From: Monocercomonoides exilis PA203
Taxonomy: Eukaryota > Protista > Preaxostyla
NCBI GenBank assembly: GCA_001643675.2
Contig: LSRY02000013.1
Span: forward strand, 744,001 to 808,000
Direction: 5' to 3'
DNA length: 64,000 bases
The position numbers were made by a program, and so were the translations under genes. Below, one piece after another: positions 1 through 64,000 of this stretch. Position 1 is the stretch's first letter. Each line of letters opens with the position of its first letter. Under the pieces are notes generated by a model. It saw only the letters and a program-made list of their open reading frames with translations, was not told the origin of the DNA and did not search any database.

Positions 1-1
1 T

Positions 2-3000
2 CTTATCACAACGCTGCTGGAAGATAGAAATTTCATTTCTCATCTTTTCCCATCATCTTCAAAAGTCAACGAACCATCCAAACAAAAAGCCTCTTCAATT
101 CAAAAGGAGACTGTTTCGACTCTTTCGTCGACACTCTTCGACTTATTCTCACCCCCTTTTCAACATCTACCTTTCAACGTGATTTCAGTTCCTTCATTTT
201 TGAAAAAGATTATTCATCCGTCGTTTATTCCGCCTTCCCTCGAAAGGAATCTGCCTTTTCTGCATCTGATTTGTGAGTCAAACGCTGCTATTTCAACAAA
301 CACAATAAAAAGAATCATTTCTTCAAACCTTTCTTTTCTCTATCAAATAGACAACGATGGAGGCACAGTTCTGCACGCAGCTGCTATCTGTGACAGAGCT
401 TTTGAGCTGTTTCCGCTCTTTTTGGAATCCCTTCGCTCTTCTTGTTCACAGTTTTTAGAGCAAAGTGAAGAGGAAGATGATTCAAGCAATTCAATTGAAT
501 CACTCTCAAACAAAGTGATAATATTCTTTTTAACTCTGAAAGATCACCTCGGCAGAACACCATTTCATTTGGTGACAACATTGCCTGCTTTATCAACATT
601 GATTTCTGCTCTTCTTCAAGCAATGTGTTCTTTGGATCCAACATCAAACAATATATCGTTAACTACAGAGGAACGCCATGCTCCAGCGCAGAGGTTAACC
701 AAAGATCAAATGAAGCTTTTGATGGGCTTTTTTTGCTTTGAGAAAGATCACGATGGAAATTCTGTTGTCCATCACTGCGCAGCTGTTCAAGATCACTCTC
801 TTCTTTCATTTCTCATTCAATTTCTTGACGCATACGATGCAGAGCTAAGCGATAAATCAGACAAGGATGAAGAACAAAACGAAGAAGGTGCTATTACTAC
901 AACTGAACAAGAAGGCTCTCACGAAGAAACAGAAAGGAAGAATTCTTCTGCGAAGCTTATGAGCAAATGCCTCAACACGATGAATATGAATTCTCACTAC
1001 CCGCTTCATCTTTTGTCAAGCTCAGATTGCACCTCATTCTCTTCAATATCCTCATGTTCTCCACCAACTACTGTCATCACATGCTCTCCATTTGAAATTG
1101 CTCATTTGAGATTTATCACTTTAATGGTCACTTTTGATCTTCTTCTTCAGCATGGAATTGATGTGAACAGCGGAAGTTTATTAACTCAAGAAATCAAAGC
1201 AGATGGAGAGGAAAGCTTCCTTAGCAATCAGCCATCTTCTGACAATCTGTCTTTTCAGCAGCCTTTCAATCAATCGCCCGACGTTTCTTTCCCTTTCGCA
1301 AAACAGCAGTCAATCATAACATTTCCTCTCAACTTTGATCATCAGACACCTCTTCACACAGCCATCCGAAACAAATGCTTCACATCCACTTTGATTTTGG
1401 TATTGAGAGGCGCTCTGCTGACAGTGCCAGATGGATACGACGACACAGCTGAAGATCTGTTGGAAGGTGATGGTGAAATGCAGGTGGCGGTTGTGCTTGG
1501 CTCGATGATAAGGAGCTTTAATGAGTGTATCGATGAAGGAAATGGGGAAGAGTTCGAAAAGCTGATGGAAACACTGATGTCGAAAATTGATGAGCAAAAT
1601 GGAGTTGTTTGTGTTGATGAAGACGAAGGAGAAGAGGAAGATGGCTTGACTGTCTCAGATGATTCAGATCAAGACGAGTTCGATTTTCATCAAATTGAAT
1701 CAAGTTGCAGTGAAATAATAGATAATAAGATGTCTGGCTTGAGTTCAGAGGAAAATAAATCACCAACAAAACGCCCAGCTCACAGAACAAAAAGAAGTTT
1801 AGCCTCTCGCATTGACTATCAACACAAAAAGCTCCGTTCGACAGGCGAATTGTTCGTCGTTTCGACTCAACAGCTCTGCCGTGCTATTTTGCTGTGCTGC
1901 ACTGATTTGGATGGAAACACGCCTCTTCATCGCTGTGTGCAGTGCGGATACGAAGATATGATTGAGCCACTTTTGCGGAATCATCTGGGCAGCGTCAATG
2001 AGAGGAACAGATATGGACAGACGCCTTTGATGGTGGCGATTGAAAACAACGATTTATCAACAGCCACCACATTGCTTGTTGACTTTGGTGCTGATGGAAC
2101 ACTTCCGATGATTACAGCCGATTATTTCAGTGAAGATGAATCACAACTTGATTTAAATCAGTTTTCAGATGAAAACGAACTTCTGACACAAAAAATGATA
2201 TTGCATTCCCTTCTCAAAACGGGAAAGCGAAACTTGAGAAGCGAACAAAAGCCAACTGTCACTCATCATTCTTCTTCGATATTTGCCTATTGCGCAGAGA
2301 AAGGGATGACTTCGTTTATCGAGCTGTTTATTGACTGTGGATATGATGTGAACACTTTATGTACTGGTGGCATACCTCTTTCGATGATTCTGATGAAGTC
2401 GCAGCCAGGGGCTCTTGTTTCGCTCGTGCGAAAGGGAGCACAAATGGGGCAAATCAAAATAACAGGAACTTTGCTGTATCAGGATCTGAATAAAGCTATA
2501 AATGATCCATCATCTTCAGGAAAGATTCAGAAAAGCAAGATACAAACAATAAATGCAGAACTTATTTCTGAAAGCGGTGTTGTTTATTGGAATGCGAATG
2601 AACAAAGAGTTGATGATGAATCAAAGAGCGAAGAAGACACCTCATATTTCGGCTCAACATTTTCAGAAGCTGCGCTTGAATCGAGCCATAGTCCTTCAAT
2701 GGCCGAAACAATTAAGTCACTGAAAGAGACCATATCAATCGCACTTGCTCCCAGAACACTTCCTATTCCTGGATCTGTCGTACTTCGCAGAGACACAAGA
2801 ATATTTTTATCTCCGGAATCACCTTCTGTTTATCTCATCACAAGCAAAGATCTCATTTTCGGAGATGCGAAATTTGTTCTCAAATGCACATCGAGACAAG
2901 CTGCACGATTGTTTGTATTGAACTCTCGAATTGCACTGTTTTCTGTTTTCTATGCTGGCAGTCAAGCAACAAAATTATTGTCTAAAACAAGCCAGTCTCA

Positions 3001-3190
3001 TTCTTTAGAAATAGAACAAAATGAAGATGCACTCAACTCGACAAACGTGTCAAAAAATGAAAACATGAAAGAGGATTTGGATACAGATGAGAATTTGGTG
3101 GATTTTGAAGAGTTTTCTTTTATAGGGCAGGATGAGTGGTTGTGCTGTTCCGATTCTCTTGGAATTTTATATGATGAGCTATTCGAATAA
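2..3190 (+). CDS. Ankyrin-repeat protein, 5'-truncated by the window edge
   Basis: The frame is open from position 2 (LITTLLEDRNF...) to TAA at 3190, so the GTG at 179 is not the true start. Ankyrin motifs: DNDGGTVLHAAA, DHLGRTPFHL, DHDGNSVVHHCA, QTPLHTAI, DLDGNTPLHRCV, NRYGQTPLMVAI, separated by acidic inserts. Confidence 0.85.
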   Translation, partial: LITTLLEDRNFISHLFPSSSKVNEPSKQKASSIQKETVSTLSSTLFDLFSPPFQHLPFNVISVPSFLKKIIHPSFIPPSLERNLPFLHLICESNAAISTNTIKRIISSNLSFLYQIDNDGGTVLHAAAICDRAFELFPLFLESLRSSCSQFLEQSEEEDDSSNSIESLSNKVIIFFLTLKDHLGRTPFHLVTTLPALSTLISALLQAMCSLDPTSNNISLTTEERHAPAQRLTKDQMKLLMGFFCFEKDHDGNSVVHHCAAVQDHSLLSFLIQFLDAYDAELSDKSDKDEEQNEEGAITTTEQEGSHEETERKNSSAKLMSKCLNTMNMNSHYPLHLLSSSDCTSFSSISSCSPPTTVITCSPFEIAHLRFITLMVTFDLLLQHGIDVNSGSLLTQEIKADGEESFLSNQPSSDNLSFQQPFNQSPDVSFPFAKQQSIITFPLNFDHQTPLHTAIRNKCFTSTLILVLRGALLTVPDGYDDTAEDLLEGDGEMQVAVVLGSMIRSFNECIDEGNGEEFEKLMETLMSKIDEQNGVVCVDEDEGEEEDGLTVSDDSDQDEFDFHQIESSCSEIIDNKMSGLSSEENKSPTKRPAHRTKRSLASRIDYQHKKLRSTGELFVVSTQQLCRAILLCCTDLDGNTPLHRCVQCGYEDMIEPLLRNHLGSVNERNRYGQTPLMVAIENNDLSTATTLLVDFGADGTLPMITADYFSEDESQLDLNQFSDENELLTQKMILHSLLKTGKRNLRSEQKPTVTHHSSSIFAYCAEKGMTSFIELFIDCGYDVNTLCTGGIPLSMILMKSQPGALVSLVRKGAQMGQIKITGTLLYQDLNKAINDPSSSGKIQKSKIQTINAELISESGVVYWNANEQRVDDESKSEEDTSYFGSTFSEAALESSHSPSMAETIKSLKETISIALAPRTLPIPGSVVLRRDTRIFLSPESPSVYLITSKDLIFGDAKFVLKCTSRQAARLFVLNSRIALFSVFYAGSQATKLLSKTSQSHSLEIEQNEDALNSTNVSKNENMKEDLDTDENLVDFEEFSFIGQDEWLCCSDSLGILYDELFE

Positions 3191-3343
3191 ATTGTATTTA
3201 TATTTTAACCATTTATCAATTTATGTTTCTTTCAGTTATACTTCTTAATTTAGAAAAATCATTGTGATTTGATCTTAACCCATTAAGCGTGTGAAAATAA
3301 GCAATTTTTTATATTTTTACGTTTTTGAGGTGTTTAACGAGAG

Positions 3344-6300
3344 ATGCAAGACAGCGTGATATTTGAAGTCTTGAGCCAAACTTTACGAGGCGACAAGACT
3401 GGACAAGAACAAGCTAGAAAAGTCATTCGATCGGTACGTTTTGTTTTATAAAAAATAATAATTTCTGTTTAATAACGACGAATAATCAGTGGAGAAAAAT
3501 GCCAAACTATTTTTCACATATGCTTAAATTCACTATGGATGAAAGAGTCGTTGTTGACATTCGTGTTGCTGCGGCAATTCAGTTTAAAATTGGTGTTAAA
3601 AGAACATGGAAAGAATCGAGAGATAGAGTAGACAAACAATTTGTTCGAGAAAACATCATCCCTTCATTATGTGCCGCACCACCTAAGGTTGCAAGGCAAT
3701 TAGAATTAGTGATTGAAACAATGATAGAGCATGATTTTCCTAAAAAATGGCCAAATATGATTATGCAAGTTAAACAAGCGCTTGAATCAAAGGAAATTAA
3801 ATTAAAGATATCTATTTGTCCTGTTATACTTTCTTTGTGCGGATTATATTCATCTTCACCTTCGTCAAAAGCCAAATCTTTGAATAAGGCGATTCCTATT
3901 TTTTATCATCCATTATTTCTTTCAGCTCAAGAAATACTTTCAAACATAAATTTTAATGATGAGCAACAGGCGATACTTCTAAAGAATTTTTGCAAAATAA
4001 CAAGGAACATCAATTTCTATTATTTATCATCATATTTCAAGAAGCCAGAAATGATGAGGATTGTTGTTGAAAAAATGGTTCAAATATACACTCTGCCAAT
4101 TCCGGAATCACTATATGTTTGATTGCAATAAATATTTTCTCATCATTTGATTTTTATTATTTCAATTCGAAATCCTTTTTCCAAATAGCCTGATAAAGCG
4201 CAACGCCCGCATCAGCATTGGTGGAAGTGCAAGAAAATCGCCTCTCACTTCCTTTATCACATATACAAGTCATACGGACTTCCCAACCCTTCCCAACCAG
4301 AATTCAAAGAATTCTCCTTATTCTGGATGAACAGCATAGCCAACAATCTCATCAACACAATTCTTGCTGAGCTTCACAAAGTTTGCGCCGGCAGAAAAAT
4401 GACAGACACAACAACACCTCAGGCTTCCCCAGATTCCACTTCAACTGCATCTGCGCTGGCAGAGTCAGTAGCGCCTGAGTTCGTGTCAAATTCCAATTCG
4501 TCTGTATATATGTCTCCTGTGGTTATGTTCTACTCCATCCAGATTTTGGGTCTGGGCCTTCTGCACAACGCCACATATGCCGTGACACTGAAGCCCCATC
4601 TGCCTCTGCTGCTGAACGAGATCATCATCCCAAATGCCGGTCTCACCAAAGAAGAGGCCGAGATGTTTGACGACGATCCCATCGAGTTTCTGAACTACAT
4701 CAGATGCCCTTCCACAAACGACTTGACTTCTCGTGCTGCTTCCTTGGGGTTCTTCAGGCGCCTCTGCGGAAACAGAAAGCAGACAGCACTGGCAGGCTTC
4801 CTGGACATGTTCCAGAAGCACATGGCAAAGGCCTTTGAGATTGTCTCGCAGGCAATCGCAGCTGGCCGTGTGCCTTCTCAGTTTCCAACAGACTCCGTTC
4901 CGAATCCCACTGCCTCTTCACAGGCCATCTGGCATCCACTGCAGGTGTGTCTGCATCTCCTCGCACAGATCAGCACTGTCGTGTTTCTGCCTTCGGAGTC
5001 TGCTTTTGGCTCGTTCACTCAGACAAATGCGTCTCAGACACAGTCCCCTCCTTCCATGCAGCAAATCATCAGTCCATATGACTCGATGATCATGTCACTC
5101 ATTTCAACATATGTACTTCCTCTGATGTCTTCCTCGTTCCCTTTCCCAATCCTCCGCAGAGAGGCTGCTCTGTTCATCGCCTCATATGCTCCGATGATCT
5201 CTGTCTCTCCTGCTGCCACTGCTTCTCCTTCTCCCTCTCCCTCTTCGGCTTCGGCTTCTGCCTCTTCTTCTTCTTCTGGAACATCTGGATCTTCCTCAAC
5301 TCCACTTCTTGTTGCCCTTATTGGCGCAACAGTGTCTCTTCTCGATGACCCCTCTGTGCCTGTGTGTGTGGCAGCATCTGAATGCATCACAAACCTTTTG
5401 TCTTTTGTCTACACCGCTGCTCGCCCATCTCTCTCCAACCAAACACATTCTTCGCTTGCTGAACCTTCTCCCTTCTCCATCGCCTCTCTGCTTTCCACTC
5501 CAACTGGCTCGACGTCTGTGATCTCCACGCAGCTGCTGGGGATGGTCGAGTCGTTCCTTCCTGTGCTCTTTGAGAAGCTGTTCAACAACCTGCAGCGTGC
5601 TGGCCAAGCAGCAGACAGAGTGATCATCTCCATCAACAGAGCAGTGAAAGTGGCAGGTGAGCGGATGGAGCCGTATGCCACGTCAGTCTTCACACGCATT
5701 GTGGACATGATGAAAGCGCTGCTGACCGAAAGATGGGGAGTGATTGACAAAGGACTGGCTCTGCTGAGCAAAAGGGAGGCTGAGAAGAAGGCAGCAAAAT
5801 CGCAGGAATCGCCTTATCTTCCAACGCGATCGACACTTAGCAGTTCTTCAGGAGCGAATGGAGCAGACGATTTTGACGACGAAGACGATGAAGATGCACC
5901 CGGTTCGAACAAAGACTTCGACTCGAAGATTCTGAAAGCAGCATTTGGCGATCCCGACGAGGAAGGTTTGAAGATAATGCACCGCAGCGAGCTGGCTGTG
6001 CTCAGCGAGGCGCTGTACAACATTTTGCACTTCACCAGCAAGACGCGGGTGAGCGCTGCAGATCCGAACGGCCCTCTGCTCTTTTCCCAGTTTGAGCCGG
6101 TGATATCTGATCTCCTTGTGAAAGGGCTGGAGCACAGAGACGTGGAGTTCATTGACATGTTTGTGTCCTGCTTCCAGCTGGTGTGTCTGGTGCTGCTTGA
6201 CTTCACGCCAGACAAATCGACAGCAGGCGCCGCGGGGATGTCATCAGCCGGAGGAGCAAGCAGCGCTGCAGGTGCTTCTCAAGTTGGATCTTCGAATGGT

Positions 6301-8165
6301 GTTTCGTCGACAATGGCTGCTGCATTCACAATGCTGTGCCAGTGGATGGAAGTCAATGATGATTTGATGAACACCATCATTCCGACAATACAGGCGTTTG
6401 CACAGAACAACATTGAAGTGATATTCAACACGCCTGCCATTTCTGAGCCCCTCTTTAACTCCATTCGCAACGCATTTGGATTGAAAACAGGCTCGTCAAA
6501 GGCTGCTGAAAGCTCTCCTTTTGCTCCTTCCTCTTTGGGTGTGCTGGGAGGCACCCCTCTTTCCTATCCACCGATGAATGTTCCACCAAATGTGTTAGCT
6601 CCAGCTGCCCCAGGAGAAGGCGGTGATGACGATGAGGATGATGAGCAGGCTCATTTGGACAGTGCTATTCTGAGCAGTGTGCGGCTTCTGAAGTTCCTTC
6701 TCATTCGCTGCGGAATAAAACGATTGAACTCGTCTGTGGGAGCAGAAGCAGCATCATCGACTGCTGCATCCACAGGCGCGTCTATCTCAACATCTCCTTT
6801 TTACACTGGAATTATCCAGTCTCCTGCGCTTGTGTCAACTCTGTTTGCGATGCTGTGGAAGAGATACGACGAGTGCAAGATGGATATCACAAAGGCCAGA
6901 GTTGCCCATTCAATCGTGCTGCTGTTCTTTGCTTCGCCTTTCTGCGCTTTCAATGCAATGCGGAAGCAGACAATAGACACACAAACTGCCATTCATTCAG
7001 TCCAGCTGCCACAAATAACAATCACAGCCAAAAATGCAGCAGATGCTGAGCGGAGTGCAAAAATGCAGAAGAAAAAACTGCGAAAAGCACAGAAAGAAGC
7101 TGTGAAACGGTTGAAATTGCCAACAATTCCTACGATTTCAGAGTTTATTGACTGGGTAGAAGCAGAACGGAGTGAGTTCACAGACACTGTGATGGACAAA
7201 GAGGTGGTGCTATTTTCGCTCCTGTCTCTTCTTTCGATCCCCATTGAGTGGTATCCCGAGGAATATGGCATTAGAGAGCAGACAATTCATTCATCACTTC
7301 CAAAGCTCTATCAGAGCATAGCTACAATCAAACAAGAGCTGGACAAAGATGTGATTGAAGAACAGAAAAGAGAGGCGGAGAAAGGTGGTGCAAAGGGTGA
7401 GTCAGATGCATTTGAGAGTCGTGTGACGATTGGGATGAAGAACTGGACAGAAGGAATGCTGAGGATGCTGAATGACGACCAGAATGCGTATGAGGATGAG
7501 CTGGATGAGGATGTGGAAGACACGTCCGTGGCGAAAGTGCTGGCGAGGCTGAAGAGAAGGATCTGCCCCAGCAGCGGAGACGCAGAAGAGGATCAGTACG
7601 ATGAAGACGACGACGATGATGTGGAGACGTATCTGCTGAACGAGATGATCCAAATCGACGAGTCGCACGAGCCAGCTGTGATTGATGCAGACTTTGAGAC
7701 CAAAATGAGGCTGGACAGAGGAAGAGAGGTGGAAGTGCCGCTGAATGACAGCGGTGATGATGAAGATGATGACTCAGACTTCGATCTGGATGATGATCTG
7801 GATGAGATTGACAACATCTTCGCAGCTGAGATAGACGACGATGATGATGATTTTGATGAAGAACAGTGTGACATCGATCAGCCAAGATATGACGATGAAG
7901 ATTGCTTAGACACATTCCCTCTCAAGGGAATGAGTCTCACGGCTGTTGCAAGTGAATCCATTAAATGTGTGCATTTGTTTTTTCTTTCTTTTAATTTAAA
8001 TTTTATTTTTTTTCAAATTCATTTTTATATTTAAATATTCGTGCTGGTTTGTGTTTTGTAATTGCAGATTTCTCGTTAATGGACAAGGAAGGAACATTCA
8101 ACAAAGTGATTATTCAACTTATGCCCTTTACACAGCAAACAATAAAAGTTATGATTGGATTATAA
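3344..8165 (+). CDS. IPO7: Importin-7/8 (Nmd5/Sxm1-like karyopherin-beta), 4 exons
   Basis: Exons approx. 3344-3433, 3490-4116, 4189-7966 and 8068-8165 with GT-AG introns join in frame. It has the importin N-terminal domain (IRVAAAIQFK, DFPKKWP), the IPO7-type HWWKCKK motif at the start of exon 3, the EMFDDDPIEF motif and a long acidic C-terminal loop. Confidence 0.85.
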
Positions 8166-8282
8166 TCACTGCTGAAAAATGACAAAAGCCTCTTTTAAAA
8201 CATTTCACCCACATTTCACAATGTTTTTTCTGATTTTTTGATTTGAAAGAATTTTGAGCATGAAGCCCATAATAATTTTTCA

Positions 8283-9772
8283 ATGCCTGCAAAGAGAGAA
8301 CCAAAGAAATCCTCAAAATCAGCAGCTAAAGATGAAGCCGAATCCTTGATTTTGGATTTCATTAACAAAGTTAACAAATATTTAATATTGATTAATTTGA
8401 TAACATTGTGGAATTTTATAATATTAGCAAAATAGACCATTTTCTGTTCAAAACGTTGTTGATGGGCTTAAAGGGAAAATTAAAAAAACTGCCACACAAA
8501 AGGCGCTTGATGCACTTGTAGAGAAGAGCCAAGTCACTCTAAAAGAATTTGGAAAATCAAAAATCTATTTTGCTGACCAAAGCCAGTTTGAGGTTCCATC
8601 AAAAGAAGAGATTGCTCAAATGGATGAAACAATTAACCAAACTCAAGACGAGTTGCGTGAATTAGAATCAACTGCCAAATCAATGACAGCAGGTTTATTT
8701 ATTATTTTTTTCTGTTTAAATAATGTGTTCATTCTTTTCAGAAAACGCCCATCTTGCATCTGAGTTAACGAATGAACAAATCAGTGAAGAAATAACGCGG
8801 CTTACTCAAGATGTTTGACAATATATCATTCACTTGCTTTTCTGAAATTATTTACTATTTTCTAATAAAGAATAAAGAATTGGGGGCAAAGTTGAATAGA
8901 TTGAAAGAAGGAGGAATTCACGTTGATCCAGAATATAAAGAAAAAGTATCAAAAGCATATGGAACTATGATAGTTTGATTTATTGCATTTTTTTCAATTT
9001 AAAATTAAAAGTTAATATTTCAATAATAAAATTTTAACAGAGTGAATGGAAGGCAAGGCGCAGAGTGGTTTGCTTTTTTCAACTTGTGTGTTAGATTGCA
9101 TTGCTTTTATTTTTAGGGGACGGATGCCCTTGGAGTTATTTCAGAAGCCACTGGAAAATCGGAGAAAGATTTAGCTGTATGATTTGAAAAGTTGGTTCTT
9201 TTTAAAAAAAAATTCAATTTATTTATAAACACGCATAATCTTTTCTCAGGATGATATTGGAATAGAAACCGATGAAGCTGTGGGAACAACATTAAAGGTA
9301 GCATTTTTTAAATAATGTTTATTCTTTTGTGATTAATATTCATATGAAAATGATTCAATTTTAAAAGAATACTGAAGTTATTGGAATTCCAAAGTCAGCG
9401 ATAAATTGGATGAGCAAGAAATCTCAGATAAAGATAGTGATGGACAAAGAGGATCGGGTTCGAGAAGAGGAAATGGAGCGAAAGCAGGAGGAGATGATGA
9501 GGGAGGAGATTGAGAGAAGAAAAGAGATGGGGCTGGATATGGAAGGAGGAGATGGGGAAGGGTGGGAAGGAGATGAAGAATGCAGGAAAATAGACAAAGA
9601 AGATGAGCTGATGGCAACAGGAGAGATGGAAGATGAAGGCTTTGGAGATGCCAAGCGAAGAGAAGAGGTGGCAGACGATGAGGAGTTTTCGAAGGAGATG
9701 AGAGAGAAGAAAGGGCTGGTTGTGGGAGAAGACGATGCATTGGAGCAATTTGTGGGGGATGTATCTGAATGA
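8283..9772 (+). CDS. HOP2: Homologous-pairing protein 2 (Hop2/TBPIP), 8 exons
   Basis: Spliced translation: MPAKREPKK..ESLILDFINK|QNRPFSVQNVVDGLKGKIKKTATQKALDALVEKSQVTLKEFGKSKIYFADQ (winged helix), then coiled coil, then SEWKARRRV|GTDALGVISEATGKSEKDLA|DDIGIETDEAVG, matching the Hop2 NRPYS, YGKQKIY, WRKRKR and GIETDE landmarks. The last exon appears to run in frame into ORF 9410-9772. Confidence 0.88.
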
Positions 9773-10444
9773 GCTTTTGATGAGAAACAGATTGTTGCAA
9801 CAAACACTTTGCTTTCCTTTGTCGCATTTTTTAAAAAAACTGTTTCATTCATTTTGCCCAATTCTTTTTTCACTTTCTTTTGATGTGTATTTTGTTAGTG
9901 CTTTTCTTTTCATTTGCTTCATCTCTTGAGTTTTTCAATTCTTGAAGATGATCTTTCATTAAGATTTACTGTCAATTGTTGCGAAACAAACAAATGCAAA
10001 TCCACACAAGCTTACGATGAACTGACTTTTGAAAATAGCTTATTTGGAAGAATAATCACCGTTCCGAGAATGAACACGAACACGAACAAGAATAAGAACA
10101 AAAACAAGAACAAAAAAATAAATTGAAAAAGAAAATGTGATTCAAAATGTCTTTACCAAAATTGGAGGGGAGCATCCTTTGCTCATCAATACAGCAACTG
10201 TCCTGCTTAATAGAATGATAAGAAAATAACAAAAACAAACTTCATTCTCCTCCATCCAAAACCTTCTCAAGAAAAGTTGAAAAATTCTCTTCCCTCCTCT
10301 TTTCCAAATCTATATTTTAAAATTTATTTATTATTTATTTATTTTTAATATTTTTTATTTTTTATCCAACCCAAATAGTGTCTATTAAGTGAAAAATAAT
10401 TTTTTTTAAAAAAAATAAAAGCATTACTTTCTTTGCATTTCCTG

Positions 10445-13400
10445 CTATTTCAGAGAAGAAATTCTTTTCAGTCCATCCGCGAATTTCTCCAGCGCCTCCT
10501 CAACCGACTTGCGAGGGTGTGTGGAATTAGCAAATGTCAAAGGTGCGATCTCTGTTCTCATCACAGTTTCTATTTCAGCCTCTGTCTGCGATGCCTTCAG
10601 CCGCTTCACCAGCGCCTCTGGGGCTGAGCCAATCAGCTGATGAAGAGATTGCGCTATCCACTGTATCACCTGCTGCTCATGCTGCTCTTTCTCCATCTGC
10701 TGTGAATGTGTAAGTTGTTGTTGTTGATATAAATACTGCTGCTGCTGCTGTTGCTGTTGTTTCTGTTGCGCCATCTTCTGCATCTGCTTCTTCTGGCTTT
10801 CAATATACTCCATTCTGTATTTTGTGACAGTCGCGATCTGATCGCTGGCTGAGAGTGACATAAAGATCGGCTTCTGCTCTTCGGGAAGAGAGTTGCAGAA
10901 CTGCTCAGGAGACGTCAGAGGAGGAGGAATGGGGATCTGCTGCTGCTGTGGCTGTGGCAGTGGTTGTGTGAGGTCACTCATGGAAGGTGGAAGATAAGAC
11001 TGTGAAGTTGAAAGTGATGAAGAAGATGACAAAGAAGAAGAAGAAGCATTGGGAATGGATGAGAGTGAAGTAGACTGTGATTTTGAAATGGCTGTGGCAG
11101 ATTGAGATGAAATAGAAGAAGCAGAAACTGACAATGATGAAGAAGACAACGGGAATGAGGTGGAAGGTGAGGTGATCGAAGCAAGATCAGAAGAAGAAGA
11201 AGAAGAAGATGTCAAAGAAAGAGGAGAATTAGAAGCAGAAGGAACCATCATATTTGGTGGAATTGTCTGCAGTGTACTTCTCTGTAGAGAACGAGACATA
11301 ACACCAGCAGCAGAAAGAGAAGAGGAGGATGAAGGAGAAGGCAATGATGATGATAATGATGATGATAAACTGTTCATCGGATATCCAAATTTAGGCGAAG
11401 AGTACATTGGAGACCTGTTTTGCTCGTAAAAGCCAAGAGGCGAAACTGCATTGGCAACAGAGCTGTCGACAGGAGAGGCCGAATAAGAAGAAGGAGAAGG
11501 AGAAGGAGCAGGCGGACTCTGAGAGAGAAACATTGTGGGGGCGAATGTTGGAGCAGCAGCAGACAGCTTCTTGCTGGATGGTTTGGGTGCTGAGAGAGAA
11601 GAAGAGGAAGAGGAAGAAGAAGAAGAGGGGGAGGATGAAGGAGAAGACGGTGAAGAGGAAGATGAAGACAAAGATGAAGACAAAGAAGAAGCAGAAGAAG
11701 GCGAATGAGGAACAGTCGAAGGGAACGAAGATAAAGAAGCCCCAACATTGCCAAACGGTAGCCGCATCTGATGAGAGGCCGAAGGCGGGGCATATCCCAT
11801 CTCCTTCCGCTTCATCTGCGCCAGATGGTTCAGCGCCATCGTCCGCGCTTTCCTCAGCATCTCGTTCCGCTCGCTCTCCATCAGCGGCACATGGGCCATT
11901 CCTCTCGCTGCCTGCTGCTCTTCAAAGAAGAAAGCTATCCAGCTGCTCAGAATGGCTGGCGGGATGTCGCCAAATGACTGCGCATCTGCTGCAGTTGGGT
12001 GCATTTCATAGGGAGAAGCAGCAGGCGATGGCATCGATTGAATAGACTGAATAGATGGAATAGACGAAACAGAAGGCAATGAAGAAACAGAGGACATATA
12101 TGGCGCAGGCAGATAAGAGGCAGGGCTGTGGTGATGGGGGTATATAGGCACATATGGAGGGATTGTTTTAGGGACAACAGGGACTGACACAGGATCAGCA
12201 CCTACGTTGAATGTCGTGGGAGGAGGCTGCACAGGAGGCAAGGGGAGATTCGAAGGGAGTGTGTTGTAGGCAGCAGGCGGCGGGGGAGGGAACTTGTACA
12301 TCGCAGGCGCATTTTGGAAGGGAGAGGAGGCAGTGCGGGCGAGCAGGGACTGCTTTGGAAGAGCAGCTGTTCTAATCGGAATGGATGCTGAATTTATTCC
12401 TGCTGCCCCTGTGAGATTTGAAGAGGGCTGTGGAACAGGCGGAGTTAATGTTCTTCCTTCGTCTGCTGCATTCAAAGAAGATGGCTTGGGAAGAGAAAGA
12501 GACGAAAGAGAAGAAGAAGATGATGATGATGATTGACCTGAAGAGGGGGCTGATGAAGGATTGCCATTAGTACCAGTATTTGAACTTGCACTGGGTGAAT
12601 TCCCAGATGCAGCAGCAGAAGAAGATGATGAAGAAGAAGTGCCTGGCGGTCGTGCAAGAACAGACGCATCTTCTCCTTTTGCATTCTGCTGAGTAATTGA
12701 TGACTGAGAGGATGATAGAGATGTCACCACTGGTGAGGAAGAGCCAAATGAAGAAGATGAAGATGAAGAGGAAGAGGAAGAAGAAGAAGACGATGATGAT
12801 GCTGGAGAAGATGAAGAAGGTGCTATTGATGCAGAAACAGGAGATGACACAGATGAGGGAGTACCCACCGCTGTCACTTTTGGAGTGCCACTTCCTCCAA
12901 ATGCCTTTTCTGGCAGTGTGCTTGCCGTGGGCGAAGCAACTCCATCTATCGGCGGCGGCTTCTGCCCTCTCTTCAGCTTCCTTATCCTGTCCTTCTCTGC
13001 CTTCGGAGCAGCAATCGACGCCAGCTTCTGCGCGTCCTGTGCCTCCAGCTTCTCCTTCATCTGCCGCTCGCTCGTGGCATTGCGTGCGGCCTCTTCGGTG
13101 AGCCCTGCCTGCCGCTCGTCTACAATGTCACAGCGGATCGGCGCATCCACAAAGGGCACAGAGCCGATGGGGAAGCGGGCGCTGATGGTGTGGAAGTGGG
13201 ACTCGGTGGTTAGGCGGAGGAAAAGAGAAGGCTTGAGATACCTGTTGTTGAACCACTGCTGCATCATCTTGTTGGAAAAGGGCCCTTGGAGCTGCCCTGT
13301 GTCGTCCATGTTGATCCAGCTGAGCGAGATCGCTTGCACAGATGCAGGCAGTGGTGGCTGCAGATTCGGTGAAGAGAGAGAGGAAGAAGTGGAAGAAGAA

Positions 13401-14798
13401 GAAGATGCAGGAGAAGAAGATTTTGAAGAAGAAGAAGAAGATGATGATGAGGGTAATGGTGATGAGTAACTTTGAAACTCTGTTGTCTTCTCAGAAGAGT
13501 CTTCTTTAGAAGATAATCCTTGTGCAGTTAATGTTGCCAACGAAGATGCTATTTCAGCCGCATGAGAAGGAGCAGCAGGCGGCGGTGGCAGTTTTGTGGA
13601 GGAAGGCTTGTCCAATGAGGAGATGACAGGAGCAGCTGGAAGCAAAGAAGGTGATGAAATGGTAGTCGATGTGAAAGGAGTGGTGTCTATGGAAGAGATG
13701 AGCTTGATTGGTGAGGTAGAATCAATATCTGCCAACGCAGCTGAGGTCAGTGATGGAGAGGTGACTGTGGCGTATGTGTCCTTCCCAGTCTCAAACGTGT
13801 CTAGAATCGGGTCACTTTTCGGTGAAGTGCCTTCGGCAAAGGAGAGAGGTGACACACTTGTCGCAGGAATCAGCGAGAATGGATCCACAGCTTGATCCTT
13901 TGGCTGGGCGCTGCTTGAAGAAATGCTTAAAGAGATGCCAGAAGTTGCACTTGGAGACACCGATGTGGTTGATACGGCATCTGAGGTCGAACTTGAAATT
14001 TTTGATTTTGCATCTTCCTTTGAAGTGCTGCTTATCAATTGCGTTTTATCTGTTGATTGATTTTGTGGTGATGTGACTGGTGATGAACTTTTGACTTTTG
14101 AATTTAAATTTTGAAGAGATTCAACATCTGTCTTGTATTCGTCAAATGAGTGGGTTTTCTCTTTTGGCTTTGGCTCGGTTTTTTCTTGAGGAGAAGTGCC
14201 CTCTTTTTTGGCAAGAGTCGCAAAAGGTGCAAATAGAGCGAGAAGTGTTGCAGAACTTGCATCTTTCTCCTTGACTTGAGTTTTATTCTGCTCTGGGGAT
14301 GGAGCTCTCATTTCGCTGACAACTTGCCTGGTTTCTTCTTCATGTTTTGCAATTCTTTCTTTTTCAATTTCTGCTTGCTTTGCAAGAAAGGCATCAGTTT
14401 GAAAATATGAAACGGAAGGTTCATTTTCATCTGAAGAATTGGGTGTATCCCACAAATCAGTATCTGCAGAGTTTATGATTGTTGCTTCGAAATCAGCGTA
14501 TTGCTCTTCTGTCATTTGCCCAGGATGTGTGTCAATAATGAACTACAAAAGAAATGAATGGAAATCAAAAGATTATTCCACCAACATGATTCAATAGCAA
14601 ATTGATAATAAATACCTTTAGAGAAGAAAGAGACAACGGCTGTTGTATCGTTGTTGAGATAAACGGCTGTTGTTTGGAGAAGCGATTGCTTGATTCAGAA
14701 AGTTGAGGAAACATTTCCATTTCAGAAGAAAAGACCTTTAATACATCTTCCTTGGTGTATCTAATTTTTCTATTTTTTGGATCACTTTCTTTTTGCAT
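10445..14798 (-). CDS. GIGYF: GIGYF/Smy2-like GYF-domain protein, 2 exons
   Basis: Exon 1 (14798-14616) joins exon 2 (14542-10445) across intron 14615-14543. N-terminal KIRYTKEDVL resembles a 4E/4EHP-binding motif. The GYF domain reads WINMDDTGQLQGPFSNKMMQQWFNNRYL. There is a Q-rich region and a C-terminal QWIAQSLHQL...EKFADGL helical domain like that of GIGYF. Confidence 0.75.
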
Positions 14799-15093
14799 AG
14801 AGATTTCCAAGAAGATAATAAAGAAAAGTAGATCAACCCATTATATGATATGAATGTTAATTCATCTGATTCAAAGTATTTTAGAATAATTTTCATTGAC
14901 TCCCATGAGCCTTATAATTACATCAACAATGTGATTGATTTCACAACTCAATTTTTTCAAAATTTGCTTGGATCAAATTTTTAATGTTAAATTTTAAATG
15001 ATAGTGCTTTAAAAATAATAAATAAATGCAAATTTCAAACATATAAAATATAAAATTTAAATTAAAATTGATAGAATTATATATTAAGCTTCT

Positions 15094-17511
15094 TTATGAG
15101 CAATAAACATAGAAATTCGGCTTGCTTTCATCTCGCTGCAGATATTCTCTGTCAATAAGAGACTCGATTTCTGTCTTGAACATCTTCCTCTCCACAGGAA
15201 AGCGCACAAGTGTTCCAACTTCAGAGAAGAGTGCCTGATGTTGAATGGTCTTCTGAGACTTCAGCACTTTCACAATCGCCGCATCCAGCTGTTGTTTTCA
15301 TCAATGAATGAAATAGTTGAAATAATAACAAAAAAAAAAAAAAGATGAAATATATTTTTTGTAATGAAAATAAGATAATTCATAAATAAATAAAGCTTTA
15401 TTATTTCTTCTCTTAACATCCAAAAAAAATCCACACACCGCATATTTCCTTTCAGCCAATATATTCTCGTTTTCCTTCTTTGATTCTCCCTTCTTCTCCT
15501 TCACCTGATACTGATTCACCCTCAGCCTCATCTTCCTTTTGAACTTCCCATTCTCAAAGAGCCCTTCTTTATTGTATCTAAACTTTGTTGTCCCTGGCAG
15601 CCCCATCCAATCAACGCTGTTCACATCCCCTTCCACATCATCTTCATTGTCGTCGTCCTCTTTTTGCTTCACTACCACTCCTCCTCCTTCCTCGTCTGCC
15701 TCATCCATCTGCCCTGCCTCTTTCTCCTTATTTCCTCCTCCTCCTACACTTCCTCCTTCTGTCCCATCATCATTCATCAGAAGGATCTTCGCCGGATGCA
15801 GACACAGCGATGCCAGTGCAATGTGCAGTTCATTGCTGTCGATATTTGTGAGTGTCTGCAGAGTAGCCAGGTCATACGACATCTGCGTCTCAAACAGCAA
15901 TAACACTGTTCCTTGTATGACTGACATGGAAATGTCTTTGTGTGTCTGCACTTTTGTTGTGGTGGTCACGCTGGTGGAGGTTGTTGGCTGTGCTACTGAT
16001 TGTGATTGAGGCAGTGATTGTGATTGTGATTGTGATTGAGAAGGAGGCAATAATAGCAATGACCCTTTTGTCTTCGATATTCCCATCTCTTGTGTTGCAT
16101 CTGCCTCTGCAACCATCGAATTCGTGCTGTCTTTCTGGTCCTTGTTCAATTTTGTTGCTATTCCTTCCTTTTCTTTCTCTTTCTCTTTCTCTTTTCCTTT
16201 CTCCTTCCTCGTCCTCACGATCTGCCTCCTGATTGTTACACTCTTCTCTCCAAACGCCCTGATCACACAATGGCCCAAGTCCGGGTAAAACGACAAGATC
16301 TTCTTTTTGTTCTTCGACAGGTAGAATGCCTTGAATGCCTCCTGCATCTTCATCATCGGTGCCGGGAGGACGATCTCGTGGTGCAGACGAGGGTAGCTCG
16401 GCCATGCATTGGATGTCATCACAAGACAGCGGAACTCACACGCACGCTTCTGTGGACGAGATATGGACGATGATGAAATGTCTTCATCGTTGGAATCAGT
16501 GAGTGCTTTGAGATATTCTGATGACTGATTTAGGGGAAAAAAAGGAAAGAACAAAAGAAAAAAATATCAAAATGTCAAAATACCCAAAAAAAAATATGAA
16601 AAATAGAGAACAATAAAATAAATTGCTCAATAAACTTTAATCACAATTTTCTCTTTCACAGTATCATTCACAATATATCCATCAACAAAAAGAAAAAAAT
16701 TCTCTTATTCTTCTTCATTTACCTCCAAATCATCTCATATTCTCCTCCACACACACACAAACCATCTTAAACTGCTCTCCATCCTCATTCGAGATGTCCA
16801 CATCTGAAAACATCGCCTCCAAGTTCTGAGTGAACTGCGACCCACACTCATCCTTCAGCAGCACCACAACTTCCCTCTCCATCTCGCTCAGCCCGTCCTC
16901 TGCATAAAACAGCCGCTTCGCCAGGTTGATCTTGTAGAATGCCTCGAACACGTCTTTCCCTTCAACTGCACAGAACAACCGCATAAAGTCACGGAGAGTG
17001 CGAGTTGTATCGTCTGGATTGTGGCCTTTCATTGAGTCGACAAGAAGTTGATGCACAAACAACGCCATCAGCTCCGCGGGCTTGCACAGGCGATGACTTG
17101 AAGAAGAAGAATAAGAGGAAGAGGATGAAGTGATTGAGAAAGAGGAAGAAGAGGAGGAAGAAGAAGGATAAGTTCCATTCAGGAAGAGTGAAATGGCTGT
17201 AGTGAAAGCTGTCTCGAAGAGGCTGTGTGACTGGAAACAGTGCTCAATCACACTCTGCACCTTCCTCACCAGCACAAGAAGATCTGATATAAGCGTCTTG
17301 TCATTCGCCTCGTCCTTCATCCGCTGCTGGCCTTTGTGCTGTTTTCGGGTTGTTTTTTTTTTTTTAATTGAAAAGAGACACAAATATGATAAGAAAGAAA
17401 TGATTAATAAATAATAAATAAATAAATAAGGAATTTCAAAAAATGTGGGGAAAAAAAAACAAATCGACAGATTACAAAAATGTTTTCTCTTTCTTTCTCT
17501 TTCTCTCTCTT

Positions 17512-17557
<46 letters not shown>

Positions 17558-19521
17558 CTCATTTCCACTTCCATCACACCAGCACGTAGTTCTGGAACGA
17601 CTCTGCCATCGCCTTCAGTCTGTTTGTCCTCGCCAGCAGCAGAAACAGCTCCATCAGATCGCCCCAGCCGTAGCTCCTCTTCTCCAACTCATCCAAAAAT
17701 GACCCCATTCCACTCGCCTCGTCCAGCAGCAGCCCCAAAAAACTCTTTTCTCCTCTTTCCTTCAGCTCCGCAAGCTGTCCTTTCGCCTTCTCTGCACTTT
17801 CTCCTACTTTCTCCTTCTCCTTCTCCTTCTCCTTCTCCTTCTCTTTTGTGCTTTCCCTTCCATTCAACATAAGATGCCCAGCTGCTCCAAGCATCGGCGG
17901 CTGCAGAAGGTTCACAGATGCCATTTGGTCTGCTTTGCCTGTTTTGTCTTCCCCATCATTTTCCATCTCTCCTCTGCACTGTGCCACAAACGAATTGGAG
18001 AGGCTGTGTTCTGCCGGCGTGTCTGCCACAAGAATAGACTCAATCATCCGAATGAGCGTGGGCCGCGTCTTCGTCGCCAGGTATGTGCAGGCCTCTTCGT
18101 CTTCTGTCTTCAGAATGTGGATGACACTGCACAGCAGCCGATGCGCTGGGTGCGAGTGCTGCAACAGTTCTTCTTTTTCTGCTTTTTCTCCTCTTTTTTC
18201 AATTTCTCCTTCTCCTTCTTCTTGTGGAACATCAGCCTCCATCTTTCCTTTGCTTTCTGCGATTTCTTCTTCATTCGCCTTCTCTTCTAGACAAGCAGCC
18301 CTTGCAGCTGTCTGGAACAGGCCGCTCATTGAGAGCAGCTTCTCCTTCTTCAGAAAAATCAATTTTTCCTGCAAGCCAAATGCAATGTGCCTGTAAAACG
18401 AGTCCGTGTGTGCCAAAAAGGCTGGCTCAAACGTTGCTGAATACAGCGACATCTCTGCCAGCATGTGGGTCACCCGCCTCCGCAGAAATTTGAGCGAGCT
18501 TTTGTCTGGAAGATCTTTGAATCGCATAGCGGATGGCTCAGGCTGTGTAGTTATGTTGTGCGTTGAAGAACCTGAAATGGTTGAAGGAGTGGTGGATGGA
18601 GGGAAAAGTGAAGAGTTAGAAATGTGAACAAATGGAATTTTCTCTTTTGAATCTTCCAGTTCATCAAATGTGGTAAAGTCCTGCAGTCTGTCCAGATGTA
18701 TCAAGCACAAAAGATGGTAAACAATTATATGCACCAATGGAGAGCCATCAGCAGGCATAAAAGGAATTGGTGGATATGGAGGGAAATGAACTTTATCAAT
18801 CATATCCCACTGATTAGTTTTTTCTTTCGCACATTCGAGAGGTGAAATAAGATTATCTCTGAAAAGGGATTGACACATTTCACTTATTATAAAAAGAAAA
18901 TTTCAAAATTAAAATTTAAACGAAGTGAACTTAACATTTGTAAAAAAATTAACCTGATGGATGTGTGATTATACATGCAATATTTCTGATCTAGACATGC
19001 AAAGATATTTCTTAGGACTGTAATATGCCGTTGGTGGTTGTCATACAAGTCGCAAACAGATTGCAAAAATTGAATTCCATTTAAAAGATTGTATCTTCTA
19101 TAAGTCATTAACATCAAAAAGGTACCAATAAACAATTAAACAAATGAATTATACTTCATAAATAAATAAGATACTTTGTTAATTCTTTGAATATGGAAGA
19201 TAATTCCGTTTTTATTGTTTGTGTCAGCCTACTGAATGTTATTGAACTGCAACTTGGAGCACTCAGGATGTCAACTGTTCTATAAAGCTCTTCTTCAGAT
19301 TTGGCAAGTGGAAAATCTCGAAAAATTTGTTGAACAGATTCTTCTAAAGCATTCCATTGAATTTGCTCATAATGATCAGAAGAAGAACGTAATTCTTTTT
19401 TACAATTTGTTTATAATAATTAATAAATAAAAAATAATTGATTCTGCTCTTAATAAAAATGTATGAAAGGCTTACTGTTTGGTGGTTTGAGAATCCACTT
19501 GATCTTTGGAAGTGAATGCAT
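15094..19521 (-). CDS. CUL4: Cullin-4, multi-exon
   Basis: N-terminal HYEQIQWNALEESVQQIF..EEELYRTV; cullin homology region GKDVFEAFYKINLAKRLF and LKDECGSQFTQNLEAMFSDV (CUL4-type); neddylation domain LDAAIVKVLKSQK...ESLIDREYLQRD ending at TAA 15094. ORFs 15301, 16730, 17574 and 18887 are exons. Confidence 0.88.
17490..17555. repeat. (CT)n microsatellite in a CUL4 intron
   Basis: Directly visible CT dinucleotide run. Confidence 0.9.
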
Positions 19522-19678
19522 TTTTATTTCGGTAAAACTGATCTGACAACTTTTTAAAAATTTTTGATTCATTATAATTTTCTTCCATGAAATATTCATT
19601 TTTCTTTTGTTTCCTTTCTTTTTCTGACTAAACAAAAGCAATTTCCGAAAAATCAGAAATAGAAAAAGCGCTTTTGAT

Positions 19679-21123
19679 TCAAACGAATACAAAATAATCT
19701 GAAATATTCAATGATAAATCACAATAAAATTTTTGGAGAAGAAAATCAAATTTTTCATAAAAGCTTGTGATGATGTCTTCGTATCCTTCTTCTTCCAACT
19801 TTTCAAATACTTTCCTTTTCGTTGCCTTTTTTTCCTCTTCTTCAATTTCATCTTCCTCCTCTTCATTCAGTCTTTCTGAAATATTCATAAAAAAACTTAT
19901 GCAATTAGACGTTATTTCGTCATCCATTGTTGATTTATGAATCTCCTCCAAAAAGACATCAACTGCTCCACCTTTCAACAAGAAATCAACTTTTGCTGAT
20001 ACATTACCTGCTGCTCCTTCAAATAAAGAAATACATTGATCGCAAAATTCTCTGTGATTATCCTTTGCTGCTCGAAATAACTGAACAATGCTGCAAATAA
20101 GCACAATAATTTCTTCGTTCATCAATGTGGACCAATTCAAGAAATTATCAACAACATGGATCCATCTCCAGATCACATGCATTTCCTTCACTTTCCTTTC
20201 ACCTTTTTCCTCTGCTTTCTCTCTCTTCCAATCCACACTCTTTGACAGATCTTCCAGTTCTCTTGCTGCCTCTCTTATAAAATGAAGCTCATTCACAACC
20301 ACTTCTTTAAAGCTTTTCTCCTTGAAAAATTCAAAAATCAAAATATCCCAAGCAGACTGACACGCAAGATGTGAAAGATTTCGATGCTCCTGATGATATT
20401 TGATAATCTCTTTGATTTCACTAAGATATTGCTTTTGTTTGATAAACTAATTGGAAATGAGAAAAATATCAAATTTTTCAAAAAGGAAATAGAAATGTTC
20501 ATACAAAATATTCAATGTTACTCAATGATATCAAAGCCATTTCCACTTCTTTTTGTGCTTCCTCGTTTTTCTCCTTGTTCAAAGAAACTTTCATGAGGCA
20601 AGGCACACACACAGAAAGCAATTTCGAATCGAACCGGTAATTTATAGAAGCATAGCATTCATAAAGATCAACAAGAAGCTTTTCGCTCTTTTTTTCTTTC
20701 TTCTCAATTTCATCAATTATCATCTGTTCGAGTCTTCCGCTCAGTGAAGATTCTTCAAAAAATAGGTCCCATGTATTTTTCAGTGCTTTTACATATACAA
20801 CGGGTTTCAGTAGCAAAATTGCATTTTCCATTGACATTTTCTTTTCTTCAATCATTTTGTCTATTTTATTGAACAGTTCCTTTGTGAAAACTGATTTGAA
20901 TTCTTCTTCATTCATTTCATCAACTATTTCATTCATTTCTTCGATTTTCTGTTTCTGTTCATCTTCTCTGCAATATCTAAGCTCATAAAACAATTCTTCA
21001 ATAAATTTATTTAAGATGGAAAGCGCTGAACACTCAAAAAATATAAAATATGAACAAACTATTAAACTTGTCTCTGATGGATCTCTCCTGAGAAAAATCA
21101 TAAGGTTCATCTCCTTTGCGCAT
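19679..21123 (-). CDS. Lineage-specific 3-exon helical protein family, copy A
   Basis: Shared family motifs EQKQKIEEMNE, QKEVEMALISLSNI, EIIKYHQEHRNL...QSAW, VNELHFIREAARELE, GGAVD and KLEEEGYED...LSLNISDYF. Both introns sit at the same positions as in the other copies. Confidence 0.75.
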
Positions 21124-24100
21124 TTCTATTCTGCTTATTGCATGAGCATTTTGATTTCCGCAAAATTTCAAATGAAAAACAGAAAAACAAACAGAAAAAC
21201 AAATATTGTTCATAATTGACAAAGCAAATATAATTGTCAAACTCAATTCCTTTGCTCAGTAAAAATCTGTGTTAAAAAAGAAATCACAAAGAAGTTGCAA
21301 TATTGGTCGTATTTAGCCAAATACGAAAGAGTTTAATTTCTGTTTGATCGGATCAACAATAATATATTTTTAGGATCTGGATTGAATTTCGAATGAAAAT
21401 TTGAACGAATTGAGAAATATCCCACATATCTGGAATCGAGTATTAAAAAATATCTATTTTAACATTCTGAGTGGAACAAAGAAGGGGAAATTTGGTCCTT
21501 TTTTGAACTTTGCAAAGAAGAGACAAAAAAAACAACAGTTTGTCATTAGTCATGCATGCTCTTCAGTTTACATTTAAAATCAAAATTCAAACATAAATAT
21601 TACACTTATTTCCCTCACATTCAGAGGTATCTGGGGGCTTTGCTTCATCGAAATGATTTTTTCTGTTATTTCAAAATGTTTGCTGGTTTCCGGAATATCT
21701 CAAATATAATGTGTTGACTGAAGTTATAAGCTGTAAGGATAATTTTGTTATAAGTTCCTTTCTTGAGTTGGACATCCAGGCTGAAGGAAGATTGATGAAG
21801 AGGATTAAGCTTTCATCAATTCGCATTTTTTTTGAAACTTGACCATGTTTTGGTTGGATGCCTTAGGAACTGCATCAAGACAACAATGGGCAACATTGTG
21901 AATCGAGCATTGAAAGAGATTCTATTCCAAAAGGCTTTGAAGCTGAGCGAAGATGAAAAAATTTGAGATGGCGAAGGGAGGTTAATTCAATATGCGGAAT
22001 CAAATTGCTACCTAGTTTTTGAGTTTTTCTCAACATTTTTATCGTTTAGTGGTGTTACCACTTGGCAAGTATTTTTCTATGAAGACACTTGTTACGTTTT
22101 TTGGAAAATTCACACCTTGGATCGTTTTGATCGAAATCATTGATTCACCGATTTCGGTGTGGGATTTGAAGCAAACCTTGAACCAGTAGGAGCGATTCGG
22201 AAGCAGGTTCGACAGGATAGAACAGATTGCGATTGAAGTATTTGATGATATTAAGGTGTGCTATCCAATTTATGAAACAATATTGCATTGTTTCATAAAA
22301 ATACGAAAGAAGGAAATCATGAAAAAATTAGAAAAATTACTCAAACTTTTTCAGCAATGATAATTTCATATTTTTTCTTTTCTGTTCTATCTCTTTTTTT
22401 CTTTCTCTTTTTGTGTTGCACATATATTCTTTTGACTTCATTCTATTAAAATAAATGGCTTGGAAGAAATGATAAAAGACAGACTGCTTCAATCAGAGAG
22501 GCAACAATATGAGCTTATTGAAAAATGGGTATTGCCTCATTTATTAATGCATTTTTGATTGAAAATTTATTTTTTCTTTCTTTCTTTTCTTTTTCAATTT
22601 TTTGATTTATTTTCTGAACTTCTTTAAAAACTTCACTCAAAAACTGTTTCTTCTTGCAACTTCTCATCAATTCCATCGACAACAATCTTCAGTCGCTTGT
22701 GAGGACATTCACCCTCATCATGCTTTCTGGCCATAGCTTCTGGCGGCATCTACCATTGAATGCACTTTTCTCCTTTTTTCCCATCCAAAATCGTCGAATC
22801 ACTCGGGACATCACTGAACGGAATTCCGTAGATATTGAATGGCATCTGGATGGAGAGAAGTGATGTTAACAGAGTGAAGATGCTGCTGCATTCAGCTGAG
22901 TCTGCTGACAGATGCGAAGGGGAAGAAGGAAGGAGGAGGAGATAAAGAAGAGTGGAAGAAATCAATATGAAGGGCTTGTGATGTTCAATTCTCTGTTTGT
23001 ACAGTTTTCAGTGAATTCGAGTGATCTGGCGAAGAAGATGCTGCTTGGGGTGCTGGGTTCTCTTCATCCGTTTGTTGTGCTGGCAGCTGCCCTCACGAAA
23101 AGAGCGCTGCGCGAGGCTAAATTGGAAGGAGAAATGGAACCACCTTTGGACGAGTTGTGATGTGAGCCTAATGCTGTTTTTAGGGGAAGATATCAAAAAT
23201 ACAAAAGAGAGAAAAAGAAGAAGGATGTTAATGTGTTTTAATTAGAGCGTTGAATGATTTTTTTTTTTTGTTTATTTTTTTTTAACCGAAAATAAATTCA
23301 ATGATATAAAAACAATAAAAAATTATTTTTATTGAATGCTTTGTTTAATGCAACTCTTTTAATATTATATCATTTCACAAACTTCAATGTTTTATAGCTT
23401 TATTTTGCCATTTCGTTATTCATTTTTATTTTCAATTTTTGTAACAATACTTGATATCAATTGTTACAAACGATAAGAAATCTCCGCAATGCATAAGCAA
23501 ATAAATAAACACAAAAAAACCATTCAAAAAATAAGAAATGTTGACAAACAAATAATATCCGTTTTGGAAATCGAAATCTAAATAAGAAGAAAAATTCCGA
23601 CATTGGATCTGATGGATTTGCTTGAGAAAAAAATGACGAAACTTTATCCTCCATTGAAGAATGCATTGAAGAAGAAAACAACTCGAATGAAAAAAAGAGA
23701 AGATATGGGAATGGAATTTCATCACCAGAATCAAGAACAAAGAATGCAAACAATGTGCGTTCTATGGTTGTTCTAGCAATAAAAAGAAGAGAAAATGAAA
23801 CATATTTTTCTTTTCCTGGTAGACAAAAATAAGTTGCTGATTGAACTGCATTTTCTATTCTCGTTTCAGCTTTCGAAATGCTGGTGCTCTGAAAAGCATG
23901 AAATAGCAAAGCTGTTCGCTTATATCGCAGAAGTACTTGATCGATATAATACTGTGTGTCAATGATGGGCATTTGCAAAGTCCTTCATGCTCCAAAGGCT
24001 GAAGACATTCAGCTGCGAGCAGCGGGGGATGTGTGGTCTGTTCGCTCCTGCAGATTGGCCGTTATTGGCATGGCGCAACCAGCTGAGTGTGTCGTGATCA

Positions 24101-25226
24101 GCAAGAAACCCAATGGAGAAGCCTTCATCTCTCTTTCGAGAAAGCAGTCAATGATAATAGAAATGATACCATCGAACTCCCTCTCTCGACTCATATCTTT
24201 CCATTCATCCAATTGTCCCAACTGTTCCCGCAAAACTCTTTTCATCCACACACATTTTGCTGTCACCACAAAAGCATCTCTCTTCTGATCTCTCAAACTC
24301 ATTCGTTTATTTCTCTTGTGCGCGTTCACATCGCACGCAGCCGCCCTCATCTACGATGCTCAACTTCTGTCACAATTGTCCATTCTAGCAATGAGACTTT
24401 CAAGGAAACAGCCAATGCCTCATTCCTCAGCTATGCTCGGAAGGGCCCATACAGATACTGTAATGACCGCTCCCTGAGGAGGCAGAACATCCATCCTCTG
24501 AGTGATGCTTTCTCAATATTTTCTTTTATCCGCACATGGCAACAGATGAAGCGTGATTGTTACGAAGAAGCTGGCGCTTCCACCACACATCCGCACTTCA
24601 TCCATTGGCCCATTGCTTTCTTCATCATGTCATCTGCAATTGGAAATGCAATGAATAGCTCCCTCTTTTCAACATTCCCCACACCAAAGTGATGATTTTC
24701 CATAAAAATAATCTGTCACATCCCTGGGCTCTGGAAATGTCATAGATGGAAATATCTTCACAATCAATAGAATAATATAAAATACACACATGCAGATGCC
24801 TTTATTCAAAAAATAACATGATATATTTTCTTGTTCATCAAATTTTCAAAAATTGTTAGATAGAATTCCAAAAATATTGCATCTCCATCATTTCCAGCTT
24901 TCATCATAGAAAACATTATTTCTTGTTTCATAGGAAAAGCTCATTCACATATTCTCGATCTATGGATTAATATTTTATTTCAAAGATAACTATTCGATCA
25001 TTGAATCCATAACAACAAACAAATATAAACAAAACGTTCTTTATCTTTGGAATTTCAAATCAAAAATGTCAACGCAATATGGAACGGTGTGAATGCTTTT
25101 ATTTATATGACTATTTTGAGTTTTTCTTTTTCATCCATTGTCTCCAATCCAAACACATGCAATTTCAATGTGAATGATGAAAATGGTGTTGTTTTCTGGC
25201 AGCAATACATTTTCAAAAAGCAGACG

Positions 25227-26632
25227 ATGAGTGTGACAAAAAGACTCAGTGGTTGATATTCAATATTGCATTTGAATTGTTGAAAATTTGATTTCTTTCA
25301 ACATTTTTTTTCAGAATTGCTACATGAACTTGAGCGTTGCAGAAAAAATGAACAAATGCAGAAAATAAAAGCATTGAATGGATTAATTGATGGAATGGAC
25401 GAAGAAGAACTAAAATACGTTTTCACAAAAGATCTGTTTGATAAAATACATCAAATGATTGAAAAAAAGAAAATGTCAATGGAATATGCATTATTATTGT
25501 TGAAGCACATTGGATATTGCAAAGTGCTAAAAAGAATTTGGATCGACGGCTTCAAAACATCTTCGCTGAATAAAAGATTCGAACAGATGATAATTGAAGA
25601 AGATGAAAGAAAAGAAGGAAGGAACGAAAAGCTTCTTGTTGATCTTTGTGAATGCTATGTTTCTTTAAGTTTCTTATTCTCATCGGAGTTGATTTTAATT
25701 TGTGGTTCCTGTCTTCTGAAAGTTTCCTTAAAGAAAGATGAAGACGAGGAAGCACAAAAAGAAGTGGAAATGGCTTTGCTTGCGCTGAGCAATATTGGTG
25801 TATTTAATGTTTGGACATTTCTGTTTCATTTTTGATGTTGTTGTTGTTTTTCTTATTTTATGATAAGAAAGTTAAAAGAGAACTTTTCTTGGATGAAATC
25901 AAAGAGATCATCGTTTTTCATCAAGAACATCGGAATCTGACTCAGCTTGCCTTTCAGTCTGCTTGGGATTTTTTGACTAACAGATTGTTTTACAATGCAA
26001 ATTTGGAAGAAGTCATCGTGAATGAATTGCATTTTGTGAGAGAGGCGAGAAGAGAAATGGAAGAGCTGATGAAATGTGTGGATTGGGAGAGAAAAAAGGG
26101 AGAGGAAAAAGGAAAAGAAGCAAAAGAAGAATTCGTATTGATGAGATGGCTCCGAACGTTGGGTATTTTCCTTTTCTACTGTCGATTGCAGAATGAAAAA
26201 TTTTTTGTGATTATTGAAAGCATTGTGCAAGTGTATCGAGCAGCAAAGGACAATTACAGAGAAATTGGCAAAGAATGCGTTTGTTCATTGGGAAATGCAG
26301 TGAGAAACAGAGCAGTTGAAATTGATGATTTGTTGGAGAGTGGGGCTATTGATTCTGTTTTGAAGGAGATTCAGCAAACAACAAATGAAAACTTCACTGC
26401 ATGTATTTGTTTGGAATTCTTTTTGAAGATTTCAGAAAGATTGAAAGGAAACTCAGACGATGAAATGGAAGATGAGAAAAGAAAAGATATGAAAAGGAAA
26501 GTGCTTGAAAAGTTGGAAGAAGAAGGATATGAAGATGGCATTACATGTTTAAATGAAAAATTTGATTTTCTTAACAGAAAATATTATGATGAATTATCGT
26601 TGGATATTTCTGATTATTTTGTAAACGTTTAG
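25227..26632 (+). CDS. Lineage-specific 3-exon helical protein family, copy B
   Basis: Same motifs (QKEVEMALLALSNI, FHQEHRNLTQLAFQSAW, VNELHFVREARRE, KLEEEGYED, LSLDISDYF). The start is uncertain; there may be a frameshift in an upstream A-run. Confidence 0.72.
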
Positions 26633-27861
26633 CCAAATTCAATTCATTTTATTTTTTCACTCGAAAAACTGTCTTTTTCAATTTTCATCATTTCGCAAAA
26701 TTACAAAAAATAGATTGAAAAATTTTTATTATTGTTTTTGTTTCCTTTTTTATAAAAAAAGAAAAAACAAAAATTCCATTCTTATCTTTTCAATTATTTT
26801 CATCAAGAATCTCCATTGAACGAAGATGAAAATCACATCTTCTTCAAGTAGATTCGTTTTTTCAAAAAAACATTTTTTCTGTTCATTTATTTCCTTTTGA
26901 AGCATCTGGTTAACTCTGATTTTTCTCTTTCTCATCGCATTCTCAATGAATTCGAGAAGAAGAAGAAATGAAATGAAAATTCTTGAGAAGAAAACAAAAG
27001 TATCAATAAAGAAATGATTGTTGGGGAATACAGATACCAACTTTATGAGTACCATAATTAGCAGTAAGCATGGATGAAAAAGAAGCTGATCCAATACTCC
27101 AACTCAGAATGAGAATGACAGAACAAATCATTCACGATTAATTGCTTTTCACATTCTTCTCATTTTTTGTTCATTTCTTCATGTCTCTTAATTCTTTTTC
27201 TTTCTTTTCAATTTGTCTTCCTTCGCGTTTTTCTTCATTCCTTTCATCTCTTCTTCTTGAATAATAACACTTGCCTCATTCATTTCATCTCAAAATGCAA
27301 TTCTTCAAAATTTCACTCAGATTCCATTTCTTTCTCTTTCTCTTCCTTTTTCTTTCATCATTTTGTTTTCATCTGCTTTTCTACATTAATGGAGAAAGAT
27401 AAGAAACCTCACTCACATTCTTTTCTCACAATATAATCCAAAAGTTCTGCTCCAATTGTATTTTCCCTTCAGCTGCTTTGTTGCCACATAAATAAATATT
27501 TCTTCATTCATCAATCATTTTCTATCCTTATTCTCTTTCCTTAGCTGATATCCCTTAATCTTCGCTCAAAATTGTTCTTTTTCTTTCTTTCTTCTTTTCA
27601 TCTCCATTTTTCTTCAATTCATATAATATTCCAAAAATCCATTCTTCCAAAACCTCCTTTTTTCTCAAGCCCGATACAAATGCAATGAATTCATAGAAAT
27701 ATAAAACCTTTCATTTTGGCTTGTTGAGAATGAACTGAAAAGACGAAGCGAATGAACCCATAACATTGATGCAAATGTTTGATGTGATCAATGGAAAAGT
27801 CTTCATTTGCCTTTTCTCTTCCATTCTCCATTATTTCTGTTTTTATAGGCATTCAAAATGC

Positions 27862-27950
27862 AGAAGAAGAAGAAGAAGAAGAAGAAAAAGAAAAAGAAGA
27901 AGAAGAAGAAGAAAAAAAAAAAGAAGAAGAAGAAGAAGAAGAAGACGAAG
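27862..27950 (+). repeat. (GAA)n tract
   Basis: Imperfect GAA trinucleotide run. Confidence 0.9.
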
Positions 27951-28140
27951 AATATGAAGATGGTAATGTTGATTGAATTGTGAAGTGATTTTCTGAAGAA
28001 AGAGGAAGAAAAGGTTTTTCGAATGAAGAAAAAGAAGAAGAAGTTGTTGTTGTTGTTGTTGAAGATAGATGAAGAATGAATTGATATTTCCCTAACAGCA
28101 GAAAAAGACTCTTTTCGACTGTCTGTCAATTTCCTCCTCT

Positions 28141-28277
28141 CTTCTTCTTCTTTATCTTCTTCTTTTTCTTCTTCTTCTTTTTCTTCTTCTTCTTCTTCTT
28201 CTTCTTCTTCTTCTTCTTCTTCTTCTTCTTCTTCTTCTTCTTCTTCTTCTTCTTCTTCTTCTTCTTCTTCTTCTTCT
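28141..28277 (+). repeat. (TTC)n tract
   Basis: Long, nearly perfect TTC run just downstream of family copy C. Confidence 0.9.
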
Positions 28278-28347
28278 GTTTCCTTTCTTTTTCTGACTGA
28301 ACAAAAACAATTTCTGAAAAGTTTGAAATAGAAAAAGCGCTTTTGAT

Positions 28348-29802
28348 TCAAACAAATACAAAATAATCTGAAATATTCAATGATAATCTATCGCAATAGT
28401 GTCTGTTAAGAAAATCAAATATTTTATGAAAGGTGGCGATGGTATCTTCGTATCCTTCTTCTTCCATCTTTTCAAATATCTTCCTTTTTGTTTCCTTTCT
28501 TTTTTCTTCTTCAGCTTCTCCATCCGTCTTTTCTTTCATTCTTCTTGAAATATTCAAAAAGAATTGTAAGCATTCATTTGTCATGATTTTATTCAACGTT
28601 GATTGATTCATTTCCTCCAGTACAGCATCAATAGCTCCTCCCTTCAACAAGTCTTCAACATGCACATCTTTGTTACTTCCTGCTGCATTAAGTGAAAAAA
28701 TGCATAGATTGTGAAATTTTTTGGAATTATCTCTTGATGCTCGAAATAACTGAACAATGCTGCAAATAAGCACAATAATTTCTTCGTTCATCAATGTGGA
28801 CCAATTCAAGAAATTATCAACAATACGGATCCATCTCCAGATCACATGCATTTCCTTCACTTTCCTTTCACCTTTTTCCTCTGCTTTCTCTCTCTTCCAA
28901 TCCACACTCTTTGACAGATCTTCCAGTTCTCTTGCTGCCTCTCTTATAAAATGAAGCTCATTCACAACCACTTCTTTAAAGCTTTTCTCCTTGAAAAATT
29001 CAAAAATCAAAATATCCCAAGCAGACTGACACGCAAGATGTGAAAGATTTCGATGCTCCTGATGATATTTGATAATCTCTTTGATTTCACTTAGATATTC
29101 CTTTTGTTTGATAAACTAATTGGAAATGAGAAAAATATCAAATTTTTCAAAAAGGAAATAGAAATGTTCATACACAAAATATAATACTGTTCAATGATAT
29201 CAAAGCCATTTCCACTTCTTTTTGAACTTCCTCGTTTTCCTCTTTCTTAGATGCAACTTTTTGAAGGCAAGACATACAAATTGAAATCAACTTCGAAGGT
29301 AATTCATTATCAAACAAAAGATGACACTCACAAAGGGAAACCAAAAGCTTTTCGTTCTTTTCTTCTTTTTTCTCATCTTCTTCGATTATCATCTTTTTTA
29401 ATCTTTCGCTCAGTGAAGAAAAGCAATGGTGATCGAACATATATCCAATCAAAACTGCTCTATATCCCAAATGCTTCAACAGTATAATGACATTTTCCAT
29501 TGTTATTTTCTTTTCTTCAATCATTTCATGAATTTTGTTGAAAATTTTTGTCGTGAAAACAGTTTTGAATTCATTTTCATCCATTCCGTCAATTACTTCA
29601 TTCAGTTCTTCGATTTTCTGTTTTTGATCTTCCTCGTCACACTGTTCCAGTTCAGAAAACATTTCTTTGATGAAAAAAAAACAAAGAAAAAATTCAATCA
29701 ACAAGAATTCAAATGCAACAGCAATTGAAGACCTTTGAATTTTTTTGTGTTGTTTGTCTCCTGCATTTTTGAAAATGCATTGCAGCCATTAAACAGCAAC
29801 AT
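28348..29802 (-). CDS. Lineage-specific 3-exon helical protein family, copy C
   Basis: MLLFNGCNAFSKMQETNNTKKFK|EMFSELEQCDEEDQKQKIEE...; ORFs 29168-29704 and 28348-29010 are exons 2 and 3. Partly near-identical to copy A. Confidence 0.75.
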
Positions 29803-31089
29803 TATTATTATTTACGTTGAAAGTTCACACGTTTGGATCGAATAAATTGGCGAATAGGTCAAACTCAAACAGAATCATAAAAAATGTCAGCTTTCACACC
29901 ATCGGGTTTTGCATTTCCATTGGCAAGTATTTATTGATAATGTTAAGTTTATTCTTTTTTCTTTATGAGTTATGGATGAAATGATCAAATAATTTTCGAT
30001 GAACTGGAATATCAACTTTCAAAATGAGTGATCAGTGAGTGAATTTGTCATGCAAAATGGGATATATTCTTTCTGCAATTGCATGATTCGCGAGAAAAAC
30101 AGTTCTGGAAATCGACAAAATGTTTTTGGAGATCTGATTATCAAGTGAAAAGCATCTGTTTTACAACTTTATGAAAAAATCTGCACTTGTGCATTTTTTC
30201 ATTGTTCAATTGACTGTTACGATATTTCTATCGGTAAACTGTTTGAGCCCCAATACTCAAATTATTTTCTTATAATCATCAATCTTTTCTTTTTAGAGAA
30301 TTAAGATGAGAATGTGAATGCTATAATATTCGATTTTGGAACACAGATCTTCATGAACATGGATCGTGGATCAACTCATTTTTATTTTGAACATGAGAGA
30401 AGAACAAATTCAACTGATTATTTATATAATAGAACACAGAGAGGCAAGTTTTGCTCAGAGATAATTAGAATTAGAATATTAAGTGTGGGTGGTTTGAGTG
30501 AAAAACTTCGCCCTCCCAAATGACGTGGAAAAAAGGGCGAGATGAAAAAACAAAACAATAACATTAAAAATTGTGTAATAATAAAATAATGCATTGTCCG
30601 CTTCACTTCACCACCGGCTTCGCCTTTTGCCATGGTCTCGAAGACCAGAGGGCAGGGGGCATACCCCTCGGAGCTCCCTCCTGCAGGCTGTGCAGGGATC
30701 CGGTGAGGCGAGTGTTCTGGTTGGAGCAGAAAGAAAAACTACTTTCGCTTCTGCGAAGCGTGGAAAAGAAAACTGCGTGTGATACGCTCTGCCTCCAGCT
30801 CTTCTGCTGTATTTGCATAGCAATCCTAATCATCACACACTTCATATTTGAAATTAAATTCTTCTTTGTGAAAACAGTCATAATCTTGTAAAGGAGTAGG
30901 ATCATGCTTGAAACTTTTTATTCGTTCTCTTGTTTCTCTAAACAGGTTCTCGGTGCACATGAATATCTTCGGGCGGTTGATCTTTCTTTCTCTTTTTTCA
31001 TAACTCTCCCTTTTTTTCTCGTCATCTCTCCTCAAAATTCTTGCACACCTTCGCACCAAGCAGCTTTGAGTCTCTCCATCTGCGTATGT

Positions 31090-31185
31090 ATTATCTCGGA
31101 GCAAACCTATCTCATTGCGTTCTATCAATTCGCAATAGAGCGAATATACGAACGCAAGGAGCAGGTTTGCTCCTCAATAATGAGT
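31090..31185. repeat. DIRS internal complementary region (ICR)
   Basis: 31128-31185 is the reverse complement of 36394-36451 with few mismatches; 31090-31127 is a looser reverse complement of 30427-30465. Confidence 0.8.
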
Positions 31186-31295
31186 CCTGAAACCCCTCGC
31201 TCTCTTTTCTCCCCTGATCTTAAACCCTCCTGCCTAGCACGTCATCGTGCTGCGGATGAATAGAAAGCCTGCGGATGAAGGTGCGGCCCCTTTCT

Positions 31296-33545
31296 CTACT
31301 CCCTCCCTCTCTTGGAATGTTTTCGGTGTGTTCTTGATCGGGTCTTCTGCCGCTGAAACGTCATGGCAATTTGCCCTATGTTTCTCTCTCCGCGTTTCCT
31401 CCTATTAGTCTCCAACTTTTTCTGTGAGGCAGTCTGTCTGCCCTCCGTCAGCTCCATCACGCTGTGGGGAATTATGGAATGTGTCTTCCCACATTTGGGA
31501 AGTTGAGCTATATCACTCTCATGCTGTGAACTCCTCTCTTGAATTGGCCCTCGTCTCTTCAATCTCTTTCTCTTGTTCGTATCCACTTCTCCCCCAGCTT
31601 GTGATATCTCTTCAGGACACTCCTTTGTTTCAGATTCTGTATTCTCATTTATAATATCCTTTCTTTTGCTATCCATCTGCGACTTGTCTCCCTCTCCTGC
31701 AAGTGGTACTGGTCCGCCGATGGTCTCCAGGATCCATTTCGTGTACTGCACCGGTGACACGGTATAATATTTTTGGGCTACTCTCGAACCTGGAGCCCAT
31801 CTTGCATAAGCATTGATTGCTTTGCATTCTGCATCTTGTTGTCTTGCTAAGTGTGTAATCACTGCGTGTGTTTTTGAGTACACCGTGAAAGTTTCGTGTA
31901 TTCCGTTCTCTCTAAGAATAGCCGTTTGTTCTTCCTTAATTTTCTGTAGGTTAGCCGGTCTTCTCCCATCCATGTCAAGCTACACATGTTCGCTCTTCAA
32001 AGTCGTCATTGTATAGTCCATCCAGCGTTGAAGTGCTTCCACTGCATCGATACGTGGATTGGGGTGTTTCCGTACTGTAACTTTAATAACCTCACATACC
32101 GACGTCTGGGTTGGTACTTGTGTCTGGACTAACTCGTCCTTAAATAAAGTTGTATCACTTCTCATTCTCTTCAGCTCTGCTGGTCTTAAAGCTCCGAAGA
32201 TCATGGTCAGGATGAGGGCTCTCCTCTGGAGTGTCCGTATATCTTTTGCGTCGTAGGTGCTTTCAGCTCATTTCGTGATGATCGTCAAGTCCCACATCGT
32301 CTTGTGCCGTTCACCCTTTCTCGGCTTCTCCCCCACATAAGTCTTAAGAAATATCTCTATGTCCTTCCCATCAATTTTCTTCTCTCAAAACAGATTTAAA
32401 GAATCCAGTACTTTCCGAACTGTCTGATGAATCACTCCACTGGACAGGTTAGTATTTGAAATCGTTTTGGTAAACTCTTCCATAATCCATATGGCATATC
32501 TAGTTGTGAGGGGGTCCGTGTCATCCATGCTCTCCCTATCAAGGAATTGTCAAAATTTTCACAGCGCTCTCCATGAATCCCTTTCGCTCTTCTGGTTTTT
32601 CAGTATTGCTGCTGCTATGTCTTTTGCTCCAAAATGTTCTCCCCATTCTGAAAAGAGGTCCCTTCCTGGGATATTTTCATCCTCAGTGTGATGCTTATAA
32701 CCTCTACTGGGTGTATCTTCTGGCCTTCCCTTCTCATCCTGGCTCCTGGTATCAAACACTCCTGGAATGTCCCCAGGGTCTTTCTCAAATGCCCAGGCTG
32801 CAGCAGCGGGGTCCAGGTCTGCCCCCTCCAAGCTGTCAGAATCAGAATCGTCAGTTCCCTCTGGGCTTCCTTCATCTTCTCTTTCAGAGTCCGTCCAATG
32901 TTTCTCAGGAACGGGTGGACTAGCACTATGTCGTTTTCTGGTGTTTCTCTCTCTCTCTTCCTTCTTAAAGAGGATAGTCTCCAAGTACTTCAACAGGGCA
33001 CTGGCACAGTCGGTTCTAAGATTGTATCTAGTATTTTCGTTGCGATTGTTTGTAATATCTCTGCGACTTTCTCCCCCTTCAGTGCATAGTCCGGCTTCTT
33101 CGCCATCCGGCAGAGTGCATCTGCTTCCGTGTTCTGCTCTCCCGGGAGATGTTCCGTCTGTATTGTGATGTCCAGGCTGTTCAATTTCTTCTCCAATGCT
33201 CTCAGTGTTGGAATGAGCGATTGCGCTCCTCTCTTCTTCTGGATGGTCCATCTCGTGGACATATTGTCTGTCCTCAGACAAATATGGTCTATCTCCTGTT
33301 CTTTCAGCCATGCTCCTTTCCTTTCTTAAGTCCTCAACACTGCTCTGGACTCCTTTTCGTTTATCGCTAACGCACTCTCCTGGAGGGTCCAACTTCCATG
33401 GACATATATCTTCTCCTCTTTGTTCTCCATCAGTATTGTTAATACTGCGCCTCAACCAAGCTCTGACGAGTATGCCATTAAATCTGCTGGCCTTGTTCTC
33501 TTCCTCAGACACCTCGATCTGTTCTCGAGCAGGATTCACCTCCAA
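31296..33545 (-). pseudogene. DIRS tyrosine recombinase ORF, interrupted by stops and frameshifts
   Basis: Fragments 32559-33545, 31980-32204 and 31296-31973, plus the intervening KTMWDL motif. The catalytic-region motifs RPAEL and ...RW...YY are recognisable. Confidence 0.75.
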
Positions 33546-34638
33546 TTTGTTAATTCTCCCAGTGTCATTGGGTTGGCTTTTTCAGTTCCGTTCCAGCCCC
33601 TGCGAGCAAATGCCTGCCTCAGAATATATTGCATGCGCCTCATTCACAAGCTCGCTGGTGGGTGTTGCGGCCTCACAAAATTCAGCCTCCCTTGGAGTGT
33701 TGCTAAGTCCCTCGTCTTCTGTATCCTCCTCTTCTTTGCCAGTGCTATCCAGGTTCGCACGTCCTCCAGCAGCAGCACTCTCTTCCTTTCTTGGAGCGTT
33801 ACTTCCATCTACTCTGAGTTCCACAACCATCCCAGAAACTCCACGCTCCTTGTGGGTTCCATCTTCAGTTTCTCTTCCGGCAGTATCCAGCCCAGATTCC
33901 TCAGGAACTGGGCTATCTCCTGTGAGATCGATCTCTAAATTCCCTGTCTGTGTGCATGAGGAGAATGTCGTCCAGATATATTACAAGCTTTTCCTTCCAC
34001 TGCTTTCTGATATATGACGCCGCCCGTCTCATTTTCTTCGTGAATACTCTGGGCGCGTCCTTTGCTCCAAATGGTATCCCCACGTAAGCGTAGCATTGAT
34101 TTTGAAAGCTGAAGCACAGAAAGGGAATGAATTGTTCGTCCACTTTGACATGTTGATACGCGCTCGATATGTCGAGAGTGGTCATCCAATCGTTCTCCTC
34201 CAAGAGTTCCACTACTGTCTCCTGGGAATCCATCTTGAAGTGCTTTCACTGTGCTTCCTTATTTAAGTCCCTGTAGTCTAAGTTCTTTCTCAACTTTCCG
34301 TTTTTCTTTCGAACCATAAATGTCGGGTTGAACCACTTCACCTCCGACTCTGGAGTGGGCTTCACCACTCCTTCCTTCGATTCCTCCTCCAAGAGGGATA
34401 AATAATTGTTCGTCATCTCCGTTGTTCCCCGAAATTCTTGTCTGTGTTTTCTCTCCTCCAGTGAGATTGGGGATTGGGGACTTTTCCATCGAGCTCTTAT
34501 ATCACGGCTCACAAGTTTGTCATCCCCAATCTTCTTCCACTCGCTCAGCCTGTTCACTTGTCTCCCAGGAAGTGGTTCCCTCAGTGGTCCAATTGCTATA
34601 CTCCTTTTCATTTCTGGCGTCTTGTGGCCAGACTGCAT
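32615..34638 (-). pseudogene. DIRS pol: reverse transcriptase, RNase H and methyltransferase-like domains, disrupted
   Basis: ORF pieces 34246-34638, 33913-34233 (YLDD), 32990-33262 (RNase H end) and 32615-32926 (VHPFLRNIG..LILTAWRGQTWTPLL, MT-like). Confidence 0.85.
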
Positions 34639-34929
34639 CTGTGAAATCTCTTCCCCTTCGAGAGTATCTGCAATTGCTGTCTTCGAGCTCTTCTCCAGAG
34701 TGCTCCCAAATGGGGAACCGATTGCAATCCCAGAAGCTCTCCAAACTATCTTCTCGTTCTTCCTCTTGCTCGTCTATATCGTCACTCGGGGATATGCGGA
34801 GTCTTCTTCTGTTTTCTATGCATCGTATCGCGCATCTTCTCTCGATATCTCAATCACACAATCCCGTGTGATTTCTCGTTCTCTCTCCTTCCTTTGGTCC
34901 AACCAGCTCACAACCTCTCCGATATACAT

Positions 34930-36094
34930 TTATTGTTTCCGCACTTCCTTCTCTGATCGTGTCTCGTGCGGAGCTACGGTTTCTCGTTGTATATTCATTT
35001 CGTTGTAATTTGCTTCTCTCTCCTCTCTCGGTCTCGCGGCAAAGTGTGGCTCTCTCTTCTCTCTCTCTACTCTCTCCTCTTTCTCTCCACTCCTGCGACT
35101 ACTTGTTGGCTCCGATTGATGGTTCCATCGCTGTCCCTCCTTGAGTCCTTGGGGGAGCTGGGGGCAATGGTCCAAAGATAGGGGCTGGCCTCCCTGAGGT
35201 CGTTGGTAGGAACTGGGCCTGGAACTGTGGAGTTCTCTTCTTCCCCCTGAAGTCCGTGAAGCTTTTGCAGTGTCCCCTTCTCTGGAGCTGTCTGTATACG
35301 AATCCCTGGATGCTCCTTCCCGAACTGTATCTTCTCGGGGGTCCACTTCTGGACGTTGCAGGACCATAATTTGTTGTGGAGTCGGGGGATGCACCGTATC
35401 CTGTAACATCTCCCTCTGCTTAAAAAAAGCTGGTGCTCTCAACCAGCTTCTTCAGGTTCTCTGGAACCGCCTTGGACTTTCCTCCTTCTTTAAAACCTTT
35501 CGTATTCTCCCAGCTCGATTAGGGGATAACTTTCTGTAAATTTATTCTGCTGATGCAGTCTGCGATAAGCGCGTAGGCGCAAAACAGTCCTCTCAGTCGT
35601 CCTTTCTCCTCTTCCATGAGGTGCGTTCTCTCCAGCTCCTTCACCGTGAGGGCTGCGACCACTTTTGCAGCTTCAAACCCCGATTCCAGGGCGGGTTGAA
35701 GCAGCTCGATAACCCGGGCGGCTTCTGGAGAATCCTTTCTTCCCTCAGCGGTGACCCCCGTCACTGCTAAGGCGTTCCAACTCATGTCAGTGTGCCTGGT
35801 GAAAAAGTTCTTTTCCGTCTCCGGAATAAATGTATTCAAGATATCATCATTTATCCTGATAGATCCGGCTTTGCAAAAGTCCATGAATCTCTTCAGTTTT
35901 CCTGCTTGTCTCCTAGGCGTTAACCATTCGTCTGGGAAAATTCCCAAGAAATCTTCGGATCTATCTTGCTCTTCTTCCCGCTTTTCTGTGTTTTCGGAAT
36001 CGCTCTCGCTGGTTTCTACATCGTCCCATTTCTTCATCTGGTTACGTCCGCGACTGCCCCTCAATCGCTGTCTGTGTTTCTTCTTCATGATCAA
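34930..36094 (-). CDS. DIRS gag-like ORF1 fragments
   Basis: Charged ORFs 35519-36094 and 34930-35442 lie upstream of RT inside the element. Assigned by position only. Confidence 0.5.
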
Positions 36095-36939
36095 ATTGGA
36101 AAAATCTGACTTAAAATACCATTCACTTAATCTCGTGCGGGATCTTTTCCTTTTTCATTGGCATCTTCTCTATTGCTCAGGAGCGACTCGGACACGTTTA
36201 ACTTCTTGCAATTTATTCGATCATATTTTTCACTCTTGAAAGTCTATATGCAAGATCAATTCCTTTATCCTCGCTGTCGCTGTTTACCAATCTGACAGGA
36301 CCTTGTGTCATTTCAACTGTGGACAATGGTGTATAAGATAAGATTATTTGTTTGCCAAGTTTCATCTTTAATCACTTATAGTTTAAGATCAAAACTCATT
36401 ATCGAGGAGCAAACCTGCTCCTTGCGTTGGCAGATTCGCTCTATTGAGAATAGATCAGCTTCGTTGAAAGAGAAATAAAATGATTCAATTTAACTATTCT
36501 TTCCAATAGTTTCTATTTATTTCCTCCTTTCTCTCTTTCTTTTTGCTCTTTCTCTCTTTAATTTTCTTCATCTTCATCATCATTTCTTTCCTTCTTTTTA
36601 TTCTTAATATTCAATTTATCTATTTTTCTTCATTTTTTCAAAACATGTTGAATTTCTATTTTCTTTTTATTTCCACCAGAATCTCTTCAAATCTTCTCTG
36701 AAGTTTTCCTCTTTCTTCTCCTTCTTTCGATTCTTTCTCGTTATAAGAACAAAAACTTAAAAATAAAAAAAGAAAGGAAAGGAAAAATGAAAGGAAAAAA
36801 GAAGAAAAAAATTCTAATCAAATGAAGTTGATGATTATAAAAATAACAATAGCAATAAAGAAGAAGATTTTGTGAGATGCAATGCTGATATATTTGAAGA
36901 AGTTGATGATGATGAAGGAAAAGTTGGATGAAATGGCGT

Positions 36940-37500
36940 TGGTGCATGAAACAAAGGAGAAGGAGAAGAAGAGGAATAAGAAGAAGAAGAAGAAACGAAA
37001 GAGATGCTAATTCTTTGAGAATAGCTTCGTTTGATTGAATTACACTTGTCCTTGTGTCAATTGTGGAATGAAGAATATTCTGAACTTATATTAAATCCAG
37101 TGCGACTGCGTAAAGAAGCAAAGGGGAAAAACAAAAAAATATGCTGCAAATGTGTTTATTCATTTGAAAGAGCAGTGAACAACAGAGCTACAAAAGTTGA
37201 TGCATTGTTGTATGAAGGTTCAGTTGATATCACTTCATGGGAAACAGTTCGTTCAAAAGAGATCGATTACTTAAATGTTCATCACTTTCATTTCTGTGAA
37301 AAGCTTTATGAAAGATTGAAAGAAAACATTGGAACCGAGAAAGAGAATTCAGAACAGAAAGAGATATAACGAAAGATATTTGAAAAAATGGAGGAAGAAG
37401 GTTATGAAGATTTCATTTTGGGATTGAAATGCTGCGTGGAGATAGGAGTTAATACGATTATTTTTTTTCAAAAGTGGAGAAAATAACGCTAATTATTTTG
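36940..37500 (+). pseudogene. Decayed exon-3 fragment of the 3-exon helical family
   Basis: ETKEMLIL*..CQLWNEE..SFERAVNNRATKVDALLYEGSVD..ERLKE..*RKIFEKMEEEGYED with in-frame stops. Confidence 0.7.
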
Positions 37501-38062
37501 TTGAAAGATGATCCATATGTTTTTTTCATTTCCTATTTAGTTATTTATTTTTTCACATCATTCACTTTTGAGCAGAACACCACATAGCTTTTATAATAAA
37601 TGATATGAAAATATAAAACCAGAAGGTGCAGCTTTCAAACAGAATATCAAATTTTATTCAAAAAATAGTTCAACCAAACACATTCCAACTTTATAAAAAC
37701 TAAAAAGAAATATGAAATAAATGCCACAAAAAGTTCTTAAATTGGAACATTTCTCTTTATGTTTGATAGGCATAGTTATTTGAAACTTTTAAAGGATATA
37801 TATATATAATATGAACAAATAATTGGATATTTTCATATTGTTGAGAAGTTAGTCCAAGTGAAAGGGCTATTTAAGTTTTCGTAATTTGAACGATTGGCAG
37901 TAACTAACAGAAAAGCACCAATGAAATTCAAAAAAATGGAAAAATAAAAAAGTTTATTCAATTTTTTTAAAAATATTTTTCGAGCAACCTGATGAGTGAA
38001 TTGACACGAAAAGAAGAAAAAGTTCAATTTTCGTGTATCAAAATGAAAAACATCTCACTTCC

Positions 38063-39491
38063 TCAAGCATTCAAATAATAATCAGAAACATTCAAAGATA
38101 ATCCATAGAAATATTCACTACTGAGAAAATCAAACATTTCATGAAAGCTTGCGATAACATCCTCAAATCCTTCTTCTTCCATCTTATCAAACAGGATTCT
38201 TTTCACTTCCTCTGTTTCATCTTTCTCCTTTTCTTTCATTTTCCTTGAAACATTCAAAAAGAATATTAAGAATTCACCTGCCATACAGTCATCAAATGTT
38301 TGATTGTGAATTTCCATCAAAATGAAATCAAAAACTCCACCTTTCAGCAAAACATTGAAAACAATCAAATTTGGCTGGAAAATAATCATTTTCACAAAAA
38401 TGCCACAACATCGAAGGACAACATTGATGTAATTCTCTCTTGCTGCTCTGCACAATCTTTTCATGCATCTGAGCAATTCAACATGCTCTTCATCACAAAT
38501 CTCGATATATTCAAAGTAAATCTCAATTATGTCCAACCATCTGTCCACAATTGCAAAATCTTTCATTTTTATTCCTCTTTCTGCATCTTTTCCTTTTCTC
38601 TTCCAATCCACGCATCCTTCAAGCTCTTCCAACTCTCTTGTCGCTTCCATTCCAAAATGCAGTTCATTCTCAACCTTTTTCTCTAAGTCTCCATAAAAAG
38701 AATTCACAATGATCAATGAGTTCCAAGCAGATTGATAGGCAAGATGTGTCAGATTGTGATGTTTCTGATGATATTTGATAATTCCTTTAATCTTTTTCAA
38801 ATACTTCTTTTTTTTGATCTCCTATTTAAAAGAAATGAAGAAAAAATCTGAAACTCCAAAAAGCAAAGATACGGTCATACAATCCCTTCACGTATGTTAC
38901 TCAAAGAAAGCAATGCAATTTCCACTTCTTTTTGAATAACCTCATCTTCCTCTTTCTTCACTGCAACTTTCAAAAGGCAAGGCACACAAATAAAAAACAA
39001 TTCCTCACTCGAGATATAATAATTGAAAAGCATTGCATAACATTCACAAAGATCAGCAAGAAGATTTTCATTTTTTTCTTTATTTTTCTCATCTTCATCA
39101 ACAATCATCTTTTCAAATCTTCCGCATAATAATGAACTATGAAAGGCAGAATTCCACAAGTTCAAAAGAACTTTGTAATATCCAACATGCTTCAGCAACA
39201 CAATTGCATTTTCCATTGATAGTTTCTTTTCTTCAATCATTTTATGAATTTTATTGAATGGATATGTTGTGAAAGTGGATCTGAATTCTTTTTTGTTCAT
39301 TTCATCCAATATCTCTTTCATTTCTTCAATAACCTGTTTTTGCTCAATTTCTGAACAACACCCCAGTTCATCAAGCAATTCTTCAAAAGAAAAAGAAAAA
39401 AAAGAAAAAAATCTTATCATTAAAGATTCAAATTCAGAAATGGACAAAAACCTTGAAATTTTTCAGGACATGTAACTTCCATGGTCTTCAT
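38063..39491 (-). CDS. Lineage-specific 3-exon helical protein family, copy D
   Basis: MKTMEVTCPEKFQ|ELLDELGCCSEIEQKQVIEE...QKEVEIALLSLSNI|...KYHQKHHNLTHLAYQSAW...KMEEEGFED...LSLNVSDYY. Confidence 0.75.
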
Positions 39492-42400
39492 AAAGATGCA
39501 ACAATAAGAAACATCATTTTTGGTATTCACAAAGATTACAGATTGTAACAAATAGATATATTTAGAAATAAATATATAATTTCAAAACAGTCATAAAAGC
39601 ATCTTTGATCACACCTCTTTGTTTGACATTGATGGATTTGTCAAGTTGTTGGAAGTGAAACAATGATTTGCTACTTATATTATTTAATAATGGAGGTGAC
39701 GATCATATTTTTAAACATTTATTCCTCAAATGAAAGATCGCCCAATGAAATGTTGCAAAACATTTGCATGAATTTTATAATACTGCTTTTTATTTTTTCC
39801 TTGCTGTTCATTGAAAATAAAATTGTCCTGAAGAACAAATCAAAAACATTTCAGAAATATTGAAGGTGAACAACTGAATTTTTGTGTCTTTTTTAATGAT
39901 GAAATAAATATGGAAGATTTTTCTGTCCATCCCTTTTTCAAACTCAGAGAACTGATGAATGATAAATCACAGCAATTTATTCTTTGCATAGTCAATGAAA
40001 ACCGAAAAAGGGAAAAGGCACATGACAAATGGCAGACAGATAAATGAGTAAGGTGTTTATGGATTGAAGAATTAAATGAATTAAAAGCAAAACAAGAAAG
40101 GTGATGATGGAAATGGAAATTGATTTGAAAAGAATATGAAAAAAGAAGAAAAAAGGAATAAGAGACTGTTGGAAAGCGACAAAACTGGGAAACAAGACAA
40201 CGAAAATCAAAGATTTGATCAACCAATCAAAAATACAGAAAAACATTTTGCTGGTTTGATTTTCAAAATGAAAGTGGGAAATAAGGACATTTTTAAATAA
40301 TGTGGAAGCAACTCACATTTTAAATATCATCAGGAAAGATTGTGTTTGAAGCATTTGGAAAGATGTGCCTGAATTTTTGATTGTTGCCCTTGCCGATATC
40401 TCGATTTCATGTTTGAGCAACACTTTCATCGAAAAAGCATCTTTTGTCAAAAGAAAGTTTGTGAACGAAAATGGTCAATAAAAATCATTTGAATAAATGA
40501 ATATAATATTGAAATCTCAAAAGAATTATCCAAGCAATAAATCAGGTGACATTCATGTTCAGAGATTATTTTCTTCTTCTCACACTCTTGATGTTCCCAA
40601 CAATCTTTAATGAGAGCCAATCATTAAACTTTTTTTATCAACTTCTATTCATCTTGTTGAATACATTCTTCAAAGGAGAGAAAGAGTGTTTGTGAGCTCT
40701 TATATTGCACGGCAGAAGAAAAAGCATTGAAACAACTGGAGGTGCTGTTGACTATTCTTTCTTTGAAATATCACCAATTGAAAAAGTCTGTTCCATTTGG
40801 GAAGCCGTTATTGTTTGCGTTTGTCAATGTGATTTTTTTATGAGAAACATAACAGTCAAAGGATGTTGATGGAAATGTTGATTGTTTGAGTCCCCTTTTT
40901 CTTTTCTTTTTGTTTGTCTGATTACTGGCCATTCCACAAAAACACTGTAACAAATATCTAATGGTTTTTTGAGACTAACATGGAGGCTTGGTCCCTCTCA
41001 TGATTTTTGTGTATCAAACATGGACAACAATGAATTTGTGATAACATTCAAGATAAAACAATTCCATGTATGTGATCAGAGAGAAAAAGGAAAACAATCA
41101 CAATTAGTTTTGTTTGGATTAAAAATGGTGATAAATGATGAAATGATAACATTTGTGGGAAAATGTGAAAAAAACAGAACAAATCAAACAAAAAGAAAAA
41201 GAGAAAGCTCATCGGTTCTGAGCGCACATTTGAAATGCAGAAGGAAGTCAATGAATCAAACATATGCTGATTTGAATTGTTTGAAATTGGTTTTTATTTT
41301 CTATGAAAAAAAAGCTTTACAGCACTTTTGACGAAATAAATTGCTTTTTCAATTTGATTCACAGGTTTAGTGCGCCTTTTTCCTTGACATGCTCATAGTT
41401 ATTTCTTCTCTTAAAACAATATTAGTTTTTTTTTTTAATTCAGAACGTGTTTCGCCTGTGATGTTTGCATTTGGAACAATTTTATTTTTATTTCAATAGA
41501 TATTTATGAAAGAGTTGAAAGTGAAATGTGTCAGACGAAAACAGTTTTTTCATGTTGTCAATCAACAAGTATATTGCTCATATATCTTCACATTGTCATG
41601 AAAAATAAAAAATTGGCTGAGATCCCCTTTGAGACATCCTTTGAACTTCAAACTCTGTGATTGGATGTGAGTGCAAAAAAAAATAGTGATAAACACTAGG
41701 TGGATTGATTCAGATACTCAAAAAAGCTTTTTCATTCCTATTTAATCCCATTATTTTCCTCTTTTTCAAGATTGGTTGCTCAAAAACAGATTCTGATATT
41801 TTGAAAATAAAAGGAAGATATTACATCATTTGTAAAATCTGAAAAACAAATGGAATCAGCTCACTCCTCAACTTTCACATTCCCTCATCAAAAACAATGG
41901 TTGAAGTGCTATTGAGCAAGAATCACAAAATGAACTGATTTCTAGAACTCCTTTCTTTCAAACATCTGATGGACAACTGTTTTAGAAACACAACAATCTG
42001 GTATATTTCATTTCTTGCTCTATTTTCATGTCATTCGATTATTCACTCTCAAATAATGCGTCATCTCCATCCCTCAATGAATAACATCTAATCACATTCT
42101 CAGTTGATATTCACTTTATTTGCAAAGTGTCAATCACAAAACTCTTTCTGTGTGTCTCTGTTCAGTCATGTTCAACAATCGATAAGCTTTTCCAAGAGAT
42201 GCTTCTGATGAATGTGATCGACTCCTTTTTCACGCAAGCAGCAAGCGAACAACAATCATAAGACACATCTCTTCATCTTCCTCTTCATCTTTCTTCTTCG
42301 CTCATCAACTGTTGCATGCAGAATCAGATGAACTTTGTGTGTGAAAGAAAGTGAGTATATCCAGTGGTGGTTTGTTATTTATGTGATGACGAGACAATTC

Positions 42401-43785
42401 TTCTCATTGTGTTGTTGGAGATGATGAGAGTCAGAAGCGAAGAAGAAGCAGAAGAAGAAAAGCGAAATCCATTGGTGGAAGAAAAGCAACTGAAGATACA
42501 TTATAAAAAGAAATTGGATAGAAAGAAATGGGAGAGTTTTGGGTGAAGGAAGAGCAAAGAGGATGGAGAAAAAAATCAGATCATTTGACCAGGATACGAG
42601 AAAGAGAAGATGAGATTGAGTCATTTATTGTTTTTGACTGTATTTGTTTAATCAATAATTCCATTTTCATTAATTTTTTGGAGTTGTTGAGTCTCACAGC
42701 TTGAATTGTGATTTTGTTACTCTTTTTGAGTTGGAGAAAAAACTTCAAAAATATTCTTTCTCAAATAGTTATAGAAATCAAAATAATTATTAATGAATGA
42801 CAGATAATTATTTTTGTTTGAATTAATTAAAGTGTCAGACTTTGTTTTTTTCTGGCTTATTTGGAATGTTTGATTTGCTTTGGAGTTATTTCTCAGATAA
42901 GTTAAGAACAGATGAAAAAGTGGAATTTGAAAATTATTTGTCTCTGAGATCTCTCAAAGGATTGTCAGAATCTGTTTGTTTGCAGCAGAAACATGCTTGA
43001 TGAATTATCGTGATGCATTTTATATTCATTTGTTGAAGGAATTGAAAAATGATATTTCTTCTCCAAAAATTCAGTGGATGAATACAAACATGAAATGAAT
43101 TTGAAATACAAACAACTGAATTATAAAAAGTCTTGTGAGGAACATGAATATATACACATGTGAAGAACAAAAAATAACGAAAAAGGCTGGCTATCACAAA
43201 AATGAAGAACGAAAACAAATGTGAGAAAAAGCTAATTCAACTGGAATTCTTTGAACAGAATTGAAACAAAACGGAGCAATACAAATTCAAATGGTGAAAA
43301 CTTTTGGAAAAAAAAAATTGTGATAATTTCAATATTTGTCTCTGCAAGAAGCAGCTGAAGCTATATATAGAAGCCAGAGTTACAACTTCTTTGAAAATAG
43401 CAAGGATTCAGAAAACAAAAGAAAACAATACATTTCAAAATTGATAAACTTCAAAAAAAATGATGAAAAATCTTATTCATTCACCAAAAATAACAAAAGC
43501 CAGCAAATATAATTTTATAGAACAACTATTATCATAATTCACAGTTGTGGCAACGCCATCCGCATGATTGCCACACTGCTTTTTTCCTTTTCCTTTTTCT
43601 TTTTCATGATATTCCTTTTTATTTCTTCGCTCCTTATTCATCCCGCTGCTTCCTTTGTCCTGCTTTAAGAATATCGTCAAAAATTCATTTTGTCAATTAA
43701 TCAGCAATGAACTCGAACAGAAACCACCACTTCCAACATCCACATATGGTGAATGCTTTCTATTCTCAGTCTGTGCGTGATCATC

Positions 43786-46700
43786 TCACTCCTTCATTAA
43801 ACCAAGAATGCTCCCTTCTGATATTGTCCCGCTTGCCCTGTTTCCATTGTCTGTCTCTCTGCTGATGTCTATCGCATCTGAAACATTGAGCATCACAGCT
43901 CCAGCTGGGAAATGTTGGATGAATTCTCTTTTCAGCTCAACAAGCGTCGGCCTGCTTCTGCCCTCTTCCAACAAGCACCTCTCCGAAATCGCTCCCATTG
44001 ACAGCTCTCGAATGCATTCAACTTTTGGTCTCTCTCCATTCACCATTTTCTGCCCAGCCACCTCCGCTTCATACTCTCCAAACGGGATCTGGAGCATCAG
44101 GCACTCCCACAGCATCATCCCGATCGAGAATGAAACCGACTCTTTTGATGCTCCCATGTTCTTATTGATCTGCAGCTCTGGCGCCTTCCACCTCAAACAC
44201 TCTTTTTTGAAGCTATCTTCATTTTCGAAGGCGGATGAAGGCAAAGAGTCATCATCATCATCATCATCGATTGCAGACGTGACAACAGTTGATGAAGAGA
44301 TGGATGATGAATCTGAACTATCATCTGAAAATAAATCAGAATGCATGATGATGCAGATGACCATATGTTCTGAGAATAGCACGATGTGAGGGCTCAGATT
44401 GGCAAGTGACTGAAGCTTGTTTTCCATCTCATCAAAGGAATGAAGCGCGAGATTAGCCACCCAGAACAGGATTTGGGCAGCCGAGACTTCCCTTTCTTGA
44501 AGAGTACCAATCGGCATTTCCTTTGTCTTATTCCTTCCATGCAGCATCATGAACAGCGAATCCCTCAGATCCACAATCAGCTTCTCATGAGGAGATGAGC
44601 ATGCCATTGCATCCACCAGATTCGACATCGATGAGGTGGTTGGACACAAACTCTCCGACCGAACAAATGTTGAATCTGAATCAGTTGTTGAAGTGGATGA
44701 TATTGATGGTGATGGAGTCTGCTTTCGAATTTCCTCTTCCTCATCTTTCTCCAGCATCCATTCTGGAATCTTTTCTGAATCTTTCCCCAGAATGTATTCT
44801 GTCGAACCACTTTCAGAGAGGAGATGCTCTGAAGACTCGGAATGCCCCAAGCTTTTCTCGTACACCCTCTTCTTGATCCTCTCTTCGTTATTCTTCTCTG
44901 CCTCTCTTTCTGCTCTCCTCCACTGCTCCTCAGGTGACATCTCCATTGTTGTCATTTCAATCAGCTTTGGATCCTTTTTCACTGTATCATTCACAATCTC
45001 TTCTAATTCCTCTGTCCTTCTCTTTTGCTTTTTCCATCTAATTGTAGAAATAACCGCAATAATTAAAATGAGGAGAAGGACGAAAGCCATAATAACAACA
45101 ATCAACAACCAATACGATTTTCCTTCTTTTCCTCCTTCGGAAATCCATTCATCTCCATTCACCTTGGACTCACTTCTGTTCTTCAGAATCTGTGGAGAAG
45201 TGGATGCCAATTGTTTTCCAAACAGAATCATCACAGATACCTCTGTTTCATTTGCAATCTTTGAAATAATTTCTAATGGGATTCTTCCAATCACTGAGCT
45301 TTCTGATATAAAGCCATCTTCTTCAAACTGATATGTCTCAACCAATTCCACATCTCCTGTTTTATACACAAGTCTGAATGACAAGTCACATGGCACAAAA
45401 AGAGATCCCTTGAATTTTATTGAAACATTGTTTCCATTTTCAATGAGAGATGCCTCTTCGAGCTTTGGAATGAAGAAAGGAGATGGCCTTTCTCCTGCTA
45501 TTCCACCAACAGTGCATCCATCATTCAGAATCCAAAGAGATGAATTGGACATCAATCCATCTCCTCCTTTCAAGCTGGAAATGGTCAGTGAAGCAGAATC
45601 TGAGCAAATGATGTTTCGACGAAGAGAGGAATATTTCTGAGCAAAAGGATTGTTGTTGAAGAATTCTCCTTTCTCTATTGTCACATTGCCAGCAGATATG
45701 GATAATCCTCCTGACGAAGAATTCGATATTGTCACATAATTCATTATCAGCGAAGTATTCGCTGAATGAACAAGTGATCCATTCCATTCGCATATTTCTT
45801 CAAAAGAATTAATTCTGTCACTTTCCCTTTCTTTCTCAAGAACTCCAATAAATCGACACAACTCCAAAAAAACATTCGTTGAATTGCTCACCTCCACAAC
45901 ACTTCCTTTTTCAGACAATGAAATACAATTCGTGCAAGTGCAGTTTGAAAGAACTATTTGAGCAGAAGTTGAAGAAACAGAGAGAACAGAAGGACCTCCT
46001 GAATTCCTTGAGCAGTTGTTGAATGAGGAGATTCCAGTCGAAATTGTTCCTGAATTCGAACCATGAACCGCAATGATGCAGCCTTCAGATAGCTCCGCTT
46101 CATCAGCCACAACCCAATTAAATGCAATTTCTTTGCACTGCCCAATCTCAAATACATTTGATGTTGATTCAATCTGTTCCAGTTTGAAATTTGTGATGTT
46201 AATCTCATCTCCATTTAGCAGAAAAGATGGTTTCTTGAACGAAAGGAGTGACACTGAGCAGTTGTCAACATGAAGAATTCCATTTGCAATGCTCAGCAAA
46301 GTTGAGTAGAGAGCAACAGATGGAATGCTGTTTGACTCCACAACTGAAGAAAAATCAACAAATGAAAGAGAAAGCTGTCCATTTGCTTCGTGGATAATTG
46401 AACTTCCAGAATAATAAAATGACTTGCCGAAGGAAAACTTCACATTCTCAATCCTCACTTTCTCTAACGTTGTGATTAGATTTCCTTCGCTGTTAGCTAT
46501 TGTTGAGTTCAGATGAACCAAAGCGGTTGAAGGAGATTCCAGCGAGTGTATGCTGACATTCTGAGCACTGCATTCCCCAACAACAACTGTTTCCTTTGAT
46601 ATTAGCAGCTGCGAATATGATGAAGGAATGATGTGTTGAACTCCCATATCCAATGATTGACATGGCGCATTGAATTCTCCGCATTGCTTGCTGTCTGCGT

Positions 46701-49700
46701 GATTGTCTGCAACAGAAGACACGAATATTGTCTCACTCTGGTATTTCACAACCCTCAGCAGAAGATCTTCTTCCCCAATAAACGAATCTGTTGCGCAGCC
46801 CCACATTGCAAGCTCCTTCACAAAAGGTGCTCTGAAATCCAGCAAGAATTGCTCTTCAACAATTTGTGTTTCAATTGAGTGGCATCTCACATACACATCT
46901 TTCCCTCTCAATGCCGAGTTGTCTTTGAATGTGATATTGGATAACACAAAATTCAGAGGTTGCTCAACTGTCGAGGTGCATTCCAGAAAAAGCCAGCCGC
47001 CTCTTCCAATGGTGGAGCAGAAGCACTCAGAAATCGTGCAAAATGAGCAGTCGAAGCTTCCTCCCTCATTCAACTCACAAAACATCCCTCCTCCCTTTCC
47101 ACACTTCAACCCTCCGCACTTCTTCATCGTTGTGTTTCTTATAATCATTTTCAATGGCTCATCATTTTCATTCCGAATGATCGGAATATCATCTGTCGTG
47201 TTCTGAGTGACTTCTTCGAATGAACTGCACTCAATTACAACATCTTGTTCTACTTCATTTCTCTCTCTTCTTGAACTCTTTGATATGCTCAATCCACTTG
47301 CTCCCTCCAGCTCAACATTATTCATCGTCAAGTTTTTGATACTCAAAATCGTTGATGATAGCAAAGAAATAATATCTTTTGAAAAGCAAAGTGATTGTAT
47401 TTCCACAAATTCTAATTGAACAGTTCCTCCATCTGCTCTGATCAACCCAATGCTGATTATTTCTTCTTCTCCACTTTCTTCATTTTTTGTGAATGAACAA
47501 TCTTTCACAGTCAATAATCCATCGCTTGCACCTACATGCATCAGGACATTAACTCCACTTGTGAATGAAGATGGAATCACAAAGTTCATCAGTTCGAAAT
47601 TAGTAATGCCCTGAATCTTTATTGCTTCTTTCTCTGTTCCTTCAAGGAACGTGAGACATTCCAAATAGCACATTTCTTTATCGTCTGATTTTATAGAAAC
47701 TCTGCTGAGATAAACACTTTTTTGGAGAATTCCTTTTCCAATGATGTTAATATTCCTTTCGTTTCCTTCAGGCATCCGATCCAAAGAATAATCAATTGAC
47801 ATACAAGGATAATCTGAGAATCCACAGGCACCCATATCTCTTCCTTTGTCTCCAATAAATATCTCCGATCCCAGTGTGAACCAGAAAAAGACAAGTGGAA
47901 TGGTAATCGTTGTGTCACTTCCATCAAAGCCTCTCATGGAATTTAATGAAATATCATCCAGATTCTCTGATACAAATGGAAGTGAAGTGTTTGTGATGCT
48001 CTTTGTCAAGTTGGATGACTCAACAAACAGGTCATTTCCAAATTTCGCAACATTTGGTTTTTCTGAATCAAAAATAGGGGATGATATCACAAACGAAGAA
48101 TCATCATCAATTAACTTCAGTGCCATTCCTCCTCCAAAGCCAGTCTTCCCTTTTTCTCCAGTTGGTGCTGTGCATCCTGTGAATGTGCATGAAATGACAT
48201 TCATTTGAATGCTCCCTTTCAACTGAGCATTGATAACCCCTCCTCTGCTTCCATCATTCAGCACAGAGCATTCATCAAAAATGCATTCTTCAATATTTAT
48301 TTGTGTGTTCCTATTTTCATCATCGCTGTTGTCAACGCTAACACAGCTTCCACTTCCAGCTGCTCTTTCAATTTCTGAAAAAGTGCAGTTCGTCATGTTC
48401 AGCCATTTGACGCTCATTGACCCGTCCTTTGTTCCACTTCCAGACAATGAGATCAATGGATTTCCACTCAAGTCAATCGATGAAGCAGAAAACGAATCAA
48501 TATATAAGGTTCCAGACTCAATAGTTAAGAATAGAAATGAAATTTCTGATGAAGTTCCTTGAAGAATCAAAGAACAATGAGACAAAGTCAGTTGCGAAGA
48601 AGAAGAAATAAAAATGGAGTGTGATGAAAGAGAAGGAGGAAGAGAAAAGATAAGTGTTGATAATTCTGTTTCAGCACTTGCTGTTATCATCGCTGAATTG
48701 GAAATTGAACTTGCATCAGACACCGTCCAACCACTTTGATCATCATTTCCTCGGATTTCATGCTTCTGTTCATCAAATGCCAATTCATCGCTCATAGAAA
48801 TCATTCCACTCACAACAACTTTCTTTGTTCCTGTAAGCCGAGAAAGTGAATGTTTCAGAGTCAAACAAGGGAACTGGATGATTCCACAATGAGAATGGTC
48901 AGATGCCTCAGAATTTCTCACATAGATTTCTTTCGGATCAGGAAGGAGATAGACGCACAGTGGGATTGCCACACTCGTATTTCCATTGTCATATCCTCTC
49001 ACTTTGTCAAATGAATCCAAAGAGGCTGTCACATATGCAATCTTTTTTGATTTTGCAGTCATTTCCAGATTTGGTGAAAAGACGAAGATATCGCTTCCCC
49101 ACTTGGCTGTGTTTGTTCCGAATGAAGAGGAAATCAGGAAATTGGGATTTTCATTCATCAATTGAAGAAGGATTCCTCCGCCAAGACCATTGGAAGAAGA
49201 ACAAAAGCATCCATCAAAGGTCCCGCCTTCAACTTTCACTTCATTTGCATCCCCAGCACACAGCATCATCGATCCTCCATTTTCCGAACATGTGCTTCCA
49301 CATCCCAAAAATGAACAAGAATCCAGATCGATGTTTGCCTTATCATTTGAAAACGACATCACAGATGCTCCGCTGGTTGTTCTTTCAATCCCATCAAAAT
49401 CACATTCTGAAAGTGTCAATGAGATCTCATTTGTTGAAGAAAGAAAAAACAACGAAACAGTGGAAATTGTCTTTGCCCAGTTCACATTTTCCATTTGAAA
49501 CATCCCACTCTGAACATTTATCAGTCTGGTGATGAACGCTGTTTCTGAAGATTGTCCACTTCCAGCAGATATGTTCAGTCCACTAATATGCATCTCTCCT
49601 GCTCCTGTAATCTCAAACAGCCTTGACCCACGGTTATTCGGATGAACCGAGTCATGCACAAGGATAAAATCTCTGACAGTCAATGTGCCAGCTGATACAG

Positions 49701-51540
49701 AAAAAAGAGACAAACCAGATGCTTCAAATTCTATTTGAACTGTTGTGCTCAAATCCCTTTGGCCATATATTGTGTAAGTATTGTCACAGCAGTCCATACT
49801 TTTGGTCTCTGCAATCGTTCCCGCGAGTATCTCAATATCGGTTACAGCATTGGGAATCAGCTGAGTGAGACAGCGGCTGATAGTGCAGCATGGATGGCTT
49901 TTATCCAGTCCACATGCATATGTATCAATGGCATTCGGCTCTGTTTGTACAGAGGATGCAAATCTTACTCTTCCAAAATCGTTTCGAAGCCATTCGCTTT
50001 TTTCAAAAACAGAATATAAGTTTGTACTAACTCTGTTTGATGTATTTCTTGTTGAATAGCAAGTGGAATCAATGTTGTTTGATGTCGAATTATGGAGAGC
50101 AATATCATGACCCCCTGTTACGCATGTATTATTATGGAAAAAGCAGTAATAAAACAATGTTCCATTATTGTAACTATTAATTAATATGCCAACAGCACCT
50201 CCTCCATGTATTGAAAAGCAATTGTGGAATAGACAATTTGACATAATAACTTGATCTGTGCAATTCCAATGCTCTATGGCTCCTCCTGCAGACGCTGTTG
50301 AATTATTTGCTGTGCAAGAAACAAAAATGGAATTTGTAACACATTTTTTCTGTCTTTGAGTTTTTGTTACACGTAGATCAATTGCTCCTCCATCGTTGCC
50401 AGAAAAGCAATTTTGAAAGGAGCAATCATCAACCATTGTCTGGACATAAACATATTCTGATGAAATTCCACCACCACCATAGTCAGTGGTTGCTGCTGCG
50501 GAACATTGGAAGAATGTAGTATGGAGCACAATGCATTCAGCGATATTCAAAGCATATATTCCTCCGCCTCTTGTTGAAGAAGCATTGCATCGAGTAAATG
50601 ATGAATTTTCAACTCTAAGGATGGCTTTTTCATTGTCATGAACATAAATGGCACCTCCTTGTTCGGCTGTGCAATCAGTCCATTCACATAAAGAAAATGA
50701 TTGGCTTGCTGTTGAATTAATTTGTCCTTTTTTCTGAAGAGCATTTGCCTCTCTTTTCCCGTTGCATATTGATGTGTTTTTGCAGACGAATTCTTGTGAA
50801 GAAAATGATCCACTCGAAATTCCCCCTTCAAAAACATTAACAGAAGAATAAAGGAGGCAGTTCTCCATTGAACTCAAGCAACATGAATGATCCATTTGGT
50901 AATCACTGTAATTGTCTAATTTCACTGACATGTTTCTGAAGGCACAATGATCAATCTGTTCTCTTTTGCTCTTTCCAGACAGCAGGAAATAGTCTGATGA
51001 TGAAACGGTCAGATCTGCAACGATGGAATTTCTCAAAACAGCAATATTTGAATCATCAGATGAAAATATGAGGCTGGAAGGGCAAAGATTCTTTTGGGGG
51101 ATCAAACTCATATTTATGAAACAGATTGCCCCGCTTTGCAAAAGAAACGGAGATTCCGATTTTTGGTGGGAAATGCAGGAATCCAACATCAAATTCGACT
51201 TACCTGTTATTAGCACACATGCTGAAGAAGAATGTTCAATTGCCACATTTTTCAGTCCAACTGTAGAATTGTGCAATCCCAAAAATGTGTTCTTCACTGT
51301 AGAAAGTCTTGACTGGTATCTTTTCACTTCCGACAATGCATTCTGCTCAAATAAGTAATTAACATCAGTCTCTGACAGATATTGTGCATCATTTGAATAA
51401 CCTGAACACAAATAAAGAGAATTATTGAAAAAATAACAATTCGAAAGAATACCTTTGTTTTGAAATGTGGCACTTCCAGAGACATATTGTGCTTCAAATG
51501 CCTTCTCAAAAATCAAACATGCAAAAAGGAACAAAAGCAT
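43786..51540 (-). CDS. Giant single-pass receptor-like protein: signal peptide, pectin-lyase-like beta-helix ectodomain, TM helix and pseudokinase C-lobe
   Basis: ATG at 51540 gives the signal peptide MLLFLFACLIFEKAFEA. The ectodomain has repeated GGAI/FxxC motifs and four CGxxxxPC modules. The TM segment WLLIVVIMAFVLLLILIIAVISTI is followed by RWKKQKRR. Kinase C-lobe remnants are LRWKAPE, SFSIGMMLWECL..QIPFGE and RPTL. The gene is intronless. Confidence 0.85.
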   Translation of the reverse strand: MLLFLFACLIFEKAFEAQYVSGSATFQNKGILSNCYFFNNSLYLCSGYSNDAQYLSETDVNYLFEQNALSEVKRYQSRLSTVKNTFLGLHNSTVGLKNVAIEHSSSACVLITGKSNLMLDSCISHQKSESPFLLQSGAICFINMSLIPQKNLCPSSLIFSSDDSNIAVLRNSIVADLTVSSSDYFLLSGKSKREQIDHCAFRNMSVKLDNYSDYQMDHSCCLSSMENCLLYSSVNVFEGGISSGSFSSQEFVCKNTSICNGKREANALQKKGQINSTASQSFSLCEWTDCTAEQGGAIYVHDNEKAILRVENSSFTRCNASSTRGGGIYALNIAECIVLHTTFFQCSAAATTDYGGGGISSEYVYVQTMVDDCSFQNCFSGNDGGAIDLRVTKTQRQKKCVTNSIFVSCTANNSTASAGGAIEHWNCTDQVIMSNCLFHNCFSIHGGGAVGILINSYNNGTLFYYCFFHNNTCVTGGHDIALHNSTSNNIDSTCYSTRNTSNRVSTNLYSVFEKSEWLRNDFGRVRFASSVQTEPNAIDTYACGLDKSHPCCTISRCLTQLIPNAVTDIEILAGTIAETKSMDCCDNTYTIYGQRDLSTTVQIEFEASGLSLFSVSAGTLTVRDFILVHDSVHPNNRGSRLFEITGAGEMHISGLNISAGSGQSSETAFITRLINVQSGMFQMENVNWAKTISTVSLFFLSSTNEISLTLSECDFDGIERTTSGASVMSFSNDKANIDLDSCSFLGCGSTCSENGGSMMLCAGDANEVKVEGGTFDGCFCSSSNGLGGGILLQLMNENPNFLISSSFGTNTAKWGSDIFVFSPNLEMTAKSKKIAYVTASLDSFDKVRGYDNGNTSVAIPLCVYLLPDPKEIYVRNSEASDHSHCGIIQFPCLTLKHSLSRLTGTKKVVVSGMISMSDELAFDEQKHEIRGNDDQSGWTVSDASSISNSAMITASAETELSTLIFSLPPSLSSHSIFISSSSQLTLSHCSLILQGTSSEISFLFLTIESGTLYIDSFSASSIDLSGNPLISLSGSGTKDGSMSVKWLNMTNCTFSEIERAAGSGSCVSVDNSDDENRNTQINIEECIFDECSVLNDGSRGGVINAQLKGSIQMNVISCTFTGCTAPTGEKGKTGFGGGMALKLIDDDSSFVISSPIFDSEKPNVAKFGNDLFVESSNLTKSITNTSLPFVSENLDDISLNSMRGFDGSDTTITIPLVFFWFTLGSEIFIGDKGRDMGACGFSDYPCMSIDYSLDRMPEGNERNINIIGKGILQKSVYLSRVSIKSDDKEMCYLECLTFLEGTEKEAIKIQGITNFELMNFVIPSSFTSGVNVLMHVGASDGLLTVKDCSFTKNEESGEEEIISIGLIRADGGTVQLEFVEIQSLCFSKDIISLLSSTILSIKNLTMNNVELEGASGLSISKSSRRERNEVEQDVVIECSSFEEVTQNTTDDIPIIRNENDEPLKMIIRNTTMKKCGGLKCGKGGGMFCELNEGGSFDCSFCTISECFCSTIGRGGWLFLECTSTVEQPLNFVLSNITFKDNSALRGKDVYVRCHSIETQIVEEQFLLDFRAPFVKELAMWGCATDSFIGEEDLLLRVVKYQSETIFVSSVADNHADSKQCGEFNAPCQSLDMGVQHIIPSSYSQLLISKETVVVGECSAQNVSIHSLESPSTALVHLNSTIANSEGNLITTLEKVRIENVKFSFGKSFYYSGSSIIHEANGQLSLSFVDFSSVVESNSIPSVALYSTLLSIANGILHVDNCSVSLLSFKKPSFLLNGDEINITNFKLEQIESTSNVFEIGQCKEIAFNWVVADEAELSEGCIIAVHGSNSGTISTGISSFNNCSRNSGGPSVLSVSSTSAQIVLSNCTCTNCISLSEKGSVVEVSNSTNVFLELCRFIGVLEKERESDRINSFEEICEWNGSLVHSANTSLIMNYVTISNSSSGGLSISAGNVTIEKGEFFNNNPFAQKYSSLRRNIICSDSASLTISSLKGGDGLMSNSSLWILNDGCTVGGIAGERPSPFFIPKLEEASLIENGNNVSIKFKGSLFVPCDLSFRLVYKTGDVELVETYQFEEDGFISESSVIGRIPLEIISKIANETEVSVMILFGKQLASTSPQILKNRSESKVNGDEWISEGGKEGKSYWLLIVVIMAFVLLLILIIAVISTIRWKKQKRRTEELEEIVNDTVKKDPKLIEMTTMEMSPEEQWRRAEREAEKNNEERIKKRVYEKSLGHSESSEHLLSESGSTEYILGKDSEKIPEWMLEKDEEEEIRKQTPSPSISSTSTTDSDSTFVRSESLCPTTSSMSNLVDAMACSSPHEKLIVDLRDSLFMMLHGRNKTKEMPIGTLQEREVSAAQILFWVANLALHSFDEMENKLQSLANLSPHIVLFSEHMVICIIMHSDLFSDDSSDSSSISSSTVVTSAIDDDDDDDSLPSSAFENEDSFKKECLRWKAPELQINKNMGASKESVSFSIGMMLWECLMLQIPFGEYEAEVAGQKMVNGERPKVECIRELSMGAISERCLLEEGRSRPTLVELKREFIQHFPAGAVMLNVSDAIDISRETDNGNRASGTISEGSILGLMKE

Positions 51541-53014
51541 TCTCAAGAGGAATGAAAGTCAATTTTGAGTTGAAAATTTTTATTTTTTTTCCGGATGATC
51601 AAATAGAAATAAATAATGGTTTTAAACACAATTGAAAATTGAAGAAATCTTTCTTTCAGCAAATCATTTTGTGGGCTTTTGAAATACATCTGGGGCACAT
51701 CCAAAGCATGTGGCTTTTTTTGGTTTTTGTTGCGCATGAATCGGTATTTGCTGAAGCAAATGAAATTCTTTCACTTCAAAAAATAAAATAAAATAAAAAG
51801 ATAAAATTGAATGAAAGATTAGAAAAAACCTTTTCAAAAAGAAATTGCTGTCCAATAAAAGCACAAAAAGGTGAAAATCTCCCATCCAAAAAAATGATCT
51901 CAAAATCACCATTTAAATGTGTTGTTTCGAATTGTCAAATGAATCCTTTCCAATTGCTCTTAAATGATGAGTCTTTCTTCATCCACCTTCTCTTTCTTCC
52001 ACTTGTCTGTTGATCAATTGCTCTCCCTTCATAACTTTCCTCCAACTTTCACATCATTTCATTGATCAATTCCTCTTCTTCTCTTCCCTCTTCTTCTCTT
52101 CATTTATTCTCTTTCTCATTCCTCTTCTTCTGCTTCTTTGCTCCAAACATATAAACAAGCTCTTCTGCTTTATTCGTTCCCCGCTTTCTTGCTCCTTCTA
52201 AATTTTGCATATTTATCCGATCAATGCAAACAACCAATGTTTTTAACTCAAAAATACTCATCTGCTTTTTTTTTCGAAGAAAAGATGCCTTTTAAGAAAT
52301 CCTTTGTTCCAATTGAGAGAATATGCAATGTGAACCTTCTCTTCTCATATTCTTTTTAAAAAAAGAAAAGAAAGAAAGAAGAAATTCCAAAAGATAAAAA
52401 AAAAAAAAAAAAACCAAATAAAAGAATTTTATACATTGTAATTAAAACTCAAAAATACATTTTCCAAAATAAATGAAAAATAAAAATAATTTCTTTCATT
52501 TCTCATTTCTCACATTTCTTCAAATTTTAATCATTCAAAAAAAACAATTTTAATCTGCAAACGAGCACAAACACAATTTGCCCTTCTTTGCCGGCTAAAT
52601 ATTCTCATTGCAAAATACTAATAACCCCATTCAACTCTTCTTCCTTCCCAATCTCTTGTTCTTCGCTTTCCGTTCTGCATTGGCCCTGCTTCCATCTCTT
52701 TCTTCTTCTTCTCATCAACCTCATCCTTTCATTTTCTTTTCAATTTTCTTCTTTTTCTTCTTTTTCTTTTCTCTCTTCCTTGTGCTCCAATGATGTAATC
52801 TTTTCTTCCCAAGCAATTCCCATCAATACAAATTCTCGCCAAAGCCAGCACTTTTCTGATAAAATTGTGTGTATTTCAAAAAAATAAAAGGTGCATCTTC
52901 AAAATATCTCGTGTCAAAATATCTAAAAAGATGATGGAGAATTGTGAAAGCAAATTGAATAGAATTTACAAATAAACGATTTATACCTTGGGATGAATGT
53001 TACTTGGTTGATGT

Positions 53015-53590
53015 TCAAGTGATGTTCAAAATATTGCTTTTCAATGTTAAAATGCAACCAACGCATTTTCGACAAATCCGATAAAGTTGCAATGGAAATG
53101 GAAACATATTCAAAGAAGAATGCAAATCGGAATGGAATTGAATGTGGATTTGGAAAATTGACGAAATCAAGGAAATATCATTGGCTTCACTTGGAAAGGC
53201 AAATATGACATATTGACCACTGAAGAAAATGTTGGCAAAAAATATGATGGAGTACTCAAAGGAATATTCTGTTGTTGAGCACGGTGTTTGTGGTGTTTTA
53301 TCAAAGGAATTAACATCTGCTTCGCTGTTGACAGCAGTTTTGCTCTGACTGTTCAAAAGGGGACTGCTGGCGGACTCTTCTTTTATGTGTTGCCTTTCTT
53401 CAGAATTTTTTGTTTGTTCTGGCTGTTGAACTGGACTGGCAAAATGAGGATTTGACAATGTTCCTTCAGTTGAATAAGGCCTCGCTTTCAATTCTATTGC
53501 TTCTGCATCTTCATCGCAAAAAAGAGTAGAGCAGTTCTGCTCTTTTCTTTTTCGATGCTGTATTAACAATAAGGTTTTATTAGGATTCTA
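53015..53590 (-). CDS. Hypothetical ORF, possibly an exon or gene remnant
   Basis: 184-aa open frame with a plausible upstream GT-AG intron; no recognisable motif. Confidence 0.25.
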
Positions 53591-55790
53591 CAGTTATCAG
53601 AACATTTTTAATGGTTCAAAATAATATTTCACGAAAAAAATTTTTGATTAAAACAAATATACGTACTATGTCAATAATTATATGAAACAGCTTTTTTTCC
53701 TTGTGGAAAAATTTTTTTCTCTAATTAATTGTTATTATTTATTCAAATCATCAATAATCATTTAAATTTAAAAACGTTCTTATTTTAAACTTTCTCAATG
53801 ATGAGACATGAAAATCAGTCATTTCTTATCGGATTCCAGTTTTTTTTTTTTTTTTTTTTTTTTTTGATTGATTGATTGATAGATTGATTAATTAATTAAA
53901 TAATTCGGATTTTAATAAAAATATGAAAATAAGACATTTCAGATGACTTTTAATTAATATTTTGAAAGAATACTTTTGTTTGATTAACAGCTTTTTTTTT
54001 TTTTGAAAAATCCACAATTAATAAAATTTCATCAGTGCGAACAGAATGATTGATTGTGCAAAAAATTCCTGACAAGAATGTTTTCCTAATAACCGTAAGG
54101 TGAATAATTCAGATAATTTTTCTAGAAATAATTTTATTTTTACAATCTCATTTGATATGCAATACTTTCATTTTAACTTTATTTATTCATGGAATAAAGT
54201 GAATATTATAATCTCGGAGAAACTCAAAATACTATTTCTCTAAGTTTTAAATACTAATTCTTCGCATTCTTTGTTTGATGCGGAAATGAAAGTCTGGTGC
54301 CCCAAAAGAGTTTGTTTCTATAAAACATGTTTTGTGGAAAATTGTCAGAATTATTCCTCTCACATTTATTGCAAAATCGATCTTATCCGGATCTTTTTTC
54401 GATATCCGGTATTTATTGTAGAGAATATATATAAGAATTAGGGTGAATTATTTGTTAAATCAAAACAACTTTAAGGATACAGGTTTCTCAAAGGTTTTCA
54501 ATCATTGGAGAGATTATCTTCATACGAATGTTGAATGGAATTCGACTGTTTGAAAATTCAGTGTTTGAGATGAATTGATGACAAGTTTGTTCGTGAATTG
54601 TATGATTTCTTCCCGTTGTTCATTTGAAAATTAACAAAACAAAAAATCAAGAAGAATTCATTGATTGAAAATAATGTGTTTTCAAAAATAATCCCTAATA
54701 TTACATTATTATAAATAAACAATTTAATATCATTAAAGAAACCTAACAAAAAAATATTCATATTTCACTAATACTTTTCATGATTCAATGAAAAACACAA
54801 CGCTTTATGCAAAAAAATTTTGTCAATAATAATAATATTGGACAAAATATTTGACTTCAAGAATTTTCATAGAAATATTTTGTATCTTCGATAAACTTTT
54901 TGTGATCAAAAATATTGAAATAAATGAGTAGATTTTTTTATTACGTTTGAGATCACTAAACATAATGTTATAGTATCAATGATGTTTGTTCACAGTAATG
55001 AAAATCCAATTAATGAATATTGAAATCTGATTCAGTCAAAAAATGTTATTAGAGAAATAATTTTTTTCATGCTTTGTTCATTAAAGGCTTGAAAGTCCAT
55101 ATTTTCCCACATTTTATAAATCTTTAAAACTATGAAAATGTTTCTGTTTGGGGGGAAATAAGAACATTCAAGCTTTTTTTGCGCAAGGCATTGAAAAATT
55201 GCTTTACTCATAACATTTTTTCGCTTTCTCAGATTTCAAAATAAGTTAGATTTTCATTTTCTGAAACAGGCATCATTGAAATCAAAACATGAAGTCTTGT
55301 AACATTTCACGAATGTCAGAAAATAGACCTATTTTTATTGTGTTTTTTATTCTCAAAAATTCAATGAAAAGTACATATTATTTCAGTGAAAATGCTTGAA
55401 GCATAATATTTTGCCACATTTCGTAAAATAATTATTTATTTTTGAAAAAATACTTGATAAAAGTTTTTCTATTCCAAGATGATGGATTTCAGAAAATAAA
55501 AGATTGAAATTCAATAAGTGACATGCTGTTATTCAAGAATTTTCATTGATATGAAGTGGCAAATCCGTTTTGCTAAATCTTTCAAATAATGTCAAGATAT
55601 GATCACTATGTTTTCGAATCTGAAAAATATTATTTCCGAAAGTCGAATAATCTATCAAAAGAAGATCATTATTTGTCTCTTTTCGAGGGAAAAAAACCAC
55701 TGATTGCTTTCGGTTTCATAAAAAAACAATCACCTTTGATGAAAATTGGGAAAAAAATCAATTTTTGATAAAAAAAAAATAAAAATAAAC

Positions 55791-56004
55791 ATATGGCTGA
55801 TACTTTTTGAAATCATATTTTTGTTCGAGTTTTGAACAAAATTTTAATCTCAATGGGATTTTTGAGAAAATATTTATCTGATATTACAACATCACGAATA
55901 AGATGTATTATCAGTTTAAGCTCAATTTTTCTAACTCCCATTGAGATAAATATTTTGATCAAAACTCGAGCGAATGTGTGATTTCAAAAAGGATCAGCCA
56001 AATA
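55791..56004. mobile_element. Foldback / MITE-like imperfect palindrome, about 210 bp
   Basis: Left arm TGGCTGATACTTTTTGAAATCA..TCGAGTTTTGAACAAAAT..ATCTCAATGGGA pairs with right arm TCCCATTGAGAT..ATTTTGATCAAAACTCGA..TGATTTCAAAAAGGATCAGCCA. Confidence 0.7.
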
Positions 56005-56099
56005 TCATTTTTGGATTGAAGAAAAATATTAAAGATGAGGAAATAAAAACAAATCAAAATCTTCTATTTAATAAAAAATTTCATTTGTGTTGAAAACTG

Positions 56100-56155
<56 letters not shown>
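56100..56155 (+). repeat. Poly(A) tract, about 56 nt
   Basis: Directly visible homopolymer. Confidence 0.9.
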
Positions 56156-56158
<3 letters not shown>

Positions 56159-56513
56159 GTTTGACTACAAACAAAAAAGTGAGCACTAATATAATAACAC
56201 TTGTTATTCATAAGGCAAATTAAAAATTATTTTGTTTCGAAATTGTATAATTCTTTTTCGAATTCGAATCATTATTGGTGTTGTTTTGCATGAAAAAAAT
56301 ATTGAAAAATTATAAAATTGAGAAAATAATATCGAATGTTTTATAGGGATCATAATTTTGAAAAAAAGAAATCTTATTTTTTCGAATTTTCCGGACTTTC
56401 ATGAAAATTCGGCCATCGAAAAGTTCAAACATAAGTTAATCCAAAGAAATATTCAACACTATTTTTCTTGGAAAAAATATTTCATCGTTCATTCTAATAT
56501 TCTGATTGCAATA

Positions 56514-58548
56514 GGTTAGTGTTTTTATTGGCACCTTTTTTTTTATTGGCACCTTTTTTTTTATTGGCACCTTTTTTCTATTTCTTTGTGAAAGATAAAA
56601 TTTTCAATAAGAAACAAAGATTATATGCACAAACAATTGTTTTTATCATCAGCGGATGAACAGATGTGCTTATTTAATTTCGGGTCAACAGTTAAATATG
56701 TTAGTGAAATTATCGTATGAAAAAAACATGACAAATTCTTTTTAAAAACAAATTGAATATACAAAAATTTATTAAAGCAAATACTTCATATATCAAAACT
56801 TGAAATGTCTTCTGGCTGCTTAAAATGGACTTTTTTTTTGATCATTACCCAAAAAATTGATTGGTTTTTTTATGATCAAAAAAAAAGCTGAAGAAGGAAA
56901 AAGAAAAATGCAAGCAGAAATGGCGTCGATAAACTATCGCATTTATGAAAATAGACTCGAGAGAATGGCGCGAATTCTGATTGACGGAAAAGCCAGGCTT
57001 GTGGATGCAACCAACTTCGGTGAATTTTCAAAAAAAACTCTCATTCATGCAGTGAAGGCTGTAAAAAGTGAAAGGGATGTTGCCAAAGTAGGAAGACCGT
57101 CATTGCTGCGCAAGGAAAAAAAGGAAATTGTTACAGACGTTATAAAAATTGAAGCAAAGTGTGGAACAAACCTAACAGTGAAAAAAACAAAAGAATTGGT
57201 TTGCAAAATATATTTATTTTCTATTTATTTGTTTCTATTTAGATTGAAAATGTGATTGAAGATGAAGATTCTGATATTAAAGAAGATGCTTCACCAAAAA
57301 AAGAAATTTCAAAATCAGCTGCTTATTCCTTCTTGCGAAATCAGCCCGAATTGAAATTACAAAAGCCAAAAATTTTGGATTCAAAACGTCTTGCCGCATC
57401 TTGTCAGGACGTTTTGAAGCCTTGGTACGAAATGCTTGATGATTTGCATTCAAAATATAAATACAGAAGGGAGTTAATCTTCAATGTAGATGAAACTTCA
57501 CTAAGATTATCCGATAATTCACAAAAACTTGTTGCAACATCCTCAGAGTCTCCTTCAGCCTATTGCCTTGCTCCTTCGAGGGTGCGAAACGCGACGCTTG
57601 TAGCTGCTGTTGCCTCGGATGGCTTTTCTTTACCCACAATTGTCCTTTGGCCAAGTTCCAATGTTCCGGAAGAGTTAACTCCTCTCCTGTCTCCTTCGCT
57701 AGATGTGTGGAGCAATACAAACGGTTGGATGAACTTTTCTCTATTCGAAAGATACTCTTTGCGTGTTCTTCTTCCAGAAATATTAGAAAGAAAGAAAAGG
57801 ATGAAATTGACTGAAGAGAGATGTTTGCTATTCGTAGATTCGCACAGCTCTCGTGCAAACCCTATAATTTGGAGAAAATTTATGGAATCGAATGTGGATG
57901 TTATCACATTTGTTCCTCACACAACACATATTTCACAACCTCTCGATAGAGGTGTTTTTGCTGTTCTTAAATCGGTTTTAAATTCATCAATAGAAATCCC
58001 TCAATCTTCAACAGCTTCTTCCAACAGAAAGGCTTTGGCAGACATCCTTCCTCAAGCTCTTCATTCTGCATTCGCACCATCAGTAATAAAGAATGCATTT
58101 GATGCAAGTGGTGTTTTGTTTAAATCCTCAGGACCAGTTTTACGTAAATTACCCAAACACTCTTCTTTTCCTTTGCCCACTTATTCAAATCGTTTTGATT
58201 TTTACGGAAAACTGCTCACAAATGAGGATTTCTTAGAAAAGTGGGAAGAAGATATATTTATTCGAACAAGTGCGAAATGTTCCGAAGCCGAAGATGAAAC
58301 AGAAAACATTGAAGATACTCTTCCAATTAAGTCAAAGAAGAAAAGAGTTTATCGAAGAATTTTGCATGATGATTTGGAAAACATCGAAGAAGAAAATTCT
58401 ACAGATCAAAGTTTTGGAAAAAGAAAAATTCGAAGACTATTTGACCCAAGTTTTGTTTATTTTTGCTAATTGAGTCTGTATTTTTTGAATTTTATCACTT
58501 CAAAAATTTGGTGCCAATAAAAAAATGGTGCCAATAAAAACACTAACC
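56514..58548 (+). mobile_element. pogo/Fot-like (Tc1-mariner superfamily) DNA transposon, apparently intact
   Basis: Perfect 22-bp TIR GGTTAGTGTTTTTATTGGCACC ... GGTGCCAATAAAAACACTAACC, flanked by TA at 56512-13 and 58549-50. Internal TTATTGGCACC repeats occur 3 times on the left and twice on the right. Confidence 0.93.
56872..58469 (+). CDS. DDE_1-type transposase (DD35D), 2 exons
   Basis: A 44-nt phase-0 intron at 57199-57242 (GTTTGC...TTTAG) fuses the two ORFs. Motifs: GRPSLL, IFNVDETSL, NGWMN, LLFVDSHSSR and PHTTHISQPLDRGVF, with 35 residues between the second and third Asp. The start could instead be 56908 or 56920. Confidence 0.9.
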
Positions 58549-58781
58549 TATATGAAACTTTTTTGTATCAAATTTTTGATAAAAAAACATCTCTGTGAGT
58601 TCAAATATTTCTGATAAAAAACCTTCACTTCATAAATAATGAATTTGAAAAGAATCTTTGTAACGAAAAGATAAAACTTCACATATTCTGACGTGTTTTG
58701 TCCTATTAAAGCTTCAAATAATTGATATTTTTTATTTCAAAATGATCACAAATCAGTGAACCTTGGATTGAGAGTATTTGT

Positions 58782-61700
58782 TCAATCAAAACTTGAAGGA
58801 TCAATTCCCTGCCTCTTCATCTCTTCTTTCATTTCTCCTCCAAAAAACTTTGATGCAATCACAGTCTCAGATAATCCCTTAGTTGATAAAAGCAAAAGAA
58901 TAAATACATTAAAAAAAGAAAGAAAGAAAGAGAAAAGATAGCAAGAATATTCAGAAATCCAAATTGAAAAATAAGAAATTCGCAAAAATATAGTTTTAAA
59001 AAAAATAGTTTTTAAAATTTGAAATCAAACCTTTCTTCTCCTTGTCTTCAGCATCAGCTCTCTCGACAGTGCATCTGGAGGTGATGGTGTGAATGGGATG
59101 ATCGTCACTGTCTGATCCATCGGGTCACCCGGTGCAATGTCCCAGTGGTCAAACATCATCTGCACAAACGCCTGCCCTTGTGTATACGCCCTCAAATCCG
59201 TCTCAAAGCCAAAGCTGTCCAGAGAAGGCACAAAAGCCGTGATTGTCTGCAGCGGCGTCCCAGGCAGAGGGCCTTCCTCAATCACATGCCCCCTCCTCCT
59301 CCCCAACACCTTCATAGCAGCCTGCGCGCAATCTGCCGGGCACACGATACAACACCGCAGCATCGGCTCCATCAGCCTCGGGCTTGCCAGCATCAGCGCG
59401 CCCTGGCATGCACACTGGATGGCTGCCATAATCTGCGTGGGTGCTCTGTCGCTGGATTTGGGTGAAATATTCGCTTGCACCAGGCGGAATGACACATTTC
59501 GCAGGGGCTCAGAGCAGAGCGGGCCGTCTGAGGCGACAAGGGAGAAGCCGCTGACGATGGAGCGACGGATGGAAGAGAGCGCCTTTGTGTAGTCGTCGTA
59601 GGTGTTGTAGTGGTGGATGGGGAGAGTGCTAGTGGTAGTAGTAGTAGAAGAAGTGGAGGAGGAAAGATTTGATGTGAGTGAAGAAGAAGCAGAGGATGAA
59701 GTGAATGAAGAAGAAGAAGAAGAAGAAGATGATGATGATGAAGCAACAGAAGTGAGATAATAAGTGAGTGTATCGTTGATAAACAGATTCGGAGCAGACG
59801 CATCAATTCCAGATGACCACACGCTCTGTGCCTTTCTTTTACCTTTGCTGTCTGCTTCCTCCTCCTCTTCTTCTCCCATCTCAACAATCTTCCTCCCTTC
59901 ATACTCCTGCTTAATCTCATTCTCCATCGCCTCTGCCACAACTGCAAAGGAGTTCCTTCCATTCCCTGTGACCGCCACACACGGCATCGTCGGCTCATCA
60001 CCAACTGTCTCACAAAGCGGCACAAACGGATCAGATATTTTCACCTCTGCCTTCGCAAACACCTCCCTCAGATCATACATAGCACAGTCCAAGTACAACT
60101 CCCCCGTGCCTGTGAGTGTGATCTCCCCTGTCTCTGATAGCCCTGTCGTCGCCCTGCTCGGTACATGCACATCCAGCACAGGATACGTCTTCCCCAGACA
60201 CCGCAGCCCTTCCACCAGACGCGGCGTGTCCTTCGGGTGGATCGCTTCCACTGCAATGCGAAGTGATGGCGTCGTGTTGAACTGCAGCTTTCGGAACACA
60301 TTTGGCGCTGTCCGTAATTTTCCGTTGCGGAACAGCCGTTTGTATAGTTTGGAGAATGGAGAGTGCTCAGTTGATTCTGAAGTTGCTGCTGATTTGCTGC
60401 CTTCCACATCCATTCTGATCTCTTTCATATCGTCTGAATCTTCACTATCATTGTCACTTTCGTCTTCTTCTTCCTCTTCATCCTCTTCATCTACAATCGC
60501 ATTTGTAATCGTCGCCCTCTTCGATATCTCCTGATCCACCCCTTCCAACATCACCCAGTTTCCCGGCCCCATCTCTTCCACCTCCACAAAATACCTCCCT
60601 TCCCCGACAATCACTCTCTCCACTGTGCATTCTCCTCTGTCTTCTTCATTTCGCTGTGGATGGAAGTCTTCCCTGAGAACAGCCACTCGCATCCCTTTCT
60701 TCACTGTCCCGCTGTGGATGCGCCCAAACGCCCGAAAGCGCGTGATGGGGCCTTGCGCCACCAGACCACCTCCGACAGATGAGCTGCCAAACTCAGAGGA
60801 AGAAGAAGAAGAAGATGATGATGATGATGACAAGCTTTGCTCAGCACTCTCTTTCTCTCTCTGCAGCTGCTGTGCGTGTTCCACAAGCGGATCGAGGGTG
60901 ATTGGGTACATCTTGACAATGTCTATCATCAATGGGCCTTTTGGATCCATCGCTTTCATCGCAGTAGCAAAGGGATCGCTGAACGAGCCTGAGTAGATTG
61001 ACTTGATTCTGCTCAGTGGATATGGAAGATTCTGTGAATGAGAAGAAGAAGAAGATGATGATGAGATTGAAAGTTCAGATAATTCATTAGCCAAAGCAGG
61101 AGAAGCAGGAGAAGCAGGAGAAGCAGAAGACGAATGTGATGAAGTGTTAGACAAAAGATGAGTATTTCTTCGATTTCCAGAAACAACCAGAGGATTTGGT
61201 GGCTGCACATGCTGCACAATGGATTCTACAAGTGAAGAAGGATCGCCGAAGAGCCTGGAGAACACAGCTGGCAGAAGCTCATGTGGTGAAGCTGCCAAAA
61301 TCTGGTCAGACATTTTGCCCTTTGCAAAATGAGTGGTTGCAATCGATGGGTCGATGTGCGCAGCGATGTCTTCTTCTTCCTCTTCATTCATTTTCCCCCC
61401 GTTTATTTTTCCCTTCTTCGAGTTTTCTTTGTTCAAGTTGATGTGCAGTGGAGCAAGCACATTCTTCTTGATGTCTTCCCCTGACTCTGCAAGCAGCTGC
61501 CCCGTAATTTTGTAGATTGGGTTCAGCACAAACTCGCAAAAAGTCCTTTGAATAGAACGACCTTGCAATGATTTCTTACTCCTCGCAAACCGATTCGCTT
61601 GTCTGTCGTAAAACCAGTCGCCCCACAGATGCCTCGCAAACGCAGCAGGATCTACAGACAGCCGGTGCACTTTGCAGTGCACAGCCGCAAATGACTGCAG

Positions 61701-62878
61701 GCTAAAGAGGTACCCGTGGCGTGTGGAAGCAAACAGAACATTGCCCAGCACAGGTGAAAGAACAGGGCGAGGCGGCTCTTCTGGATTGGCTAAGGATTCT
61801 TTCAGTTCCTTTTCTGGTTGTTGTGATGATCTTTCCGTTGATAAGTGAAGTGCTTGTTTGTGTATCATGCTGTTTATCTGTTGGATGACATACCTAATCT
61901 TTGCATAGGCATCGTTTGGTGGAAGTTTCAATTCCACTATCAGTCGATCCATTTTTGACAGCACAAGAATTATGTTCAAGCCATTTTGAAGAGCATCTCT
62001 TATGATCATTTCAATCTGCATCGGAAATACAATTCCCTCTGCCACATCCACCACAAGAATCACTCCATCACTCACTCTAATGGCAGCTGTTGCCTCGTCA
62101 TAAAAGTTTGTGTGGCCAGGAGTATCCATTATGTGAAGAAGATATGACTTCATTTGCCCATTTTGGACAACTAAAGAAAGGGGACAACTTTTAACAGAAA
62201 CTTTTCGTTCATGTTCATCTTTTCGCACTGCAGTGAATTGGGGCTGTTCCAGATAATTAGAATAGTTTAATATTTATTTATGTTATGATTATTGTTTTAA
62301 GATAAAGAACAGATGAGATAATAAGTGCAAGACTAATATCAAATAAACCTTCATTTGCTCTACGTGCGTAACTTTTATAAAAAGATCCATCAACGAAGTT
62401 TTTCCTGAGTGAAGTGGTCCAACAACGCAAACATTTCTAATCATTTCAGGCATTGTCGATAATTCCGCAAGAAATCTCATGCTAAATCTCGTTTCAGGAT
62501 ATTTGCTAGTATCTGTAATGACTAAATCAAAACGTTTAGTATCAACAGGTTTAACAATAGGCTCTTCAATTGGTTGTGCATCTTCATCTTGCACAAGAAC
62601 TTCTGCGCCGGGGTAAAGTGACTCTGCAGTTGGAAAGCGAGATTTCTCAACAATTGCTATATAATGTCATCGAGATTTTAAAATGGCAATTTTTATATTG
62701 AGACAAAAAATATTTAAATTAATAAACCAGTTTCATGTGAAATGGTCTCTTCTTCAACACTCAATTTATCTTCTTGCTCGCTTGGCTCTTGTTCAGATTC
62801 GCTCATAATTTCTTCACTGTCGCTAAAATCATCGCCTCCAGCGAGTAAATTGCCAAATTCATCAAACGTGGCGTCCAT
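58782..62878 (-). CDS. SNU114: U5 snRNP 116-kDa GTPase (Snu114/EFTUD2)
   Basis: Acidic N-terminus MDATFDEFGN; QDEDAQPIEEPIVKPV; G1 GPLHSGKT; G3 DTPGH; G4 SKMD; ELKLPPNDAY; SFGFETDLR; terminal KTRRRK|GLSETVIASKFF. Multi-exon. Confidence 0.95.
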
Positions 62879-63062
62879 TTCACTTATTAAGGTCAGAACT
62901 TGATCTTTCAAAAGAAACTTTCATTTTTCAGGCAAGTCACAATTTTATTTTATGATATTTAACAAATAAATGCGTTTTGAAATAAAGAAAAAAAGTTTGA
63001 TCGCACACATATTAAATAATTATCACAATTTATCAAGCTGATTTCAAGCTTTATTTGATTAA
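62879..63062. promoter_or_regulatory. Putative bidirectional promoter
   Basis: 184-bp AT-rich spacer between the divergent ATGs at 62878 and 63063. Inferred from layout only. Confidence 0.45.
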
Positions 63063-64000
63063 ATGACCAATGCATTACAGCGTAATCGCCCAATAGATTT
63101 GAGGCGCATTCACACAATCATTGACTTTAATCAAGATGAGGTTGACAACGAAATAAATATGATGAATATGATGTCGTTCCTTGATCGTCAGCCTTTTTAT
63201 TCTATGATGTCTGACAGGGTGAATAATGTATTATTTATTGGAGGGCTTTATGATTTCTTTCAGGTTGACTCCTGCTTCTTGAATGGAGGCTTTACAACAT
63301 GCCCAAACTTTCGCTTTTCAACTCCTCAACATGCTCTTTCTATATTGGAACGAGGTGACAGATATGATGTCATTATTAGTATGCATGCAACGAATGATGA
63401 AACAACATGGGATTTTGTTCGAAAAATGAAAAGTCGCCATCCAACAGGAACGATCTATCCAATTGTGTTTGAAGTTGACCAGCACTATCCAGTCTATGAC
63501 GATGACCTTCGCGTTCGTATTTTTATGTGGAATGGAAATCCTATGCTTTATCTAGCTTTAATTAAATTGGTTGAAGATAGAAAGAACATGAAGTGCGACG
63601 TTATGGACGGTGCATGTGGTATTATTTTGTATGTGGAAGACACATGCGCCTATTACTCTGAATATCTTCCCATGATTTATGGAGAAATCTTTCAGAGGAC
63701 CATGTCATTTACAGGTCGATCTGCAAAGCATGCAATCACAAGGAAGCGATCTCGACCAAAAATAGCGTTTTGCTCAAGCTTCGAAGAGGCAGTAAGGGTG
63801 ATCCAGAAATTTGATATGAAAGTTCAGGGAGTTATCTCAGACATTGAGTATCCACTGACAAACAGAAACGATGGGCCTACAAACAACTATCTAACTTACC
63901 TTCTTGACAACGGTTTCTACACAAAAGAGCAAGTGGAGAAATCAGCAGGCATAATTTTGCGTGACTTAACACCCAGAACGAAGTATTTGAGATGTGAGCC
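63063..64000 (+). CDS. Bacterial-type receiver-domain protein of the PEP-synthase/PPDK_N-associated family, 3'-truncated
   Basis: An open frame from ATG 63063 to the window end, absent from the ORF track: FYSMMSDRVNNVLFIGGLYDFF, IFMWNGNPMLYLALIKLVEDRKN, IILYVEDTCAYYSEYLPMIY, RKRSRPKIAFCSSFEEAV, GVISDIEYP. These match, from memory, the N-terminal half of Bacteroidota-type 'PEP/pyruvate-binding domain' proteins. Confidence 0.75.
   Translation, partial: MTNALQRNRPIDLRRIHTIIDFNQDEVDNEINMMNMMSFLDRQPFYSMMSDRVNNVLFIGGLYDFFQVDSCFLNGGFTTCPNFRFSTPQHALSILERGDRYDVIISMHATNDETTWDFVRKMKSRHPTGTIYPIVFEVDQHYPVYDDDLRVRIFMWNGNPMLYLALIKLVEDRKNMKCDVMDGACGIILYVEDTCAYYSEYLPMIYGEIFQRTMSFTGRSAKHAITRKRSRPKIAFCSSFEEAVRVIQKFDMKVQGVISDIEYPLTNRNDGPTNNYLTYLLDNGFYTKEQVEKSAGIILRDLTPRTKYLRCE

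Follow-up and report, generated by a model that had tools for sequence, protein, structure and literature searches.

The most similar non-eukaryotic proteins to the one described here are more than 500 bacterial matches of ~1,000 aa that carry both Response_reg and PPDK_N and go by the database names 'PEP/pyruvate-binding domain-containing protein' or 'response regulator receiver protein'. Literature searches on this family, and on receiver domains in Preaxostyla, gave no relevant publication; the family is absent from the main text of PMC6759080 and PMC10703272, and a supplementary table lists it once, as a false-positive mitochondrial candidate. Among characterised enzymes, rifampin phosphotransferase (RPH-Lm; PDB 5FBS, 5HV1) has K22, R117 and T136 as phosphate-binding residues and a catalytic His that likewise lies C-terminally (PMC4844700), and it shares with our protein, as do the dikinases of the PPDK/PEP synthase type, a PPDK_N-type ATP-grasp and the K, R and T/S phosphate-binding residues. 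PleD-type tandem receivers, in turn, also pair a catalytic with a degenerate CheY-like fold in direct succession. Other genes of bacterial origin have been described in Preaxostyla, for example the SUF system of Monocercomonoides exilis (PMC6759080, PMC10703272).

We analysed a 64,000-nucleotide stretch of the M. exilis PA203 genome (hereafter the window), whose right end carries the start of a gene encoding a member of this bacterial family. The best explanation of the whole, to which we give a probability of roughly 80%, is that an ancestor of Preaxostyla took from bacteria a gene for an uncharacterised enzyme combining receivers with a dikinase-like core, and that the gene was later duplicated and inflated. 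A first-pass annotation had called the gene hidden, which is true of the window's ORF list, from which it is missing, but not of public databases, in which the family is already annotated and gene models exist (P0130; MONOS_11736).

A transcribed nuclear gene divergent from SNU114

Positions 63063-64000 of the window (+ strand) are the 5' part of a real, transcribed nuclear gene of M. exilis. An intronless frame of 312 codons had been noted here running off the window end; it opens from an ATG in frame 1 and indeed continues for another 7,060 bases, to contig position 815060, as one intron-free ORF of 2,665 codons without a stop (contig positions 807063-815060, equivalent to L002:564-8561 in the numbering of the locus). 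A stop-free frame of 8 kb whose product matches hundreds of proteins at E 1e-78 lies far outside what chance would give. RNA contigs, assembled from runs of a different study than the DNA runs, cover the gene and follow the genome sequence without rearrangement over L002:650-4446 and 5009-6000, including through the long insert described below, and they begin at least 86 nt downstream of the proposed ATG.

The neighbouring gene (59025..62879, - strand), whose ATG lies at window position 62879 and which diverges from the ORF, was identified as SNU114, the U5 snRNP GTPase, by its solved relatives and its domains. Among solved proteins the human U5 116-kDa protein comes closest (E 1.4e-161, versus 1e-102 for eEF2), and a 71-nt GT..AG intron at 62657-62727 is spliced out in RNA runs X1 and X4 and retained in DNA runs X2 and X7. 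The head-to-head arrangement with a spliceosomal GTPase gene proposed in the first-pass annotation is thus confirmed, with a spacing of 183 bp, not 184 bp, between the divergent start codons (62880..63062). This spacer, presumably the shared promoter region of the two genes, is covered by DNA contigs and is nearly silent in RNA (depth 0 and 0.83 in bin L002:401-600).

Since the closest non-eukaryotic relatives of the ORF are all bacterial, and Illumina unitigs end near L002:394-425 with no single short-read contig reaching well into both genes, we considered whether bacterial contamination or a chimeric assembly join near 63 kb could have produced this arrangement. That explanation is hardly credible and is already contradicted by the assemblies: the contig carrying the gene measures 1.86 Mb, Illumina DNA contigs from two runs cross 63 kb (X2 record 7, L002:365-4446; X7 record 18, 425-1910), which excludes a chimeric join at this point, and X2 records 6 and 7 share a 30-nt overlap. 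The composition of the ORF (GC 0.494, GC3 0.50) is that of the SNU114 exon (0.491, 0.50), and its codon usage matches that of the host, with a cosine of 0.92 to SNU114 and of 0.82-0.85 to the bacterial homologues. Moreover, the ORF contains ~990 aa of low-complexity insert not known from bacterial homologues, three more paralogues lie on other contigs, and orthologues occur in Streblomastix and Paratrimastix. The earlier argument against contamination, which relied on the intron-bearing host neighbour, therefore stands, now with bridging DNA contigs and a neighbour spliced in RNA only 183 bp away.

Domain architecture and conserved residues

The protein comprises, in order, a pseudo-receiver, a receiver, a helical linker, a PPDK_N ATP-grasp and, as the last domain, a small alpha/beta fold in which one His (H2091) is invariant. 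This colinear architecture is that of the bacterial family (Response_reg + DUF5752 + PPDK_N), and invariant motifs are common to both in receiver, ATP-grasp and His domain alike. Identity to the bacterial proteins is 28-31% over ~90% of the query and over the N-terminal 700 aa; the BLASTP match to the family member P0003 is colinear (E 1e-82), and the 990-column family profile, to which insert-bearing proteins were aligned piece by piece with each block treated separately, aligns in five ordered blocks spanning profile columns 16-936. Strongly conserved bacterial columns are retained at 101 of 127 positions, including the receiver set, GGK, VRSS, ED, GRWG and S..H-F, and the conserved residues kept include K486, R588, E594/D595, Q661, R1856 and H2091; the five motifs from which the family had been recognised in the first place are all present and fall on invariant or nearly invariant columns. 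Substituted, on the other hand, are the family-invariant E778, E780, Q799 and R442, and H488 and F681 stand at sites of invariant Arg and Gly, respectively.

Compared with the bacterial family, the M. exilis protein is 2.7 times longer owing to low-complexity inserts and a tail: a Ser/Pro-rich insert of ~990 aa, retained in RNA, splits the ATP-grasp, and ~510 aa follow the last domain. It also differs in being encoded by a eukaryotic nuclear gene with host codon usage, in having the E-x-E...Q signature (see below) replaced and in having no adjoining glutamate dehydrogenase gene. No PDB sequence was matched in single-sequence phmmer searches with the N-terminal 729 aa, with the C-terminal globular part or with the bacterial ATP-grasp.

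Predicted models give both N-terminal modules a receiver fold, the second with intact catalytic residues and the first as a pseudo-receiver, so the proposal of receiver-like domains is upheld for the fold of both and qualified for the chemistry of the first. Module 1 (aa 51-173; 63213..63581, + strand), delimited by a model of pLDDT 89, structural matches and alignments, superposes on the PorX receiver with Z 12.4 (rmsd 2.6 over 113 residues) and on RcsB with Z 11.9; it has neither the acidic pair (G60 G61) nor the acceptor Asp (M107), and the same holds in the bacterial family. Module 2 (aa 184-352; 63612..64000, + strand, extending 118 bases past the window) matches the NtrC1 receiver with Z 10.3 (rmsd 2.1 over 108 residues) and CheY4 with Z 10.1. 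Its catalytic set maps onto the strands of the model, with E192/D193 after beta-1 (codons 63636..63641, + strand; placed by sequence, model secondary structure and conservation), D260 as candidate phospho-acceptor at the end of beta-3 (codon 63840..63842, + strand; strand 220-226 of the model), S323/S324 at the end of beta-4 and K343 after beta-5. The acidic pair and Asp that had been picked out from the VED and ISD motifs thus occupy the catalytic receiver positions of a confident model. Across 93 bacterial rows the E192, D260 and K343 columns are 99-100% conserved, the D260 column being Asp in 99%. Pfam did not detect Response_reg in the M. exilis protein and gave no match at all for its first 312 and first 478 aa, and the bacterial homologues score 31.8-43.7 bits for this profile, on module 1 only. 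In a Foldseek search with the whole N-terminal model the best matches were PleD and REC-REC-GGDEF proteins; unlike in the PleD type, the order is reversed, with the pseudo-receiver first, the predicted true receiver carries an inserted helical hairpin, and the output is an ATP-grasp instead of GGDEF.

The PPDK_N domain (PF01326), which had been anticipated downstream at the C-terminus, was found at aa 482-667 (E 1.8e-13; 50.9 bits vs a cut-off of 27; profile positions 3-178 of 328); its position is central, however, as the conserved His domain follows it. The remaining part of PPDK_N lies beyond the insert and is detected by the family profile only. The nearest solved relatives of this ATP-grasp are rifampin phosphotransferase and PEP synthases (profile E 1e-10), and the M. 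exilis counterparts of K22, R117 and T136 are K486, R588 and S607, the profile alignment spanning the R and T region.

Public names such as 'phosphoenolpyruvate synthase' and 'pyruvate, phosphate dikinase', along with the PPDK_N match and weak NCBIfam PEP synthase matches, might suggest a genuine enzyme of energy metabolism, either PEP synthase or pyruvate phosphate dikinase. We regard this as very improbable, because no Pfam match to the PEP-utilizers mobile domain (PF00391) or to the PEP/pyruvate TIM barrel was obtained in the 2,665 aa, none was obtained either in six scanned family members (five of them full-length bacterial proteins), and the NCBIfam score is 34 bits versus a cut-off of 883. 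Furthermore, M. exilis has separate loci with PEP-utilizers matches as well as listed PPDK genes.

One His of the C-terminal domain does not vary across 133 sequences, and in the predicted model a helix begins at it. Rifampin phosphotransferase has the same order of domains and likewise ends in a small domain of this build, with an invariant His at the start of a helix. A wide structure search returned phosphohistidine swivel domains as 5 of the 9 best matches (PPDK, Enzyme I, rifampin phosphotransferase and the C-terminal domain of a pyruvate kinase) at Z 5.0-5.5, values of ~5 being within noise for single matches; the best match was a DRTGG domain (Z 8.5). No homology to phosphohistidine carriers is claimed, since hhalign against seven true PEP-utilizer swivel domains gave a non-significant probability of 0.5%. 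Foldseek against the PDB found no match for this domain, its profile retrieved no relevant chain among PDB sequences (spurious MASP-1 matches only), and the matches of an ESM Atlas shape search all belonged to the family itself. The protein therefore differs from rifampin phosphotransferase and the dikinases in that its C-terminal domain has no detectable sequence homology to the swivel domain, in that it has no substrate-binding domain of a known type and in that two receiver modules precede the core. In relatives that have no receivers, each of the four modules still combines an ATP-grasp with a His domain.

Paralogues and probable bacterial origin

The M. exilis genome encodes four paralogues, the gene studied here (C7), C6, C14 and C19, the other three lying on other contigs, and these four are joined by homologues in Streblomastix and Paratrimastix. 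Among the best 120 of 540 rows the named eukaryotic matches are from these Preaxostyla only. The six Preaxostyla rows form one clade (SH-aLRT 100), which in a rooted LG+C20 tree falls within the bacteria at a node support of 99, with the earliest bacterial branch outside it; the trees (LG+G4 on 99 rows, C20 on 47 rows) are from quick searches with SH-aLRT support only. As the Preaxostyla homologues make up a single clade nested in bacteria, the transfer appears to be old, preceding the split between oxymonads and the free-living Paratrimastix, and would therefore not be a gut adaptation. The view of the first-pass annotation that a gut protist had acquired the gene laterally is accordingly supported as to acquisition and revised as to when and in what setting it took place. 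The case resembles the SUF-type transfers in its bacterial origin, nuclear integration and occurrence in several Preaxostyla, and it adds a well-supported and apparently ancient bacterial gene family to Preaxostyla nuclear genomes.

The Preaxostyla clade has a long stem and no specific bacterial sister, and the eukaryotic distribution is that of the named matches among the best rows given above, features that would also suit an ancient, vertically inherited eukaryotic gene since lost from nearly all other lineages, or a transfer in the opposite direction, out of eukaryotes into bacteria. Either is quite improbable in our estimation: at least 595 relatives, in a collection with one genome per species, are spread over many bacterial phyla versus one small eukaryotic group, the eukaryotic clade is nested in the rooted tree with the high support just described, and the receiver and PPDK_N parts are typically prokaryotic, as is the operon-like association with glutamate dehydrogenase. 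Transfer from bacteria into a Preaxostyla ancestor remains our preferred reading.

The paralogues differ at the E-x-E...Q-x-R columns, which presumably correspond to the ATP-grasp Mg site of PPDK; the profile alignment to solved structures stops short of this part. In C7 the E-x-E...Q, which never varies in bacteria, is replaced by S1836, T1838 and E1854, with R1856 kept. These three invariant residues are lost only in C7 and C6, which are 52% identical and show the same loss, whereas C14, C19 and the Paratrimastix protein keep E-x-E. The replacement in C7 and C6 and the insert inside the ATP-grasp are new here, as is the adjacency of bacterial homologues to glutamate dehydrogenase genes described below. 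Because the presumed Mg site is changed, catalysis by C7 is probably altered, and C7 may rely on its two intact paralogues, C14 and C19. The size of the effect is not readable from sequence, as the E297A mutant of rifampin phosphotransferase, which affects an Mg ligand, is still active (PMC4844700). We consequently dropped the firm claim that C7 is a dead enzyme.

A weaker form of that claim, in which C7 is a decaying or enzymatically dead relic and at most a scaffold or pseudo-enzyme, draws on the loss of these three residues, on the ~990 aa inserted within the ATP-grasp, which could prevent it from folding, and on H488 and F681 in place of Arg and Gly. We consider it unlikely, given that the 8-kb frame is intact and transcribed, that most of the conserved columns survive, the receiver set and H2091 among them, that the equivalents of the essential rifampin phosphotransferase residues are present in C7, the Mg-ligand mutant of that enzyme being active, and that the pattern recurs in C6 at 52% identity, implying that it has long been retained under constraint. 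Taken together, the transcribed insert in the catalytic domain and the loss at the presumed Mg site in two of four paralogues amount to a natural experiment on the limits of disruption in an ATP-grasp and on the origin of pseudo-enzymes after a transfer.

Putative phosphotransfer and the glutamate dehydrogenase link

By analogy with known enzymes, we infer a receiver-controlled, dikinase-like phosphotransfer through His. The ATP-grasp and His domain would form a dikinase-like core in which ATP would phosphorylate the His, as it does in PPDK, PEP synthase and rifampin phosphotransferase, and the receiver would either switch this core or accept the phosphate. As to conventional phosphate donors, the suggested search of the genome for histidine kinases turned up sensor-kinase-type ATPase domains, which are possible donors, and no match to the HisKA or HPt profiles.

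Gene neighbourhoods suggest a tie between the bacterial system and glutamate dehydrogenase. Of 80 bacterial homologue loci, 39 are flanked by a gene for this enzyme, and such a gene is also close by in 6/6 contexts looked up by protein; 36/130 immediate neighbours belong to the glutamate dehydrogenase family, and every other family reaches at most 3/87. Together with the architecture, this adjacency suggests a hitherto unrecognised point at which anaerobes control nitrogen and carbon metabolism, through a very widespread and uncharacterised bacterial protein to which our findings draw attention. Both features may also hint at a way of phosphorylating receivers without a histidine kinase. Co-transfer with glutamate dehydrogenase was considered for M. 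exilis, whose three glutamate dehydrogenase genes share 55-65% identity with the larger (~450 aa) class of bacterial neighbour genes but are unlinked to the paralogues.

A bolder scheme, which we consider unlikely, is a new kind of phosphorelay in which a PPDK-type ATP-grasp with its own His carrier would replace the histidine kinase as donor to the receiver Asp and would control glutamate dehydrogenase or nitrogen flux. Preaxostyla would have imported this relay, and in M. exilis its duties would have been divided: C14 and C19 would be catalytic, and C7 and C6, whose Mg site is altered, would serve as phospho-acceptors or regulators. Under the broader reading of an enzyme acquired from bacteria, receiver-domain signalling would have been brought into a eukaryotic lineage studied for its mitochondrial loss. 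The M. exilis genome also encodes a RegA-like receiver-phosphodiesterase, and in the phosphorelay scheme this protein might be a further recipient of phosphate from the paralogues.

A giant intron-free frame beside SNU114

The window corresponds to C7:744001-808000. Its plus-strand frame at 63063-64000 (frame 1) begins with an ATG and has no stop in its 312 codons up to the window end, as the first-pass annotation had described, and when downstream DNA is added (locus L002, C7:806500-816499, numbered as window position minus 62499) it extends to 2,665 stop-free codons (L002:564-8561); it was indeed missed by the ORF track, since that listing leaves out ORFs running off the source. In a domain scan the neighbour on the minus strand shows the EF-G/EF-2 set of domains, and its naming as SNU114 holds, because its closest solved structures are spliceosomal U5 116-kDa/Snu114 proteins (E 1.4e-161, versus 1e-102 for eEF2). 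Its start codon (window 62879, minus strand) lies 183 bp from that of the gene under study (hereafter C7, after its contig in the 82.3-Mb, 101-contig M. exilis assembly), and GC, GC3 and codon usage of the C7 gene equal those of the adjacent SNU114 exon. One DNA contig (run X7) differs from the assembly at 12 positions in SNU114 exon 1 and intron (window 62601-62808, L002:102-309). The second DNA run and the RNA runs share the assembly's sequence there, and the differences look like variation between alleles or strains.

The 71-nt GT..AG intron of SNU114 (window 62657-62727) is spliced out in contigs of two RNA runs, which stem from a study different from that of the DNA runs, and the splice joint was not found in the DNA runs. 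RNA depth in the intergenic spacer was 0 and 0.83. Transcription of the C7 gene is borne out by RNA contigs that are colinear with the genome from L002:650 (X1) or 727 (X4) up to 4446 and also across 5009-6000, a stretch that includes ~3 kb of a low-complexity insert in the coding sequence, so that we rejected the possibility of this insert being an intron. DNA contigs likewise bridge the 63-kb position (X2 record 7, L002:365-4446; X7 record 18, 425-1910). As all runs consist of contigs, transcript starts and expression levels are unreadable from them; the 5' ends of the RNA contigs lie at least 86 nt downstream of the proposed ATG, and conservation of residues 20-45 with the paralogue on contig C6 and with Streblomastix in the alignment supports this upstream ATG as the probable start.

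Receivers, ATP-grasp and C-terminal His domain

A Pfam scan of the 2,665 residues detected one domain only, the PPDK_N domain that had been predicted downstream (aa 482-667, 50.9 bits, cut-off 27). A word-based search with aa 1-729 retrieved, besides a fragment from Streblomastix strix (40% identity, E 6e-116), over 500 proteins of ~980-1,010 aa from bacteria or metagenomes (28-31% identity over ~90% of the query) that combine Response_reg with PPDK_N and, in some, DUF5752. BLASTP against one database protein, P0003, was colinear end to end, and a 990-column family profile built from 56 bacterial members matched the C7 protein in five blocks in the same order (columns 16-636, 657-714, 758-803, 820-870 and 872-936 at residues 41-696, 768-823, 1816-1858, 1943-1994 and 2040-2105). 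The ATP-grasp is interrupted by a ~990-aa insert (aa 824-1815; 26% Ser, 11% Pro), smaller inserts occupy aa 697-767, 1859-1942 and 1995-2039, and the protein ends in a ~510-aa tail. This full architecture, including the C-terminal His domain, and the transcribed giant insert are new. In seven bacterial proteins (P0121-P0127, 1,470-1,557 aa) the standard architecture is preceded by an N-terminal extension of ~490-575 aa; Pfam matched nothing in the 580 aa scanned of a single one of these extensions, that of P0121.

An AlphaFold model of aa 35-352 built with a 131-sequence alignment (pLDDT 89, pTM 0.89) resembles receiver domains in both halves, as had been claimed, with PleD-type tandem receivers as the top Foldseek match. 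In this predicted model, module 1 (aa ~51-173) aligns with PorX (Z 12.4) and RcsB (Z 11.9), and module 2 (aa ~184-352) with NtrC1 (Z 10.3, rmsd 2.1 over 108 residues) and CheY4 (Z 10.1). Module 1 has no acidic pair and a Met at the acceptor position, as in the bacterial proteins, which makes it a pseudo-receiver. In module 2, E192/D193 follow beta-1, D260 ends beta-3, a Ser ends beta-4 and K343 follows beta-5, the columns of E192, D260 and K343 being 99-100% conserved in 93 bacterial rows; the previously noted 'VED' pair and 'ISD' aspartate correspond to E192/D193 and D260.

The C-terminal domain (aa ~1943-2155) contains H2091, invariant in 133 of 133 aligned sequences, a GRWG motif and an invariant Glu and Ser; a medium-quality model (pLDDT 74) of the domain places H2091 at a helix N-terminus. 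Foldseek returned no match for it among solved structures, and a wide structural search ranked a DRTGG domain first (Z 8.5). Next, at Z 5.0-5.5, were phosphohistidine swivel domains (from maize PPDK, Enzyme I and rifampin phosphotransferase, plus the carrier domain of PPDK in isolation) and a related domain at the C-terminus of a pyruvate kinase. Profile-profile comparison with seven true swivel domains was not significant and, given this and the Foldseek result, we infer, rather than assign, a phosphohistidine carrier: H2091 is invariant, every characterised PPDK_N enzyme, to our knowledge, acts through such a His, the domain order is that of rifampin phosphotransferase, and receiver-less relatives pair an ATP-grasp with a His domain in four of four modules. 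Rifampin phosphotransferase shares with the C7 protein an ATP-grasp placed before the C-terminal His (PMC4844700). The receiver-less relatives, the metagenomic P0128 and P0131 (~1,640 aa), each consist of two tandem ATP-grasp plus C-terminal His-domain modules, all four of which keep K, R, E/D-x-E, Q and the invariant His; P0128 ends in a nucleotidyltransferase (NTP_transf_2) by our scan, the family also given for P0131 by precomputed Pfam. Dikinase-like ATP-to-His chemistry in the family has, in our estimate, an even chance of being correct, and the odds are equally balanced for the receiver as its regulator or acceptor.

Among alignable columns at least 93% conserved in bacteria, the C7 protein keeps 101 of 127, including K486, R588, E594/D595, S607 (Thr in bacteria), Q661 and R1856. 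At three columns that are invariant in bacteria (E, E and Q), C7 has S1836, T1838 and E1854 and C6 has N, S and K. We take these columns to correspond to the Mg2+ ligands D321, E323 and Q335 in the PPDK of Clostridium symbiosum; the E-x-E...Q part of the ATP-grasp lies beyond the stretch that the profile aligns with solved structures; E-x-E is retained in the paralogues on C14 and C19 and in the Paratrimastix protein. The altered presumed Mg site in C7 and C6 is a new observation. Reduced or lost autocatalysis in C7 is a tentative reading, somewhat short of an even chance. We call the site altered and do not adopt a dead enzyme, because rifampin phosphotransferase retains activity when its Mg-coordinating Glu297 is changed to Ala; Lys22, Arg117 and Thr136 are essential in that enzyme (PMC4844700).

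Distribution and origin

M. exilis has four paralogues, all giant intron-free ORFs: C7, C6 (C6:679711-689283, minus strand, 3,195 codons), C14 (C14:62402-67819, minus, 1,806 codons) and C19 (C19:511519-518757, plus, 2,413 codons), the last three likewise stop-free. The public model of the C14 paralogue (P0130, 'putative response regulator receiver protein') adds an upstream exon. All four align colinearly with the family profile, and their low-complexity inserts lie at differing places in conserved domains and thus arose independently. A homologue of 1,880 aa is present in Paratrimastix pyriformis, and a scan with one genome taken per species yielded at least 595 relatives, in Bacteroidota, Ignavibacteriota, Acidobacteriota, Desulfobacterales, Cloacimonadota, other phyla and two Thermoplasmatota archaea. 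The members on the two Thermoplasmatota MAG contigs (L049, L060) are full-length and group together among bacterial rows, which suggests that the family has also been passed between the prokaryotic domains.

Trees were built from profile-match columns only (LG+G4, 99 rows; LG+C20, 47 rows, rooted with the first ATP-grasp plus His-domain module of the receiver-less P0128 and P0131). In both, the six Preaxostyla rows form one clade (SH-aLRT 100); in the rooted tree this clade falls within a node of support 99, with the earliest bacterial branch outside that node, and no donor phylum stands out among the bacteria. This nesting upholds the lateral prokaryotic origin proposed by the first-pass annotation, whose observation is confirmed and interpretation supported overall, and we put the probability of a bacterial-derived, expressed host gene at about 95%. 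The inner topology, ((C19,C14),(Paratrimastix,(Streblomastix,(C7,C6)))), points to a single gain that preceded the diversification of Preaxostyla, with duplications afterwards; we consider one ancient transfer into Preaxostyla likely.

The family is not mentioned in the main text of the two Preaxostyla genome papers (PMC6759080, PMC10703272), and a literature search on the bacterial family found no paper. In a supplementary table, MONOS_11736 ('phosphoenolpyruvate synthase', with a 'response regulator receiver protein' from bacteria as its best match) is entered solely among false-positive mitochondrial candidates.

Candidate two-component partners and a glutamate dehydrogenase link

In the proposed genome search for histidine kinases, HisKA and HPt profiles had no match in the M. 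exilis genome, and at least one HATPase_c ORF of sensor-kinase type is present. Two ORFs with a full HATPase_c domain lie at C36:1356581-1356898 (L111:1315-2226, minus), closest among solved structures to sensor histidine kinases (PhoR, E 1e-9), and at C62:280303-280605 (L110:1468-2190, minus); these genes may be split among several exons, or their dimerisation domains may have diverged. Two 970-aa ORFs (C7:240589-243498, L011:590-3499, minus; C23:70597-73506, L012:3098-6007, plus) join a canonical receiver to a class I cyclic-nucleotide phosphodiesterase, as in Dictyostelium RegA. With the sensor-kinase-type HATPase_c and two RegA-like genes present, classical phosphate donors may thus still operate. 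Each RegA-like ORF adjoins a 924- or 928-aa ORF (the one scanned, at L012, had no Pfam match), and the pair looks like a duplicated segment.

In bacteria we find a new link of the family to glutamate dehydrogenase (GDH). In all six contexts established by protein identity, a Glu/Leu/Phe/Val dehydrogenase gene adjoins or lies near the homologue, with alternating arrays in two; a GDH gene is in the flank at 39 of 80 named loci, and the GDH family supplies 36 of the 130 immediate neighbours (chance expectation ~1%, a rough estimate that was not computed). Every other family accounts for at most 3 of the 87 non-GDH neighbours, histidine kinases for 2. Two Ignavibacteria-like genomes have arrays in which GDH genes and family members (X) alternate, GDH-X-GDH-X-GDH (L018:6493-17179) and GDH-X-GDH-X (L019:7034-15667). 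The three M. exilis GDH genes (C2:1786677-1787417, C11:255746-256486 and C8:582864-583604; L027-L029) are ~99% identical to one another, none being linked to the paralogues, and share 55-65% identity with the larger-class GDH flanking bacterial homologues, the top match being Prevotella (65%).
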